Origin: the human T2T-CHM13v2.0 reference genome, Homo sapiens
Reading direction: 5' to 3' (one strand)
Length of the DNA: 64,000 nucleotides
NCBI RefSeq assembly: GCF_009914755.1
Contig: NC_060927.1
Shown here: positions 1 through 64,000 of the stretch, one piece after another
Layout of the letters: each line of letters begins with the position of its first letter
Numbering within the stretch: position 1 is the first letter of the stretch
Notes under the pieces: generated by a model
What the model saw: only the letters and a program-made list of their open reading frames with translations
What the model was told of the DNA's origin: nothing
Database searches by the model: none
Position numbers and translations under genes: made by a program

Positions 1-579
1 TTTTTAAAGTACTTAGTATTATGTTTGCATTTTAGGCTAATACTCATTGAGAGACTGGTAGGCAAACACGTTGAACTAAAGAGCTGTAGTAGATAATGTC
101 CAATGGGGAAAAATGTTTGAGTAGAGACTAACTGCAAGTGATCAGTTTACTGTGCATACCTTTATGTTATTCTCCCTACTAGAGCATTGGACAGTGAACA
201 CTCAGATGAGACTCATCTCTGTTATATGTTTGAATTGACTTTTTCTTCCTATTTTTTTCCTTGGCATTCTACTGGGGATCATTGCATATGAATGTGCAGT
301 TTATGTCTGTAGAAGGTGCCAAACTGAGGGCAACAGGGCAAACACACAAATGCCCCTTGGAGAAGAGATACCTTCTTCTTTGCACAATTCCATGCTCACC
401 TGTGGCAAACCTTTAAAAAATATAACAAAGGCACCACATACACCAAAGCTAGCCCTGGTTCCATAATTCTCTTCCTCATTCCACTTCAACCAGCCATGTC
501 ATTTTGCAGGTTCTGGTACATTCCATGCAAACTGCCTCCACAGGGCCTTCAGACTTACTGTTATGTTCCCCCCACCCCG

Positions 580-1640
580 CCCCACTGTCTTTTTGTTTTC
601 TAAAACATTTGAAAGTAAGTTGCAGACATCATGCTATTTTATCCTAAATGCTTCAGCACATGCCTTATAAGAACAGCATCATGCTTCCACAGGAACATTA
701 GTTTTCATATCTGAGAAACTGAACATTAATAATATTATTCAACATACAGTTCTATTCAAAGTTCTCCAATTGTTTTATGTGTTTCCCCTATAAGTTGTGT
801 GAATGTGGTTTTTAATATTTTTACTTTTTAGAATCTAACCAGGGATCACAATTTGCCTTTGGTTATCATGTGTTCTTAGCTTCCTTTAATCTATAATCAT
901 CTCTTTTGTTTTGTTTGTTAATTTGTTTGGCCTTTCGTATCTTGACAGTTTTGACAAATTCAGGTAAACTGTTCTGGAAAATGTTCCACAATTTGGAACA
1001 CATCAGGTTAAATATTTTGTTCAGGAACATGACAGCAAGGTGATATTGTGGCTTCCCATTGTATCATATCAGGAGGTACATAATGGTAATTTGTCCCATT
1101 ATTGGTGATGCTTACTTTGATCCCTGGGCTAAGATGTTCTCACTATTGCAAAATTTCCCTTTTTTTCCTTCATAATTCATAATAATCTGTTGGGTGAAAT
1201 GCTGACAATGTGGAGGTCATTTTACTCTATGTTTTTAAGTAATATTTGATGATTGTTGCCTAAATCAATTCTGAGATTGTTTGCAAAATAGTTATTTTCT
1301 AATTGTATCATTTCTTCCACTTATAGTAGCTGGCATACTTTTTTTGAGGTTTTTTTTTTTTTTTTCCTGCTACCCCCTCTATATTTAGTTGACTTAAAAT
1401 GCAATATGTTATGATTTTTTTTCTTTAATGCTCAAATAGTCTCAAATTTGGTCAGCTGGATCTTTCAAACTTGTCCTTATGCCTTTTTGTTATGTCCCCA
1501 TTAATCATTGAGGACCTTCTTGTTTTCTGACATTATAAGAACATTTAAAATCATCAGCGATTTTTCTTGCCCTCAGCCATTTTTCCAAGGAACTGAAGTT
1601 CCTTTATGGGGAGAATGGTATTTAGAAACTAAGATGTTGG
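580..1640 (-). mobile_element. Ancient L1M (L1MC-like) 3' UTR fragment
   Basis: Motifs such as 'aaacatttgaaagtaagttgcagacatcatg' and 'ggagaatggtatttagaaactaagat' resemble the reverse complement of L1MC 3' ends; boundaries approximate. Confidence 0.6.
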
Positions 1641-3676
1641 CACCAGATGAGCACATCAATGTTAGGTTGGGCATGACCAATTTCCACTTCTACTGTATCT
1701 GGTCCATTTCCATTCCTCTTTCTCTTGTTCCCACTTATCTAATTTTGGATTTTATGCAATTAAAGCATTTACTTCCTTTGCATTTTCTGTGGTTAAGCAG
1801 TTAATTTCATGTGTTTCTACCTAAAATTCTATGTGATTCCTAAAGATTGGCAAGTGGTGAGAATCCCTCTGTCTTCATCTGACAATGAGAAAGCTCTAAA
1901 ATTCCACACGTTATTCAAGTATTTTGCAGTCACCTCTGTTTGTCTTTCATCTGATTTTTACAGATGTTCTAAAGTTCCCAAAATAAATAGAGGTAATCAG
2001 TGAATCACAATATCTGGAAGATAAAGCAAATGCTTACCTGTTTGCTTTGCCATCTGCTCCATTTTAGATTGGATCAGTACATATTCAGTCTCCCCAAACA
2101 GTATGCACTTCTCAAATACCCATGGTGACTGGCTCCAATTCCATCTGGTTGTTTCTGATTATTTCATTACAGCTGTTCAGATTTATAAACCCAGCAATTA
2201 AAAGAACTTAGACATGTTAATACTTATGTAGCCCTTAACCACCATGCCTCAAAAGAAAAATTGGGAAAGGTTTTACAACACATTGTTTCATTGAAGGGAC
2301 TGTTATTAGTTTAATGAAACATGCTACACATGCACATTATTTTTAAAGATTTCTTTCTTTCTTTTTAGAGTTGTCAAGCCTTCATTTACAAATAGAAGAT
2401 TAGCTATAGTTTATTTTAATTGTTCCAAATTTTACAATGGTGAAAAGCAACAATACAAATCCCAGATTTTTTTTCCCCTAGCAATGTTTCTATGGGAAGA
2501 TTAAGAGTGTCTGCAACTTGTTCTAGAGAAATAATTTCAATTGGCTCAAGTCCATTAACTGCAGGGAAAAACACCTGGCAAGGCGGTTGGTAGCAGCCCA
2601 TTCTTGTTAACCTTTCAGCCTTCACAATAACTATCAGCAGGCACTGAATCAGGGCCTCTAATAAACTGGCATTAAAGCTGCTGACAGCTAATAACTTTTT
2701 ATGGGTTTCCAGAACTAAATAAAAGAAAATTCTGATTAATTAGAATCAAACAATTTTCAAATTCCATAACCCCAGAATTAAAAAAAATTTAGACATATAA
2801 AATAAAGTAAATATTAATACGGCCTTTCAGAAGACATTTTCAGCATAAACAAAATAGATTTTAAAGTACATTATTTTAGCTATTTTACTCCAGTTTAACT
2901 TTCTGCTACCATGCTCTTTTTTTTTAGTAAAAGAGAAAATAGCTAAGAAATTGAAAACTTAGCATACCAACTATAGAAATAAAGTTTTAACTGAATTATT
3001 TCAACATGTCAAATAATTTTGCAAGTGAATTATAGAAACTCTTTAATCTTCAATAATTGTGGAAGAGTAGAACTCAGGAGAGACATTTTAAGGAGAGTAT
3101 TTAAAAGCTTCACACACATCGATTTTCTTCTTTTTGCCTTCCTATAAGAAAACCAATCTGCAGGTGGACTGTATCTGTAACCTGTTCACCACTGGTTAGG
3201 TGGAAACTAAGGTGGTCTTGAGGAGTTGCAGGAGGAAACCAGAGTCGAAAAGTTACGGAAACACTATGGTTCTTTAAGGAAATAGACAGAATTTATTTTC
3301 TTTCTTGAGCCAGATAGCTGATGTTCAGTTGCTAGATGCAACTCTGGTAGAAAGAAGGCATGGGTAGAGATTGAGTAGGGAGTCAGTTTATATCACTGAC
3401 GACTTTAGACAAAAACAATTGAGAACCATCATTGTACCAGAATGGAATGTGCGAGGTTTCTTAGGGGCTAGATTCAGGTAACTATGGTGATAGGAGGATA
3501 GAAAAGCTCTACCTATACCCATGGCTCAGCTCCTGTAGATGGAAGGAAATAAAGTTGTTTCTGAGAATGGAGAGACACCTGAGACAGTGAGTGAAGACGC
3601 AATACAGTGAGGTGAAAACTTCTCCTAACTTCTAAGCTTATAACACAACCTTGTAGGGTGTGGCGAAAACCATAGA

Positions 3677-4060
3677 TGCTATGGTTTGAATGTTTGTCTC
3701 CTTCCAAACTCATGTTGAAATTTAATTGCCATTGTAACAGTATTAAATGATGGGACTCTTAAAAGGTGATTAGGCTATGAAGGCTCTACCGTAAAGAATG
3801 GATTCATGCTGTTATGGAAGTGGGCTCATTATTATGCAAGTAGATTCTTTATAAAACTATAATTTTGTCCCCCTTTTCTATCTCTCACCCTCCTTTTGTC
3901 CTTCTCTTATGTTATGACACAGCAAGAAGTCCCTCACCAGATGCTGGTACTTTGATCTTAGACTTCTCAGGCTCCAGAACTATGAGAAATAAATTTCTGT
4001 TTATTGTAAATTAACCAGTCTGTGATATTTTGTTATAACAGCACATGACCGACTAAGACA
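3677..4060 (+). mobile_element. MaLR solo LTR (MSTC/MSTD-like)
   Basis: Starts 'tgctatggtttgaatgtttg', ends 'gactaagaca'; internal AATAAA and 'ccctcaccagatgctgg'. Confidence 0.85.
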
Positions 4061-4549
4061 GTACCCATGGCTATTTGCATGAAGGAGTTAAGATTCTGTA
4101 GAAACAAATTCAAGTAAATCTTCACCTTTTTAGCATGGAGGGAGCTTTGGAATAAGGGTTTTTGTTAAAGAATGCAAGTATTTGCCAGTGGGAGAAATGT
4201 AGTAGGATAATACTTTGAGATATGGACTGTAGTTCTTTATAATCTTTCTTCTAGAGAAGGTAGCTAAAATATTCCACATTTATGTTTCATGGAATAAATA
4301 TGACCAGAATCAGAAACAGAGAGAGAGAGAAAAAAAAAAACCCAACTTTTGAAAGGCCATTTGAAAAGACTTTTAAAACTCCTAGTTGGGTGAAAGACTT
4401 TGGAATTTCTAAAGCTTAAAGTTAAAATAAACAATCAAGTTGGAAAAACTCATGATCAGAGAGAATTAGTATTTCCCATCCCTAGTGACTCAATAAAATT
4501 TGCTTGGACTGAGAAGAAAGAAGTAATCAGAAGATAAGTAAGAGCGTTT

Positions 4550-4845
4550 ATGTATGGTAGAGCTGCTATGCTCTGCCCCTCCATACTTGCTTGAAAACTG
4601 GAAAGGCACAGACAAATCCCAGATTTGAAAGCAAGATCCATTCTCTTCTTCCCAGTGAATAACCAAGAAAATCCCAAGACCAGACCTCCCCCTGGTGCCC
4701 AGTATCATGTGAGAGCAAAAGGAAGGCTTCAGTGTCATGTCTGAAATGAGAGAGCGTAGAGCAGCCTCACAGAATTTCTCACAACTTACAGCAGCAATGG
4801 AAAGCAGCTGGTTGTTTTCTCTCCTTCTGAGATGTTGAAAACATC

Positions 4846-4888
<43 letters not shown>

Positions 4889-5245
4889 GAGACAGAGAGT
4901 GCACCACACCTGGAGAGTTCCTACAGGAACTCTTGGGAAAACTTGAAGCCAACTTACATAGGTCAGTAACTGTTAGGTCCTAACATGTTTATCTCAGAGG
5001 ATGCAGCAGGAGGAGCTCTTGAATAAGGAAAAATACCATCTCCTCATTCCCTTATATTGAGGCATCACCTAAGAACCCTCGATTTATGACAAAACCCCTG
5101 GAACAAAGGTGATTATCTTGACTTAAGATTTCATTTTGATCAAATGGGAACCAAAAATACAAAATTAACTTAAGATATAGGAAAACAAACAAATTAACAC
5201 TTTTTGCCCACCTGAGTTTTGTGGAATGACATTCATACCCATTAC
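4550..5245 (+). mobile_element. Possible ancient mammalian Gypsy-type LTR (MamGypLTR-like) containing a (GA)n tract
   Basis: 3' end 'cacctgagttttgtggaatgacattcatacccattaca' resembles MamGypLTR termini; 5' limit uncertain. Confidence 0.4.
4850..4884. repeat. (GA)n microsatellite
   Basis: Direct reading of the agagag tract. Confidence 0.95.
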
Positions 5246-5251
5246 AGTTTA

Positions 5252-5624
5252 TGTCTTAGTCCATTTTCTGCTGCTATAACAGAATACCACACACTCAGTA
5301 ATTTATAAATAAAAGAGACTTATTTGGCTTATGGTTTTTGGGACTGGGAAGTCCAAGATCAAGGGGCTGCATCTGGTGAGGGCCTCCTTGCTGTTTCATA
5401 ACATGATGAAAGATATCACATGGTGAGAAAGGGCTAGAGAGGTAAAAGTACTTGATACAGATAGAGGAAAAGGAGGGCAAACTTCTGAGATAATGGCATT
5501 AATCCATTTATGAGGGCAGAGGTTTCATGATCTAATCACTCCCTAAAAGTTTTACCTATTAATACCATCACAATGGCAATTAAAGTTCAGTGTTGGTTTT
5601 GGAGGAGCCATTTAAACCCTATCA
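5252..5624 (-). mobile_element. MaLR solo LTR (MSTD-like)
   Basis: 'tgtcttagtccattttctgctgctataacagaatacc' ... 'tttaaaccctatca' is the reverse complement of MST termini. Confidence 0.85.
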
Positions 5625-6561
5625 ATTTGTATTTAAGTTATTTGTGTGCCAGCTTTAATAAATCCTTTTAGATGGTGAATTTCTATAGGACATTGGTTGC
5701 CTCTCTTTTTCTGATTTCCAGGCATCTTAAAAATAGTAGGAACTTAATATATATTTGTTCAATTGTATTGAATAGCTTAATCCAAAACATTCCCACTAGT
5801 AAATTGTCTTGGTAACCACCTTATTCATATATTATTATTAGCCCTGGTGCTCAAGTACTTTTACTCATTCAATGAGTCATCTGATATAACCAACTACAAT
5901 GAACATCAGCTAATACAAAGAAGGCATAATAGAGAAGCAAACCATAAGGCCATCATGACTTGAGCACATAGAGAACCAGTTTCAACAACTGTTGTCACTA
6001 CTTCTTGAAGTACTATCTTCACTTGGTTTCTAAAACACTCTATTCATCTAGTTTTCCTTCTATTTGTCTAATCCTACTCAATCTCTTTGCTGACATCTCC
6101 TTCCTTGGTCTTATTCAATCATTAGGCTATAAAATTCTTCTGTACACTAAAGACTCACACATTTATATACACATCTATCTGCTCCACACTTCTCTCTTTA
6201 GCTCCAGCTGCCTACTTGACCACTGTATCTAGGTGTCTAACAGGCTTTTAAAACTTAACATGTTTAAACTTGAGCTCTATATTCTCCCCAAAGCCAATGC
6301 CTTTATCAGTTTTTTTCCCATATTAGTAAATGACAATTTTCTATTTCCAGTATCTTAGGCCAAAATCCCTGTTGTCATCCTGGACTACTAATTTTCTCCT
6401 GGACCTCACATCCAAGTCCTCAGGGAAACCTAGCAGCTGAACCTTTAACTATATCCAGGATCTGACCATTCTCAATACATCTACTGCTGTCACCCAGGTC
6501 TAAGCCATCATCTCTTGCCTCCTATCTGACCTCTGTTTTTACCATTGCGCTTCTATAGCCT

Positions 6562-6873
6562 TGCAATGGACTCAATGTTTATGTTCCCCCAACATTCGCA
6601 TGTTGAAATTCTTACCCATAGGTGATGGTATTAGTAAGTGAGGCCTCTGGTAGATGATTAGGTCATAAGGCTGAATCTGCTTTTTATTAATGCCTTTATA
6701 AAAGAGATCCAAGAAAGCTTGTTTGCCCCTTTCACCATGTGAGGGATCATCTATGAACCAGAAAGTGGGCCCTCACTAGAAGCTGAATCTTCTGGTGTGT
6801 ACTTGATCTTGAACTTCCCAGCAACCAGAATAGTAAAAAATATTTTGTTATAGCAGCCTGAGAGATTAAGACA
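6562..6873 (+). mobile_element. MaLR solo LTR (MLT1A-like) nested in L2
   Basis: tg...ca termini ('tgcaatggactcaatg' ... 'attaagaca'); 5-bp TSD agcct/aggct. Confidence 0.8.
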
Positions 6874-7237
6874 AGGCTGTTATTAACACAGTGGCCAGAG
6901 TGAGCCTTTTAAATTGTAATCAGATCAGGTCTCTCCTCTGGACAACTATTTCCATAGCTTTAAAACTCAGAGTAAAAGTCAAGATCCACACTATAACCTC
7001 TCTGCATGTGATCTGGCCTGCTGTTACCTCTCAATCCTCATTTCTTCCTCTGAGGACCTCAGCAACTCTGTCTACTTACTGTTTCCCCAGCCTATCCAAC
7101 ATACTCTCAAAACAAGGGCTCTGTACTTGCTGCTCTCAAAGAACATTCAATAGAATGTTCTTCTCTATCATATTGTCATGGTTATTAATATTTACTTCCC
7201 TCACTTTCTTCTGATTTTTATTCCAAAGTTTCATGGG

Positions 7238-7559
<322 letters not shown>

Positions 7560-9109
7560 TAAGGACTTTTCTGTCCATTCTATCTAAAATTTCAATACCT
7601 AAGTTCACATTTCACAGAGCTCTTTCCTGTTTAATAATTTCTCTTTTTTTTTTTTTAGCACACGTCACTTATTTACATGTTATATATTTTACTTATTTAT
7701 TTTGCTTATTGTCTGTATGGTGCTTGATAGTGTCTTGTTCACTGTATTATATCTGGTCCTACAATAGTGGTTGACATATGGTAAGTCCTCGACAAATATT
7801 TGTTGAATGGTCATTGAGCAAGTAAATGAGTATTTACTAAACTATCAGCAGATTATTTTCTAGTTTTATTTAATAATTTATGGTCATATGAAATAAAACT
7901 ATTCATTAACAAAAAGTTTAGAATGTATTCTATTCTTTTTCAGTACCAAATCTAGTATTTCTCATCCATCATCCTGCAGATGGAAAAAAAATCCATTATT
8001 AAATTGCTTTTGTAATACAAGTTTGCATACAATAAAAGTATAAAATATTTTTCAACCCAGAGTACAAGATAAAGTACTTTTCTCCTAGTAAATACACTTT
8101 CTAAACACAATGCTATCTGTAAAAAGTCCTGTTAGTAATTAGCATAAAGTTTATTTTGCCTCACTGTAAATGGTTTCTTAATCTTAGAATGGTTTCTGAA
8201 CCAAATTACAGAATAAGCATTATGCTTTTGAGTGAAAGCAATGTGTCTGTAGACAATCTTATGTTTACTTTCTTCTTTGGTTATAATGTTCTTTTTCGCT
8301 AGAATTTTTAACCTTCTTATTTCTGCCCATGAAAACCCAATATATTAGCTCAGTCATTTTCAGGTTATAGCTCTGAAAGTTACTACACCCTATATATTAA
8401 GGGTGTAGTAATTTTAATACTTGCTAAAGTATTTGCTTATCAGTTAGCTTTCCACAATTTTGGCATCAAGAAAGGGAAAATGACAATGTTCTTCCTGAAG
8501 AGAGGAGAATATGATGTTGGTGAATACTGTAATAGAATTTGTAATCTACCTTCTAATGTTTCAAAGCCCCAGAATGAGGAGGAAGTTCCTTGCACATGTA
8601 GATATAAAACTAAGGCAGAGGGCCTGCAGCCTTGCTCAGCATTTGGTTCTCCAGTAGGAAAGTGATGTTCAGAGCTTGTCTGGCCAACCTGCAGCAGCAG
8701 ACCAGCACAATTAAGAGAGCAACTGGTTTGGTCTGATGGAGAGCAGATCTCATTTACAACTGCATGTTTCTTTCAATTCCAGAGTACATGGACATTGGAC
8801 ATGGACATTAGTTTAAGGACATTGGTATGGTGGGAACAACCTGAGAATAAAGATGAGATGGAAGGTGTGGCATAGACTCAGGGTCTGCAGAAGCAGGGAG
8901 CGGAGAGGAAGATGCATTGGCTTGGAAGGGTAAGGGGATGGACCAAGCTAAGAAATTTTGGATCACAGGGTATGACCACACAATAAATCAGCTAACAATG
9001 GCTGAATGATCACCAGCTAACACACCCAAAGATTAGCTTGAAGCTACAGAGTCTCCCTCTTGCAGGTCCCAAGATCATTCAAATATCCACACCAAGAACA
9101 CAATATACC

Positions 9110-9465
9110 CAAGGGTCAGCAAATTGCAGTCCACAAGCTGAATAGTGCCTGCTGCCTCTTTTTGTGTGTCTTGGAAGCTAAAATGTGTGGGTTTTTTTTT
9201 TTTTTACATTTTTAAATGATTGAAAAACAATAAAAATATTTTGTAACACTTGAATGTTGTGTGAAAATCAAACTATATATGAGGTATCCATAAATAAAGT
9301 TTCATTAAATCATAGCTACACCCATTCATTTACATCTTTACATCTTACCTATGATTGTTTTCCTGCTTCAACGGCAGAATTGAATAGTTGCAATAGAGAC
9401 TATATGGCCAATTAAGACTAAAATATAGTATCTGAGTATTTATAGAAAAAGTTTGCCCACTCTTG
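9110..9465. mobile_element. MER58B-like hAT-Charlie DNA transposon
   Basis: TIR-like ends 'caagggtcagcaaa' ... 'gtttgcccactcttg' and MER58-type internal sequence. Confidence 0.75.
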
Positions 9466-9883
9466 TAATACAACATGTTAGAAAGTAGCCTAGGGAGAAA
9501 CAGAGCTATAACAGAGCCTAGGGAGAAACAGAGCTGAAGAACGGAGCTATAACCTGAAAATGAGTGAGTTAACCACAAAGAGACCCTTGAATTATTGAAT
9601 CCACTAAATTTAACTAGATTAGACAAAAATTAGGATTAGCAAGGAATTGCAGATGATGCCAATTCTGCCATATGTTCCTAAATGGCTCAATGGGACATCC
9701 TCAGTTACGTGGTATCTCAGGTGGTGGGCGTCTCTTGGCCCTCAATAGACACAGCACAGATTTACTCACACCTTATGTGAATAAAATATTTTACATCAAG
9801 TTTCAGCACATAAAGATTTTACTACAGCCCAAGCTTATGAAACCTCTAGGCAAAACTGTAATATAGCATACACAGAATATAAG

Positions 9884-10036
9884 AAAGAATATATATATAT
9901 ATTCTTTATATATATATATTCTTTATAGATATATTCTTTTTATATATATTCTTTATATATATTCTTTATATATATTCTTTATATATATAAATAATATATA
10001 TAAAGAATATATATAAAGTATATATATATAAAGAAA

Positions 10037-10078
<42 letters not shown>

Positions 10079-10085
10079 TTTCTTT
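9884..10085. repeat. AT-rich complex repeat with (TA)n and perfect palindromes
   Basis: Units ttcttt(at)n followed by their reverse complement (at)naaagaa; palindromes at 9884-9907 and 10030-10085. Confidence 0.9.
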
Positions 10086-10759
10086 CTACTTACATATCTG
10101 TTGGCAACCCTATTTCCATGCTTGCTAAACTACCAACCTCACTCAGGCTGTTTTATCGATGTCTTGTGTCACTCTGGGCTGTCCTCCCTTGTTCTCCACA
10201 AGACAGTGGAAATGCCTCATTTGTTTACATTGAAATATGAGTGTTTGATGGTTATGGATGTGTTGTGTCTCACATTTTGAAAACAATGGTTTATTAATGC
10301 AAGAGATACATTCCTAATGGAAGAACTGGAGCTATAATATTTAGTTATATGCTTTCAGAATTTAAGCTGTAGATTCATGCAAACACAATAGGTCAATTTG
10401 TAAGGAAGCACATGTATATATGTGCTATTTTGCTTTATTTTTTGAATTTGCATTACATACTCCAATTTTAAAGGAGAGGAAGTGGAAATACAAAAAAATA
10501 TGTTGTTATGTTTTTATGTCATAGCTAAACTGGGCCATTTAACCTTGACCTATGACATAAAAAAACCATGTTTTTATGTTAATTGAAGACACATCTGGAT
10601 TTATAAGACAACTGGGAAGGAATATGGAAGTAATCACCTATTCTTTAAATTTAATCTTCAACTTAAACTTTAAAATTATTTAGAGGCAGTCATTTCTCTT
10701 ATTAGTTAAATAACAACTGTACCATACATAAAAACTACCCTCCCTCATTTGTTATTTTC

Positions 10760-10955
10760 AGTGTTAAGTAGAGCTTTTTATTTTACTCTATCCCCTCAAA
10801 TAACTCCGTGAATAGATATTACAATCTCAATATTACAGGCGAGGGTAGTAGTACTAGTGAATTTAATCATTCGCCCACCTCAAAATTATATCACTTGTAA
10901 ACAACAGAACCAGGATTGAAGCACAAGCTTGTATAACTTTAAAGCCTGTGCTCTT
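10760..10955 (-). mobile_element. MIR SINE fragment
   Basis: Ends 'aagcctgtgctcttaa'; degenerate MIR core. Confidence 0.55.
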
Positions 10956-12429
10956 AAGAAAAAGTTTAAAATCTTAACCAGTACTTGACCCTACTTTCTG
11001 TGTTTGAAGTACATTTTTTGCAAACCATTTAGGTTTTGTTTTGTTTTATAATTGCTGAGTTTTCTATATATGTATCTTTAAAGACATTTGTAGCCTATTC
11101 CTTTGTTTCTCTAACTCTCAAGGTTAAATGGCCCAGTTTCGCTATGACAGCATTATTCTTGGTAAAGGAGACATGGCAAGGTAGCAACTGATTGTGCAGA
11201 GTTAACCTTGAAGTTATTTGATGTTAAATCAGTTTTACTTAGGGATGTTTTTTTCACCCCTAAGGTCTCTTTTATTCTGTCATACAATTTGCTGTCAAAC
11301 TAAATGATGCATTTAAATTGAATGACCAAAGATAATGACTGTAACAAGGGAGAGACCCGTACAATTGCTGTTGTAATGTCATTCTGATCTGAATGACCCT
11401 GTTTTGTTGGAGTCATGATACAGTGGATGTCAAGTCATGATAACCTACTACTGTTTCTCACCCAAATAATGGAAGTTTCTCATGGGGTGGCATTAAAAAT
11501 AAAGCTGCCCAAAGGGTATTTGTTATTAGAGACGTTCAGAAATGATGGCAACACTAACTGGAAGTAGAATGTAAGAACAATGTACTCAATTTGATTATCA
11601 AACTGAATGACATTAAGATCTGTTTCTTACTAGAGTTATACAGCATGGTAAAATAATCAGAACAGTGTGGCCAACAAATTGGCTTGGCTACTCTATGAAA
11701 TAGAAAGAAAAATTGGCAAAATGTCTTTTTCAAAGACAATTGGGTTCATAAGTTAGATTTTCTGTAGTGGAAAAAAAGCAATTGCACAGCTTCTAGACTA
11801 TATGACAATCTAGCAGAATAATATGCCTTCACTCTCTCCCTCCTTCCTTCCCTCCCTTCCTGCCTTGCTCCCACCCTTCCTTCCTTTGCTACAGCATGAA
11901 AATCATAGAGGCTAAAATTATTTGGCTTAATTGCACAAAGAGGGCTCTATGATTTTACTTTTATCTTTCAGATTTCAGTCATTTATATTTAGCACTTATA
12001 TATACTTGATGTATTTAATCTCCAAAAGAAATAGACTATATTCCCACAACTCCTTTCTGACATTTTTAATGCACTGTTGCCCATAATTTTTCATTCCATA
12101 AGCCACAAGAGAGAGACCAGAAAGTTTTGTTTCCTAAAAATTTGCTCAATGACATTCTATGCATTTTCTCAATTATTTTGAAGTAGAAAGTCTCATAATC
12201 TTCCTCATAACTCTTCTTTTTTTCCCATTTGACATATGATATAATGTTAATGCTCTAGTTCATGGATTTCACCTCATGAATAGGGAGTATATTGAGAATA
12301 GATTTTGATTTTGTGATCCTTATATGGCCTTGGATATTTTTCCCTTATAACAAGAATAATGTTTTTGTTTTATTACCAAAAGACACATTTAAAGTATATC
12401 TTTTTCTCTATCAAAAGTCATTAAATAAC

Positions 12430-14497
12430 CTAAATGGTGCTGGGAAAACTAGCTAGCCATATTCAGAAAACTGAAAGTGGACCCCTTACTTACACCTTAT
12501 ATAAAAATTAAGTCAACTTAAATGTTAAAACCCAAAACCATAAAACTTAAATGTAAAACCCAAAACCATAAAACTTAAATGTAAAACCCAAAACCATAAA
12601 AACCCTAAGAGCAAATCTAGGCAATACCATTTGGGAAATATGCATGGGCAAGACTTTATGATGAAATCACCAAAAGCAATTGCAACAAAAGCTAAAATTG
12701 ATAAACAGGATCTAATCAAACTAAAGAGCTTCTGCACAGCAAAAGAAACTAACATCAGAGTGAACAGGCAACCTACAGAACGGGAGAAAATTTTTGCAAT
12801 CTACCCATCTGACAAAGGTCTAATATCAATAATTTACAAGGAACTTCAACAAATTTACAAGAAAAAAAAACAACCTCATAAAAAAGTGGGCAAAGGACAT
12901 GAACAAACACTTCTCAAAACGAGGTATTTATGTGGCCAACAAACACGACAAAAAAGCTCAACATCACTGATCATTAGAAAAATGCAAATCCAAACCACAA
13001 TGAGATAACATCTCATAGCAGTCAGAATAGCGATTATCAAAAAGCCGAAAAACAACATATGCTAGTGAGACTGTGGAGAGGTAGAAATGCTTTTACACTG
13101 TTGGTGGGAACGTACATTAGTTCAACCACTGTGGAAGACAGTGTAGAAATTCCTAAAGGATCTAGAACCAGAAGTACCATTTGACCCAGCATTCCCATTA
13201 CTGGGAATATACCGAAAGAATTATAAACCATTCTATTATAAAGATACACGCACACGGATGTTTACTGCAGTGCTGTTCACAATAGCAAAGACTTGGAACC
13301 AACCCAAATGCCCAACAAGGATAGACTGAAAAAAGAAAATGGGTACATATACACCATGGAATACTATGAAGCCATAAAAAGAAATGAGATCATGTCCTTT
13401 TGTTACGGGTGGGTCTTTGTTCTTAGAGCTCCCAAGGTGGTGGCGGCTGCTCCCAAGACGGCAGCAAGCCTTTTGTTCTCTCACCTGGGGTTCTTGGCCT
13501 CACAGATTCCAAGGAATGGAACCTTGGGCCATGCGGTGAGTGTTATAGCTCTATTGGAAGCCGTGGGCCATGGAAGAGAACTGTGGAACCCAGCGACTAG
13601 AGTTCAGCTCGATGAGGACGAACCTGGGCACTTAGCCCTGCAGGAACAATGGCGAGCCTTCAGTGTGATCAGGAACTGTGATGGGTGCCTCACTGGATCA
13701 GAAGCACAGCAGACACCCTGTCGGATCCGGAGCGGTGGAAGTCAGCAGCAGGTCTGTGATGGCAGTGAACAGCAGTGGTGGACGGTAAGTGAAAGCTCAA
13801 CTCCAGCCAGAAAAACACGGACCAGAAGAGTGCGCAGTTGCAAGATTTAAGAGTGAGAACAGAGCTCCCATACAATGGGAGGGGACCCGGATGGGGTTGC
13901 CCACCCCTGGCTTGAATGCCTGGGGTTTATATCGCAATCACTGTCCCTTACCCTGTGCTCTCAGGCGATATATGATTGACTATTTCTTTACCTCATGCCT
14001 TTAGCCTAATTGGTATTTTAGTGAGCCCTCTTTACTATCTGATTGGCCGGGTGTGAGCTGAGTTACAAGCCCTGTGTTTAAAGGTGGGTGTGGTCACCTT
14101 CCCCAGCTAGGCTTAGGAATTCTCAGTCGCCTAGGAAATCCAGCTAGTCCTGTCTCTCACTTTGCAGGGACATAGATGAAGTTGGAAGCTAGCATCCTCA
14201 ACAAACTAACATAGGAACATAAAACCAAGCCCTGCATGTTCTCACTCATAAGTGGGAACTGAGCAATAAAAACACATGGACTTAGGCACAGAAGGGGAAC
14301 AACACACATCAGGGCCTGTTGGGCAGGTGGGAGGAGGCAGAGCATCAGGACAAATAGCTAATGCATGCGGGGCTTAATACCTAGGTGATGGGTTGATAGG
14401 TGCAGCAAACCACCATGGCACACGTTTACCTATGTAACAAACCTGCACATTCTGCACATGTATTCCAGAACCTAAAATAAAATAAAATTTAAAAAAA
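12430..14497 (+). mobile_element. 5'-truncated L1PA (about L1PA8-10) with ORF2 C-terminal remnant and 3' UTR, interrupted by LTR17
   Basis: ORF 12631-13008 reads as L1 ORF2p C-terminus ([24 protein letters not shown]); 3' UTR 'gcttaatacctaggtgatgggttgataggtgcagcaaaccacc'; A-rich tail. Confidence 0.92.
13401..14159 (-). mobile_element. HERV-W solo LTR (LTR17), 759 bp
   Basis: Minus strand begins TGAGAGACAGGACTAGCTGGATTTCCTAGG (HERV-W LTR start) and ends ...GTAACA; 4-bp TSD cttt at 13397-13400 and 14160-14163; L1 reads continuously once it is removed. Confidence 0.93.
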
Positions 14498-14509
14498 CCA
14501 TGATTATAA

Positions 14510-14810
14510 GGAGGAAATCTATTGAAAGAAAATACATATTGCCAATAAAAATATAGAAATCTTTCTGATCATTAGGGAAATGAAAATTAAAGCACCAATT
14601 AAGAAATACTTTCTAGGCTATCATATTGGCAAAAATTAGAAAACTGATAAGATTGAAGAGTGCCAAGTATATGGAGAAATTCATGTCCTGTTAGTGAGAA
14701 CAGAAAGGCTCGCCACAACATTTTTGGAAAGTAATCTGACAATACCTATTAAAATAAAAATGTATGATCCATTTGTCCTAACATTCTCAATTATGGGATT
14801 CTAAAAACAA
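14510..14810 (+). mobile_element. Ancient L1M (L1ME-like) fragment
   Basis: Degenerate 'gatcattagggaaatgaaaattaaagc' and 'tttggaaagtaatctgacaatacctattaaaat'. Confidence 0.6.
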
Positions 14811-15969
14811 ACAAAAAACTTATTTAATAACCACTTTGCATGTCCTTTGGTCAATTACATATCCTTTGCTCAACAATGGATTATGTAATTTGTTGCTTCT
14901 TATCTGTAACATTAATCACAACTTTTCTTTCATTTTGATATTTATAATTGTTATTTTTTATAATTAAAGAAAAATAACTTTGAAGTATTATCAACAAAAC
15001 TTAAAAACAATTTACAAGAAAAAAATCCTATATATAGGACATTTGAGAAAGTGGGCTTAAATATTTAATAGTAACTAGTGAATTGCAACTAAATGTCAGA
15101 AAAACAAACAAGGAAACATGTATCTCTTCTATTTGGTGACTTCTTTGAATTGATGATATTCCCAATATTGCTTAAAGAACTAAAGTAAAATTTAGCATAG
15201 CTCCTCCTAATTTTGGCACAGCTGGTCTTCTCTACTCTCGGAAAAGTAAGTAGAGTAAAAAAACTCCTTCCTTAGACAGTGTTCTCCATTCTTTTCCTGT
15301 CTCTTTGAGCTCTTCTCTGTCTTTGTCTTTGCCTTCTGCATGCATAACAATCATAACAGGATTCCTATTTAAATAAACACAATTTTTTTGTCAGACTGAG
15401 GGCAGGCCTCTTAAAGTGAAGTCTCTTAGTGAGGAACCCAAGAATATTCCTTGCAGCAAATTTTCTCTGAGTGAGCCTTATGCACAGTAAAGTTTGAGAC
15501 TTGTTACCTGAAATGATGAGCTACTTCAGGGTTCCTGCATACATCTGTTTCAGACACACCAAATTTATCCCTGCTGTTGAAAAGGGCATTGAACTTCTTC
15601 TGGTCTCTATATTTTGAGTCAGTTCCAATCTCATTCCTGACTCTCAGACTTTTATCTCCCCTTGGAGGACTCACAAATACCTCAAAGCCCCTTGAGCCTA
15701 CTCTTCCTCCTGATTTTCCTCTTTCCGTGACTGGCATTGCACCTGACAGCTGCCAGAACCAGAAACTGGGAGGTAACCCCAATTTCTGTTCTTTCCCACT
15801 GTATTCATTCACTAATGAGCTCCTGTTTATTCTGCCTTCTAAATATCCACATTCCACTCAATTCTCAATAGTACCACTGTCACTAGCCTTAGTCTGGCCC
15901 ACATCATCTCTCATTGAAATTATTATAACTGTAATTTTCATGTTTCCCCTGTCTCTATTAAAGTCCCAT

Positions 15970-16583
15970 TGTAACTGAGTACCCCCATTTTTCTAAGAGG
16001 AAGAGAGTGAATTATTTTTTAAATTAATTTCTTCTCTCTTTCCTTGTTCTCCCCTGTTTTCCACTTCCCACTTAGCTCTTTAGAAATGCAATTATAACCT
16101 TTACTTTCCCTTCACCAGACACTGGCTACATGGCAAGCTTACCTAACTATGGGCTTACTTAGAAGCTCCAGAACTGAAACTCTCTCTGCCCAGGAGATTG
16201 CCTCAGCTGATGGCAGTCAATTTACATCCTCAAGGATGCCCATGACAGTACTCCATCCCACCTGGAGAGTATCTCAGATTATGGCCACTTTAAAACCTAG
16301 CACTACCTGTGGTGATGCCAGCTGGACCACCTGGTAGATAAGGCACTGAAGTGAGTCATATAGGCCCCGCATCTGCTTGCTTCCTCCCCTGCATGCCATT
16401 CATGCCAAGTTCCCCTTTAAAAGCTGCTGCATTCTGCCCCCAAAATGAAGTGGTACCCTTAAAGGCAGGAGCCTGTACTGCTTCCCCTAAGCTAAGCTTT
16501 GGAATAAAGTAATTTATACCAGACGCCACTCTTGTTAATGGAGTTAACAAGTGGTGAGTGACTGAAACTGCCTTTTGGTTATA
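15970..16583 (+). mobile_element. ERV1-class solo LTR (LTR29-like, subfamily tentative), 614 bp
   Basis: 'tgtaac' ... 'gttata' inverted termini; 4-bp TSD ccat (15966-15969 and 16584-16587); AATAAA near 16503. Confidence 0.75.
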
Positions 16584-16709
16584 CCATGCATTCTTCTTCT
16601 AAGGTGCTAATTTAATTCTGTCACCTTAATTATAAGCTTTCAATAGCTCTCGTTTGCTTTTAGTTTAAAATATAAATCCCTTACTGTGGCTCAGAGTGTC
16701 CTGCATAAC

Positions 16710-17487
16710 TGAGAGGTGAAGCCAGCTGAGCTTCTGGATCAGGTGGGGACTTGGAGAACTTTTGCGTCTAGCTAAAGGATTGTAAACACACCAATCAGCA
16801 CTCTGTAAAAATGCACCAGTCAGTGCTCTGTGTCTAGCTAAAGGATTGTAAATGCACCAATCAGCACTCTGTAAAAATAAACCAATCAGCGCTCTGTGTC
16901 TAGCTAAAGGATTGTAAACGCACCAATCAACCCTCTGTAAAATGGACCAATCAGCACTCTGTAAAATGGACCAATCAGCTCTCTGTAAAATGGACCAATC
17001 AGCAGGACGTGGGTGGGGCCAAATAGGGGACTAAAAGCTGGCCACCAGAGCCAGCAGCGGCAACCTGCTTGGGTCCCCTTCCGCACTATGGAAGCTTTGT
17101 TCTTTCGCTCTTTGTAATAAATCTTGCTGCTGCTCACTCTTTGGGTCCGCACTACCTTTATGAGCTGCAACACTCACTGCGAGGGTCTGCAGCTTCATTC
17201 CTGAAGTCAGTGAGACCACCAACCCACAGGGAGGAACAAACAGCTCCTGACGCTCCACCTTTATGAGCTGTAACGCTCACTACAAAGGTCTGCAGCTTCA
17301 CTCCTGAAGTCAGCCAGACCAGGAACCCACCAGAAGGAAGAAACTCTGGACGTATCTGAACATCTGAAAGAACAAACTCCGGACACACCGTCTTTAAGAG
17401 CTGTAAGAGTCACCTCGAGGGTCCGCGGCTTCATTCTTGAAGTCAGAGAGACCAAGAACCTACCAGAAGGAATAAATTCCGGACACA
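16710..17487 (+). mobile_element. ERV9 solo LTR (LTR12 family), 778 bp
   Basis: Starts 'tgagaggtgaagccagctg', ends 'ttccggacaca'; tandem 'ccaatcagcactctgtaaaatg' units; repeated U5 blocks; flanks taac/taat. Confidence 0.93.
16785..17040 (+). promoter_or_regulatory. LTR12 U3 CCAAT (NF-Y type) array plus GC/GT box
   Basis: Seven CCAAT boxes and one CCAGT variant in tandem units, followed by 'gtgggtgggg'; activity not shown by sequence. Confidence 0.6.
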
Positions 17488-18759
17488 TAATCATTATCTC
17501 TCTAATTTGTTTCTTACCACTCCTAGCCTCATACTTTATAATGGTCTCATTAAATGTTTTATAAGTTTCCATGCTGTTTCTTGCCTGGGTTTTTATGTAG
17601 CGTACTTTTTCTTCTTGGAGCCCTATTTACCATCCTCTTTAACCTGATCATTTCTCCATATTTAGGTCTCCCTTCCTCTGGAAGTGAGCCTTTCTTCCCA
17701 CCTCTGGGTTGTGGGCACAGCATCACAGCAGTGTCCGAAACAAGAAGGAAGAAGGAGTGGTGTCAGCCAGCACTATTCTAACATATTATTTCTTTCACAG
17801 TGTTTTTCAGAATTGGCGTCAAATAGCCACCTGTAGAGGCAAGGGAGGCTAGGAATAAAAGCAGCTTTCAAAGGAAATGAGATAGCAACATCAGTTCAAA
17901 CAGATGATGATTCATCACTCGGACCAAACAAATTATAGTTGAGAACATAGCTGGGATCCTGTTATCAAGAAAGAAGGGAAAACGGCGTAAGGGGAGGCAA
18001 TCAACAGTATTTACCAGGCTTTCCCTTGCAGATTGACACCATAGGGAGTTGCCTAGCTGGCCTACTCCTTCATCCAGCTCTAGTTGTGCATACAGCCCCT
18101 CCCCAACCTCAGGACTGTTTCCAAAGTAAGAAGTAAATGCCTTCAGGGGTCTGCCAGTGAAGGTTAATGTCTAGGCATCTTGTGTTTGTTGCCTGTTAAG
18201 GGAGCCTCTTGCTACTTTGCATTCTACTTGTTTCTGGAGCTGAAGCAACACTGCTTAAAAGGATTAATTTGGCTGGTGCTCCAGAGAATTTGGAAGGTAA
18301 ACAACTGTTTCTTTTTTGTCAATATGGCAATTAAGAACGTTGAGATTAAAGAAAGAAAAGTAAATGCAGCTTTTATTTCTACAGTAGACTGATAGGCTAG
18401 TGAGTCATTGAATAGGTAATAAGCCCTAGAAGTGTTTTGGCTTAACAAATCTAGTTCAGGGATAAAATTCTCTCTTCCCTCAACTATCTTGCATCCCAGA
18501 ATATCTGAACTCTACAAAGAAAAAGGTTGACAGTTTAGAATTTGGATTTTGTGTTCATTTGATTGTGGTGTAAAATGTTTTATGCTAGAGACACAAATCT
18601 GCAGGAAAATTTGGTTAAAATAAAGCTGATTTTTTTTTCTGTAGCCAGAAGTGTTACTTTTTATTTTATGGTGACTAAGGAAAATATAAATATACACATA
18701 CAGTTTATTAGTGTAAATGATCCAATGGAGGTTATTAGTGGGTGATACAAAATCATATT

Positions 18760-18880
18760 CTCACTGACAGAATGCTAGATTCAGCTATCAGTTTACTTAT
18801 CAGTGACCTTGGAAAATTGCTTAATCTTTCTGAGACTATTTCTCCCTTCTTTAAACAGCAATGATACTGCCTCCATCTCC
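18760..18880 (+). mobile_element. MIR fragment
   Basis: 'gtgaccttggaaaattgcttaatctttctgag' MIR core. Confidence 0.6.
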
Positions 18881-19056
18881 ACTGGGCTGTTGGGGATTTT
18901 TTCTTATACTTGATTGTACCCATTATGACCAACTTAGTGCCAGACATGTGATAGATATTCAGTAAATACTTATTTAGTAAAATATAGAATTAAAAATCAA
19001 ATGAAATAAGTATGTAAAAGTATTGTGGATTACTATACAAATACAAGCATTATTAT

Positions 19057-19535
19057 TGTCAAAGAACAAAATTTCAATAAATTGAGTTTTAAAGCTCTAA
19101 TTGGCTTTTATTAGCAATTCATGAACCAGGCAGTATTTTTCAGTCCACAAAGTAGAAGCAGCTCTGCCAGGAGTGGCAGAAGGATTGGCTTTTGTAAGGC
19201 AGATTTAGTAGAAAACAAACAAACAAACAAACAAACAAACAGAAAAGGGTGGAAAGTGGATTGGTTGCCCTCAGGTACTTTCCTTGTATGGGTTAAAGCC
19301 GAGAGGACTTCCTTATTTTGCCTGCTCAGATTTACTGATCCCATTTTTTTGGTTGCTATAAATCTTCTATTATTTTTTCTTTGAAAACTACGCTGTTTGG
19401 GGATTTGGTTCTCATCTTTCTCCTAATTTCTCAGAAGGTCAAATTCATACAAATAAACAATTTAGTTCTTGGATAGGTAATATGGAACTTTAGCATGAGT
19501 GTCTCCATTTTGGGCCTAGTATCTTTTTATTAACC
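19057..19535 (-). mobile_element. MER31-like ERV1 solo LTR
   Basis: 'tgtcaaagaacaaaatttcaataaattgagttttaaagctctaattggcttttatt' and 'gcatgagtgtctccattttg' resemble reverse-complement MER31. Confidence 0.6.
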
Positions 19536-21169
19536 TTGTTATTCTCTCCCATGATATGGAAATACATTTTATCTATAAACTATTCAGATCATTTAAAAAG
19601 CAACTTTATCATGATAGCTTTCTTCAAAGACCACGCCGCTGGGTAGGAGTAGCATTTGATGTACTGTGGTTTTTATTATCAGTCATTAGCTAAATCAATC
19701 AAAAACTAAACTTGCTAAAGGATGGCCATGAAGAAGAGAACTCATTCATAGAAACTTAATTTCAGAGCAAGATTAGGATGGAGTTTTTCTCATCTATTTC
19801 AGTTTCTGAAAAACTTGGGGTAACGTGGCCCTTGAGGCATGATGGGAAGTACTGCCGAAAAAAAAGTGTCATTGCACTTGCTATCTCTTCAGCTGAGAAT
19901 TACAGAATATCCACTTACCATTACCCATCTAATCATGCATATCAGTAATCTTACATGGTTAAACCTATAGGAAAATTGGGGCAAGCGTGGTGCTGTCAGG
20001 AGAACTCAAAGAGGAAAAAGGGACTTTTTTTCCAGGGGATTTTATGCTGTATAATTCCTTTCAAAACATCAGTAGAAAAGAGAGAACCTTAAAATGCAAG
20101 CTTTATTTTAGCAGTAACTGTTACTTCTCTTAGTTGCTCTTTCAGAGCAAAAACAGCCAAATTTAATTGACAACAAGTATAAAGATACTGTAATGGGGAT
20201 TCTTACTATGAAGAGGTCTGATAATAACCAAATGTTCATTTTTTAACCATTAATAAATAACTAATTAATTAACTAATTTTCACAAGAGAGTTATAGTCAA
20301 CATTGTAGACAAGGATAATGCTATCATCCAGAGAAAATGACTTATATATAGAAATAAAAATGGATAACATTTTGAAATACTATCTACTTTGGTCTTCCTT
20401 CTTGATAATTGTCTTTTAACTCTGCAGCCTTCATGATTAAACTAGGAAATGAATGTGAGATCTATTGCCCTGGAGTGGGGGGAACAAAATGAAAAAGAAA
20501 ACAAAAAAGAACTCCAAAGAGAGTCAAATTCTTGACTTTATAGCTCCTAAGTAGGCTTTTATAATATTCTATTTGAGATATTAGTCTGAAAGCTGAGAAT
20601 GTTTAAATAGTAAAAGCTAGACACTATTGAGACATAAGAGGCTTGTAATGGAATGGCAGAGGTTGGTCTTGAATATGCTCACTCAGAATAGAATTTATAC
20701 CAAGAACCAAAGGGTTGGGAGGAAATAAACAGTGAACTATTTTCTTTACCCTAAGGAAAATAAAAGTACAACTAGTTGAACTGAGGGAAATAATTGAATT
20801 TGATGTGACTGGGATTTAGATGCTGATGGAATCCTGAAAGTGGCCATTGCCACATGTCCCTGAGCAGTTGAAAGTTATTCTCATAGATCTGTAAGTACTA
20901 GCTTTGGTTTTTGTTTTTATTATGTGCCTTAAAAAAACCACTATTATCAAAACAACAACAAAAAAAATCACTCAAAATTCTACCCAATAATATATATTTC
21001 AATGCTTATTCTACTAGTCATTTTGTCCATGCATGTTCATTTCTGTCTGTTTCTATGTCTGTAGCTGTATCCATATTTTTACCTACACCTGAAATTCTAT
21101 TTTGCATCTGTAGCTACATCTGTAGCTATAGCTGTACTTATATCTGTATTGAAAAGTAGTATGTCCTAG

Positions 21170-23580
21170 GAAATTCTAGGAATATAGTGACAGCTGGAAA
21201 ACAAAAATCAAAAATCCATGAAGTTAATATTTATAATGAAACTAGGTAGCAAAGTATTTTTTTAAGCCTCAAAATATAAGCAGATAGAAATATGTCACCA
21301 ATAGCCACAAACTCTGCATTATACCAATATCTTCATTAGAAAAAACAAGAAGGAAGCAACGAATGACTAAAGGACTTGAGAATACAAACTTCCAAATTAG
21401 CCAACATGAAACTGTCAGAGAACAACAGCTACAAAGGAGGAGAGTTCTTACCTATTTATATGATGAGTGAATGTAAGGCTTACACTAAGGTGTAAGGAGC
21501 TGGAGCTGTCTAGACTTTATAAACTCTTGAAACTGATCAACCTTCCAAGATAGAGTACCAAACTGCCAAGAATAAAATCAAAATTGATCAGGCCGGAGAC
21601 AATAGCAAGGAAGGAAACATGGTGTCCCAGTAAAAGTGAGAAAGAAACAACCAGAAAACCTCAGTAAGAAGCATATATTTTAATGCTACACAGAAATACT
21701 AGAAGAAGGAGCTCTGTGCAGTTAAAAAATGTCATTTGAACCAAGATCCCTTCTAAAAATTCAAGAATACAGTTTCACATAAACAACAAAAAAGTGTTGA
21801 AGTTAAATCCCATTAAAACTTACCAGTATACAAAGAGAATAAGGAGCAGAATAACATCTGTACTGACAATGAAAGTATGCCATAACGATATGCCTGTAAA
21901 ACAGATCTAAATTATAAACTGCTATTTCAAAGCAACTTCAACGTCATTCAAATGTGATACAAAGTATAAATGAATAACACACATGAGAATTAGGAAAAAT
22001 CAGAAATTAAGTGACAGAACTCAAGAAAGAATTAGATATAAGAAAAAATCATATTAAAAAGAGAAAATAAACATAGTTAATAATGTCTTAAGAAAAAAGA
22101 AAGGTTAAAAATTAAAGCCGAAGGAAAAAAATGGAACATTGAAGATAAACCAAAAAATATTTAACACAAATAATAGAATTATCTGAAGAAGAAAACTAAA
22201 GCCAGAAAAAAGAAGAAATACTCAAAACCGTAATTCTAGAAAGTTTATGGGGTTAAACAAAGATTTGAAACTTATTGAAAGAACACATCATATACTCACA
22301 TGCTCAAGAATATCAACCCAGGAAGACTAATGTTAAGATATATTAGAGAAACTCCTGAGCTTGAGAGAAAAAAACATAAACTTTTGAGTGGGTAAAACAA
22401 GTTATCACTTATAGGGAAAAACTATATTATCTTCATAATTTTCAGCAGTAATGCTTCATGCCAGAAAAAGAATGAAGAGATATGTTTAATACATCAAGGA
22501 GAGAAATCATAAAATGAGAAACTTATATGCAGCAAAATTATCAGTAAAACAGTTACAAACTCTTAAATATACAGGAATTCAGAGAAAATTGCTCTTGTGA
22601 GTCCTTCTCAGAGCAATCTGCTGGAGAGCAAACTTCAGATGACTACCATGACATTACATGTGGAAAGGTCATGAGAATATGTACTTATAAAACTAGAAAT
22701 AAAGAAAAGTTAAAAAGGAGAAAATATATCTGGAGTAAAAGCTTAGAAATGAAGAAGGAAGAAGGGATTAGCTTATGTAAAATTTTAAAAAATTGTCTCT
22801 AATAATTATTACTGGTGGTAGCTTTGTTAGTATTAATATTCTAGGATCATTCTGTGTATAATGTGAGATAAAGCAAGGGTATCTTTTCTATATTTGAAAA
22901 CCAAGATTCATAGTGTGGAAGAGAAAAGATACAAATATAATATAGAAGAGGTTACATAATATCAATGTGGTTATAAATATATGCATATATTTATACATTA
23001 TATATTTATATATAAAATTAAAGCTAATTATTTATATGTATATACTGAGTATACTCACTGAAAGTGGCTGGAAACAATGACTAACCCAGGAACAGTGCAT
23101 GTTTCTGGTGACCAAATTGCCTTGAAATGCCAGGGGCTTCATGGAGAAATGGCTGATTCTACGTATAGGGGTAGAAATGTACAGGATAAATTTGGAAAAT
23201 CTTGTTACACTGGGTAACAAGACAGCTAACAGAGACTCCTTAGGACAATGTCAAAAAGAATTATGTGCTATCTTGAAGTATCTCCAGCTGACCAAATGTA
23301 GGACAATTTGAAAGTCAATAGAATAAGAGATACAATGTTGTGAAACCCATACGGTATGTTTAAATTCATGAGTTTAAAATGATGTAAAAATTAATTAGTC
23401 AACTTTTGAAAATGTAAAGGGATTAATACATATCTTGAAAAATAGTATGCAACGAGAAAGAATAGGCCTTTATGTTGCCTTCTTGTATAAACTGTACTCT
23501 TGGGTGACCAAATGGTAGATAAGAGAAGTATCTGTGTAGAACGTTATTTCAGCTAATTAAAAAATATAAAATTAGAATAT
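21170..23580 (+). mobile_element. Ancient L1M/HAL1-like A-rich region (ORF1-like remnants) followed by an L1MC-like 3' UTR
   Basis: Strong A skew and ORF1-like motifs; 23050-23580 matches L1MC-like 3' end ('ggagaaatggctgattcta', 'ggacaatttgaa'). Confidence 0.5.
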
Positions 23581-24194
23581 CAGCATTTTATACCATAAAA
23601 TATGCTCCAGCATGAATGATTTTTACCCAGAATGTGAAGTGAACTGGTAGCTTCTCTCATAGCTTACCAAACAGGACTTTCTTCTCTGTCAGTCTGCATG
23701 TATGAAATACATACATGCTGGAATAAGACTCTCATACTGTCTTCTTATCTTTTAAAAAAATTAGTGTATCATGAACATTTTCCCTCTTTTAGCATCCATT
23801 TAGCAGACATTACAACATTTACAATGACTATATAATAGTCTAGTGTATGAGTATATCAGTTTCATAATTTAAATAACATGCTATTTTCATTCAAAATTTA
23901 CTTTGTTGTCTTATGTATTTGTTTTCTATTATGTATATGGCTTCCACAGCTCCTTTTGCAGTAAAATTTTTTTTGTAACCATAGTTTTTTTTTAGTCAAG
24001 TATAATTATTAGTTAAACATATTTTTACCAATTTGGACACAAATTGTCAAATTGTCCTTCAGAAAAGTTATTAGCCTACATGTCCATCAGTAGAGTGCAG
24101 TCCTCCATATGCCTGCTGTTTTTTTAAGGACAGGTGGCCCTCTGTATTTGTGGGTTCCAAATTGGGTTCAATTAACCACATATTGAAAATATTA

Positions 24195-24204
24195 CACACA
24201 TATG

Positions 24205-24235
<31 letters not shown>

Positions 24236-24242
24236 ACACACA
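24195..24242. repeat. (CA)n microsatellite between a Tigger-like terminus (24131-24192) and a MER21-like LTR end (24260-24387)
   Basis: Direct reading; flanking element identities recalled from consensus. Confidence 0.85.
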
Positions 24243-26010
24243 TTCAAGAACTGAGTTAAAGATTAAATATTAGAACAAAAAGATCCTCCTAGTGCCCTTA
24301 TCCACGAGGGTTTAGGAGCTCTTATCTGAGGACCTGGGGCGGGGGAGAGATCAATATATATGTTTCTTATTATATCAGAATATCACACGTTTATTATTTC
24401 TCTTTAAGTCTTTAGTGTTTGTGTTTGTATGCCTTTAATGAAACCTTAATGAAACTTTCCACTATTTTAAATAGTGCAAAAGCTGGTAAAATAAAAACTT
24501 AAAAAATGAATATGGAATTAAATAAAATACATCATCTTATCTAGCCTCATTTATTTGCTAAAAATAATTTATCAGTCACTAAGGAAAATCAGCTTTTTTC
24601 AAATTTTCCTATGAATGGGACAGATACTGCATTTAAAAAAATCTCTAAGATTAACCAGCTATACATTTATTCTGATGAACTGGTCCAATTAGCCTCTTTA
24701 TCTGCTTGTGCTATTAAGAGGTAGAAGTTAAGAAAAAAAAATCCAGCTTTGGTTTAATATTTTTCTGAAAATTACTGAACACATTTGGGAATAAACAGCA
24801 GATTGCCCCCTTGATATATATTTAAAGTGGATTTTGTAACCTGCTGTGGGATGGGAGATTTCTAAAATGCAGCCCCTGATATCAAGGTCTCTTATTATGG
24901 CCGTGGTGCCACTGGGATTGGATGACAATTCCTCTTCCTCGCAGAGATTCATTTAAGTGACTCCTAAGTACCTGAGTGTTGAATTTACCCCAGCCTCTTA
25001 GGAGCAAGGGGATATTGAAGGACCTAACTGTGTGTATTTATTTTTTTAAAAAGGATTAAATACCAATTTTTAGCAGAGGCTGAGATCCGATAGTCTCTTT
25101 TTAATCTTTGGGGTATTCTCTGGTAGAAGAGCTCAGTTTTTGCCTAATATTTTTCTTAAAACAACAGTCCTTGCTATTTTAATCTGTCACTCCCTGGAGC
25201 AAAAGAGCATGGCTGAGCATCCAAGATTACATTTCCTGACTCTTATCATATAACTGAAGCTTCTCTTCAATGTAGTATTTTGAACCTAATACAACTTTCT
25301 TTCTGTGTATGGAAGGCCTTCATATTCTTCATATTCTTCTCTTTTATCTTCCTGTTTTCATTCCTTTCATCAGATCCAGCATTATATATTAAACAAGCTA
25401 ATTAGTTAAAAGGCATTTCAGGAATATATTAGAAAATGTAGAAAGTGAGGAAGGTGCATTAGAGATTTATTCAGCACCTACAGTTTATATGAAGGAAGAG
25501 AGAATGGAGATCAGTGAAGTTAGGACTTTTCAAGGTTCCAAAGCAAGTTCACAGCTGATATTTTTTGTAACTCTACTCAGGTTGTGGATTAGTTTACACT
25601 GTGATTCTTGTGACAACAATGAAAATAATTCCTTAGTTTATTAATGGCTTCAAAAAGACTAAGTTAGCAATACAAATCCTCTAAAGTTGTATGCAGAAAA
25701 TACATATTGCTGCTTGCATAATTGGTTTTCTAGAAGCATGGATATAATGCTAAATAAATGGAAACATATTTCAATATTGTTGCATTGATATTTATTCTAT
25801 AATACACTCATGTTTGCTTTGCACTACTCATATTGTATGTACTTAGAAATCCTTGAAAAACAGAGTTTAGAGAGAGCTTTAATTAAAATAGTAATGAGCA
25901 CTCGATTACCAAAATTGATTTTAATCATAAGAAAATATCATCCTTCTTCCTGATCTCTTGGCACCCTTGCTGTGCTCACAGATTCTTTCTTGGAAAAGTG
26001 GACTTTTCTT

Positions 26011-26306
<296 letters not shown>

Positions 26307-26790
26307 GACTTTTCTTGTCTTGATGGCATATGCTGCTATGGTTTTTCCCCAAATATCCTGTGGGACTTTTGTTCTGTCCGCTTTGTTCCCTCCTATTTTG
26401 CTTTTATCTCTTAAATTTAGCAAACTCCAAGTGTTTTCCCTTGTTTCTTTTAATTGCTATCCCCATACTCTGTTTTGTCCAATATTTTCACAACTTCAAC
26501 AGTCATCTCTGTTTACGTGATTTCAAGTACTATACTTTCAGCTTCAACATTTTTCCAACTACTGATACTGCCTGTTAAATATCTTCACTTTGATGTTTGC
26601 TGGTATAGCAAGTTCAATATGGCCATATGGGGACTCATTATCTGCTCAACATCCTACAATTCACTTGCCCTCCTTATTCTTCTCTTTCTGTGTAATGTCA
26701 CATTTCTCTCAGCTACTTCTCTTTCCAGGCTCAACACCAAGAATAATTTTTTCCTATATCAATTCCTTATCCCTGATCTTCAAAGAATTG

Positions 26791-27149
26791 TTTCTATGTT
26801 CTGAATGTTTATTTCCCCCAAAATTCCTATATTGAAACCTAATCTCCAAGGTGATGGTATTAAGAGGTGGTGCCTTTGGGAGGTGATTATTTCATGAGGG
26901 TAGATTCCTTACGAATGGGATTAGTGCCCTTATGAAAAAAAAAAAAAACAACTGAGGAGCTGGTTTCCACCATGTGAGGATACATAGAAGGTGCCATCTA
27001 TGAGAAACAGGCCCTCACCAGACATGAAACCTGCCAACACCTTGATCCTGGACTTCCCAGCCTCCAGAACTGTGAGCAATAGATTTCTGTTGTTTACAAA
27101 TTACTTACTCAAAGGTATGTTATCGTAACAGACTGCACGGACTAAGACA
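26791..27149 (+). mobile_element. MaLR solo LTR (MLT1A-like) within an L2 remnant
   Basis: 'ctgaatgtttatttcccccaaaattc' ... 'ggactaagaca'. Confidence 0.8.
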
Positions 27150-27627
27150 ATTTTCATCTTGGCAGATTTTACTACTGAAATGTTCTCTCATTTATCCTCA
27201 GTCTTGTATTGCTCTCTTAAATCTTCATTTATGTCTTCATTAACTCTTTACAGACTTCCGAAAGAGTTACCTGTTGGTTTCCCTGCTTTTGAAAGTCTTA
27301 GCAAATTACCCTGTAAACATATGTGATGTTAATCTGCTTAAAACATAGCCTCAGATCACATGCTCAAAGGCTTCCAATGGTCCCTACTGACTTATAAAGG
27401 TTTTCATCAAAACGTACTAGATTTTGTGGGAAATGGCTTCAAACTACATTGCCATTGTTTTTTCTTTCACTTTTCAACAAATACTCTACATAAGTGCTTC
27501 TCAGATTTAAGGTGCATACAAATCAAATGTAGGTCATTCACTGTCCTTGGAAAGTTTTATTTGCTTTTTTGGTTCTGTGCTGTTCACTGTTTGCAATACC
27601 TTGCTGTTACATCTCCCTTTATTATAA

Positions 27628-28012
<385 letters not shown>

Positions 28013-29429
28013 ATCTATAGTATATTCTTTATGACACTTAACTATATTACCTGGCATGATAGTTTCTCAAATAGAATATAAAAATTTTGAAGACAAGAAC
28101 TATACTTCTTTTCCCTCTGTATCTCCCATAGATCTTGCACAACACTTCACATGCAGTAGGTGGGTGCTTAATAACTATTGTTTAAATTATTCTACACAGT
28201 TGAGCCACACTGATAAAACAAACCACTAGTAAACAGATTTCAGTTCATAATTAATGTTTGTGATATTTCCTGTAAACTGGAAAAGCTAAGATTCTCTTAG
28301 CAGTGGTCTTTTCAGAAATGTTTGTGTAAATTCCAAATATCAAACTCTGCACTACTGTGAAACTATTTCAGACGTCAAGTCAACTTAGTGTTTGAAACTA
28401 AACAGGAAAATGCTAAGTGTTAATGAATATAAAGAAGGTTAAATATTTTTACTTGTTATTATTTTTTTTACAGGAAAACCTAAACTGATAAAAATAAGGA
28501 GGAGGAGGATGTTACTGCAGTGAACTGGGTTCTTTTAACAATTTATTCCACGTATTGTTTGAGAAAGGCCATGTGTTCTCAATGAAGTGAGATCGCCACA
28601 TGTTGTCTCAGTGTGTCACCACTCAAGCAGAGGGAGAATTGTGTCCATTGTTAAGAAGTGGAAATTGCCAGAGATGAAGACTTAAAAGAAAAAATGCCCC
28701 TGGGGTTCTCATTCAGCCATTCAGATTTCTTGTGCTGTTAATACATGCCAAGCAATGTGTTATGGATTCAGAACTGAAAGCCATAATCTTTTTCTTATAA
28801 TCAGCTAAAAAATCTAGTGGGAAAGATATAAAAATAAATAATCACTAATAAAACAATGTGACAAGTAGTGGTTAATTAGGGAAACTACAGAGTCTAAAAG
28901 AATACATAGGATATGTTTGGTAGAACAGGCGGGTGAGGACATTTCAAATTGAGCAGTGTTTCTGAGAGAAGTATCTTTCTTTCTTTCTTTCTTTTTCTTT
29001 CTTTTTCTTTCTTTCGTTCTTTCTCTTTCATTATTACTCACCTAAGGAAACTTTTCAGAGCCTTGTTCTAAACACTAGCACTTGCTCCCAATAAAATGTC
29101 AATACCACAGATATATTGAATGTCCCTATATGTATGGTGGTCTGTTGAAGAGCTACAAACCTCTGTAATATCTACAGCTTTTTCATCCTCTAACAAACAA
29201 TTTTTATCTGTTTGTGGCAATATGACCCCCACTGAGAATGCCTGACATTGTAGTACTAGCATGCCTAGATCTTGTCAAGTAACTTCATTTCCCTAGGGTC
29301 AATTTTGGCAAACTTTTTGTGCCAGAGTGGCCTCACATTGTTTTCCCTTCCTTGATTTCAGCTATTTTTTAAAATCTGATTATGGCTTAAAGATTGCAAC
29401 TAACTGGCATTTGGGGTTATACCTCTGCA

Positions 29430-29855
29430 TTTAGTAGGCTGAGTTACTTCTGCAAGTAAGAGAAAAGTAAAAACAGTGGTTTCCACAAGTTTGTTGCTCA
29501 CTCTGGGAGTATGACTCCTCTGTTCAGTGCTGTCTGGAAGGATCCCAGACTACTTTCAGTTACACTGCTTTGCCAACTCTAGGAAGTGGCCCTTGTCCAA
29601 GTTGGCTTCTACAGCCTACATAGCAGGAGGAAGGAACATAGAAGTAGGGAGATGATCATGTGACAGCTGCCTCTTAAGGGAGGTATCTAGAAAGCTGCCA
29701 CATTGCACTCTGACTTATAGCCCATTTGGCCAGGGTTTAGTCACATGCCCACACCTGGCTATGCAGGAGATTGGATATTGTCATCTTTATTCTGGTGGCC
29801 ATGTGCCCAGCTGAAATGGAAGAATGAGGGAATGGATATTGGAGGACTACCAGTG
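29430..29855 (-). mobile_element. Old MaLR LTR (MLT1-type)
   Basis: 'ttggccagggtttagtcacatgcccacacctggct' and 'aatggatattgg' MLT1 motifs. Confidence 0.55.
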
Positions 29856-32756
29856 CTCTTGTTAGTTTCCTTGCTAAAGACTTTTGCTTTAAAGAAATTA
29901 TTTTTGCTAGACAAATAAAAGTGTAACATTTACTGAAATTAAAATAAAATATATTAAAATGATCTGCAGTCTAACACGTAACAGATTAAACTGCTTTCAT
30001 AGTTTTCCACCATAAAATTCTTATCTAGGCATGATTTTTATATTGTTACAATTAGCAGTCAGATATAATTGTTTCTTTTTCAGTTTGTGTTATAAGTAGT
30101 ATTCTAGGTTGTTATATAATCCTCATAATTTTAAGGGCTTTAGAGATGCTGCAATAAACATTTTCATGTATATTAACTTTTCCTTGTGTAGGATAATTTT
30201 CTTTATCTATGTGTCTACCAAAAGTAGGGTAATTGGATCAAAGGCTATGATAATTTTGCATGTCTTGAAACACAAGAAAAAAATATTTTTCCAAAAAGAA
30301 TCTTCCAATTTTGTCATTTTGTTTCATTAGTGATTGTTTATTTTTCATCACTTTTATTAGTTAGATATGACACTGTCTGCTTGATTACCAAATATTCTTA
30401 TTTTACGCATTTAAAAAGCCACATTACTCTTATTTCAATGTGTTCTTTTGATAACTGGCAGAGTTGAACATTTATACATATATATTAAATATTATCTTAC
30501 CAACTTTAATTCCAATTACTCATATACTTTCTTCAAATGTTAGTATTATTTTAAATACCAATTTGTACAAGATTTCTATGCAATATAGATATGGTCTTTG
30601 GAATGTAAAATTTGCTGTAGATATGTGTCTAAATCTGTTTTCTAGTTATTATAAAATCATTATTATTATCATTCCACTGATCTTTCTTCCCTCATATTCT
30701 CTGTCAAAATGCATTCTTCAGGAAATAAAAAATTAAAGGACTAGTCAAAATACATGTCAAACACCAATGAAAAGCAAATGTTAGCTCAAACATTGCTTAG
30801 CCAAGGAAACATTTATTTTAATAAATTTTCCTCTCTGATTAGTTTTCTCTTGAACACTGCTAAAATAAACGCACACACACAAAATCAATGTTCAGGATTT
30901 TCTGATTATTTGCTGTGATTGTGTGGTTTAATCCATTTGAAACTAGAAGAACATAGTGCTGTTCACACTCCGCTGGAGGAAACACAATTTCACAGTTTGG
31001 TTCCCAGCACTGCCTTGCAGGGCTGCTATCGTAATATGTTTCTAGCTCTGGACATGCAAGCACAAGTCTCTCACTTTGGCTTCTCAGTGGGGAAGGAGAG
31101 AAACACTAGAGGAAACAGCAATTAGATCAATATATAATAATACAAAAGCTACAGAATTGTTCCCCATACTCATATGTATGTTACCGAAGTAGTATGACTC
31201 TTTCCCACTCAAACAATGATTTATTTTTTCAGGAAGACTGGTTTAGATTTGTGCAAGCTGAAACACAGGAAGCAGCCTGAGAAATTAAGGAACTCTGCTC
31301 TGTATGTAGAGCATTATTAGCTGGGTTTTTTGTTTGTTCGTAACTAGAAGAAAAGAAATGACCAAATCCAAGAATTTAATCAGCCATGAGATTTGTGCTG
31401 AAAATTTTTTTATGGATAAGATACAAAAAAATCTGTTACTAAAAATTGTTATGAAAATAAACCAGTTTAAAGGACATAATCTCATAACATGCAGGGTAGT
31501 GGACATTATTATTTATGTTTTTGTGACTCTTTTTTTAAAAAAAAACTTGTCACTGAGCAACCAGAAGAGTCTAACATTGCTTGAGCAAGTGCTACTCCAG
31601 TGCTGTGGAGACATATGACATCAGACTTCTCACTGACACTGCTTTCTACCAGAGACAATATGATATATGAGAAAATGATCTGGCTTTCGGCTCAGCTAAA
31701 TTTGGGGACAAATTGCAGCTCATTCACTCCCTTCAGTGTCCCTGGGTAAGTTTACTAACCTTTCTGTCTCTCCCTATTGTACGATTTCTAAAAGGTGATA
31801 TAGATACCTTGCAAGGTAGGTGTGAAGATCTGTGATAATCTATATAGAATATCCACTGTAATGGCTATAATGAAGTGGGAATTCAATAGCTGATAGTTGC
31901 TACTCTTCTCCCTAATCCAGTTTATCCTACATTTTTTTTTTTCTTGGAAATGTATGGCAAATATTTCTTAATCTTGTTTGCACCTCTATGGCCATTTTTT
32001 TTCTATGCCCATGGAAGACACAGTTAATTGATTGTAGTGCTGTATTCTACCGTGTTTAGATAGTCTTTGAATCTGATTATCTTATAAATTTGCTGAGGAA
32101 GATACTATATTTTTTCTTTTTTTGTAAGTATTATAATTTCCAGTATACATTGCATACAAGAAAAGACACATTCATTGAATTATTTCTCCATTTGGGCATT
32201 TGAATCATATTATAGTTTAATTTTGTACAATACTGGAAAAATGAAAGCAGTAGAAATTAATTTGTGCCATAATATTGAAAAAAATATATATTTCCCCAGG
32301 TTAGTCTAGAACTCCTGGCCTCAAATGATCCTCTTGCCTCAACCTTCCTAGTAGCTGGGATTACAGGTGTCTGCTACCAAAAGCAAAATGAATTTTCTTT
32401 TGAGAGCTGATACTGAGTAGAAGCAGTTTATATTATAAATAGATTCATAACTCTAGCCTGACTAGGTTAACTTTCACCTGATTGATCTCTGCTAGTTTCA
32501 GGAAGAGATCCAGAATTTAAAGGGCAAAGAGTCCCTAGCACTTTGTTGTTTCTTTTCTGTGATAGTGCTGAACGCTCTGAGAACGTTCAGAAGCAAGTGA
32601 GCTTATACAAACCATACCATTAGGGAAAGGTAAAAGTACTGCCTCAAGCACTAGGCCTGCACTGCCCAAAAGTGGGACAGCAGTTGGTGTCAATCTGAAG
32701 CAAAAGTTCCCAAAGACTATTTCTTCAAGGAAGGTGGGGAGAGTTGTCATAGACAG

Positions 32757-33113
32757 TGCTATGGTTTAAATGTGTCCCTCCAAAACCATGTGTTGGAAAC
32801 TTAATCCTCAATGCAACAGTGTTGGGAGGTGGACTAATGGGAGGTGTTTAGGCCATGAGGTCTCCACTCTCATGAATGGATTAATGCTAATTATAAAAGG
32901 GTTTGAGACTGCGAGTGTAATCTCTTGCTCTCTCCCTCTCACGTGCCCTTCTACCTTCTTTCATGGGATGATGCAGCAAGAAGATCTTCATCAGACATGG
33001 CCACTTGATCTTCGACCTCCTAGCCTCCAGGACCATGAGTCAACTAAGTTTCTTTTTTTATAAATTACCTGGTGTCTGGTATTTTGTTATAGCAACACAA
33101 AATGGACTAAGAG
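32757..33113 (+). mobile_element. MaLR solo LTR (MSTC/MSTD-like)
   Basis: 'tgctatggtttaaatgtgtccctcc' ... 'aatggactaaga'. Confidence 0.85.
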
Positions 33114-33242
33114 AGTTTAAATAATTGTCTTTTTTCTGTTATTCTTTGAGAGATGGAACCCACATATTGAGTGAATAGTAAACAAATCTCCCTTTAGGAA
33201 TGAAAAGAAAAACATTTAAATTCAGGACACTCTCTCTATTGA

Positions 33243-33897
33243 TGTGGTAGGCAGAATTCTGATATGACCCTCAAAATTCCCCCATACCCTAGAGTACACG
33301 TCCTGTATTATTCACTCCTCTTGAGTGATAATAGAAAGAATGTCACTCCTGTGATTATGTTCCATTAGATGAGAAAGGTGAGGAAATTTTGCTGGTAGAA
33401 TTAAGCCTGCAAATAAGGTGATTTTGAGATAATCACATGAAAATTATCCTGGGTAGGCTTGATCTAATCAGTCAAGCCATTAGAAGAGACTGAGGTCTTC
33501 CTGATGTTGGATGGATTTGAAGCAACAGTGATGTTCTCTTCTTGGCCTTAAAGAAGCAAATTGTCATTGTGTGGAGAGGGCGCTATGGAAGGAACAGTAG
33601 GTGGCTTTTAGAGGCTAGAACAATACATGGCTGACGGCCGGCAATAAAGCAGCAATCTCAGTTTTATAGCTGCAAGGAAATGAATTTTGACAATAACCAG
33701 TGAGCTTGAAAGAGGACCCTGAGTCTCAGATAAGAACATAGTCCCAGCCAACACTTTGATTTCACTTGGTTAGACCCTGAGATGATGATGCAATTAACCA
33801 GTGTCCAGATTCATCAAATCTGTGAGATAATACATTTGCATGATTCTGAACCTCTATGTTTGTAATGATTTGTTATATAGCAATGGAAAACTAATAC
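33243..33897 (+). mobile_element. MaLR solo LTR (MLT1E-like)
   Basis: 'tgtggtaggcagaattct' ... 'gttatatagcaatggaaaactaatac'. Confidence 0.8.
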
Positions 33898-34129
33898 TCT
33901 TGGCTAAGAAAAAAATTTGAATCCCTCATTTTTTTTCCTCCCATAAAGGAAAACATTACTTGTATTTCTTAAAGCCAATTATTTCACTTAGGGGTGTCTT
34001 TAAAATTTAATTTTAACATTTATTTATTTATTTTAAATGGAATCAGAATCTTTATTACAGATATCCTTTAAGAACACAGGAAGAAAAGATAGCCATGTAC
34101 AAAGGGTTTTTTTTTTTCCAAATATAAAC

Positions 34130-40085
<5,956 letters not shown>

Positions 40086-40822
40086 TATCTTTATGTTCAG
40101 TTTATGTATGTGCTTCACAGTTGATTCATCCATATTAACTTAAAAAGACTACATATAGGTTAGCTAAAGAAAGTAGATAATTAAAACAATTATTTAGATG
40201 AGCAAAGCAGAGGAAGTGATCATCTGAGACAAAACATTTTATATTTGAATTGAAATGAAAAACAGTTATGTATATAACTTTTCAATTTTGTGTCATTTTT
40301 GGAAAAATATTATTTTTTTAGTCATTTAAATTGTAAACCCTAGAGTCAGTTTTGAGCTGCCTGTACGATAGCCCATGCTTATCTCTCTAGTATACTTTCC
40401 ATGTAACCTATTACCAAGCTCTGTAATTTCTATCTCCTCAATATCTATACATCTAATTCTTTCTTTGCTTTGTCTTTGTCTTTTTCTCCAAGACAGCCCT
40501 TCATAGGAATATCTTAACAAGTCTTCTCTTCAATTAAATGCCCCACATATAAAGATTAATTGTGCATTTTACTTCAAAGCATTAAAATATTTTCCATTGT
40601 TGATTTATGAAAAGGGTCCTCTGCTTACTAAGGTGCTTCTGCAATGTGGCTTCCTACCATGTGATTAGCAACATCTCAACTTCTTCTTTCCATGAACCCA
40701 AAAGGAACTCAAATCCACAATACAGCCAAACACATCCTTTCTTTTTCAGCCTTTGTCTTTTTTGTTGTAGTTTCTGCTAGATCTTCATTTTCAAATTCAT
40801 TCTTTCAAAATCTTACACAAAT

Positions 40823-40888
40823 ATCAGGGTCCTATTAATCAAGCATCAGAGTCCCATTCATCAAGGATCAGGGTCCCATTCACAAAGC
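40823..40888. repeat. 3 x 22-bp tandem repeat
   Basis: atcagggtcctattaatcaagc / atcagagtcccattcatcaagg / atcagggtcccattcacaaagc. Confidence 0.85.
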
Positions 40889-42745
40889 ATTTAATTCAGG
40901 AAGCAATCCTTGATCTCCCCTTCCTGATGAAGTCACTCCTCTGAGCCCTGTTAGCACTCTCTACCCCTCTATATCACTTATATCCTGATTATTAATATGC
41001 ATATTTGTAGGGTTATCTTATTAACGACCTTGTACTCTCCCGACACTGTGACTATCATCTTAAGAGTAAAGTTTCTTATTTATAATTTCATTCTCCACAT
41101 TGCCTACTTTTGCATCTTACAATGCTATTTACTAGTTTTTCACATGTATGTGAGAACTAAATTGAATTTTTATTTTTGACAGATAATAAAAAAAGCATTT
41201 CATTTATAAAATGAAGCATATAGTTGAAATAAGTAGGAGTGAAAGAGGTATTTAGTTATGATCAAATATATTAAGAAAATTTGCTGTTCTAGTTTTCAAT
41301 GTACCAGAGTTCTATTTTAGTTAAATTATTTTTCTCTTTTAACCCTTCTCTCCCTTATGTTCTTTCATTTTTACTATATATGTATTCATATAGACACAGA
41401 GTGACTATTTCTCTTCCCTGATATCAAAGAATTTTTTCTCTATTTGATTTTTCCCTAGGGTTAGGCAGAGTGATTTAGAATAAACCAAATTTGACTTGAA
41501 TCCTTACACATTTCTACAAATGTCAAAGTTTTAAATTGCATAACTCTGTATAGAATTTATGAAATCTTGAGTTTCTCTTGGATTCTGCTTTGAGCAACAA
41601 AACATACCATGCTTAAAATTGAGTTCATCTGGAGAACACAAAGTAATGTCAAAAAATACTACTCAGCATATCACTTCCTCAGAAATATCTCAGTATACTC
41701 AACATACCTATCTATAAAACAGCAAACTTCTAAGCTGTGGAAGTGAATAAAATTGATATTAGTCAGTGACTTCCCTGTGGGAAGAAGGGTGGCAGTGTAA
41801 ATGCAGAGTAAAGGCTGAATGAAGTCTATATATGTTTGGGGGTATTTTCAGCAGCGGTTCTTTCAAAAGTCATTTCATTTATGGCTTTTTTGGTGATTTT
41901 GCACAAAATAACCTAGATACATTTAATCTTTACATTTTCAGAAGAAACCTGCTCAGTTTGGAGCATGTTCACTTCTTTTGAAATGTTGATGTTGAAAGCT
42001 GCATATAGATCTTTTGAGAGGCCACATGCTTGAGATTCTATTTTTAAATTTTCATGACAGCTTTTACACTCTCCTGAGCATGCTGGATCTAAGTTTCTAC
42101 TGAAGCATGTAATTACCAGCAATGACTTAGCATCTGCCATGTGGTGCCAAGTAATGGTAAATGGAAGCAATGTCAGAAAGAGAAGATTGGCAAGTTGGAA
42201 ATACTGAGATAACTCAGAGACTCACCTACTCTGGCAAACACTCTCACCATTGCTGGCAGCACAAGAGAACTTTACTTGCAAGAAATGCTTATGTAATATT
42301 TAAAGTGCCCTACATCAGAGAAAATAAAAGGGTTACTTTTTTTTTGTTGTTGTTGTTTAGAATAAAGACATAATATCATTGACTGAATGCCCTACTCTTC
42401 CAAAACTATTTCTTACCTAACTTGTCATTTTATTTTACTACCTCCACTATTTGGTTTGCTCCTTTGGATGAGAATATTGTCTATAGAAGGTAACTCTCAA
42501 AACATAGCTATGAGATAAAGACCTAGGAATGGGGTTGAAGATGAAGCTGTAATTTAGCTTTAGGGTATACAGGAATCACCTATAGAGACTTTTAAAATTA
42601 CAAATTCCTGGACTCAGCCTTCAGAGATTCAAATTCAGTAGGTTTGGAATTAAGCGGAGCAATCTTCATTTTTCTGAAGCACTGAGACCTTGGACCAGAT
42701 GGGAAAGATATCACTCTAACTTGAAAAAAGCTACCTTTTAGCCTC

Positions 42746-43194
42746 TGCCTTAGTCCATTGGTGTTGTTATAAAGGAATACTTGAGACAGAGAAACTTATA
42801 AGAAAAGAGGTTTATTTGTCTCATGGTTCTGTAGGTTGTACAAGAAGCATAGCACCAGCATCTGCTTCCATTCTGGGATTTAGTGTGTTTCCACTCACAG
42901 CAAAAGGTGAAGGGGAGTTGGTGTGTGCAGAGATCACACGGCAAGAGAGGAAGCAAGAAAGAACTGGGGTTGGAGGAAACATCAGGCACTTTTTAACAGC
43001 CAGATCTCACAGGGACTGAGGAACTAATAGAGCTACAGAGAGAATTCACTTACTAATTACCATGAGAACAGCACCAAGCCATTCATGAGGGACCCACCTT
43101 CAAGACCCAAACACCTCCCCTTTGCACCACCTCCAACATTGGGAATCAAATTTCAACATGAGATTTGAGGGGTCAAACAAACCAAACTATAGCA
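42746..43194 (-). mobile_element. MaLR solo LTR (MSTB-like)
   Basis: 'tgccttagtccatt' ... 'caaactatagca'; perfect 5-bp TSD gcctc (42741-42745 and 43195-43199). Confidence 0.9.
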
Positions 43195-43652
43195 GCCTCT
43201 GTCTATTTCCAGTATAAACTGTGGACAAGCAGAATTCTAGAGTCTCCCAGGAGCATGACAGAACTGCAAAATCACAGATTCACACCATCTATAGAATCAG
43301 AATTTGCATTTTGACAAGATCCACAGGTAATTCCTATACACATTAGAATGTGAGCAGCACCACTTCAGTAAACACATAGGATTTAGTTCCTGCTGTGTAG
43401 TTAATTAGATTAGCTGTTACATTGACTAGAGAAGGGAGAGTAGGAGGTAGAACAGTAAGTTTGGATGGAAAGGTGAGCATTAGTTTGGAAGATGGTGGTG
43501 GAAGGCTTGAGGCAGTTTGGTGGAAACAATATGGGAACAGAACTGGCAATTAAGCCTTGAGAGGCAGATTTCACAATGATTCCAGGGGCCCTTCAGCCCC
43601 GTGTTAAAAAGTGCTATCCTGTATTTCTTATCTTTAGTTTGAAAAAATTTTA

Positions 43653-44000
<348 letters not shown>

Positions 44001-44009
44001 TTAAAGTCC

Positions 44010-44235
44010 TAGTATTTGAAGTACAGTAGAGAAAATATAGTTAATAATAATTTATTGCATATTTCAAAATAGCTAGAAAAGGATAATTGGAATATTTCGA
44101 ACATAAAAAAGGTAAATGTTTGAGGTGATAGATATCTTAATTACCCTGATTTGACCATTACATATTGTACATAGACGTTTATTAAATATTTCATGTATCT
44201 CCCAAATATTGAAACTATTATATATCAATAAACTT
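44010..44235 (+). mobile_element. L1MA-like 3' end
   Basis: 'tttgaggtgatagatatcttaattaccctgatttgaccattacatattgtac' and terminal AATAAA. Confidence 0.75.
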
Positions 44236-45616
44236 AAAGCACATAACAATATTACATATATGTAATTCATTTATACTTTGGATTCCGCATGAAGCAGTTT
44301 TGACAAATTGCTGTTATGGTCTATTCATTGTGCTTTAGTATTTGACTGCTAGAACAGATAGACAGTTTTAAACCCTCCCTGTTTTGAAACTGTGTACAGA
44401 TTGACACAGTCATAGTTACTGAATAATTCAAGGGGAAAATATCTGATATTCCTCAGGTAGCCACGATCTTTAAGCCTGGCTACAGATGCATTTTCCTTGA
44501 ACCAAAAGATCTCAATTAAGATTAAAGTTTCAAGCGAAACATAGGAGCTGCATTCTCTGAATGAGTACTAAATGTGGTGAAATGAGTTCAGCTATTTTGA
44601 ACATCTACCATGCAGAATAAATTTTATAAATAAATTAAATCACATAACCTAATGAATATATTTCTTGTCACTTAGCAAGATAGCTGTTACCAGCTAAATA
44701 CTAAAAGCTGTGTATTTAATTGATAAAAGCACATTTATTACATTAGAAATACGTAAAGTTACCCTGCAATGTGACTACCACACAGAGTTCTGTCTCATTA
44801 ATTCCAAAGAGACATTGTGCAAGTTTTATGGTAATTTTGACAAATTAAGTTTCTTAGTGTTTTTAATTTGGATTTCATAATCTTTCTTGCCAAATAATTA
44901 TTTAACTTCACAAATGCTAGCTTTGTAATAATTAATTGGTATTTAATTATCATATAACCAATGATATTATAATCTCTATATGAAGTTTCATTTCATTTAA
45001 AATAAAACCTCATTTTAATGTAAATTTTTTTCAGATTAGTATCAGTGACAGTTTTTCACATGAGATAGTAAACTTGGTTTACTCTCTGAGCAAGCAAGTA
45101 ATCGTCTTTCAAGATCAGCAAGGAATTTAGGTATTGTTCTTTCTGAAAATTGCCCTAAAGTTGTACTGTCATTTTAAAACATAAGACCATGTCACATACT
45201 TTGGTCCCTTGAGACTCTAACTATAATAATTTTTTGGTTTAGGACATTACAATTAATGGAAAAAGATAAAAATAATGGAAAACTAAGAGGTGTAATTCTG
45301 GGTTCGGTGCACTAATCTAGACAGTATTCTTGTCCCTTAATAAAACATGGCAAGAATCACACATACTTATTTATTTTTTATGTATCACTCTTCTCTACAT
45401 TTCCATAATGAAAAGAATCACCTGAGGTACTTGTTAAAAATACCGCTTCCTGGGGCTTTCTCTGAAAATTCTGATTTACTGGGATTGAAATGAGGCCTTG
45501 GAATTTGTATTTTTTCCAAGGACCTAAATAATTTAAATCATCAAGGGAGGCTAGAAAATACTGTTCTTGTGTTAAGATCTGGAAAAAGGAAATTTAGAAT
45601 CACTTGTGCCTGAACA

Positions 45617-45851
45617 AGGATATATAGATCAGTTCTCCCAACCTTGATTGCATTTTAAAAATTCTGATGGCCGAGGCACACTTAGACCGATTAAATCATA
45701 ATTTCTAAAGTGGGATTCAAGTGTCAGAATGAGTAACTGGGAAACTGCCTCATAGAAGGGTGTGACAGCTAACCAAGTGGTTTCAGAGAATCTGAACAGA
45801 TTTGAAAGTGAAAGACCGGGAAAATAAACATAAGATTAAAAATGCATATTT
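45617..45851 (+). repeat. Left arm (source copy) of a 235-bp perfect inverted repeat; includes a MER5-like fragment
   Basis: Base-by-base reverse complement of 46477-46711 with no mismatch. Confidence 0.97.
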
Positions 45852-45931
45852 TTCAAGGTGATAAAATTCCTATAGTCAGGGCTACTGCTTGCTCACATAG
45901 TGCAGAGATTTATTGAATTAGGAATCTAAGG

Positions 45932-46115
45932 CAGTGGTTTTAAAACTTGACTATGCATCAGCATTATGTGGAGGGCTGGTTAAAACAGTTTGGTTGGTCC
46001 CAGCCCCAGAGTTTGTAATCAGTAGGTCTGGGATGAGTCCCAAGATTTAAATTTGTAATAAGTTTCAGTTGAAGCTGATGCTGCTGGTTCAGATAACACA
46101 CTTTGAAAACAAATG
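45932..46115. mobile_element. MER5A-like hAT element in the spacer
   Basis: 'cagtggttttaaaactt' ... 'cacactttgaaaacaaatg' with 'tcagtaggtctggg'. Confidence 0.75.
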
Positions 46116-46239
46116 TTCTCAGGGAAGGTACAGTGAAGATGAGATATATGGAATGGGCATGGTGGGACTATATTAGATAGAGCCTAGGACTGGGTAAGAT
46201 GTTATTCTGATAGAACACCTCCTGCCTATGATTACCATA

Positions 46240-46739
46240 AATATAGCCAGTATTTATCGAGTGCCTACTATGTGTCAGGTCTTATTCTAAGCATTCTATA
46301 TATATTGAGTCATTTAATCTTTATAATAATCCTACATGGCAGATATGCTGTTATTGTTTGTATTTTATAGCTGCATAAGTTGAGGCACAGAGAAGTTAAG
46401 TAATTTGTTCAAGACAATGCAGATAGTAAATTGTAGGGCTGAAGTCTGAGGGATCTGGCTTCCAGTCCATGCAGTTAAATATGCATTTTTAATCTTATGT
46501 TTATTTTCCCGGTCTTTCACTTTCAAATCTGTTCAGATTCTCTGAAACCACTTGGTTAGCTGTCACACCCTTCTATGAGGCAGTTTCCCAGTTACTCATT
46601 CTGACACTTGAATCCCACTTTAGAAATTATGATTTAATCGGTCTAAGTGTGCCTCGGCCATCAGAATTTTTAAAATGCAATCAAGGTTGGGAGAACTGAT
46701 CTATATATCCTGAATTTTCAGTTAACCACCGTTATACTG
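46240..46739 (-). mobile_element. MIR SINE split by the inserted right arm
   Basis: MIR core 'tgaggcacagagaagttaagtaattt'; text stops at 'gcagttaa' (46478) and resumes 'cagttaaccaccgttatactg' (46719-46739). Confidence 0.8.
46477..46711 (-). repeat. Right arm (derived copy) of the 235-bp perfect inverted repeat
   Basis: Exact reverse complement of 45617-45851. Confidence 0.97.
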
Positions 46740-47241
46740 AAGAAGGTGAAGATGAATAAGATTTGTTCAAACAATAGATGTTCTAGGTCTGCTTGTAGTA
46801 TCTACATTTAATAGCTGTTTTCAGTCATCTCCTGCCCTCGAATAATTCTTTGGCTTGCATATTGTGCCTACCCATAAAGCAAATGGTAACAGCAGGTTTG
46901 CCAACATTATTCCTTCATTCTATTTCCAGGAAGAGATCATAGAATTTTTAAGGTGAAGGATCACAGATGATTATCTTTACAGTTTACCTTGGTTACATTC
47001 ACATGTAACCCTAATTTGCTTTTATGGCATAAAGTTATAATCCACCCCCAAAGTACTTTTAGAAATATACTCAAAGTTAATGGGTAACTAACTAACTTTA
47101 ATTCATTGTAGTAATACTACAATGAATTGTAAAGGGAGAAACTATCCAAGTCTAAATGTATTTTAAATGAAGAAAATAATACAGATTAATTTCTTTGTTG
47201 ACAGTGGAATTAAATTGGAAATAATTAAAAATAAAATAACT

Positions 47242-47345
47242 AGGAATCCTCCAAATATGTGGAAATTAAAATACCCAGGAATCCTCCAAATATTTGAAAA
47301 TTAAAATACACAAGAAACCCCCAAATATTTGAAAATTAAAATACC
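47242..47345. repeat. 3 x 35-bp tandem repeat in an L1-like fragment
   Basis: aggaatcctccaaatatgtggaaattaaaataccc repeated three times with a few changes. Confidence 0.85.
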
Positions 47346-47682
47346 TAATATCAACAACATGTGTGATAGCTTAATCAGCACTGGCTGATGTGCCAGGAGT
47401 TCTGAAGGATTTTAGGAGCATTCCATAACTAGGAAAGGATGGAGTATGGAAGCCCATCTTTATAATTAAAACAACCTGCTAACTTCTATTTCTGGCTGAG
47501 TTTGAATAATTGTACCATACTGACTTTCCACCAAAAACAACTAGAAAACCAGACAAAATATGTAAAACAGGTGTTTCAGACATTGGACAGACAGCAGCAC
47601 ACTACTGTTACCCCAAAAAAAGAAAAATAAGACAAATTCTATGATTTCCCCATCTTTCCGTCTGAAGGCACTTTCTGGAAAG

Positions 47683-47685
<3 letters not shown>

Positions 47686-47729
<44 letters not shown>
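47686..47729. repeat. (TG)n microsatellite within an old L1M 5' fragment
   Basis: Direct reading. Confidence 0.95.
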
Positions 47730-47730
<1 letters not shown>

Positions 47731-48226
47731 TTGGGGGTGGAGGTTGTGAGAGCCAAGCAGAATATAGTGCATTTACTGAGTTGAGAAGATAGAGATGGAG
47801 TTCAGATGACTGAGTCGACGAGAATTTGCAGGGCAGAGTGCTGGAGAGGAAGGAGCTATGTGGAGAAGATTCTCCTTGATGCTATTGCAAAATGCTAATC
47901 TGTACTAATCTGGAAATGCCTAAGTAAAATGGTATGAGGCCAAGCAAAAACTACTTGGGAGTTGCCACTTGAATATTCCCCAGATTTACACAGGACTGAG
48001 AGATGTTCCAGTTCTGACCAGCCAGATTGGAAACACATAAATGAACATATGGGGTGTTCAATAAAGATCCTTGAAGAGTCAACCTAACTCATAGTGATAA
48101 AATCTGGAGTAAAAGGATATACTAAACTTGTCCCAATAAAGGTTAGAAACAAGCCTCAGAATGATAAAGCTGAACCACAAGTTATTTGAGTGCCTACCTA
48201 CAAAGTTCAACACTTAAAGACATCGA

Positions 48227-48529
<303 letters not shown>

Positions 48530-49170
48530 AAAGACATTGAAACCAAGAATGAATTATCAACTTTTCATCAGAATCAATGCAAGTCAGAAAGCAATAGAAT
48601 AACATTTAAAAAGTACTGGGCAGTGCAGGTAGGGGACCAACAAAACACTGTCAATTTAAAAATCTATATCCAGTGAAAATATCCTTAATAAATGAAAGCA
48701 AAATAAAAACGTTTTAAGTCAAGCAAAATGTTATCTACTTTATTACCTGAAGACCGGCACAACAAGAAATGTTAAAGGAGATTCCTCAGGGAAAAAGAAA
48801 ATGATGCCAGATGGATAACTCAGATTTATACAAAGGAATGAAGAGTGCCAGTAATTGTAAATATGTAGGTAAATGTATGAAACATATTTTTTACTTTAAA
48901 ACAATTCTTGAAAAGATAATCTACTTTTTAATAAAATAATAGAATTAGCAATAATTGAAGGCAACTGCAGAGTCAATGTAAAAACTTGCTATACCCATGT
49001 CTAACAAAACACATTCTATAAGGTTTTAGGAGGTTTTGATTTCTTTGATACTTTACACTTTGAATTATTTCTCTGGAGGTGTATGGTATAATAGAGGGGT
49101 TTATAATCAAATGTGGGGATCTCTCTGTTCTTGGTATTTTTATTACTTCTCTTTAAGTATTTGTTTAATC

Positions 49171-49691
<521 letters not shown>

Positions 49692-52600
49692 AACCTCATT
49701 ATAGATACTGTGATGAATTTTATTAGATAAAAGAGGGGCATAAAGGAGTGGAAGAATCAGAGGAGATTAATATTCTTTAAAGATTCCATAGGTGGTTATT
49801 TTACATTCTGTATCTTATATTTAAAATTTCTGATGTCACTGGAGGAATCTAAAGCTGTTTTTCATGGTTTCTTCTGACTTTTATACATGGTAGCCTCTTA
49901 TGTACTTGGTAAGTTTTGATTGTGAGCTCTACTTAATATGTAGTCATTTGGGGTCTAGATTGAAGGTATTATATTAATTACATTATATTAATATATTATG
50001 TTAATATATTTTCAATGAGAATTTGCATTTTCTTCTGCCTGGCACCAGGGCGTGTAAAGAATCTGAGACCATTTTATTTTTGTCACTTTGAGTTTTTACC
50101 AACTGTGGTGTTGGTAAACCCTAGAGAGAGTAGGTTTATAATGGCAAAAACCCAGAGGAGATTTTTCATTAATATTTTTACTGTTATCATCTTCATCATA
50201 AATCTTTTCCATCTAGAGCCCTGGAAAGTGTGTTACTTACCTCTACTCCTTACTGTTAGATGAAATTTTTCCATCTACTCCTTCAATAAGTGAAATCAAG
50301 TTCCAGAGAACCATTTTGCACAGTCTCAAAGCCTAGACTTCTGATTCTCATGTGACTGCTAACTTTCTCATTCTCCAGACAACTTTATCGGTAATAATTT
50401 GGGAGTGTCAATTTACCTGACTCTCTTGTGTATCTCTCTGTTACTGCTGAACATATGCACACATGGAATACTAGTGTAATTTGTTAGGTCTTCTTAAACT
50501 CTGATACTATTAAAATGATAAACCCTCTTACAAAAAATATTCATATGTCATATATATACAATTGCATAAAATCACAGAAGATGTATAGGTTTTCTGAAGA
50601 TAATATCTGAACTGTTTAGAGTCATGTTTTGAGAACTTAATTATTAGACAATTTAAAGTTCAAGTGAGCTATTTTGGTTAAAATAAATTTCAAAATTAAA
50701 ATTCAGTACAAGAATTGTAATTTATGAGTATTGTTGCATAGAAGACTATACTAGTTCCTTAAGGTATAAATGGGATTTTGTGGATATGTTGGGATGGGAG
50801 AAATATAAATGATGATTAGATGTTTTCCACTAATAACTGGAAGTGGCATTACTGGCAATAAGCAAAATATGCTTTGGTTGCCTTGCTAATTATGTGGTAT
50901 TTCCTGCTCTAGATAAATTGATGGTTTGAAAGAATAGTGATCAAGGAAAAGTTTATGCAATGTGGTTCTTTTATCCATTTTTCCTCTATTGATGTCTCTG
51001 TGAATTGTTTCTTTTTAACACTGGGTACTTGGGATTATGTATAGGTGAAGTATGGTTTTATACAAGCATCTTAAGTCAAAAGAGAAGTATTTCAATGGAC
51101 TCAAAATAAGTCCAATAAAATATTTAGGACTGTGTATTATATGTTTGAATAATCTATAAGCATTTTCTCTGTTAAACGTTTTCTTGAGGTCCCTGTCAAT
51201 ATAAATATTTTAAGTGCCATTAATTAGATGAACATTTCAAAATGTCTTGATGATATAGATTTGGAGACAAGATGAATGACTAGACATGGAAAGGAAGAGC
51301 TTCTCCCATGGAAGGACCGGACCATCAAGAAGACTGGTGCAATACAAACAGATCTTTGGAAAGAAGGCATTGAGAGTGAGTAGAGAGGGGACACAGACCC
51401 CACATTGAAAAGAGAGGAAGCTAGAAACCCTCCACAAAGTTGCTGAGCATCAGGACTCACTCCTGGCCAGTTTCTGGGGAAGGAATGAGTGAAAGAGGTG
51501 TGGAGTAGCCCACTCTCATCATGGACCTCTGGAATCCTAGCTGCAGGAGACCCCATGACCCCCATAGACATTTGAGTTGACAGGGAGAAATGCACAGAGA
51601 GTTGGCAGAGACAGAACTCCAGCCTGCATGGAGCCCAGAGGGTTTGGCACAGGGAATGGCTGCAGTAGATCATAGCCGTAAGTGCCCAAGCCCCAAGACT
51701 CACTATACTTCTCTTGTTGGCTTTAGCCTTTTTTTTGGCTACCATAATTGGACAAAACAGAGGTATTTTTCATGTGGGACAGGCCAATCTGATCTGAGTA
51801 ACCCTCTGTCTTCTGGCTTATCCCAGAGTCTGCCGGGCCACAAGAACTTGCAGCATGGCCTTGGCTGCTCAGTTGAGTCACTTGCCAGCAGCCACTGCCA
51901 TAGCCTTTTTGCTGGCAGACCCTGCCTATCAGAGAGCTTTTGCAGGCTACCTCCCTCATGCACCTGCCCACAGCCCTTCCCCAACTTCTCTGTGGCATGT
52001 GCTCACTCACAGCTTCCCCCTACTGCTTTATTGATGCATGCTTGCCCACAGCCTCCTCCTGCTGCTTTGCTGACACATGCACACACTAACTCCACCACTG
52101 TCCCACTGCTGCTGCACATGTGTGCATGGGGACCCCAACTGCTCTGCTGCCACCCACTGAAGTGCGTTTGCCAGCAGCCCCCCATCACAGTATTGTTGCC
52201 AGCAGACTGGGAACACCTTGTCCCCTCCAGCATGGCAGATGCTTAACCTTATGGGGCAAAACAAAAACAAAAACAAAAAAACAAAAAACAAACCAAAAAC
52301 AAACAAAAAAACTGTGAGCCTAGTCCTAGTCCCCAGAGTTAGAGTGCTCAGCTCAACAGCACAGGAGTATTGAGCTGAGCCTTCAGAGTTGAGATCTGAA
52401 ATTATCCAGAAATAAAGCCAATCAACTAAACTCAACCTTATAACATAGTAAAATCCTCAAGAGCACCAAATAATATAAAATCAAAAAGCCCTATCCAAAG
52501 GACAGCAATTTGAAACACCAAAGGAACATCAGTTCACACAGACAAGAAAGAACCAGCACAATAACTCTTCAACTCTAAAAGCTAGAGTGTCTTCTTACCT

Positions 52601-52850
52601 CCAAATGACTGCAATAGCTCCCCAAGAATTGTTCCTAACCAGACTGAAATGGCTGAAATGACAGAAATAGAATTCAGAATCTGGATGGCAACAAAGATAA
52701 TCAAGATTCAGGAGAAAGTTGCAACCCAATCCAAGGAATCTAAGAAATCCAGTAAAATTATACAAGAACTGAAAGACAAAAATAATCCTTTTAAGAAAGT
52801 GCCAAACTGATCTTCTGAAACTGAAAAACTCACTGCAAGAATTTCATAAT

Positions 52851-55262
<2,412 letters not shown>

Positions 55263-57170
55263 AATTTCTTAATACAATCAGAAGCATCAACAGCAGAATA
55301 GGTCAAGCTGAGGAAAGAATTTCAGGACTTGAAGACTGGCTCATTTAATCAACTCAGATAAAAATAAAGAGAAAAGAATTAAAAAAGGATGGAAACCTCC
55401 AAGAAATATGGTATTATGTAAAGAGACTAAACCTATAATGCATTTGCGTCCCAGAAAGAGAGAGAGAGAGTAAGCAACTTGAAAAATGTATTTGAGTATA
55501 TTGTCCATGAAAATTTCACTAAACTTGCTAGAGTGGTTGACATGAAAGTTCAGGAAATTCAGAGAACCCCATTAAGATAACATAAAAGATGAACATATCC
55601 AAGACACACAGTCATCAGATTCTTCCAGGTCAACATGAAAGGAAAAATATTAAAGACAGCTTGAGAGAAGGGGCAGGTCATGTACAAAAGGAACCCCATC
55701 AGACTAACAGTGGACTTTTCAGCAGAAACCTTACAGACCAGAAGTTATTGGGGACCTATGTTCAGCATCCTTAAAGAAAAGAAATTCTAACCAAGAATTC
55801 CATATTCAGCCAAATTAAGTTTCATAAGCAAAGGAGAAATAAAGATCTTTTTCAGATAAGAAAATGATAATGCAAATTATTACCAGCAGCCCTGCCTTAC
55901 AAGAGGTCCTTAAGGGAGTGCTAAACATGAAAACAAAAAAACATTACCTGACACCACAAAAACATACTTAAGTTCATAGCCCACTCACATAATAAAGAAA
56001 CTATACAATCAAGTCTTCATTACAACCTGCCAACAACACAATGTCATGATAAAATCCTCACATATCAATATTAACCTTGAATGTAAATCAGATAATGCCC
56101 CAATTAAAAGCCACAGAGTGGCAAGTTGGATAAAGAAGCAAGATCCACCTGTAGGCTGTCTTCAGGAGACCCATAGGCTCAAAGTTAAGGAATAAAAAAG
56201 GTCTATTAAGCAAACAGAGAAAAAAGAGCCAGGGTTGCTATTCTAATTTCAGACAAAACAAACTAAACCAACAATAATTAAAAAGGACAAAGAAGGGCCT
56301 TACACAATAATAAAGGGTTCAATCCAACAAGAAGACTTACCTATGTTAAATACATATGCACTCAACACTGAAGCACTTAATTCATAAAACAAGTTCTTAG
56401 AGACCTATGAAGAAACTTAGATAGCCACACAATATTACTACCACTAATAATAGATAACCACACACAGTAGACTTCAACACCATATGGAGAGTATTAGAGA
56501 GATCATTAAGGCGGAAAACTCACAAAGATATTCAGAATCTAAACTCAACACTTGACAAAGTGGACCTAACAGACATCTACAGAACACCACCCAACAACAA
56601 AATATATATTTTCCTCATCTGCACATGCATATACTCTAAGATCAAACACATACTTAGCAATAAAGCAATTCACAACAAACTAAAAAAAAACTCAAATCAT
56701 ACCAACCACACTCTTGGACTACAGTGCAATGGAAATAGAAATCAATACCAAGAAGATTTCTAAAAACTATACAATTACGTGGAAATTAAATAACTTGCTC
56801 TTTAATGACTTCTGGGTAAATAATGAAATTAAGGCAGAAATCAAGAAATTCTTTGAAATGAAGGAAAACAGAGATACAACATGCCATAGTCTCTGGGACA
56901 GAGCTAAAGCAGTGTCAAGAGGAAAGTTTATAAAGCTAAAAACTCACATCAAAAAGCAAGATCTCAAATTAACAATTTAACATCACACCTAAAGGAACTA
57001 AAAAAATAAGGACAAACTAACCCCAAAGCTAGCATAAGACAAAACCAAACCAAAATCAGAGGTGAACTGATGAAAATTGAGACACAAAAAACCATACAAA
57101 ATATTAACAATATCAGAAATTTGTTTTTTGAAAGAATAAATAAGATTGGTAGACTAATAAAGAAAAAAAA

Positions 57171-57507
<337 letters not shown>

Positions 57508-58542
57508 TTACAAAAAAATTATTCCAGTCCTACAAAAATACAAGAAACTCACTGAAACTATTACAAACACTTCTATGCACACAAGCTAGAAAACCTACAA
57601 TAGATAAATTCCTAGAAACATACAACCTCCCAAGACTGAAGCAGAAAGAAATTAAATTCCCAAACATACTAACAATGAGTTCCGAAATTGAAGCAGTAAT
57701 AAAAATATCTACCAACCAGTAAAAGCGCTGAGCCACACGCATTCACAGACAAATTCTAGGATAAATAAATAAATAAAAGTTGCTACCAATCCTATGGAAT
57801 GCATTTCAAAAAAACTCCTCTCCAACTCATCCTGTAAGACCAGCATTATTCTAACACCAAAACTTGGCAGCGACACAACAACAACAACAAAAAACATCAG
57901 GCCAGTATCTCTGATAAATATAGGCAAAACAATACTCAACAAAATACTAGAAAATCAAATCCAGCAGCACATCAAAAAGCTAATGTACCATGATCAAGTA
58001 GGCTTTATTCCTGTAATTCCTGTGATGCAAGGTTTGTTCAACATACAAAATCAGTAAATGTGATTTGGAACTAAAAACACAAGCCACATGAACATTTCAA
58101 TCGATGCAGTTAGAGGCTTTTGACTAAATTCAAGATTCCTTCAGCTAAAAATCCTCAAAAAACTAGGAATCAAAAGAACCTCAAAATAATAAGTCATCTA
58201 TAACAAAATCCACAGCCAACATCACACCCAGTGAGCAAATTTTGGAAACATTCTTCTTGAGAACCAAAACAAGAAAAGGATGCCCACTTTCACTACTCCT
58301 GTTCAACATAGTACTGGAAGTCCCAGTCAGAGGAATCAGGCAAGAGAAAGAAATAAAAGGCATTTAAACAGGAAAAGAAAAAGTGAAATTATCTCTCTTC
58401 ACAGATGGTATAATTCTATACCTAGAAAACACCGTAGTCTCTGCCCAAAGCCTCCTAGAACGATAAACAGCTTCCATAAAGTTTCAGGATACAAAATCGA
58501 TGTACAAAAATTAGTAGCATTTCTATACACTAAGAACGTCCA

Positions 58543-58872
<330 letters not shown>

Positions 58873-60697
58873 TCAAGAATGCTATCCCATTCATAATGGC
58901 CACAAAAAGAGAAAAAGAGTAACATACCTAGGAATACAGCTAACCAGGGAGGTGAAAGATCTCTACAATGAGGATTAGAAAACACTGCTGAAAGAAATCA
59001 GAGACAAAACAAATGGAAAAACATTTCATGCTCATAGACAGGAAGAATTAAGATTGTTAAAATGGTCATACTGCCCAAAGAAATTTACAGAATCAATGTT
59101 ATTCCTGTCAAAATACTAATGTCATTTTTCACAGGATTAGAAAAAGGTATTCTAAAATTCATATGGAACCAAAAAAGAGCCCGAATAGCCAAAGCAATCC
59201 TTAGCAAAAAGAACAAAGCCAGAACCATCACAGTACCTGACTTCAAACTATACTAGAAGGCTACAGTAACAAAACCAGCCTGGTACTAGTACAAAAATAG
59301 ATACATAGACCAATGGAATGGGTTAGAGAACCCAGGAATTAAGCTACACACCTACAGCCATCTGTTCTTCAACAAAGTTGACAATAACAAGGCTTTCTAT
59401 TCGACAAATGGTGCTGGGATAACTGGCTAGCATATGCAGAAGATTGAAACTAGACCCCTTCCTTTCACCATATACAAAAATCAACTTAAGACAGATTAAA
59501 GACTTAAATATAAAACCTAAAACTATAAAAATCCTATAGGAAAACCTAGGAAATACCATTCTGGGCATAGGCTTTGGCAAAGATTTCATGAAGACTCCAA
59601 AAGCAATTGCAATGAAAACAAAAATTGACAAGTGGAACCTGATTAGACAAAAGAGCTTCTGCGCAGCAAAAGAAACTAGCAGTGGAGAAAACAGCCTACA
59701 GAATGGGAGAAAATATTTGAAAACTATGCATCCACTAAAGGTCTAGTATGCAGAATCTATACAGAATTTAAATAACAAGCAAAAGCCAAACAACCCCATT
59801 GGAAAATGGGCAAAGGATATGAACAGACAATTCTCAAAAGAAGATATACATACAGGCAACAAGCATATTAAAAATGTCCAACATCACTAATCATTAGAGA
59901 AATGCAAATCAAAACCACAATGACATACCATCTCAGATCAGTCAGAATGTTCATTATTAAAAAGTGAGAAAACAACAGGTGCCTGGCAAGGCTGTGGAGA
60001 AAAGGGAACACTTATACACTGCTTATGGGACTGTAAATTAGTTCAGCCAGTGTAAAAAGCAGTCTGGAGATTACTCAAATAACTTTAAACAGAGCTACCA
60101 TTCAACCCAGCAATCTCATTTTTGGGTACATACCAAAAGAAATATGAATCATTCCACTAGAAAGATACATGTGCACTTATGTTCATTGTAGTACTTTTTT
60201 TACAATAGCAAAGACATGGAATCAACCCAGATGCTAACCAATGGTGGACTGGATAAAGAATATTTGGTATGTATACACCACGGAATACTATGTAGCCACA
60301 AAAAAGAATGAAATCATGTGCTTTACAGCAAGATGGATGCAACTGGAGGCCGTTATCCTAAGTGAATTAATGCAGGAACACAAAACCAAATACTATGTGT
60401 TCTTGCTTATAAATGGGAGCAAAATATTGAGTACACATGAACACAAAGAAGGGAAGAGTAGAAACCAGGACTTACTTGAGGATGGTGGGTGGGAGGAAGG
60501 TGATGATTAAAAAACCACCTGTTGGGTCTATGCTCAATACCTGGATGATGAAATTGTACACCAAACCTCAGTGACACGTAATTTACTCATGTAAGAAATC
60601 TGCACAAGTACCTTCTTAAGCTAAAATAAAAGTTGGAAGAACAAAATATATTTTACTAGGAGGTATGGACAGTCAAGAAAGTTTCTATAACTATTGT

Positions 60698-60919
60698 CAG
60701 GAGTCAGCAAAGTTTTCCTTAAATGGCTAGAGAGTAAATATTTTAGGCTTTGCTGGCCATGAGTTCTCTGTTGCAAATATTTAACTCTGCCATTGTAGTG
60801 TGGAAGCAGTGATAGACAATATGTAAATAAATAAACATGATTGTGTTCCAATAAAACTTTATTTACACAAACTGGCAGTGGATTGGATTGGCCTGATGGT
60901 TGTAGTTTGCTGATCCCTG
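60698..60919. mobile_element. MER58A hAT-Charlie element, located inside the L1 TSD pair
   Basis: TIRs caggagtcagcaaa ... tttgctgatccctg; typical internal 'gttccaataaaactttatttac'. Confidence 0.85.
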
Positions 60920-63900
60920 GTCTAAGTAATTACATGAGTAGTAACAATAGAGTTTAATAATTAGGGCGAGTACAGAGTGCTATGAAACACAGATCACTTT
61001 TGTTAGAAGGGTGATCAGAGAGGAGACACCTGAGGAAGCTTAAAAAAAACACAAAATGTCTTGATGATAGATTTTTAAAAGGGATGAAGTTTTATGGTTA
61101 AGTGAATTGGCAATTTATTTGGTTAGACTGAGTGAAATAGGTTTCCTGACAGCATAATTTTTCAAAAAGTCTAAAATGCAAATATATTATTATATTTCTA
61201 AAAGACTGTATAGCAAACTGCATTTTCTAGTAATTTAAACATCACATCTTTTTCTCTTGGTGCTTCTTGTTGGACTATACATTTGGAACATATCTGTGTC
61301 TCCTTGTACTACTTTTATTTCTATTTAAGTGTGAAATGAATTTAATACATATGTATGCCATAAACATTTATTTTTTTCTCATCATTGAATGTATAGTAAT
61401 TTAAATAATTAGTGGTTAAAATAGAAACTATATACACAGAGTAAAAGCAGAATAAGTTAACTTTTATTATAAATCTAAATTATCAGAATGGTTACTGTAC
61501 TAAGCAAATGTTGTCATCCTGTACCTGCTCTTTGCTGTTCATCATAAAAGTCCTGAAACAAATTTATATGTGACAGATACTGGGACCAAAATGCTCAGTG
61601 CCAAATTCCAAAATTTGGAATTAAAACCTACAGGTAAATGTGAACAACACGTTTTCCTTCATGGGTTGGACTGGATAGTGAAAACTGAAGTTTGAGATGC
61701 TAATTATCCCTTTTAATACTGTATCTTCTTCAGTAATAATGTGTAATTTATTATTTGTGAAAGAATTATAAAGTTTAATAAAACTCAGCAATTAAAATTA
61801 AATGAGATTAAATATTTTAGTACACATTGCAAAAATATTTGAAAAAACTGTGACCTTTATGCTGGCATTTGCAGTCATCTAGTGGTGGCCTTTTGAATAT
61901 CTTAATTGGTTTAGTATATGGTACTGTGTGTATTAGTGTTTGGAACACTTCAACCAACTTTCCACCACTGAGAGTGTTTATCTAGAATCTTGCACAGATG
62001 AGTATGTTTTATGGCCATAATATTACATCTTGTAAATAATAAATTTTAAAAGCAAAAATACAGCACTTGAGTAGTGACTGGTAAAGAGGACTGACACTTT
62101 CCGCCTCCATGTCTCTGTGTCTGGGCTGAAGAGGAAGGTTGTCTTTCTGTTTGCAGCCTTCTGTAACTGTCTCCTTGCTCAAAGCTCCATCAAGTCTCCT
62201 TTGGTCTTCATAAATGATACTCTTTTGGGATTCATGGGTGTTATTTAGCACACTACTGCAGTTTGCTTGCCTTCCTTATTTACTAGAAAACTATGAATTA
62301 CAAACATGGTTGGTATTGTAGCTTTAATGAAGAGAAAATGAAAATAATCCAGGGATATTTATCTCTGCAAAATCACTTTTTTGGCTTATTTCAGTTTACT
62401 CTATGATTCTGTCTATGGATTTTTGCTAGGAAGAAAGTCAGTAATGTTTTTACCTTTGGAAGAATACCAGTTAACTAGTAATCTTCAGAACTCTGATACT
62501 GGTAAGGCTTAAGTCCTCCAGACAGCACCTAATCCCAGGTCCAGCAGCTCTGACTGTAACTGTCAGTTTGCCATTTCATTCATCCTCATATATAATCTAG
62601 AATACACACATGCGTGTCAAATACATCCTGTAGTTTTACCTTAAATTTTAAAATTAAATTGTCTAATGAATAGCCTTTGTAAAGGCACAAAGTTAGGACT
62701 CCAATGTAGACAATGGGCTGGAAGTCCCACTTAAAACTATTTTAGCATACATATTTAATACATATTATATGTTATAATCATATCTCAAATTATTTTTCTC
62801 ATACATTTTCTAGTATCCAAATACGTAGAAAGGAATGGAGTATGATATTAAAAATTATTTTCTTTCTTATCTAGCATGTTCAGTTAACAATGTATAACCA
62901 AAAGAGCTAAAACAAAAGGCTATATGTACCTTTTCTGTTAATTTTTTTTGCTTTATTACAAATAAAAAGAGAATACCTGTTTTTAGTTGTTATTTTCCTA
63001 ATACAGTGGTATTTCCCAAGTCTATGAATAGCTCCTTGTAAAGATGGTTTGCCTCCCAGTGACTTCACATTAATAGCTAACAAAATTGTCATTCAATTTT
63101 CCCTCACAACTGTGAAATAAAGGTATAAAAATACAAGTTAAATTATTTCTCACAGTAATGTACTGTGTGTATCTTTGGAAAATGAAGGCTCTGTCTAGAA
63201 CTGCTTGTAAATATATAACACTACAACCATAAAAATGCATTATTTGTAGAAAACTATTATTAAATCAAATTGTTCCAAATATTGTTTTCAATAAATGCTA
63301 CTTAGCTAAAACTCCACCTCACTGACTGAAATCACATCAGTGGTAATGGAAGGGAAGAGTTGCAAACTACATCTTCAGCATCAACCCCCAGGAAGGTCAA
63401 GAGCCCAACCTTGGATTAACAGGAGGAGGCCTTCATAACTTACGAGACTCAAGAAAACACGCAAGTTGCCTGACGGTCCTAACTGTGATGAAAATCATCT
63501 ACTGAAGTGGATATTATTGTAAATCTTTGTCTACATGACAGATTTACATCTCCTTACCTCCATAAAATTCACCGTTAATGGCACAACACCTATTAAGCTG
63601 AGATATTTCTAGGTGTAGTACGTCATGGTATTTTCCTGTACAGTTTACATTATTCTTGGCATTTCACTGCCTGTCTCATGAGATGGCCAAGAAGGAAAAT
63701 ATAGTAACTTGCACTCACTTCTCAAGGACAAAATGCCATATCTTACCAGAGGAAACATTCAGAAAGTGAAAAGCAAACACTGAGAATCATAAGTTTGAAA
63801 AATGTGTCGTGTGAGAAATCTGGGGGCTTAGGGGAAAAACATTTTGTTTCATGGAATACTATTTTAATACATTACCAACTTTCCAGTTTTTAGGTTTTTC

Positions 63901-64000
63901 AAAAAGGGACAAATAAACATTTACAAAAGGCTTATTCTTAGAGCTGGGTATATACAGGAGAGAAAATAGGATCTTTGACACAAACTCAATCTTAGAGCTT

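What the first reader, a model, noticed from the sequence alone, without database searches (positions are those of the whole stretch)
45617..46725. Very recent 235-bp templated inverted duplication inserted into a MIR
Seen: 45617-45851 and 46477-46711 are exact reverse complements (235/235) around a 625-bp spacer, in otherwise highly diverged ancient repeats. The right copy interrupts a MIR: 'cagttaa' occurs both before (46472-46478) and after (46719-46725) the insert, there is a 2-nt overlap (aa) at the left junction, and a 7-nt filler 'gaatttt' (46712-46718) also occurs inside the arm. There is no poly(A) and the arm ends are not element termini. Inference: a replication template switch (FoSTeS/MMBIR) or polymerase-theta-type templated insertion, recent enough to be lineage-specific or polymorphic, or kept identical by gene conversion.
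Basis: partly seen in the sequence, partly recalled or inferred. Interest (0 to 1): 0.8.

Follow-up and report, generated by a model that had tools for sequence, protein, structure and literature searches.

The report
Young inverted duplicate inside old repeat
A 235-base stretch of human chromosome 3 was copied backwards into an old repeat 625 bases away, which is a well-documented by-product of DNA break repair or replication in primate genomes and therefore real but ordinary.

Summary
45617-45851 and 46477-46711 are exact reverse complements (235/235) 625 nt apart. Similarity falls to chance just outside both ends. The genome holds only these two copies.

The right copy is the insert. It splits an old dispersed repeat. 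I recall this repeat as MIR, but no tool named it. Removing 46479-46725 restores the repeat's continuity.

The junctions are as reported: 2-nt overlap (AA), 7-nt filler (GAATTTT), 7-nt target duplication (CAGTTAA), and no A/T run of 5 or more.

This matches a published class:
- "Repair-mediated duplications" of Pace et al. 2009: 824 proximal cases in human, with the same junction signatures.
- The inverted duplications under 1 kb, inserted within 5 kb of the other copy, that made up 54% of sequenced "inversions" in Sudmant et al. 2015.

The locus is not in Pace's table.

The most likely mechanism is a staggered break whose resected 3' tail folded back and copied itself. A replication-fork template switch is a close rival.

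Zero differences in 235 nt bounds the age at roughly 13 Myr or less. Polymorphism is untested, because no other human or ape assembly was available.

It is a new member of a known kind and of low interest.

The parts
45617..45851 (+). Donor arm (source copy), 235 nt
   Evidence: Exact reverse complement of 46477-46711. The arm and its borders are otherwise single-copy in the genome. It is taken as the donor only because the other copy is the one that interrupts a repeat. An ancestral state for this copy was not shown directly.
45852..46476 (.). Spacer of 625 nt between the arms
   Evidence: It contains a common old dispersed repeat at about 45922-46123 (300 candidates genome-wide, 40 scored, 71-80% identity). 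It also contains the left part of the interrupted repeat.
46236..46478 (.). Left fragment of the interrupted old dispersed repeat (MIR by recall, not named by any tool)
   Evidence: 87 genome candidates, 40 scored, non-self hits 69-88% identical on many chromosomes. A profile of 19 copies hits 46237-46471 at E=3.3e-47. An independent profile of 18 loci hits 46236-46462 at E=1.3e-24.
46472..46478 (+). Target-site duplication, copy 1 (CAGTTAA); its last two bases AA (46477-46478) are the microhomology with the arm
46477..46711 (-). Acceptor arm: the inserted reverse-complement copy
   Evidence: Deleting 46479-46725 in a script raises the repeat-profile score from 75.9 to 94.5 bits and extends the alignment from profile position 250 to 284. 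Shifted control deletions give less gain or none.
46712..46718 (+). 7-nt filler GAATTTT
   Evidence: Not part of the arm or of the repeat. Its origin is ambiguous.
46719..46725 (+). Target-site duplication, copy 2 (CAGTTAA)
   Evidence: It runs on into the rest of the repeat.
46719..46740 (.). Right stub of the interrupted repeat (about 22 nt including the duplicated 7 nt)
   Evidence: The motif TTAACCAC-gap-TATACTG at 46722-46739 occurs 133 times in the genome against 32 for the backwards control. In 18 of the first 30 such loci the family matching the window's left flank lies directly upstream and collinear. The profile reaches 46740 once the insert is removed.
45462..45471 (-). Candidate second template for the filler (10-nt match to GAATTTT plus CAG)
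   Evidence: This is the longest match anywhere in the window to a junction substring that holds the whole filler. It lies 146 nt beyond the donor's outer end, on the same strand as the donor. The chance level is about 4% per 10-mer and about 15% over four registers, so it is only suggestive.
45823..45828 (+). AATAAA hexamer ending 23 nt before the donor's inner end (relevant only to the RNA-mediated rival)
   Evidence: It is the only AATAAA in 45500-45900. 3.3% of window positions lie 10-30 nt after such a hexamer (5.3% if ATTAAA is included).

Best explanation
This is a repair-mediated proximal inverted duplication. The general reading is a single event of DNA-templated copying, primed by microhomology, that pasted a reverse copy of 45617-45851 into an old repeat. 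I hold that at about 0.9.

The specific route I commit to, at about 0.5, has six inferred steps:
1. The repeat suffered a break with short 3' overhangs, from nicks 5-7 nt apart on the two strands around CAGTTAA.
2. The left end was resected by at least about 0.9 kb.
3. Its + strand 3' tail folded back and paired its terminal AA with TT at 45850-45851 of the same strand. It was then extended leftwards to 45617.
4. The new strand let go, and 7 nt of filler were added. These may come from a second short priming on 45465-45471 of the same strand.
5. The new 3' end paired through CAG with the tip of the right end's overhang.
6. Fill-in of both overhangs left CAGTTAA on both sides.

Shown: the anatomy, the direction of copying (the right copy is the insert), and uniqueness in the genome. 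Inferred: the break, the resection, the fold-back and the polymerase.
For: - Exact 235-nt arms with sharp ends.
- Only two copies in 3.1 Gb.
- The right copy splits a dispersed repeat. Two independent profiles match the left flank (E=3.3e-47; E=1.3e-24).
- 18 of 30 loci fetched through the right-flank motif carry the left-flank family collinear and abutting the motif. 11 of 30 had no hit, and 1 of 30 had a hit on the other strand downstream. The script's own narrower criterion counted 14 of 30.
- Removing 46479-46725 adds 18.6 bits.
- Junctions: 2-nt microhomology at the junction that must have been made first; filler at the far junction; a possible 3-nt CAG microhomology at the return; a 7-nt duplication.
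- The donor lies on the same side as the priming end and is inverted, as fold-back of a resected tail predicts (inference).
- Published class, Pace et al. 2009 (abstract and sections 6 and 7 read, passages from 4, 9 and 21): 824 human duplications with the donor under 5 kb away, mean 162 bp, maximum 619 bp. Junctions carry microhomology of 2-9 nt, filler of 1-68 nt and target duplications of 4-21 nt. The combination 'MH+TSD+Filler' was seen in 2 of 39 proximal cases. None of the 39 had an A/T tail.
- Sudmant et al. 2015 (passages): 54% of sequenced inversions were inverted duplications, nearly all under 1 kb and inserted within 5 kb of the other copy.
Against: - Nothing in one genome shows that a break rather than a stalled fork started the event. 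Both routes give the same product.
- The 2-nt primer pairing is minimal.
- The second-template idea for the filler has no microhomology at its entry, and its 10-nt match has a chance level of 4-15%.
- Templated inserts ascribed to polymerase theta are, by my recall, tens of bases copied from close by. A 235-nt copy from 625 nt away would be unusually long.
- Only 6 of Pace's 39 proximal cases had a target duplication, so a staggered break is not the rule in this class.
- The donor's ancestral state was not shown directly (searches found no old repeat crossing its edges).
- No outgroup or second haplotype was available.
Confidence: 0.5

Rival explanations
1. Replication-fork template switch (FoSTeS/MMBIR, or a long-range version of the four-point template-switch model).

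In a rightward-moving fork, the nascent leading strand left its template at 46478. It annealed by AA to the lagging-strand template 625 nt behind the fork and copied 45851 down to 45617. It hopped once more for 7 nt, then returned to the original template at CAG, 7 nt before the point of departure.
For: - The geometry fits. The template needed is the parental + strand, which is the lagging-strand template behind a rightward fork (inference).
- There is microhomology at both main switches (AA and CAG) and a possible second hop on the same strand in the same direction.
- Loytynoja and Goldman 2017 describe inverted copies made this way.
- Loytynoja 2022 reports events up to 318 bp (passages).
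Against: - The switch points lie in the order 3-2-4-1, with point 4 (46472) before point 1 (46478). Loytynoja and Goldman report that types in which 4 precedes 1 were not observed, because the return would need the newly made duplex to reopen.
- The filler needs an extra hop or untemplated bases, which their single switch-and-return model does not cover.
- 625 nt exceeds the 250-bp distance limit of the 2022 short-read filter.
Confidence: 0.3
2. The event is old and the two arms have been kept identical by gene conversion between inverted repeats. This rival concerns the age, not the way the copy was made.
For: Identical arms alone cannot exclude it.
Against: - Complementarity drops to chance exactly at both arm ends, with no decayed similarity beyond them.
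- The two copies of the 7-nt duplication are also identical, and conversion between the arms would not maintain that.
- In Pace's table, divergence between donor and acceptor tracks phylogenetic age: 0-3.3% in the 15 human-specific rows, and mostly 5-15% in the 'all primates' rows seen.
Confidence: 0.1
3. RNA-mediated insertion. A + strand transcript of the donor region, ending near 45851, was reverse transcribed at a nick in the repeat. This could be L1 target-primed reverse transcription, or RNA-templated repair using a local transcript.
For: - The donor's inner end lies 23 nt after the only AATAAA in 45500-45900.
- The target reads TT/AA at the possible nick (CAGTT/AACC).
- There is a 5-7-nt target duplication.
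- These resemble two of the three features listed for class 1 templated sequence insertions (Onozawa and Aplan 2016, abstract only).
Against: - There is no A/T tail at either end; the longest runs are 3 and 4 nt.
- The AATAAA coincidence has a chance level of 3-5% per end.
- A retrocopy landing 625 nt from its own source would be an extreme coincidence for insertion in trans.
- None of Pace's 39 proximal cases had an A/T tail, while 17 of 29 distant ones did.
- No gene or transcript is annotated in the window (hub annotation).
Confidence: 0.04
4. Assembly artefact, or a change private to the cultured cell line from which the assembly was made.
For: Only one assembly could be examined, and no reads were available.
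Against: - The insert has the full biological signature of microhomology, filler and a target duplication inside a repeat. Misassembly does not produce that.
- The whole structure of 1.1 kb is far shorter than the long reads used for such assemblies (recall).
Confidence: 0.03

Closest known systems
[quoted passage not shown]
   Same: - An insert of at least 50 bp interrupts a transposable element.
- There is exactly one other copy in the genome.
- The donor is under 5 kb away on the same chromosome.
- The length lies within their range (mean 162 bp, maximum 619 bp).
- There is no A/T tail.
- The junctions carry microhomology, filler and a target duplication, their class 'MH+TSD+Filler'.
- Seven of their human-specific cases also have identical donor and acceptor.
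   Different: - The locus is not listed. I read all chr3 rows of sheet '<5 kb' of their Table S1, and none is a MIR acceptor of about 240 bp with an upstream donor about 625 bp away. A search for distances 624-629 gave no chr3 row.
- A likely reason is that the right stub of the repeat is only about 22 nt, too short to be annotated as a second fragment. Absence from hg18 is also possible.
- The text I read does not report donor orientation genome-wide ('inverted' occurs 0 times).
Inverted duplications ('Inverted Dup') of the 1000 Genomes structural-variant map, Sudmant et al. 2015 (PMC4617611)
   Same: A duplicated stretch under 1 kb is inserted in inverted orientation within 5 kb of the other copy. 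[quoted passage not shown] They were the commonest class (54%) among sequenced inversions (passages).
   Different: Those were ascertained as polymorphisms. Whether this locus is polymorphic is unknown.
Short-range template-switch mutations, four-point model (Loytynoja and Goldman 2017, PMC5453318; Loytynoja 2022, PMC9435742)
   Same: [quoted passage not shown] The longest reported event is 318 bp.
   Different: - The return point lies before the departure point, an order they did not observe.
- There is an extra 7-nt filler.
- The 625-nt distance exceeds their 250-bp filter.
Templated sequence insertion polymorphisms (Onozawa and Aplan 2016, PMC5110952)
   Same: Templated sequence is inserted at a break. 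Class 2 is attributed to a DNA patch at a double-strand break. Class 1 has a target duplication and a cryptic poly(A) signal (abstract only).
   Different: Their templates are distant and derived from RNA (section headings). Here the template is 625 nt away and there is no poly(A).
Synthesis-dependent microhomology-mediated end joining, and polymerase theta 'snap-back' extension (PMC2943611, PMC5728401, PMC4912351; search listing and abstract starts only)
   Same: A 3' end folds back on a short repeat. Limited synthesis creates new sequence, which then pairs by microhomology with the other end.
   Different: By my recall those inserts are a few to tens of bases copied from within tens of bases. 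Here 235 nt were copied from 625 nt away.

Membership tests
Repair-mediated proximal duplication (Pace et al. 2009) | Insert of at least 50 bp interrupting a transposable element, with the two fragments abutting in consensus coordinates (within 30 bp) | tested here: met
   A 247-nt gain (46479-46725) splits a dispersed repeat. The profile alignment runs on from position 250 to 284, and the score rises from 75.9 to 94.5 bits, when the insert is removed. 18 of 30 family loci are collinear across the point.
Repair-mediated proximal duplication (Pace et al. 2009) | [quoted passage not shown] | tested here: met
   two full copies only. The third match is 52 nt at 85%.
Repair-mediated proximal duplication (Pace et al. 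2009) | Donor on the same chromosome, more than 50 bp and less than 5 kb from the acceptor | tested here: met
   625 nt between the copies.
Repair-mediated proximal duplication (Pace et al. 2009) | No poly(A) or poly(T) tract of 5 bp or more at an end of the insert | tested here: met
   The longest A or T runs at the junctions are 3 and 4 nt.
Repair-mediated proximal duplication (Pace et al. 2009) | Junction signatures of imperfect repair (microhomology 2-9 nt, filler 1-68 nt, deletion, or target duplication 4-21 nt) | tested here: met
   AA overlap of 2 nt, filler of 7 nt, duplication of 7 nt.
Repair-mediated proximal duplication (Pace et al. 2009) | Empty orthologous site in an outgroup or another haplotype | not testable with these tools
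   Only one human assembly is held. No ape or second human genome was available.
Short-range template-switch mutation (four-point model) | Fragment 2->3 copied in reverse complement from nearby sequence | tested here: met
Short-range template-switch mutation (four-point model) | Switch-point order in which point 1 precedes point 4 (the only orders observed in real data) | tested here: not met
   The order is 3 (45617), 2 (45851), 4 (46472), 1 (46478).
Short-range template-switch mutation (four-point model) | A single switch and return with no extra sequence | tested here: not met
   The 7-nt filler at 46712-46718. The model does not cover successive switches.
L1-mediated retrocopy / class 1 templated sequence insertion | Poly(A) tail at the 3' end of the insert | tested here: not met
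L1-mediated retrocopy / class 1 templated sequence insertion | Target-site duplication and insertion at a TTTT/A-like site | tested here: inconclusive
   A duplication of 5-7 nt is present. The site reads CAGTT/AACC, which matches only the TT/AA core. The criterion is from the abstract.
Transposable element insertion (an element with its own termini) | Multiple dispersed copies sharing the same ends | tested here: not met
   Two copies genome-wide. The only other similarity covers arm positions 37-88, well inside the arm.
   No repeat library is on hand. Shown instead: an old dispersed family, 69-88% identical copies on many chromosomes, with a profile of about 280 positions. A literature search for a 26-nt string from a family member found 0 papers. 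The name is my recall.

The most novel reading that the evidence does not exclude
The insert was not copied from DNA. It was reverse transcribed in cis from a local + strand transcript that ended at a cryptic poly(A) site: AATAAA at 45823-45828, 23 nt before the donor's end. That copy patched an L1-endonuclease-like staggered nick at TT/AA in the repeat. This would be a germline example of transcript-templated break repair next to the transcript's own source.

A milder variant is that the allele is still polymorphic, so that a perfect 235-bp hairpin-forming repeat is segregating in humans. From Pace's data, 1 of 10 human-specific cases tested was polymorphic. That locus has 0% donor-acceptor divergence in their Table S1, and 4 of the 10 tested were identical pairs. 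I put polymorphism at about 0.2.
Probability: 0.04. Interest if true: 0.6.

Novelty: new member of a known kind. Interest (0 to 1): 0.22.

Why it matters
This is a clean, fully resolved example of how new perfect inverted repeats arise in the human genome. Every junction base can be assigned.

It has three practical uses:
- It is a presence/absence marker that can be dated once ape and pangenome alignments are made.
- It shows that catalogues built on annotated repeat fragments can miss such events. Here one fragment is only about 22 nt, and the locus is absent from Pace's Table S1.
- Its 7-nt duplication and its return point before the departure point bear on the choice between break repair and fork switching for this class.

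It changes no current understanding. No gene or annotated element is touched; the nearest annotated enhancer is at 649-3459, more than 42 kb away.

Tried and rejected
- Looking for other copies of the interrupted repeat inside the window (blastn and nhmmer with single sequences). Only weak matches (E 0.04 or worse), and none crossed the junction. Not informative.
- The first family profile, built from 19 of the 29 loci fetched with the left flank (those whose match reached query position 195 or beyond). Its tail beyond position about 245 was noise.
- A direct test of the 20 nt after the second CAGTTAA against the 20 nt after the first, on those 19 copies. No difference: scores 4-7 against 4-9, and shuffles did as well. 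Inconclusive, because most of those copies lack that end of the repeat.
- Single-sequence nhmmer of the left flank against the 30 motif loci. Only 3 of 30 hits, 2 by the adjacency criterion. Replaced by the profile search.
- The search for an old repeat crossing the donor arm's edges, which would have shown the left copy to be ancestral. None was found; the donor and its borders are single-copy.
- Rfam scan of 44000-48500: 0 matches.
- Literature search for a 26-nt string from a family member, to obtain the repeat's name: 0 papers.
- Transposon insertion was rejected because there are only two copies genome-wide.
- A direct 5-mer CAAGG brackets the donor arm (45615-45619 and 45854-45858, read). 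I considered it as a sign that the left copy is the insert. I rejected that, because the right copy is the one that splits a repeat. I take the 5-mer as chance.
- CCTGAA at 45609 and at the right junction 46709 was considered as a further microhomology. It is too short to weigh.
Full report
**1. Observation**

- The window holds a perfect inverted repeat. Its arms are 45617-45851 and 46477-46711, 235 nt each, 100% complementary, with 625 nt between them. A script confirmed the identity base for base.
- Complementarity ends abruptly.
  - In the 10, 20, 30 and 50 nt outside the outer ends, 1, 3, 6 and 12 bases match.
  - Inside the inner ends, 3, 4, 7 and 12 match. These are chance levels.
- CAGTTAA stands at 46472-46478 and again at 46719-46725.
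- The arm begins at 46477, so AA is shared between the first CAGTTAA and the arm.
- GAATTTT (46712-46718) lies between the arm and the second CAGTTAA.
- The longest A or T run at either junction is 3 and 4 nt.
- In the whole window there are 59 inverted pairs, and the 25 longest were shown. This is the only one at 100%; the other 24 are 74-89%.
- As single-stranded DNA, 45600-46730 folds into the full stem with a minimum free energy of -347.9 kcal/mol. That follows trivially from the identity.

**2. Not a mobile element and not a segmental duplication**

- The window's own genome is 3.1 Gb in 24 contigs. It holds the arm twice, plus one further match of 52 nt at 85% covering arm positions 37-88.
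- Queries across the donor's two borders found only themselves, the other arm and that same short match.
- The spacer carries a common old dispersed repeat at about 45922-46123: 300 candidates, 40 scored.

**3. Which copy is the insert**

- The sequence left of the right arm (46236-46478) belongs to an old dispersed family. There were 87 candidates and 40 were scored. Non-self hits are 69-88% identical on many chromosomes.
- I built a profile from 19 of the 29 fetched copies, namely those whose match reached query position 195 or beyond. It hits 46237-46471 at E=3.3e-47, profile positions 2-241.
- To test continuity without using the left flank, I searched the genome for a motif taken from the right flank, TTAACCAC-gap-TATACTG (46722-46739). 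It occurs 133 times, against 32 for the backwards control.
- I scanned the first 30 loci in genomic order, chosen without regard to my question, with the left-flank profile.
  - 19 of 30 have a hit at E of 0.001 or better.
  - In 18 of 30 the best hit is on the motif strand, upstream and collinear. The subject gap and the profile remainder agree within 18 nt in all 18, and within 4 nt in 15. The profile's position of about 245 abuts the motif.
  - 1 of 30 has its hit on the other strand, downstream.
  - 11 of 30 have no hit.
  - The script's own narrower criterion counted 14 of 30.
- A second profile, built only from those 18 loci, hits the window's left flank (46236-46462) at E=1.3e-24, 75.9 bits, ending at profile position 250.
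- I then deleted 46479-46725 in a script. The score rises to 94.5 bits and the alignment runs to profile position 284, which corresponds to 46740.
- Control deletions of the same length gave the following.
  - Shifted by +5 to +40: no gain (75.9-76.2 bits).
  - Shifted by -10, -20 and -40: less gain (91.1, 86.5 and 76.9 bits).
  - Shifted by -5: the identical sequence, because of the 7-nt duplication.
- Part of the gain is by construction, since the 18 loci were chosen by the right-flank motif. The independent evidence is the collinear left-flank homology.
- Conclusion: the right arm plus filler is an insertion into this repeat, and CAGTTAA is a duplicated piece of the repeat.
- I recall this family as MIR, lying on the minus strand with its 5' head at the right. 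No tool named it, and a literature search for a 26-nt string from a member found nothing.

**4. The filler**

- The longest match anywhere in the window to a junction substring that includes the whole filler is 10 nt, GAATTTT plus CAG. It is the reverse complement of 45462-45471.
- That site lies 146 nt beyond the donor's outer end, on the donor's strand.
- This would make the event a two-hop copy along one template. It would also supply a 3-nt CAG microhomology for the return, which explains why the return landed 7 nt before the departure.
- However, 3.9% of the window's 10-mers recur within 1300 nt, about 15% over four registers. There is also no microhomology at the entry to this second template.
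- Three other 7-nt matches lie nearby, at 45658, 45863 and 46664. The origin of the filler therefore stays open.

**5. Age**

- I assume 0.5e-9 substitutions per site per year (recalled, not from a call).
- The chance of no difference in 235 nt is then 0.79 at 1 Myr, 0.49 at 3 Myr, 0.24 at 6 Myr, 0.095 at 10 Myr and 0.047 at 13 Myr.
- With a flat prior on age, about three in four such events would postdate the human-chimpanzee split (my arithmetic from those figures).
- The arm holds 3 CpG sites. They would mutate faster and tighten the bound somewhat.
- 'Very recent' is thus plausible but not shown.

**6. What is known**

- Pace et al. 2009 (PMC2671141). I read the abstract, sections 6 and 7, passages of 4, 9 and 21, and Table S1 in part.
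  - They searched hg18 for exactly this anatomy: inserts of at least 50 bp that split an annotated transposable element and have one other copy in the genome.
  - They found 824 cases with the donor under 5 kb away, mean 162 bp, maximum 619 bp.
  - The junctions carry microhomology (2-9 nt), filler (1-68 nt), deletions, and target duplications (4-21 nt).
  - 'MH+TSD+Filler' occurred in 2 of 39 proximal cases, and none of the 39 had an A/T tail.
  - They ascribe the events to synthesis-dependent strand annealing at breaks.
  - Seven human-specific cases had identical donor and acceptor. Of 10 human-specific cases genotyped, 1 was polymorphic.
  - I read every chr3 row of the '<5 kb' sheet, and none matches this locus. 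A search for distances 624-629 found no chr3 row. The first 15 rows, the human-specific ones, include no chr3 entry.
  - Their rule needs both repeat fragments to be annotated, and the right stub here is only about 22 nt. Absence from the table therefore says nothing about presence in hg18.
- Sudmant et al. 2015 (PMC4617611, passages). 54% of sequenced inversions were inverted duplications. Nearly all were under 1 kb and inserted within 5 kb of the other copy, and they were not typically linked to retrotransposition.
- Loytynoja and Goldman 2017, and Loytynoja 2022 (passages). They model reverse-complement copies as fork template switches.
  - The longest event reported is 318 bp.
  - Orders of switch points in which 4 precedes 1 were not observed. 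Here point 4 (46472) precedes point 1 (46478).

**7. Mechanism**

- Shown: a reverse copy of 45617-45851 was joined to ...CAGTTAA through a 2-nt overlap. The far junction has 7 extra bases. 7 nt of the target are duplicated.
- Inferred, and my preferred route (about 0.5):
  - A break with short 3' overhangs formed in the repeat.
  - The resected left tail folded back on itself, with AA pairing to TT at 45850-45851.
  - About 233 nt were synthesised, and a short further addition followed.
  - The new end paired with the tip of the right overhang, possibly through CAG, and the gaps were filled in.
  - This explains the inverted orientation, the donor lying on the side of the priming junction, the filler at the far junction, and the duplication.
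- The close rival (about 0.3) is a leading-strand switch to the lagging-strand template 625 nt behind a rightward fork. It gives the same product but fits the duplication less well.
- An RNA route has three coincidences in its favour: AATAAA ending 23 nt before the donor's end, with a chance level of 3-5%; TT/AA at the site; and the duplication.
  - It lacks any A/T tail and would need a retrocopy to land 625 nt from its source. I give it about 0.04.
- I give artefact or cell-line change about 0.03.
- An old event kept uniform by conversion gets about 0.1. It is disfavoured by the sharp arm ends.

**8. Verdict**

- The specific pathway and the claimed recency remain open.
- The thing belongs to a well-described and common class, so it is a new member of a known kind and of low interest.

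Noticed in passing
window 45380-45568: An imperfect palindrome just left of the donor. The stretch matches its own reverse complement at 60% over 189 nt (E about 2e-6). It has a relative at 42550-42715. It looks like an old palindromic dispersed repeat. The candidate second template for the filler (45462-45471) sits near its centre.
   Followed up: partly
window 45922-46123: A well-kept old dispersed repeat of about 190 nt in the spacer between the arms. There are at least 300 candidate copies in the genome, and the 40 scored are 71-80% identical. No tool named the family.
   Followed up: partly
window 45615-45619 and 45854-45858: The donor arm is itself bracketed by a direct 5-mer, CAAGG. The first copy overlaps the arm's first 3 bases, and the second starts 3 nt after its end (read). 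I take it as chance, since the right copy is the one that splits a repeat. I did not quantify it.
   Followed up: no
window 45609-45614 and 46709-46714: CCTGAA occurs 3 nt left of the donor's outer end and again across the arm/filler junction of the insert (18 occurrences in the window). It could mark a further 3-nt microhomology (CCT) and a 3-nt copy (GAA). It is too short to judge.
   Followed up: no
window 47219-47347 and 47686-47729: There is a 35-nt tandem repeat of 3.7 copies (81% matches) 0.5 kb right of the insert, and a perfect (TG)22 microsatellite 1 kb right of it. Sequences of this kind can stall forks. No link to the event was tested.
   Followed up: no
window 16763-17004: An array of 66-nt units (3 copies, 71-89%) runs into 24-nt units.
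   Followed up: no
window 9879-10052: An AT-rich tandem array with units of 13-17 nt, partly self-complementary.
   Followed up: no

What the first reader, a model, noticed from the sequence alone, without database searches (positions are those of the whole stretch)
51238..61069. L1 TSD closes ~400 bp past the L1 3' end: 3' transduction that moved a MER58A DNA transposon
Seen: caaaatgtcttgatgata (18 bp, exact) lies immediately 5' of the L1 start (51238-51255) and again at 61052-61069, extending to 'gattt' with a 2-nt indel. The second copy is preceded by an A-run (61042-61049). The L1 itself ends near 60645. The intervening ~400 bp is non-L1 and contains a whole MER58A. Established: L1 read-through yields 3' transductions bounded by TSDs, the left site tttc/aaaa fits L1 endonuclease preference, and MER58A is generally older than primate L1PA. 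Inference: the MER58A was copied passively from a donor locus. Caveat: no AATAAA is visible just upstream of the distal A-run.
Basis: partly seen in the sequence, partly recalled or inferred. Interest (0 to 1): 0.7.

Follow-up and report, generated by a model that had tools for sequence, protein, structure and literature searches.

The report
Ancient parentless L1 3' transduction
An old jumping gene (L1) on chromosome 3 carries at its end a 395-base copy of a stretch of chromosome 12 that includes a small DNA-transposon fossil; it was likely copied by read-through from a parent L1 that likely no longer exists, which makes this an old example of a known process.

Summary
Confirmed and extended. 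The 18-bp repeat is real and brackets a decayed full-length L1 (with a younger L1 and two Alus nested in it), a 395-bp non-L1 tail and an A8 run. The tail has exactly one other copy found in the genome, at C12:115,623,779-115,624,202 (minus strand). Homology covers both flanks of the MER element, starts at the L1 end and stops 3 nt before the A-run. Tail versus chr12 differs at 66 of 394 sites (16.8%); the L1 differs from its nearest siblings by 17.5-19.5%, so tail and L1 are of the same age. An older repeat runs on through the tail's end point on chr12, so chr12 is the native site. New point: chr12 has no L1 at the junction. This is a 'parentless' 3' transduction, a configuration described for young dog L1s. 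Most likely the source L1 segregated in an early primate population and was lost (0.75). Rivals: template switch or RNA ligation (0.13), clean excision (0.07). Unexplained: no poly(A) hexamer within 40 nt of the tail end, and excess chr12 changes near the junction. Known kind; modest interest.

The parts
51239..51262 (+). 5' target-site duplication of the whole insertion; the site reads TTTT/GA on the bottom strand
   Evidence: TTTT/GA appears among endonuclease sites in Table 1 passages of PMC4859970
51263..52850 (+). Outer L1: 5' UTR and first part of ORF1 (decayed)
   Evidence: colinear with full-length relatives L057, L066, L068; start matches 7 sibling 5' ends
52851..55273 (+). Nested younger 5'-truncated L1 with its own 14-bp duplication (52837-52850 / 55260-55273, 12 of 14 match)
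   Evidence: about 10% from 2 of 4 relatives checked; RVT_1 above cut-off
55274..60646 (+). Outer L1: rest of ORF1, ORF2, 3' UTR, its own AATAAA (60625-60630) and short A-rich end; many stops and frameshifts
   Evidence: PF02994 E=3.5e-7; ORF2p residues 218-310 E=1.9e-28
57174..57477 (+). Alu nested in the outer L1 (name recalled)
58545..58850 (+). Second Alu nested in the outer L1 (name recalled)
60644..60697 (+). Transduced tail, proximal flank; homologous to C12 from 115624202 downward
   Evidence: 40 of 54 columns identical; blastn E=1.4e-5 for 60644-60717
60698..60919 (+). Non-autonomous DNA transposon (MER58A, name recalled) carried within the tail
   Evidence: 182 of 221 columns identical to the chr12 copy
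60920..61038 (+). Transduced tail, distal flank: antisense fragment of an older repeat (L2-like, name recalled) that continues on chr12
   Evidence: 106 of 119 identical to chr12; a 34-nt stretch occurs at only these 2 places with up to 3 mismatches
61042..61052 (+). Remnant of the non-templated poly(A) tail (A8 then CAC); absent at the chr12 locus
61053..61074 (+). 3' target-site duplication

Best explanation
A decayed full-length L1 on chr3 carries a 395-bp tail copied from a chr12 locus that has no L1 today; it is likely a 3' transduction whose source L1 likely sat at C12:115,624,202 in an early primate population and was likely lost without fixing. Shown: the TSD brackets L1, tail and A-run; there is one paralogous locus; homology ends match the L1 end and the A-run; tail and L1 have the same divergence; chr12 has no L1 at the junction. 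Inferred: transcription ran past the L1's own AATAAA, the RNA was polyadenylated about 395 nt downstream, and ORF2p inserted it at a TTTT/GA site on chr3. The chromosomes bearing the source L1 were then lost by drift or selection, so the pre-insertion allele is what we see on chr12. The MER element was a passenger that did not move by its own cut-and-paste route.
For: One paralog in five searches that covered the tail. Both MER flanks are shared: 40 of 54 and 106 of 119 columns identical. Tail divergence is 16.8% (transversions 5.8%) against 17.5-19.5% (5.9-7.3%) for the L1 versus 7 siblings aligned over the ORF2 3' part; binomial p=0.56 against 18%. A chr6 copy of the old repeat (L105) aligns to L003 4717-5100, through the tail end at 4980, and to 5813-5951, beyond the junction (0 of 200 shuffles reach the score). 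The chr12 junction is a single copy of an A5-led site, with no L1 remnant. The nearest chr12 L1, 1 kb upstream, is 5'-truncated and inverted and 24.4% different in the 3' UTR, against 15.9-19.1% for the 10 closest of 12 siblings. Parentless transductions are the majority among young dog L1s (17 of 18, PMC7980453; 24 of 27, PMC13141329), and one was resolved by finding the dimorphic parent (PMC13103737).
Against: No sibling L1 with the same tail was found, so the source L1 itself is never seen. There is no poly(A) hexamer within 40 nt of the tail end on either copy; chr12 has AATAAA at 82 nt and AGTAAA at 69 nt, and the chr12 RNA there folds no better than shuffles (z=-0.55). Divergence is uneven: 27 of 102 proximal, 39 of 292 distal (p=0.003, breakpoint chosen afterwards). 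The MER body alone is weak evidence: 82.4% identity against up to 81.6% for 46 other copies, with 2 rare shared changes against 0-2 in controls. Repeat continuity on chr12 rests on 2 of 6 copies tried (L105 0 of 200, L110 2 of 200 shuffles); the other 4 gave nothing.
Confidence: 0.75

Rival explanations
1. No L1 ever sat at the chr12 junction. A polyadenylated chr12 RNA was joined to a full-length L1 RNA by template switching during reverse transcription (A5 on chr12 pairing like the L1 poly(A)) or by RNA ligation, and the chimera inserted on chr3.
For: The chr12 site is clean and begins with A5; no sibling shares the tail; the distal poly(A) signal is not canonical. Template switching and ligation are discussed for L1 chimeras in 10.1101/2025.02.02.635956 (passages).
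Against: The chimeras in the passages read have the foreign RNA 5' of the L1. An A-led junction is also what an L1 endonuclease site gives. No gene is annotated in this window, and no call examined whether the chr12 strand is transcribed. The parentless route is documented.
Confidence: 0.13
2. The source L1 was fixed at chr12 and was later removed cleanly by recombination between its TSDs, perhaps leaving a cluster of repair errors beside the site.
For: Polarised MER changes are 20 on chr12 against 8 on chr3 (p=0.036), and 15 of the 20 lie in 60698-60790, near the junction.
Against: PMC5402677 calls precise TSD-mediated deletion extremely rare (passage). The excess also surrounds a chr12-only (TAA)n insert, which can explain it.
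Confidence: 0.07
3. The tail is native chr3 flank, or arrived by a DNA-level duplication unrelated to the L1, and the 18-bp repeat is chance; chr12 would be the copy or an independent MER insertion.
For: The MER body is barely closer to chr12 than to other copies. An 18-bp exact match at 17% divergence has a chance of only about 3.5%. Orthologues were not available.
Against: Homology begins at the L1 end and stops at the A-run and TSD. The old repeat continues on chr12 only. The chr12 copy has no L1, A-run or duplication at its ends. The chance control gave 0 of 1250.
Confidence: 0.04

Closest known systems
L1 3' transduction (review PMC4859970; population map PMC9311842)
   Same: L1, its own poly(A) signal and short A-run, foreign sequence, second poly(A), all inside one TSD at an endonuclease-type site; interchromosomal; 395 bp lies within the 7-997 nt range in PMC9311842's abstract.
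   Different: Fixed and old (17% diverged) rather than polymorphic; no hexamer 10-40 nt before the distal poly(A); TSD of 22-24 bp is slightly above the 4-20 bp given in PMC4859970.
'Parentless' 3' transductions of dog LINE-1 (PMC7980453, PMC13141329, PMC13103737)
   Same: The tail maps to a single locus with no adjacent L1.
   Different: In dogs the parent still segregates and can be found in other individuals. Here it would have been lost tens of millions of years ago, so it can only be sought in other primates.
L1 chimeras made by template switch or RNA ligation (10.1101/2025.02.02.635956)
   Same: Foreign RNA-derived sequence and L1 inside one TSD.
   Different: Those described in the passages read carry the foreign part 5' of the L1; here it is 3' of a full-length L1.

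Membership tests
L1 3' transduction | One TSD brackets L1 and extra 3' sequence | tested here: met
L1 3' transduction | Insertion site resembles the L1 endonuclease motif | tested here: met
   TTTT/GA on the bottom strand; listed among sites in PMC4859970
L1 3' transduction | Non-templated poly(A) after the extra sequence | tested here: met
   A8 at 61042-61049, absent on chr12
L1 3' transduction | Extra sequence maps to another genomic locus | tested here: met
   C12:115623779-115624202
L1 3' transduction | Tail and L1 are of the same age | tested here: met
   16.8% versus 17.5-19.5%
L1 3' transduction | Poly(A) signal 10-40 nt before the distal poly(A) | tested here: inconclusive
   none within 40 nt today; AATAAA at 82 nt on chr12; 17% divergence could have erased one
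L1 3' transduction with a traceable parent | Source L1 directly upstream at the donor locus | tested here: not met
   no L1 at the chr12 junction; hence filed as parentless, not as a parent-daughter pair
Parentless 3' transduction | Donor locus is an empty site; parent exists or existed on other haplotypes | tested here: inconclusive
   empty site shown; former presence of the parent needs other primate genomes
LINE-1 | 5' UTR, ORF1, ORF2 (endonuclease, RT), 3' UTR in order | tested here: met
   PF02994 above cut-off; PF03372 and RVT_1 of the outer element below cut-off; ORF2p match; colinear relatives
L1PA16-like subfamily | Diagnostic 3' UTR positions against a library consensus | not testable with these tools
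   name recalled; no repeat library available
MER58A (hAT, listed in PMC5753468) | Terminal inverted repeats, about 220 bp, many dispersed copies | tested here: met
   the name itself is recalled
MER58A (hAT, listed in PMC5753468) | 8-bp target duplication (recalled for hAT elements) | tested here: inconclusive
   flanking 8-mers match at 2 of 8; on chr12 about 0.4 kb of other DNA lies between the MER and the resumed old repeat, which may have displaced one copy

The most novel reading that the evidence does not exclude
The chr12 site is the scar of a once-fixed, active full-length L1 that was removed base-perfectly by an error-prone repair event. The chr3 daughter then preserves the flank as it was before removal, and the cluster of chr12-only changes next to the junction is the repair footprint. 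Old transduction tails would serve as a general record of L1 removal from primate genomes.
Probability: 0.06. Interest if true: 0.65.

Novelty: new member of a known kind. Interest (0 to 1): 0.33.

Why it matters
It is a dated fossil of an active L1 that left no copy of itself at its own site. One case teaches little that is new: 3' transduction and parentless tails are both in print. The approach has more value. Counting how many old, fixed transductions lack a parent would measure how often active source L1s failed to fix in early primates, a test of selection against full-length elements. It also shows a dead DNA transposon gaining a copy through the L1 route, which blurs copy-number and age estimates for such families. 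No function is suggested: the window has no annotated gene.

Tried and rejected
1. The chr12 L1 1 kb upstream as the source: rejected; it is truncated, inverted and of a more distant 3' UTR type. 2. Sibling L1s with the same tail: none among 40 scored of 4813 candidates, 12 of 12, or 11 loci aligned directly; these searches score only the best candidates, so a diverged sibling may be missed, though one search found only 2 places. 3. Shared derived changes in the MER body as proof of kinship: 10 against 1-9 in 46 controls, 2 rare against 0-2; weak. The first panel was biased towards chr3 (5 versus 18) and was balanced. 4. A hairpin bringing the distant AATAAA near the cleavage site: no support on chr12 (z=-0.55); the chr3 copy folds better (z=-2.76), but this is one post hoc window. 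5. A profile of 10 old-repeat fragments did not reach the tail region; pairwise alignment did for 2 of 6. 6. Other copies of the chr12 sequence across the junction: none found, so the continuity of that element is untested. 7. In one search, 6 of 13 ORF2 rows were left out of the range because those loci hold only part of the region and their alignments ran into unrelated flank. 8. Szak 2003 and Pickeral 2000 were not held, nor was a guessed id for an SVA transduction paper.
Full report
Observation. The 18-mer is exact at 51238-51255 and 61052-61069 and is the only match of 12 nt or more between the left flank zone and 60550-64000. None of 1250 control zones shared an 18-mer with the 1 kb after the L1 end. 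Allowing the 2-nt indel, the duplication is 51239-51262 / 61053-61074. The left site reads TTTT/GA on the bottom strand, a variant listed in Table 1 of PMC4859970 (passages). An A8 run lies at 61042-61049.

Anatomy of the L1. The interval is not one 9.4-kb element. It is colinear with full-length relatives such as L057 over 51260-52850 and 55260-60641. It is interrupted by a younger 5'-truncated L1 (52851-55273, own 14-bp duplication) and by two Alus. The remainder is about 6.3 kb. One ORF1 fragment matches PF02994 above its cut-off, one ORF2 fragment matches human ORF2p 218-310, and the reading frames are broken throughout. Twelve sibling 3' ends place the L1 end at about 60639-60646, with its AATAAA at 60625-60630. 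The label L1PA16-like is recalled; PMC4158753 calls L1PA13/15/16 primate-specific (passages).

The donor. A search of the whole assembly with 60920-61045 gave 2 of 2 candidates: the window itself and C12:115623779-115623897. A 34-nt pattern with up to 3 mismatches occurs at these two places only. Homology runs from 60644 to 61038, that is from the L1's A-rich end to 3 nt before the A-run. It covers the MER element and both flanks: 40 of 54, 182 of 221 and 106 of 119 columns identical. The flanks carry the argument. The MER body alone is 82.4% identical to chr12 against up to 81.6% for 46 other copies.

Direction. The chr3 copy has the L1, the A-run and the TSD; the chr12 copy has none of these at its ends. 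An independent chr6 copy of an older repeat (L105; L2 by recall) aligns to chr12 from 260 nt beyond the tail's end point up to the MER, and again on the far side of the junction. L110 gives a weaker alignment of the same span (2 of 200 shuffles); 4 of 6 copies tried gave none. So chr12 is the native site, with moderate support from this test and strong support from the hallmarks.

Age. Tail versus chr12: 66 of 394 substitutions, 16.8%, transversions 5.8%. Outer L1 versus 7 siblings over the ORF2 3' part: 17.5-19.5%, transversions 5.9-7.3%; sibling pairs among themselves 16.0-21.0% (6 of 13 rows left out as partial loci). The two agree (p=0.56). The corrected distance of 0.19 is about 0.095 per branch. 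With recalled primate rates this is roughly 45-65 million years, an inference and not a tool result. The nested L1 is about 10% from two of four relatives checked, younger as nesting requires.

The missing parent. At the chr12 junction the sequence passes straight from upstream non-L1 DNA into a single A5-led site. The nearest L1 is 1 kb upstream, about 950 bp long, 5'-truncated and inverted, and differs by 24.4% in the 3' UTR. It cannot be the template of a full-length daughter. No other L1 with this tail was found. This matches 'parentless' transductions: 17 of 18 in PMC7980453 (passages), 24 of 27 in PMC13141329 (passages). PMC13103737 resolved one by finding the dimorphic, intact parent in another dog (passage). 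I infer the same here, with the parent lost long ago (0.75). A template switch or ligation gives the same junction (0.13; mechanisms in 10.1101/2025.02.02.635956, of which I saw the abstract, section 19 and passages). Clean excision is called extremely rare in PMC5402677 (0.07; passages).

What does not fit. First, neither copy has a poly(A) hexamer within 40 nt of the tail end. chr12 has AATAAA at 82 nt, where chr3 differs by one base, and AGTAAA at 69 nt; PMC9311842 reports 10-40 bp for six donors (passages). Folding gave no support for a bridging hairpin on chr12. Second, divergence is higher next to the junction (27 of 102 against 39 of 292, p=0.003 post hoc), and polarised changes are 20 on chr12 against 8 on chr3, 15 of them in 60698-60790. 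A chr12-only (TAA)n insert sits in that stretch and is the simpler cause. Third, a duplication with no substitution in 18 bp has a chance of about 3.5% at this age; this is tolerable, since the case was noticed for that match.

Novelty. 3' transduction is well known, and so are parentless tails. Searches for an ancient primate case ('L1PA16' + '3 transduction' + 'ancient') returned 0 papers, and 'parentless' returned 4 listed papers, all on dogs. This does not show the locus is unreported: Szak 2003 and Pickeral 2000, which surveyed the human reference, were not held, and no supplements were read. PMC5753468 lists MER58A in its DNA-transposon table (passages).

Noticed in passing
window 55231-55259: Between the nested L1's A-rich end and its right-hand duplication lie about 18 extra bases and a second A-rich run: possibly a very short 3' transduction of the nested L1. 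A search with 55150-55275 showed no clear donor among 40 scored of 627 candidates.
   Followed up: partly
L003 5299-5326 (C12 about 115624098-115624125): A (TAA)n insert of about 30 nt inside the chr12 MER copy, absent on chr3. It begins like the end of the nested L1 in the window (55205-55225) and sits at a TCTT/AA-type site; it may be a minimal L1 insertion in the opposite direction.
   Followed up: partly
L003 6444-7378 (C12 115625243-115626177): A 5'-truncated L1 with an inverted 5' part, about 950 bp, 1 kb upstream of the donor junction.
   Followed up: yes
L003 about 5350-5760: About 0.4 kb of AT-rich DNA between the MER and the resumed old repeat; it may be a second DNA transposon, but no other copy was found.
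   Followed up: partly
window 12526-14257: L1 3' fragments share exact runs of up to 34 nt with the nested L1 at 54217-54997: a closely related copy 41 kb upstream, preceded by a 28-bp tandem duplication at 12526-12601.
   Followed up: no
window 16766-17004: Short tandem repeats of 24-66 bp, like those in LTR12-type elements (name recalled).
   Followed up: no
L023 and L024 (C23:100844753 and C23:100730781): The two best relatives of the L1 5' UTR give identical scores on opposite strands 114 kb apart on the X chromosome: an inverted duplication holding an old full-length L1.
   Followed up: no
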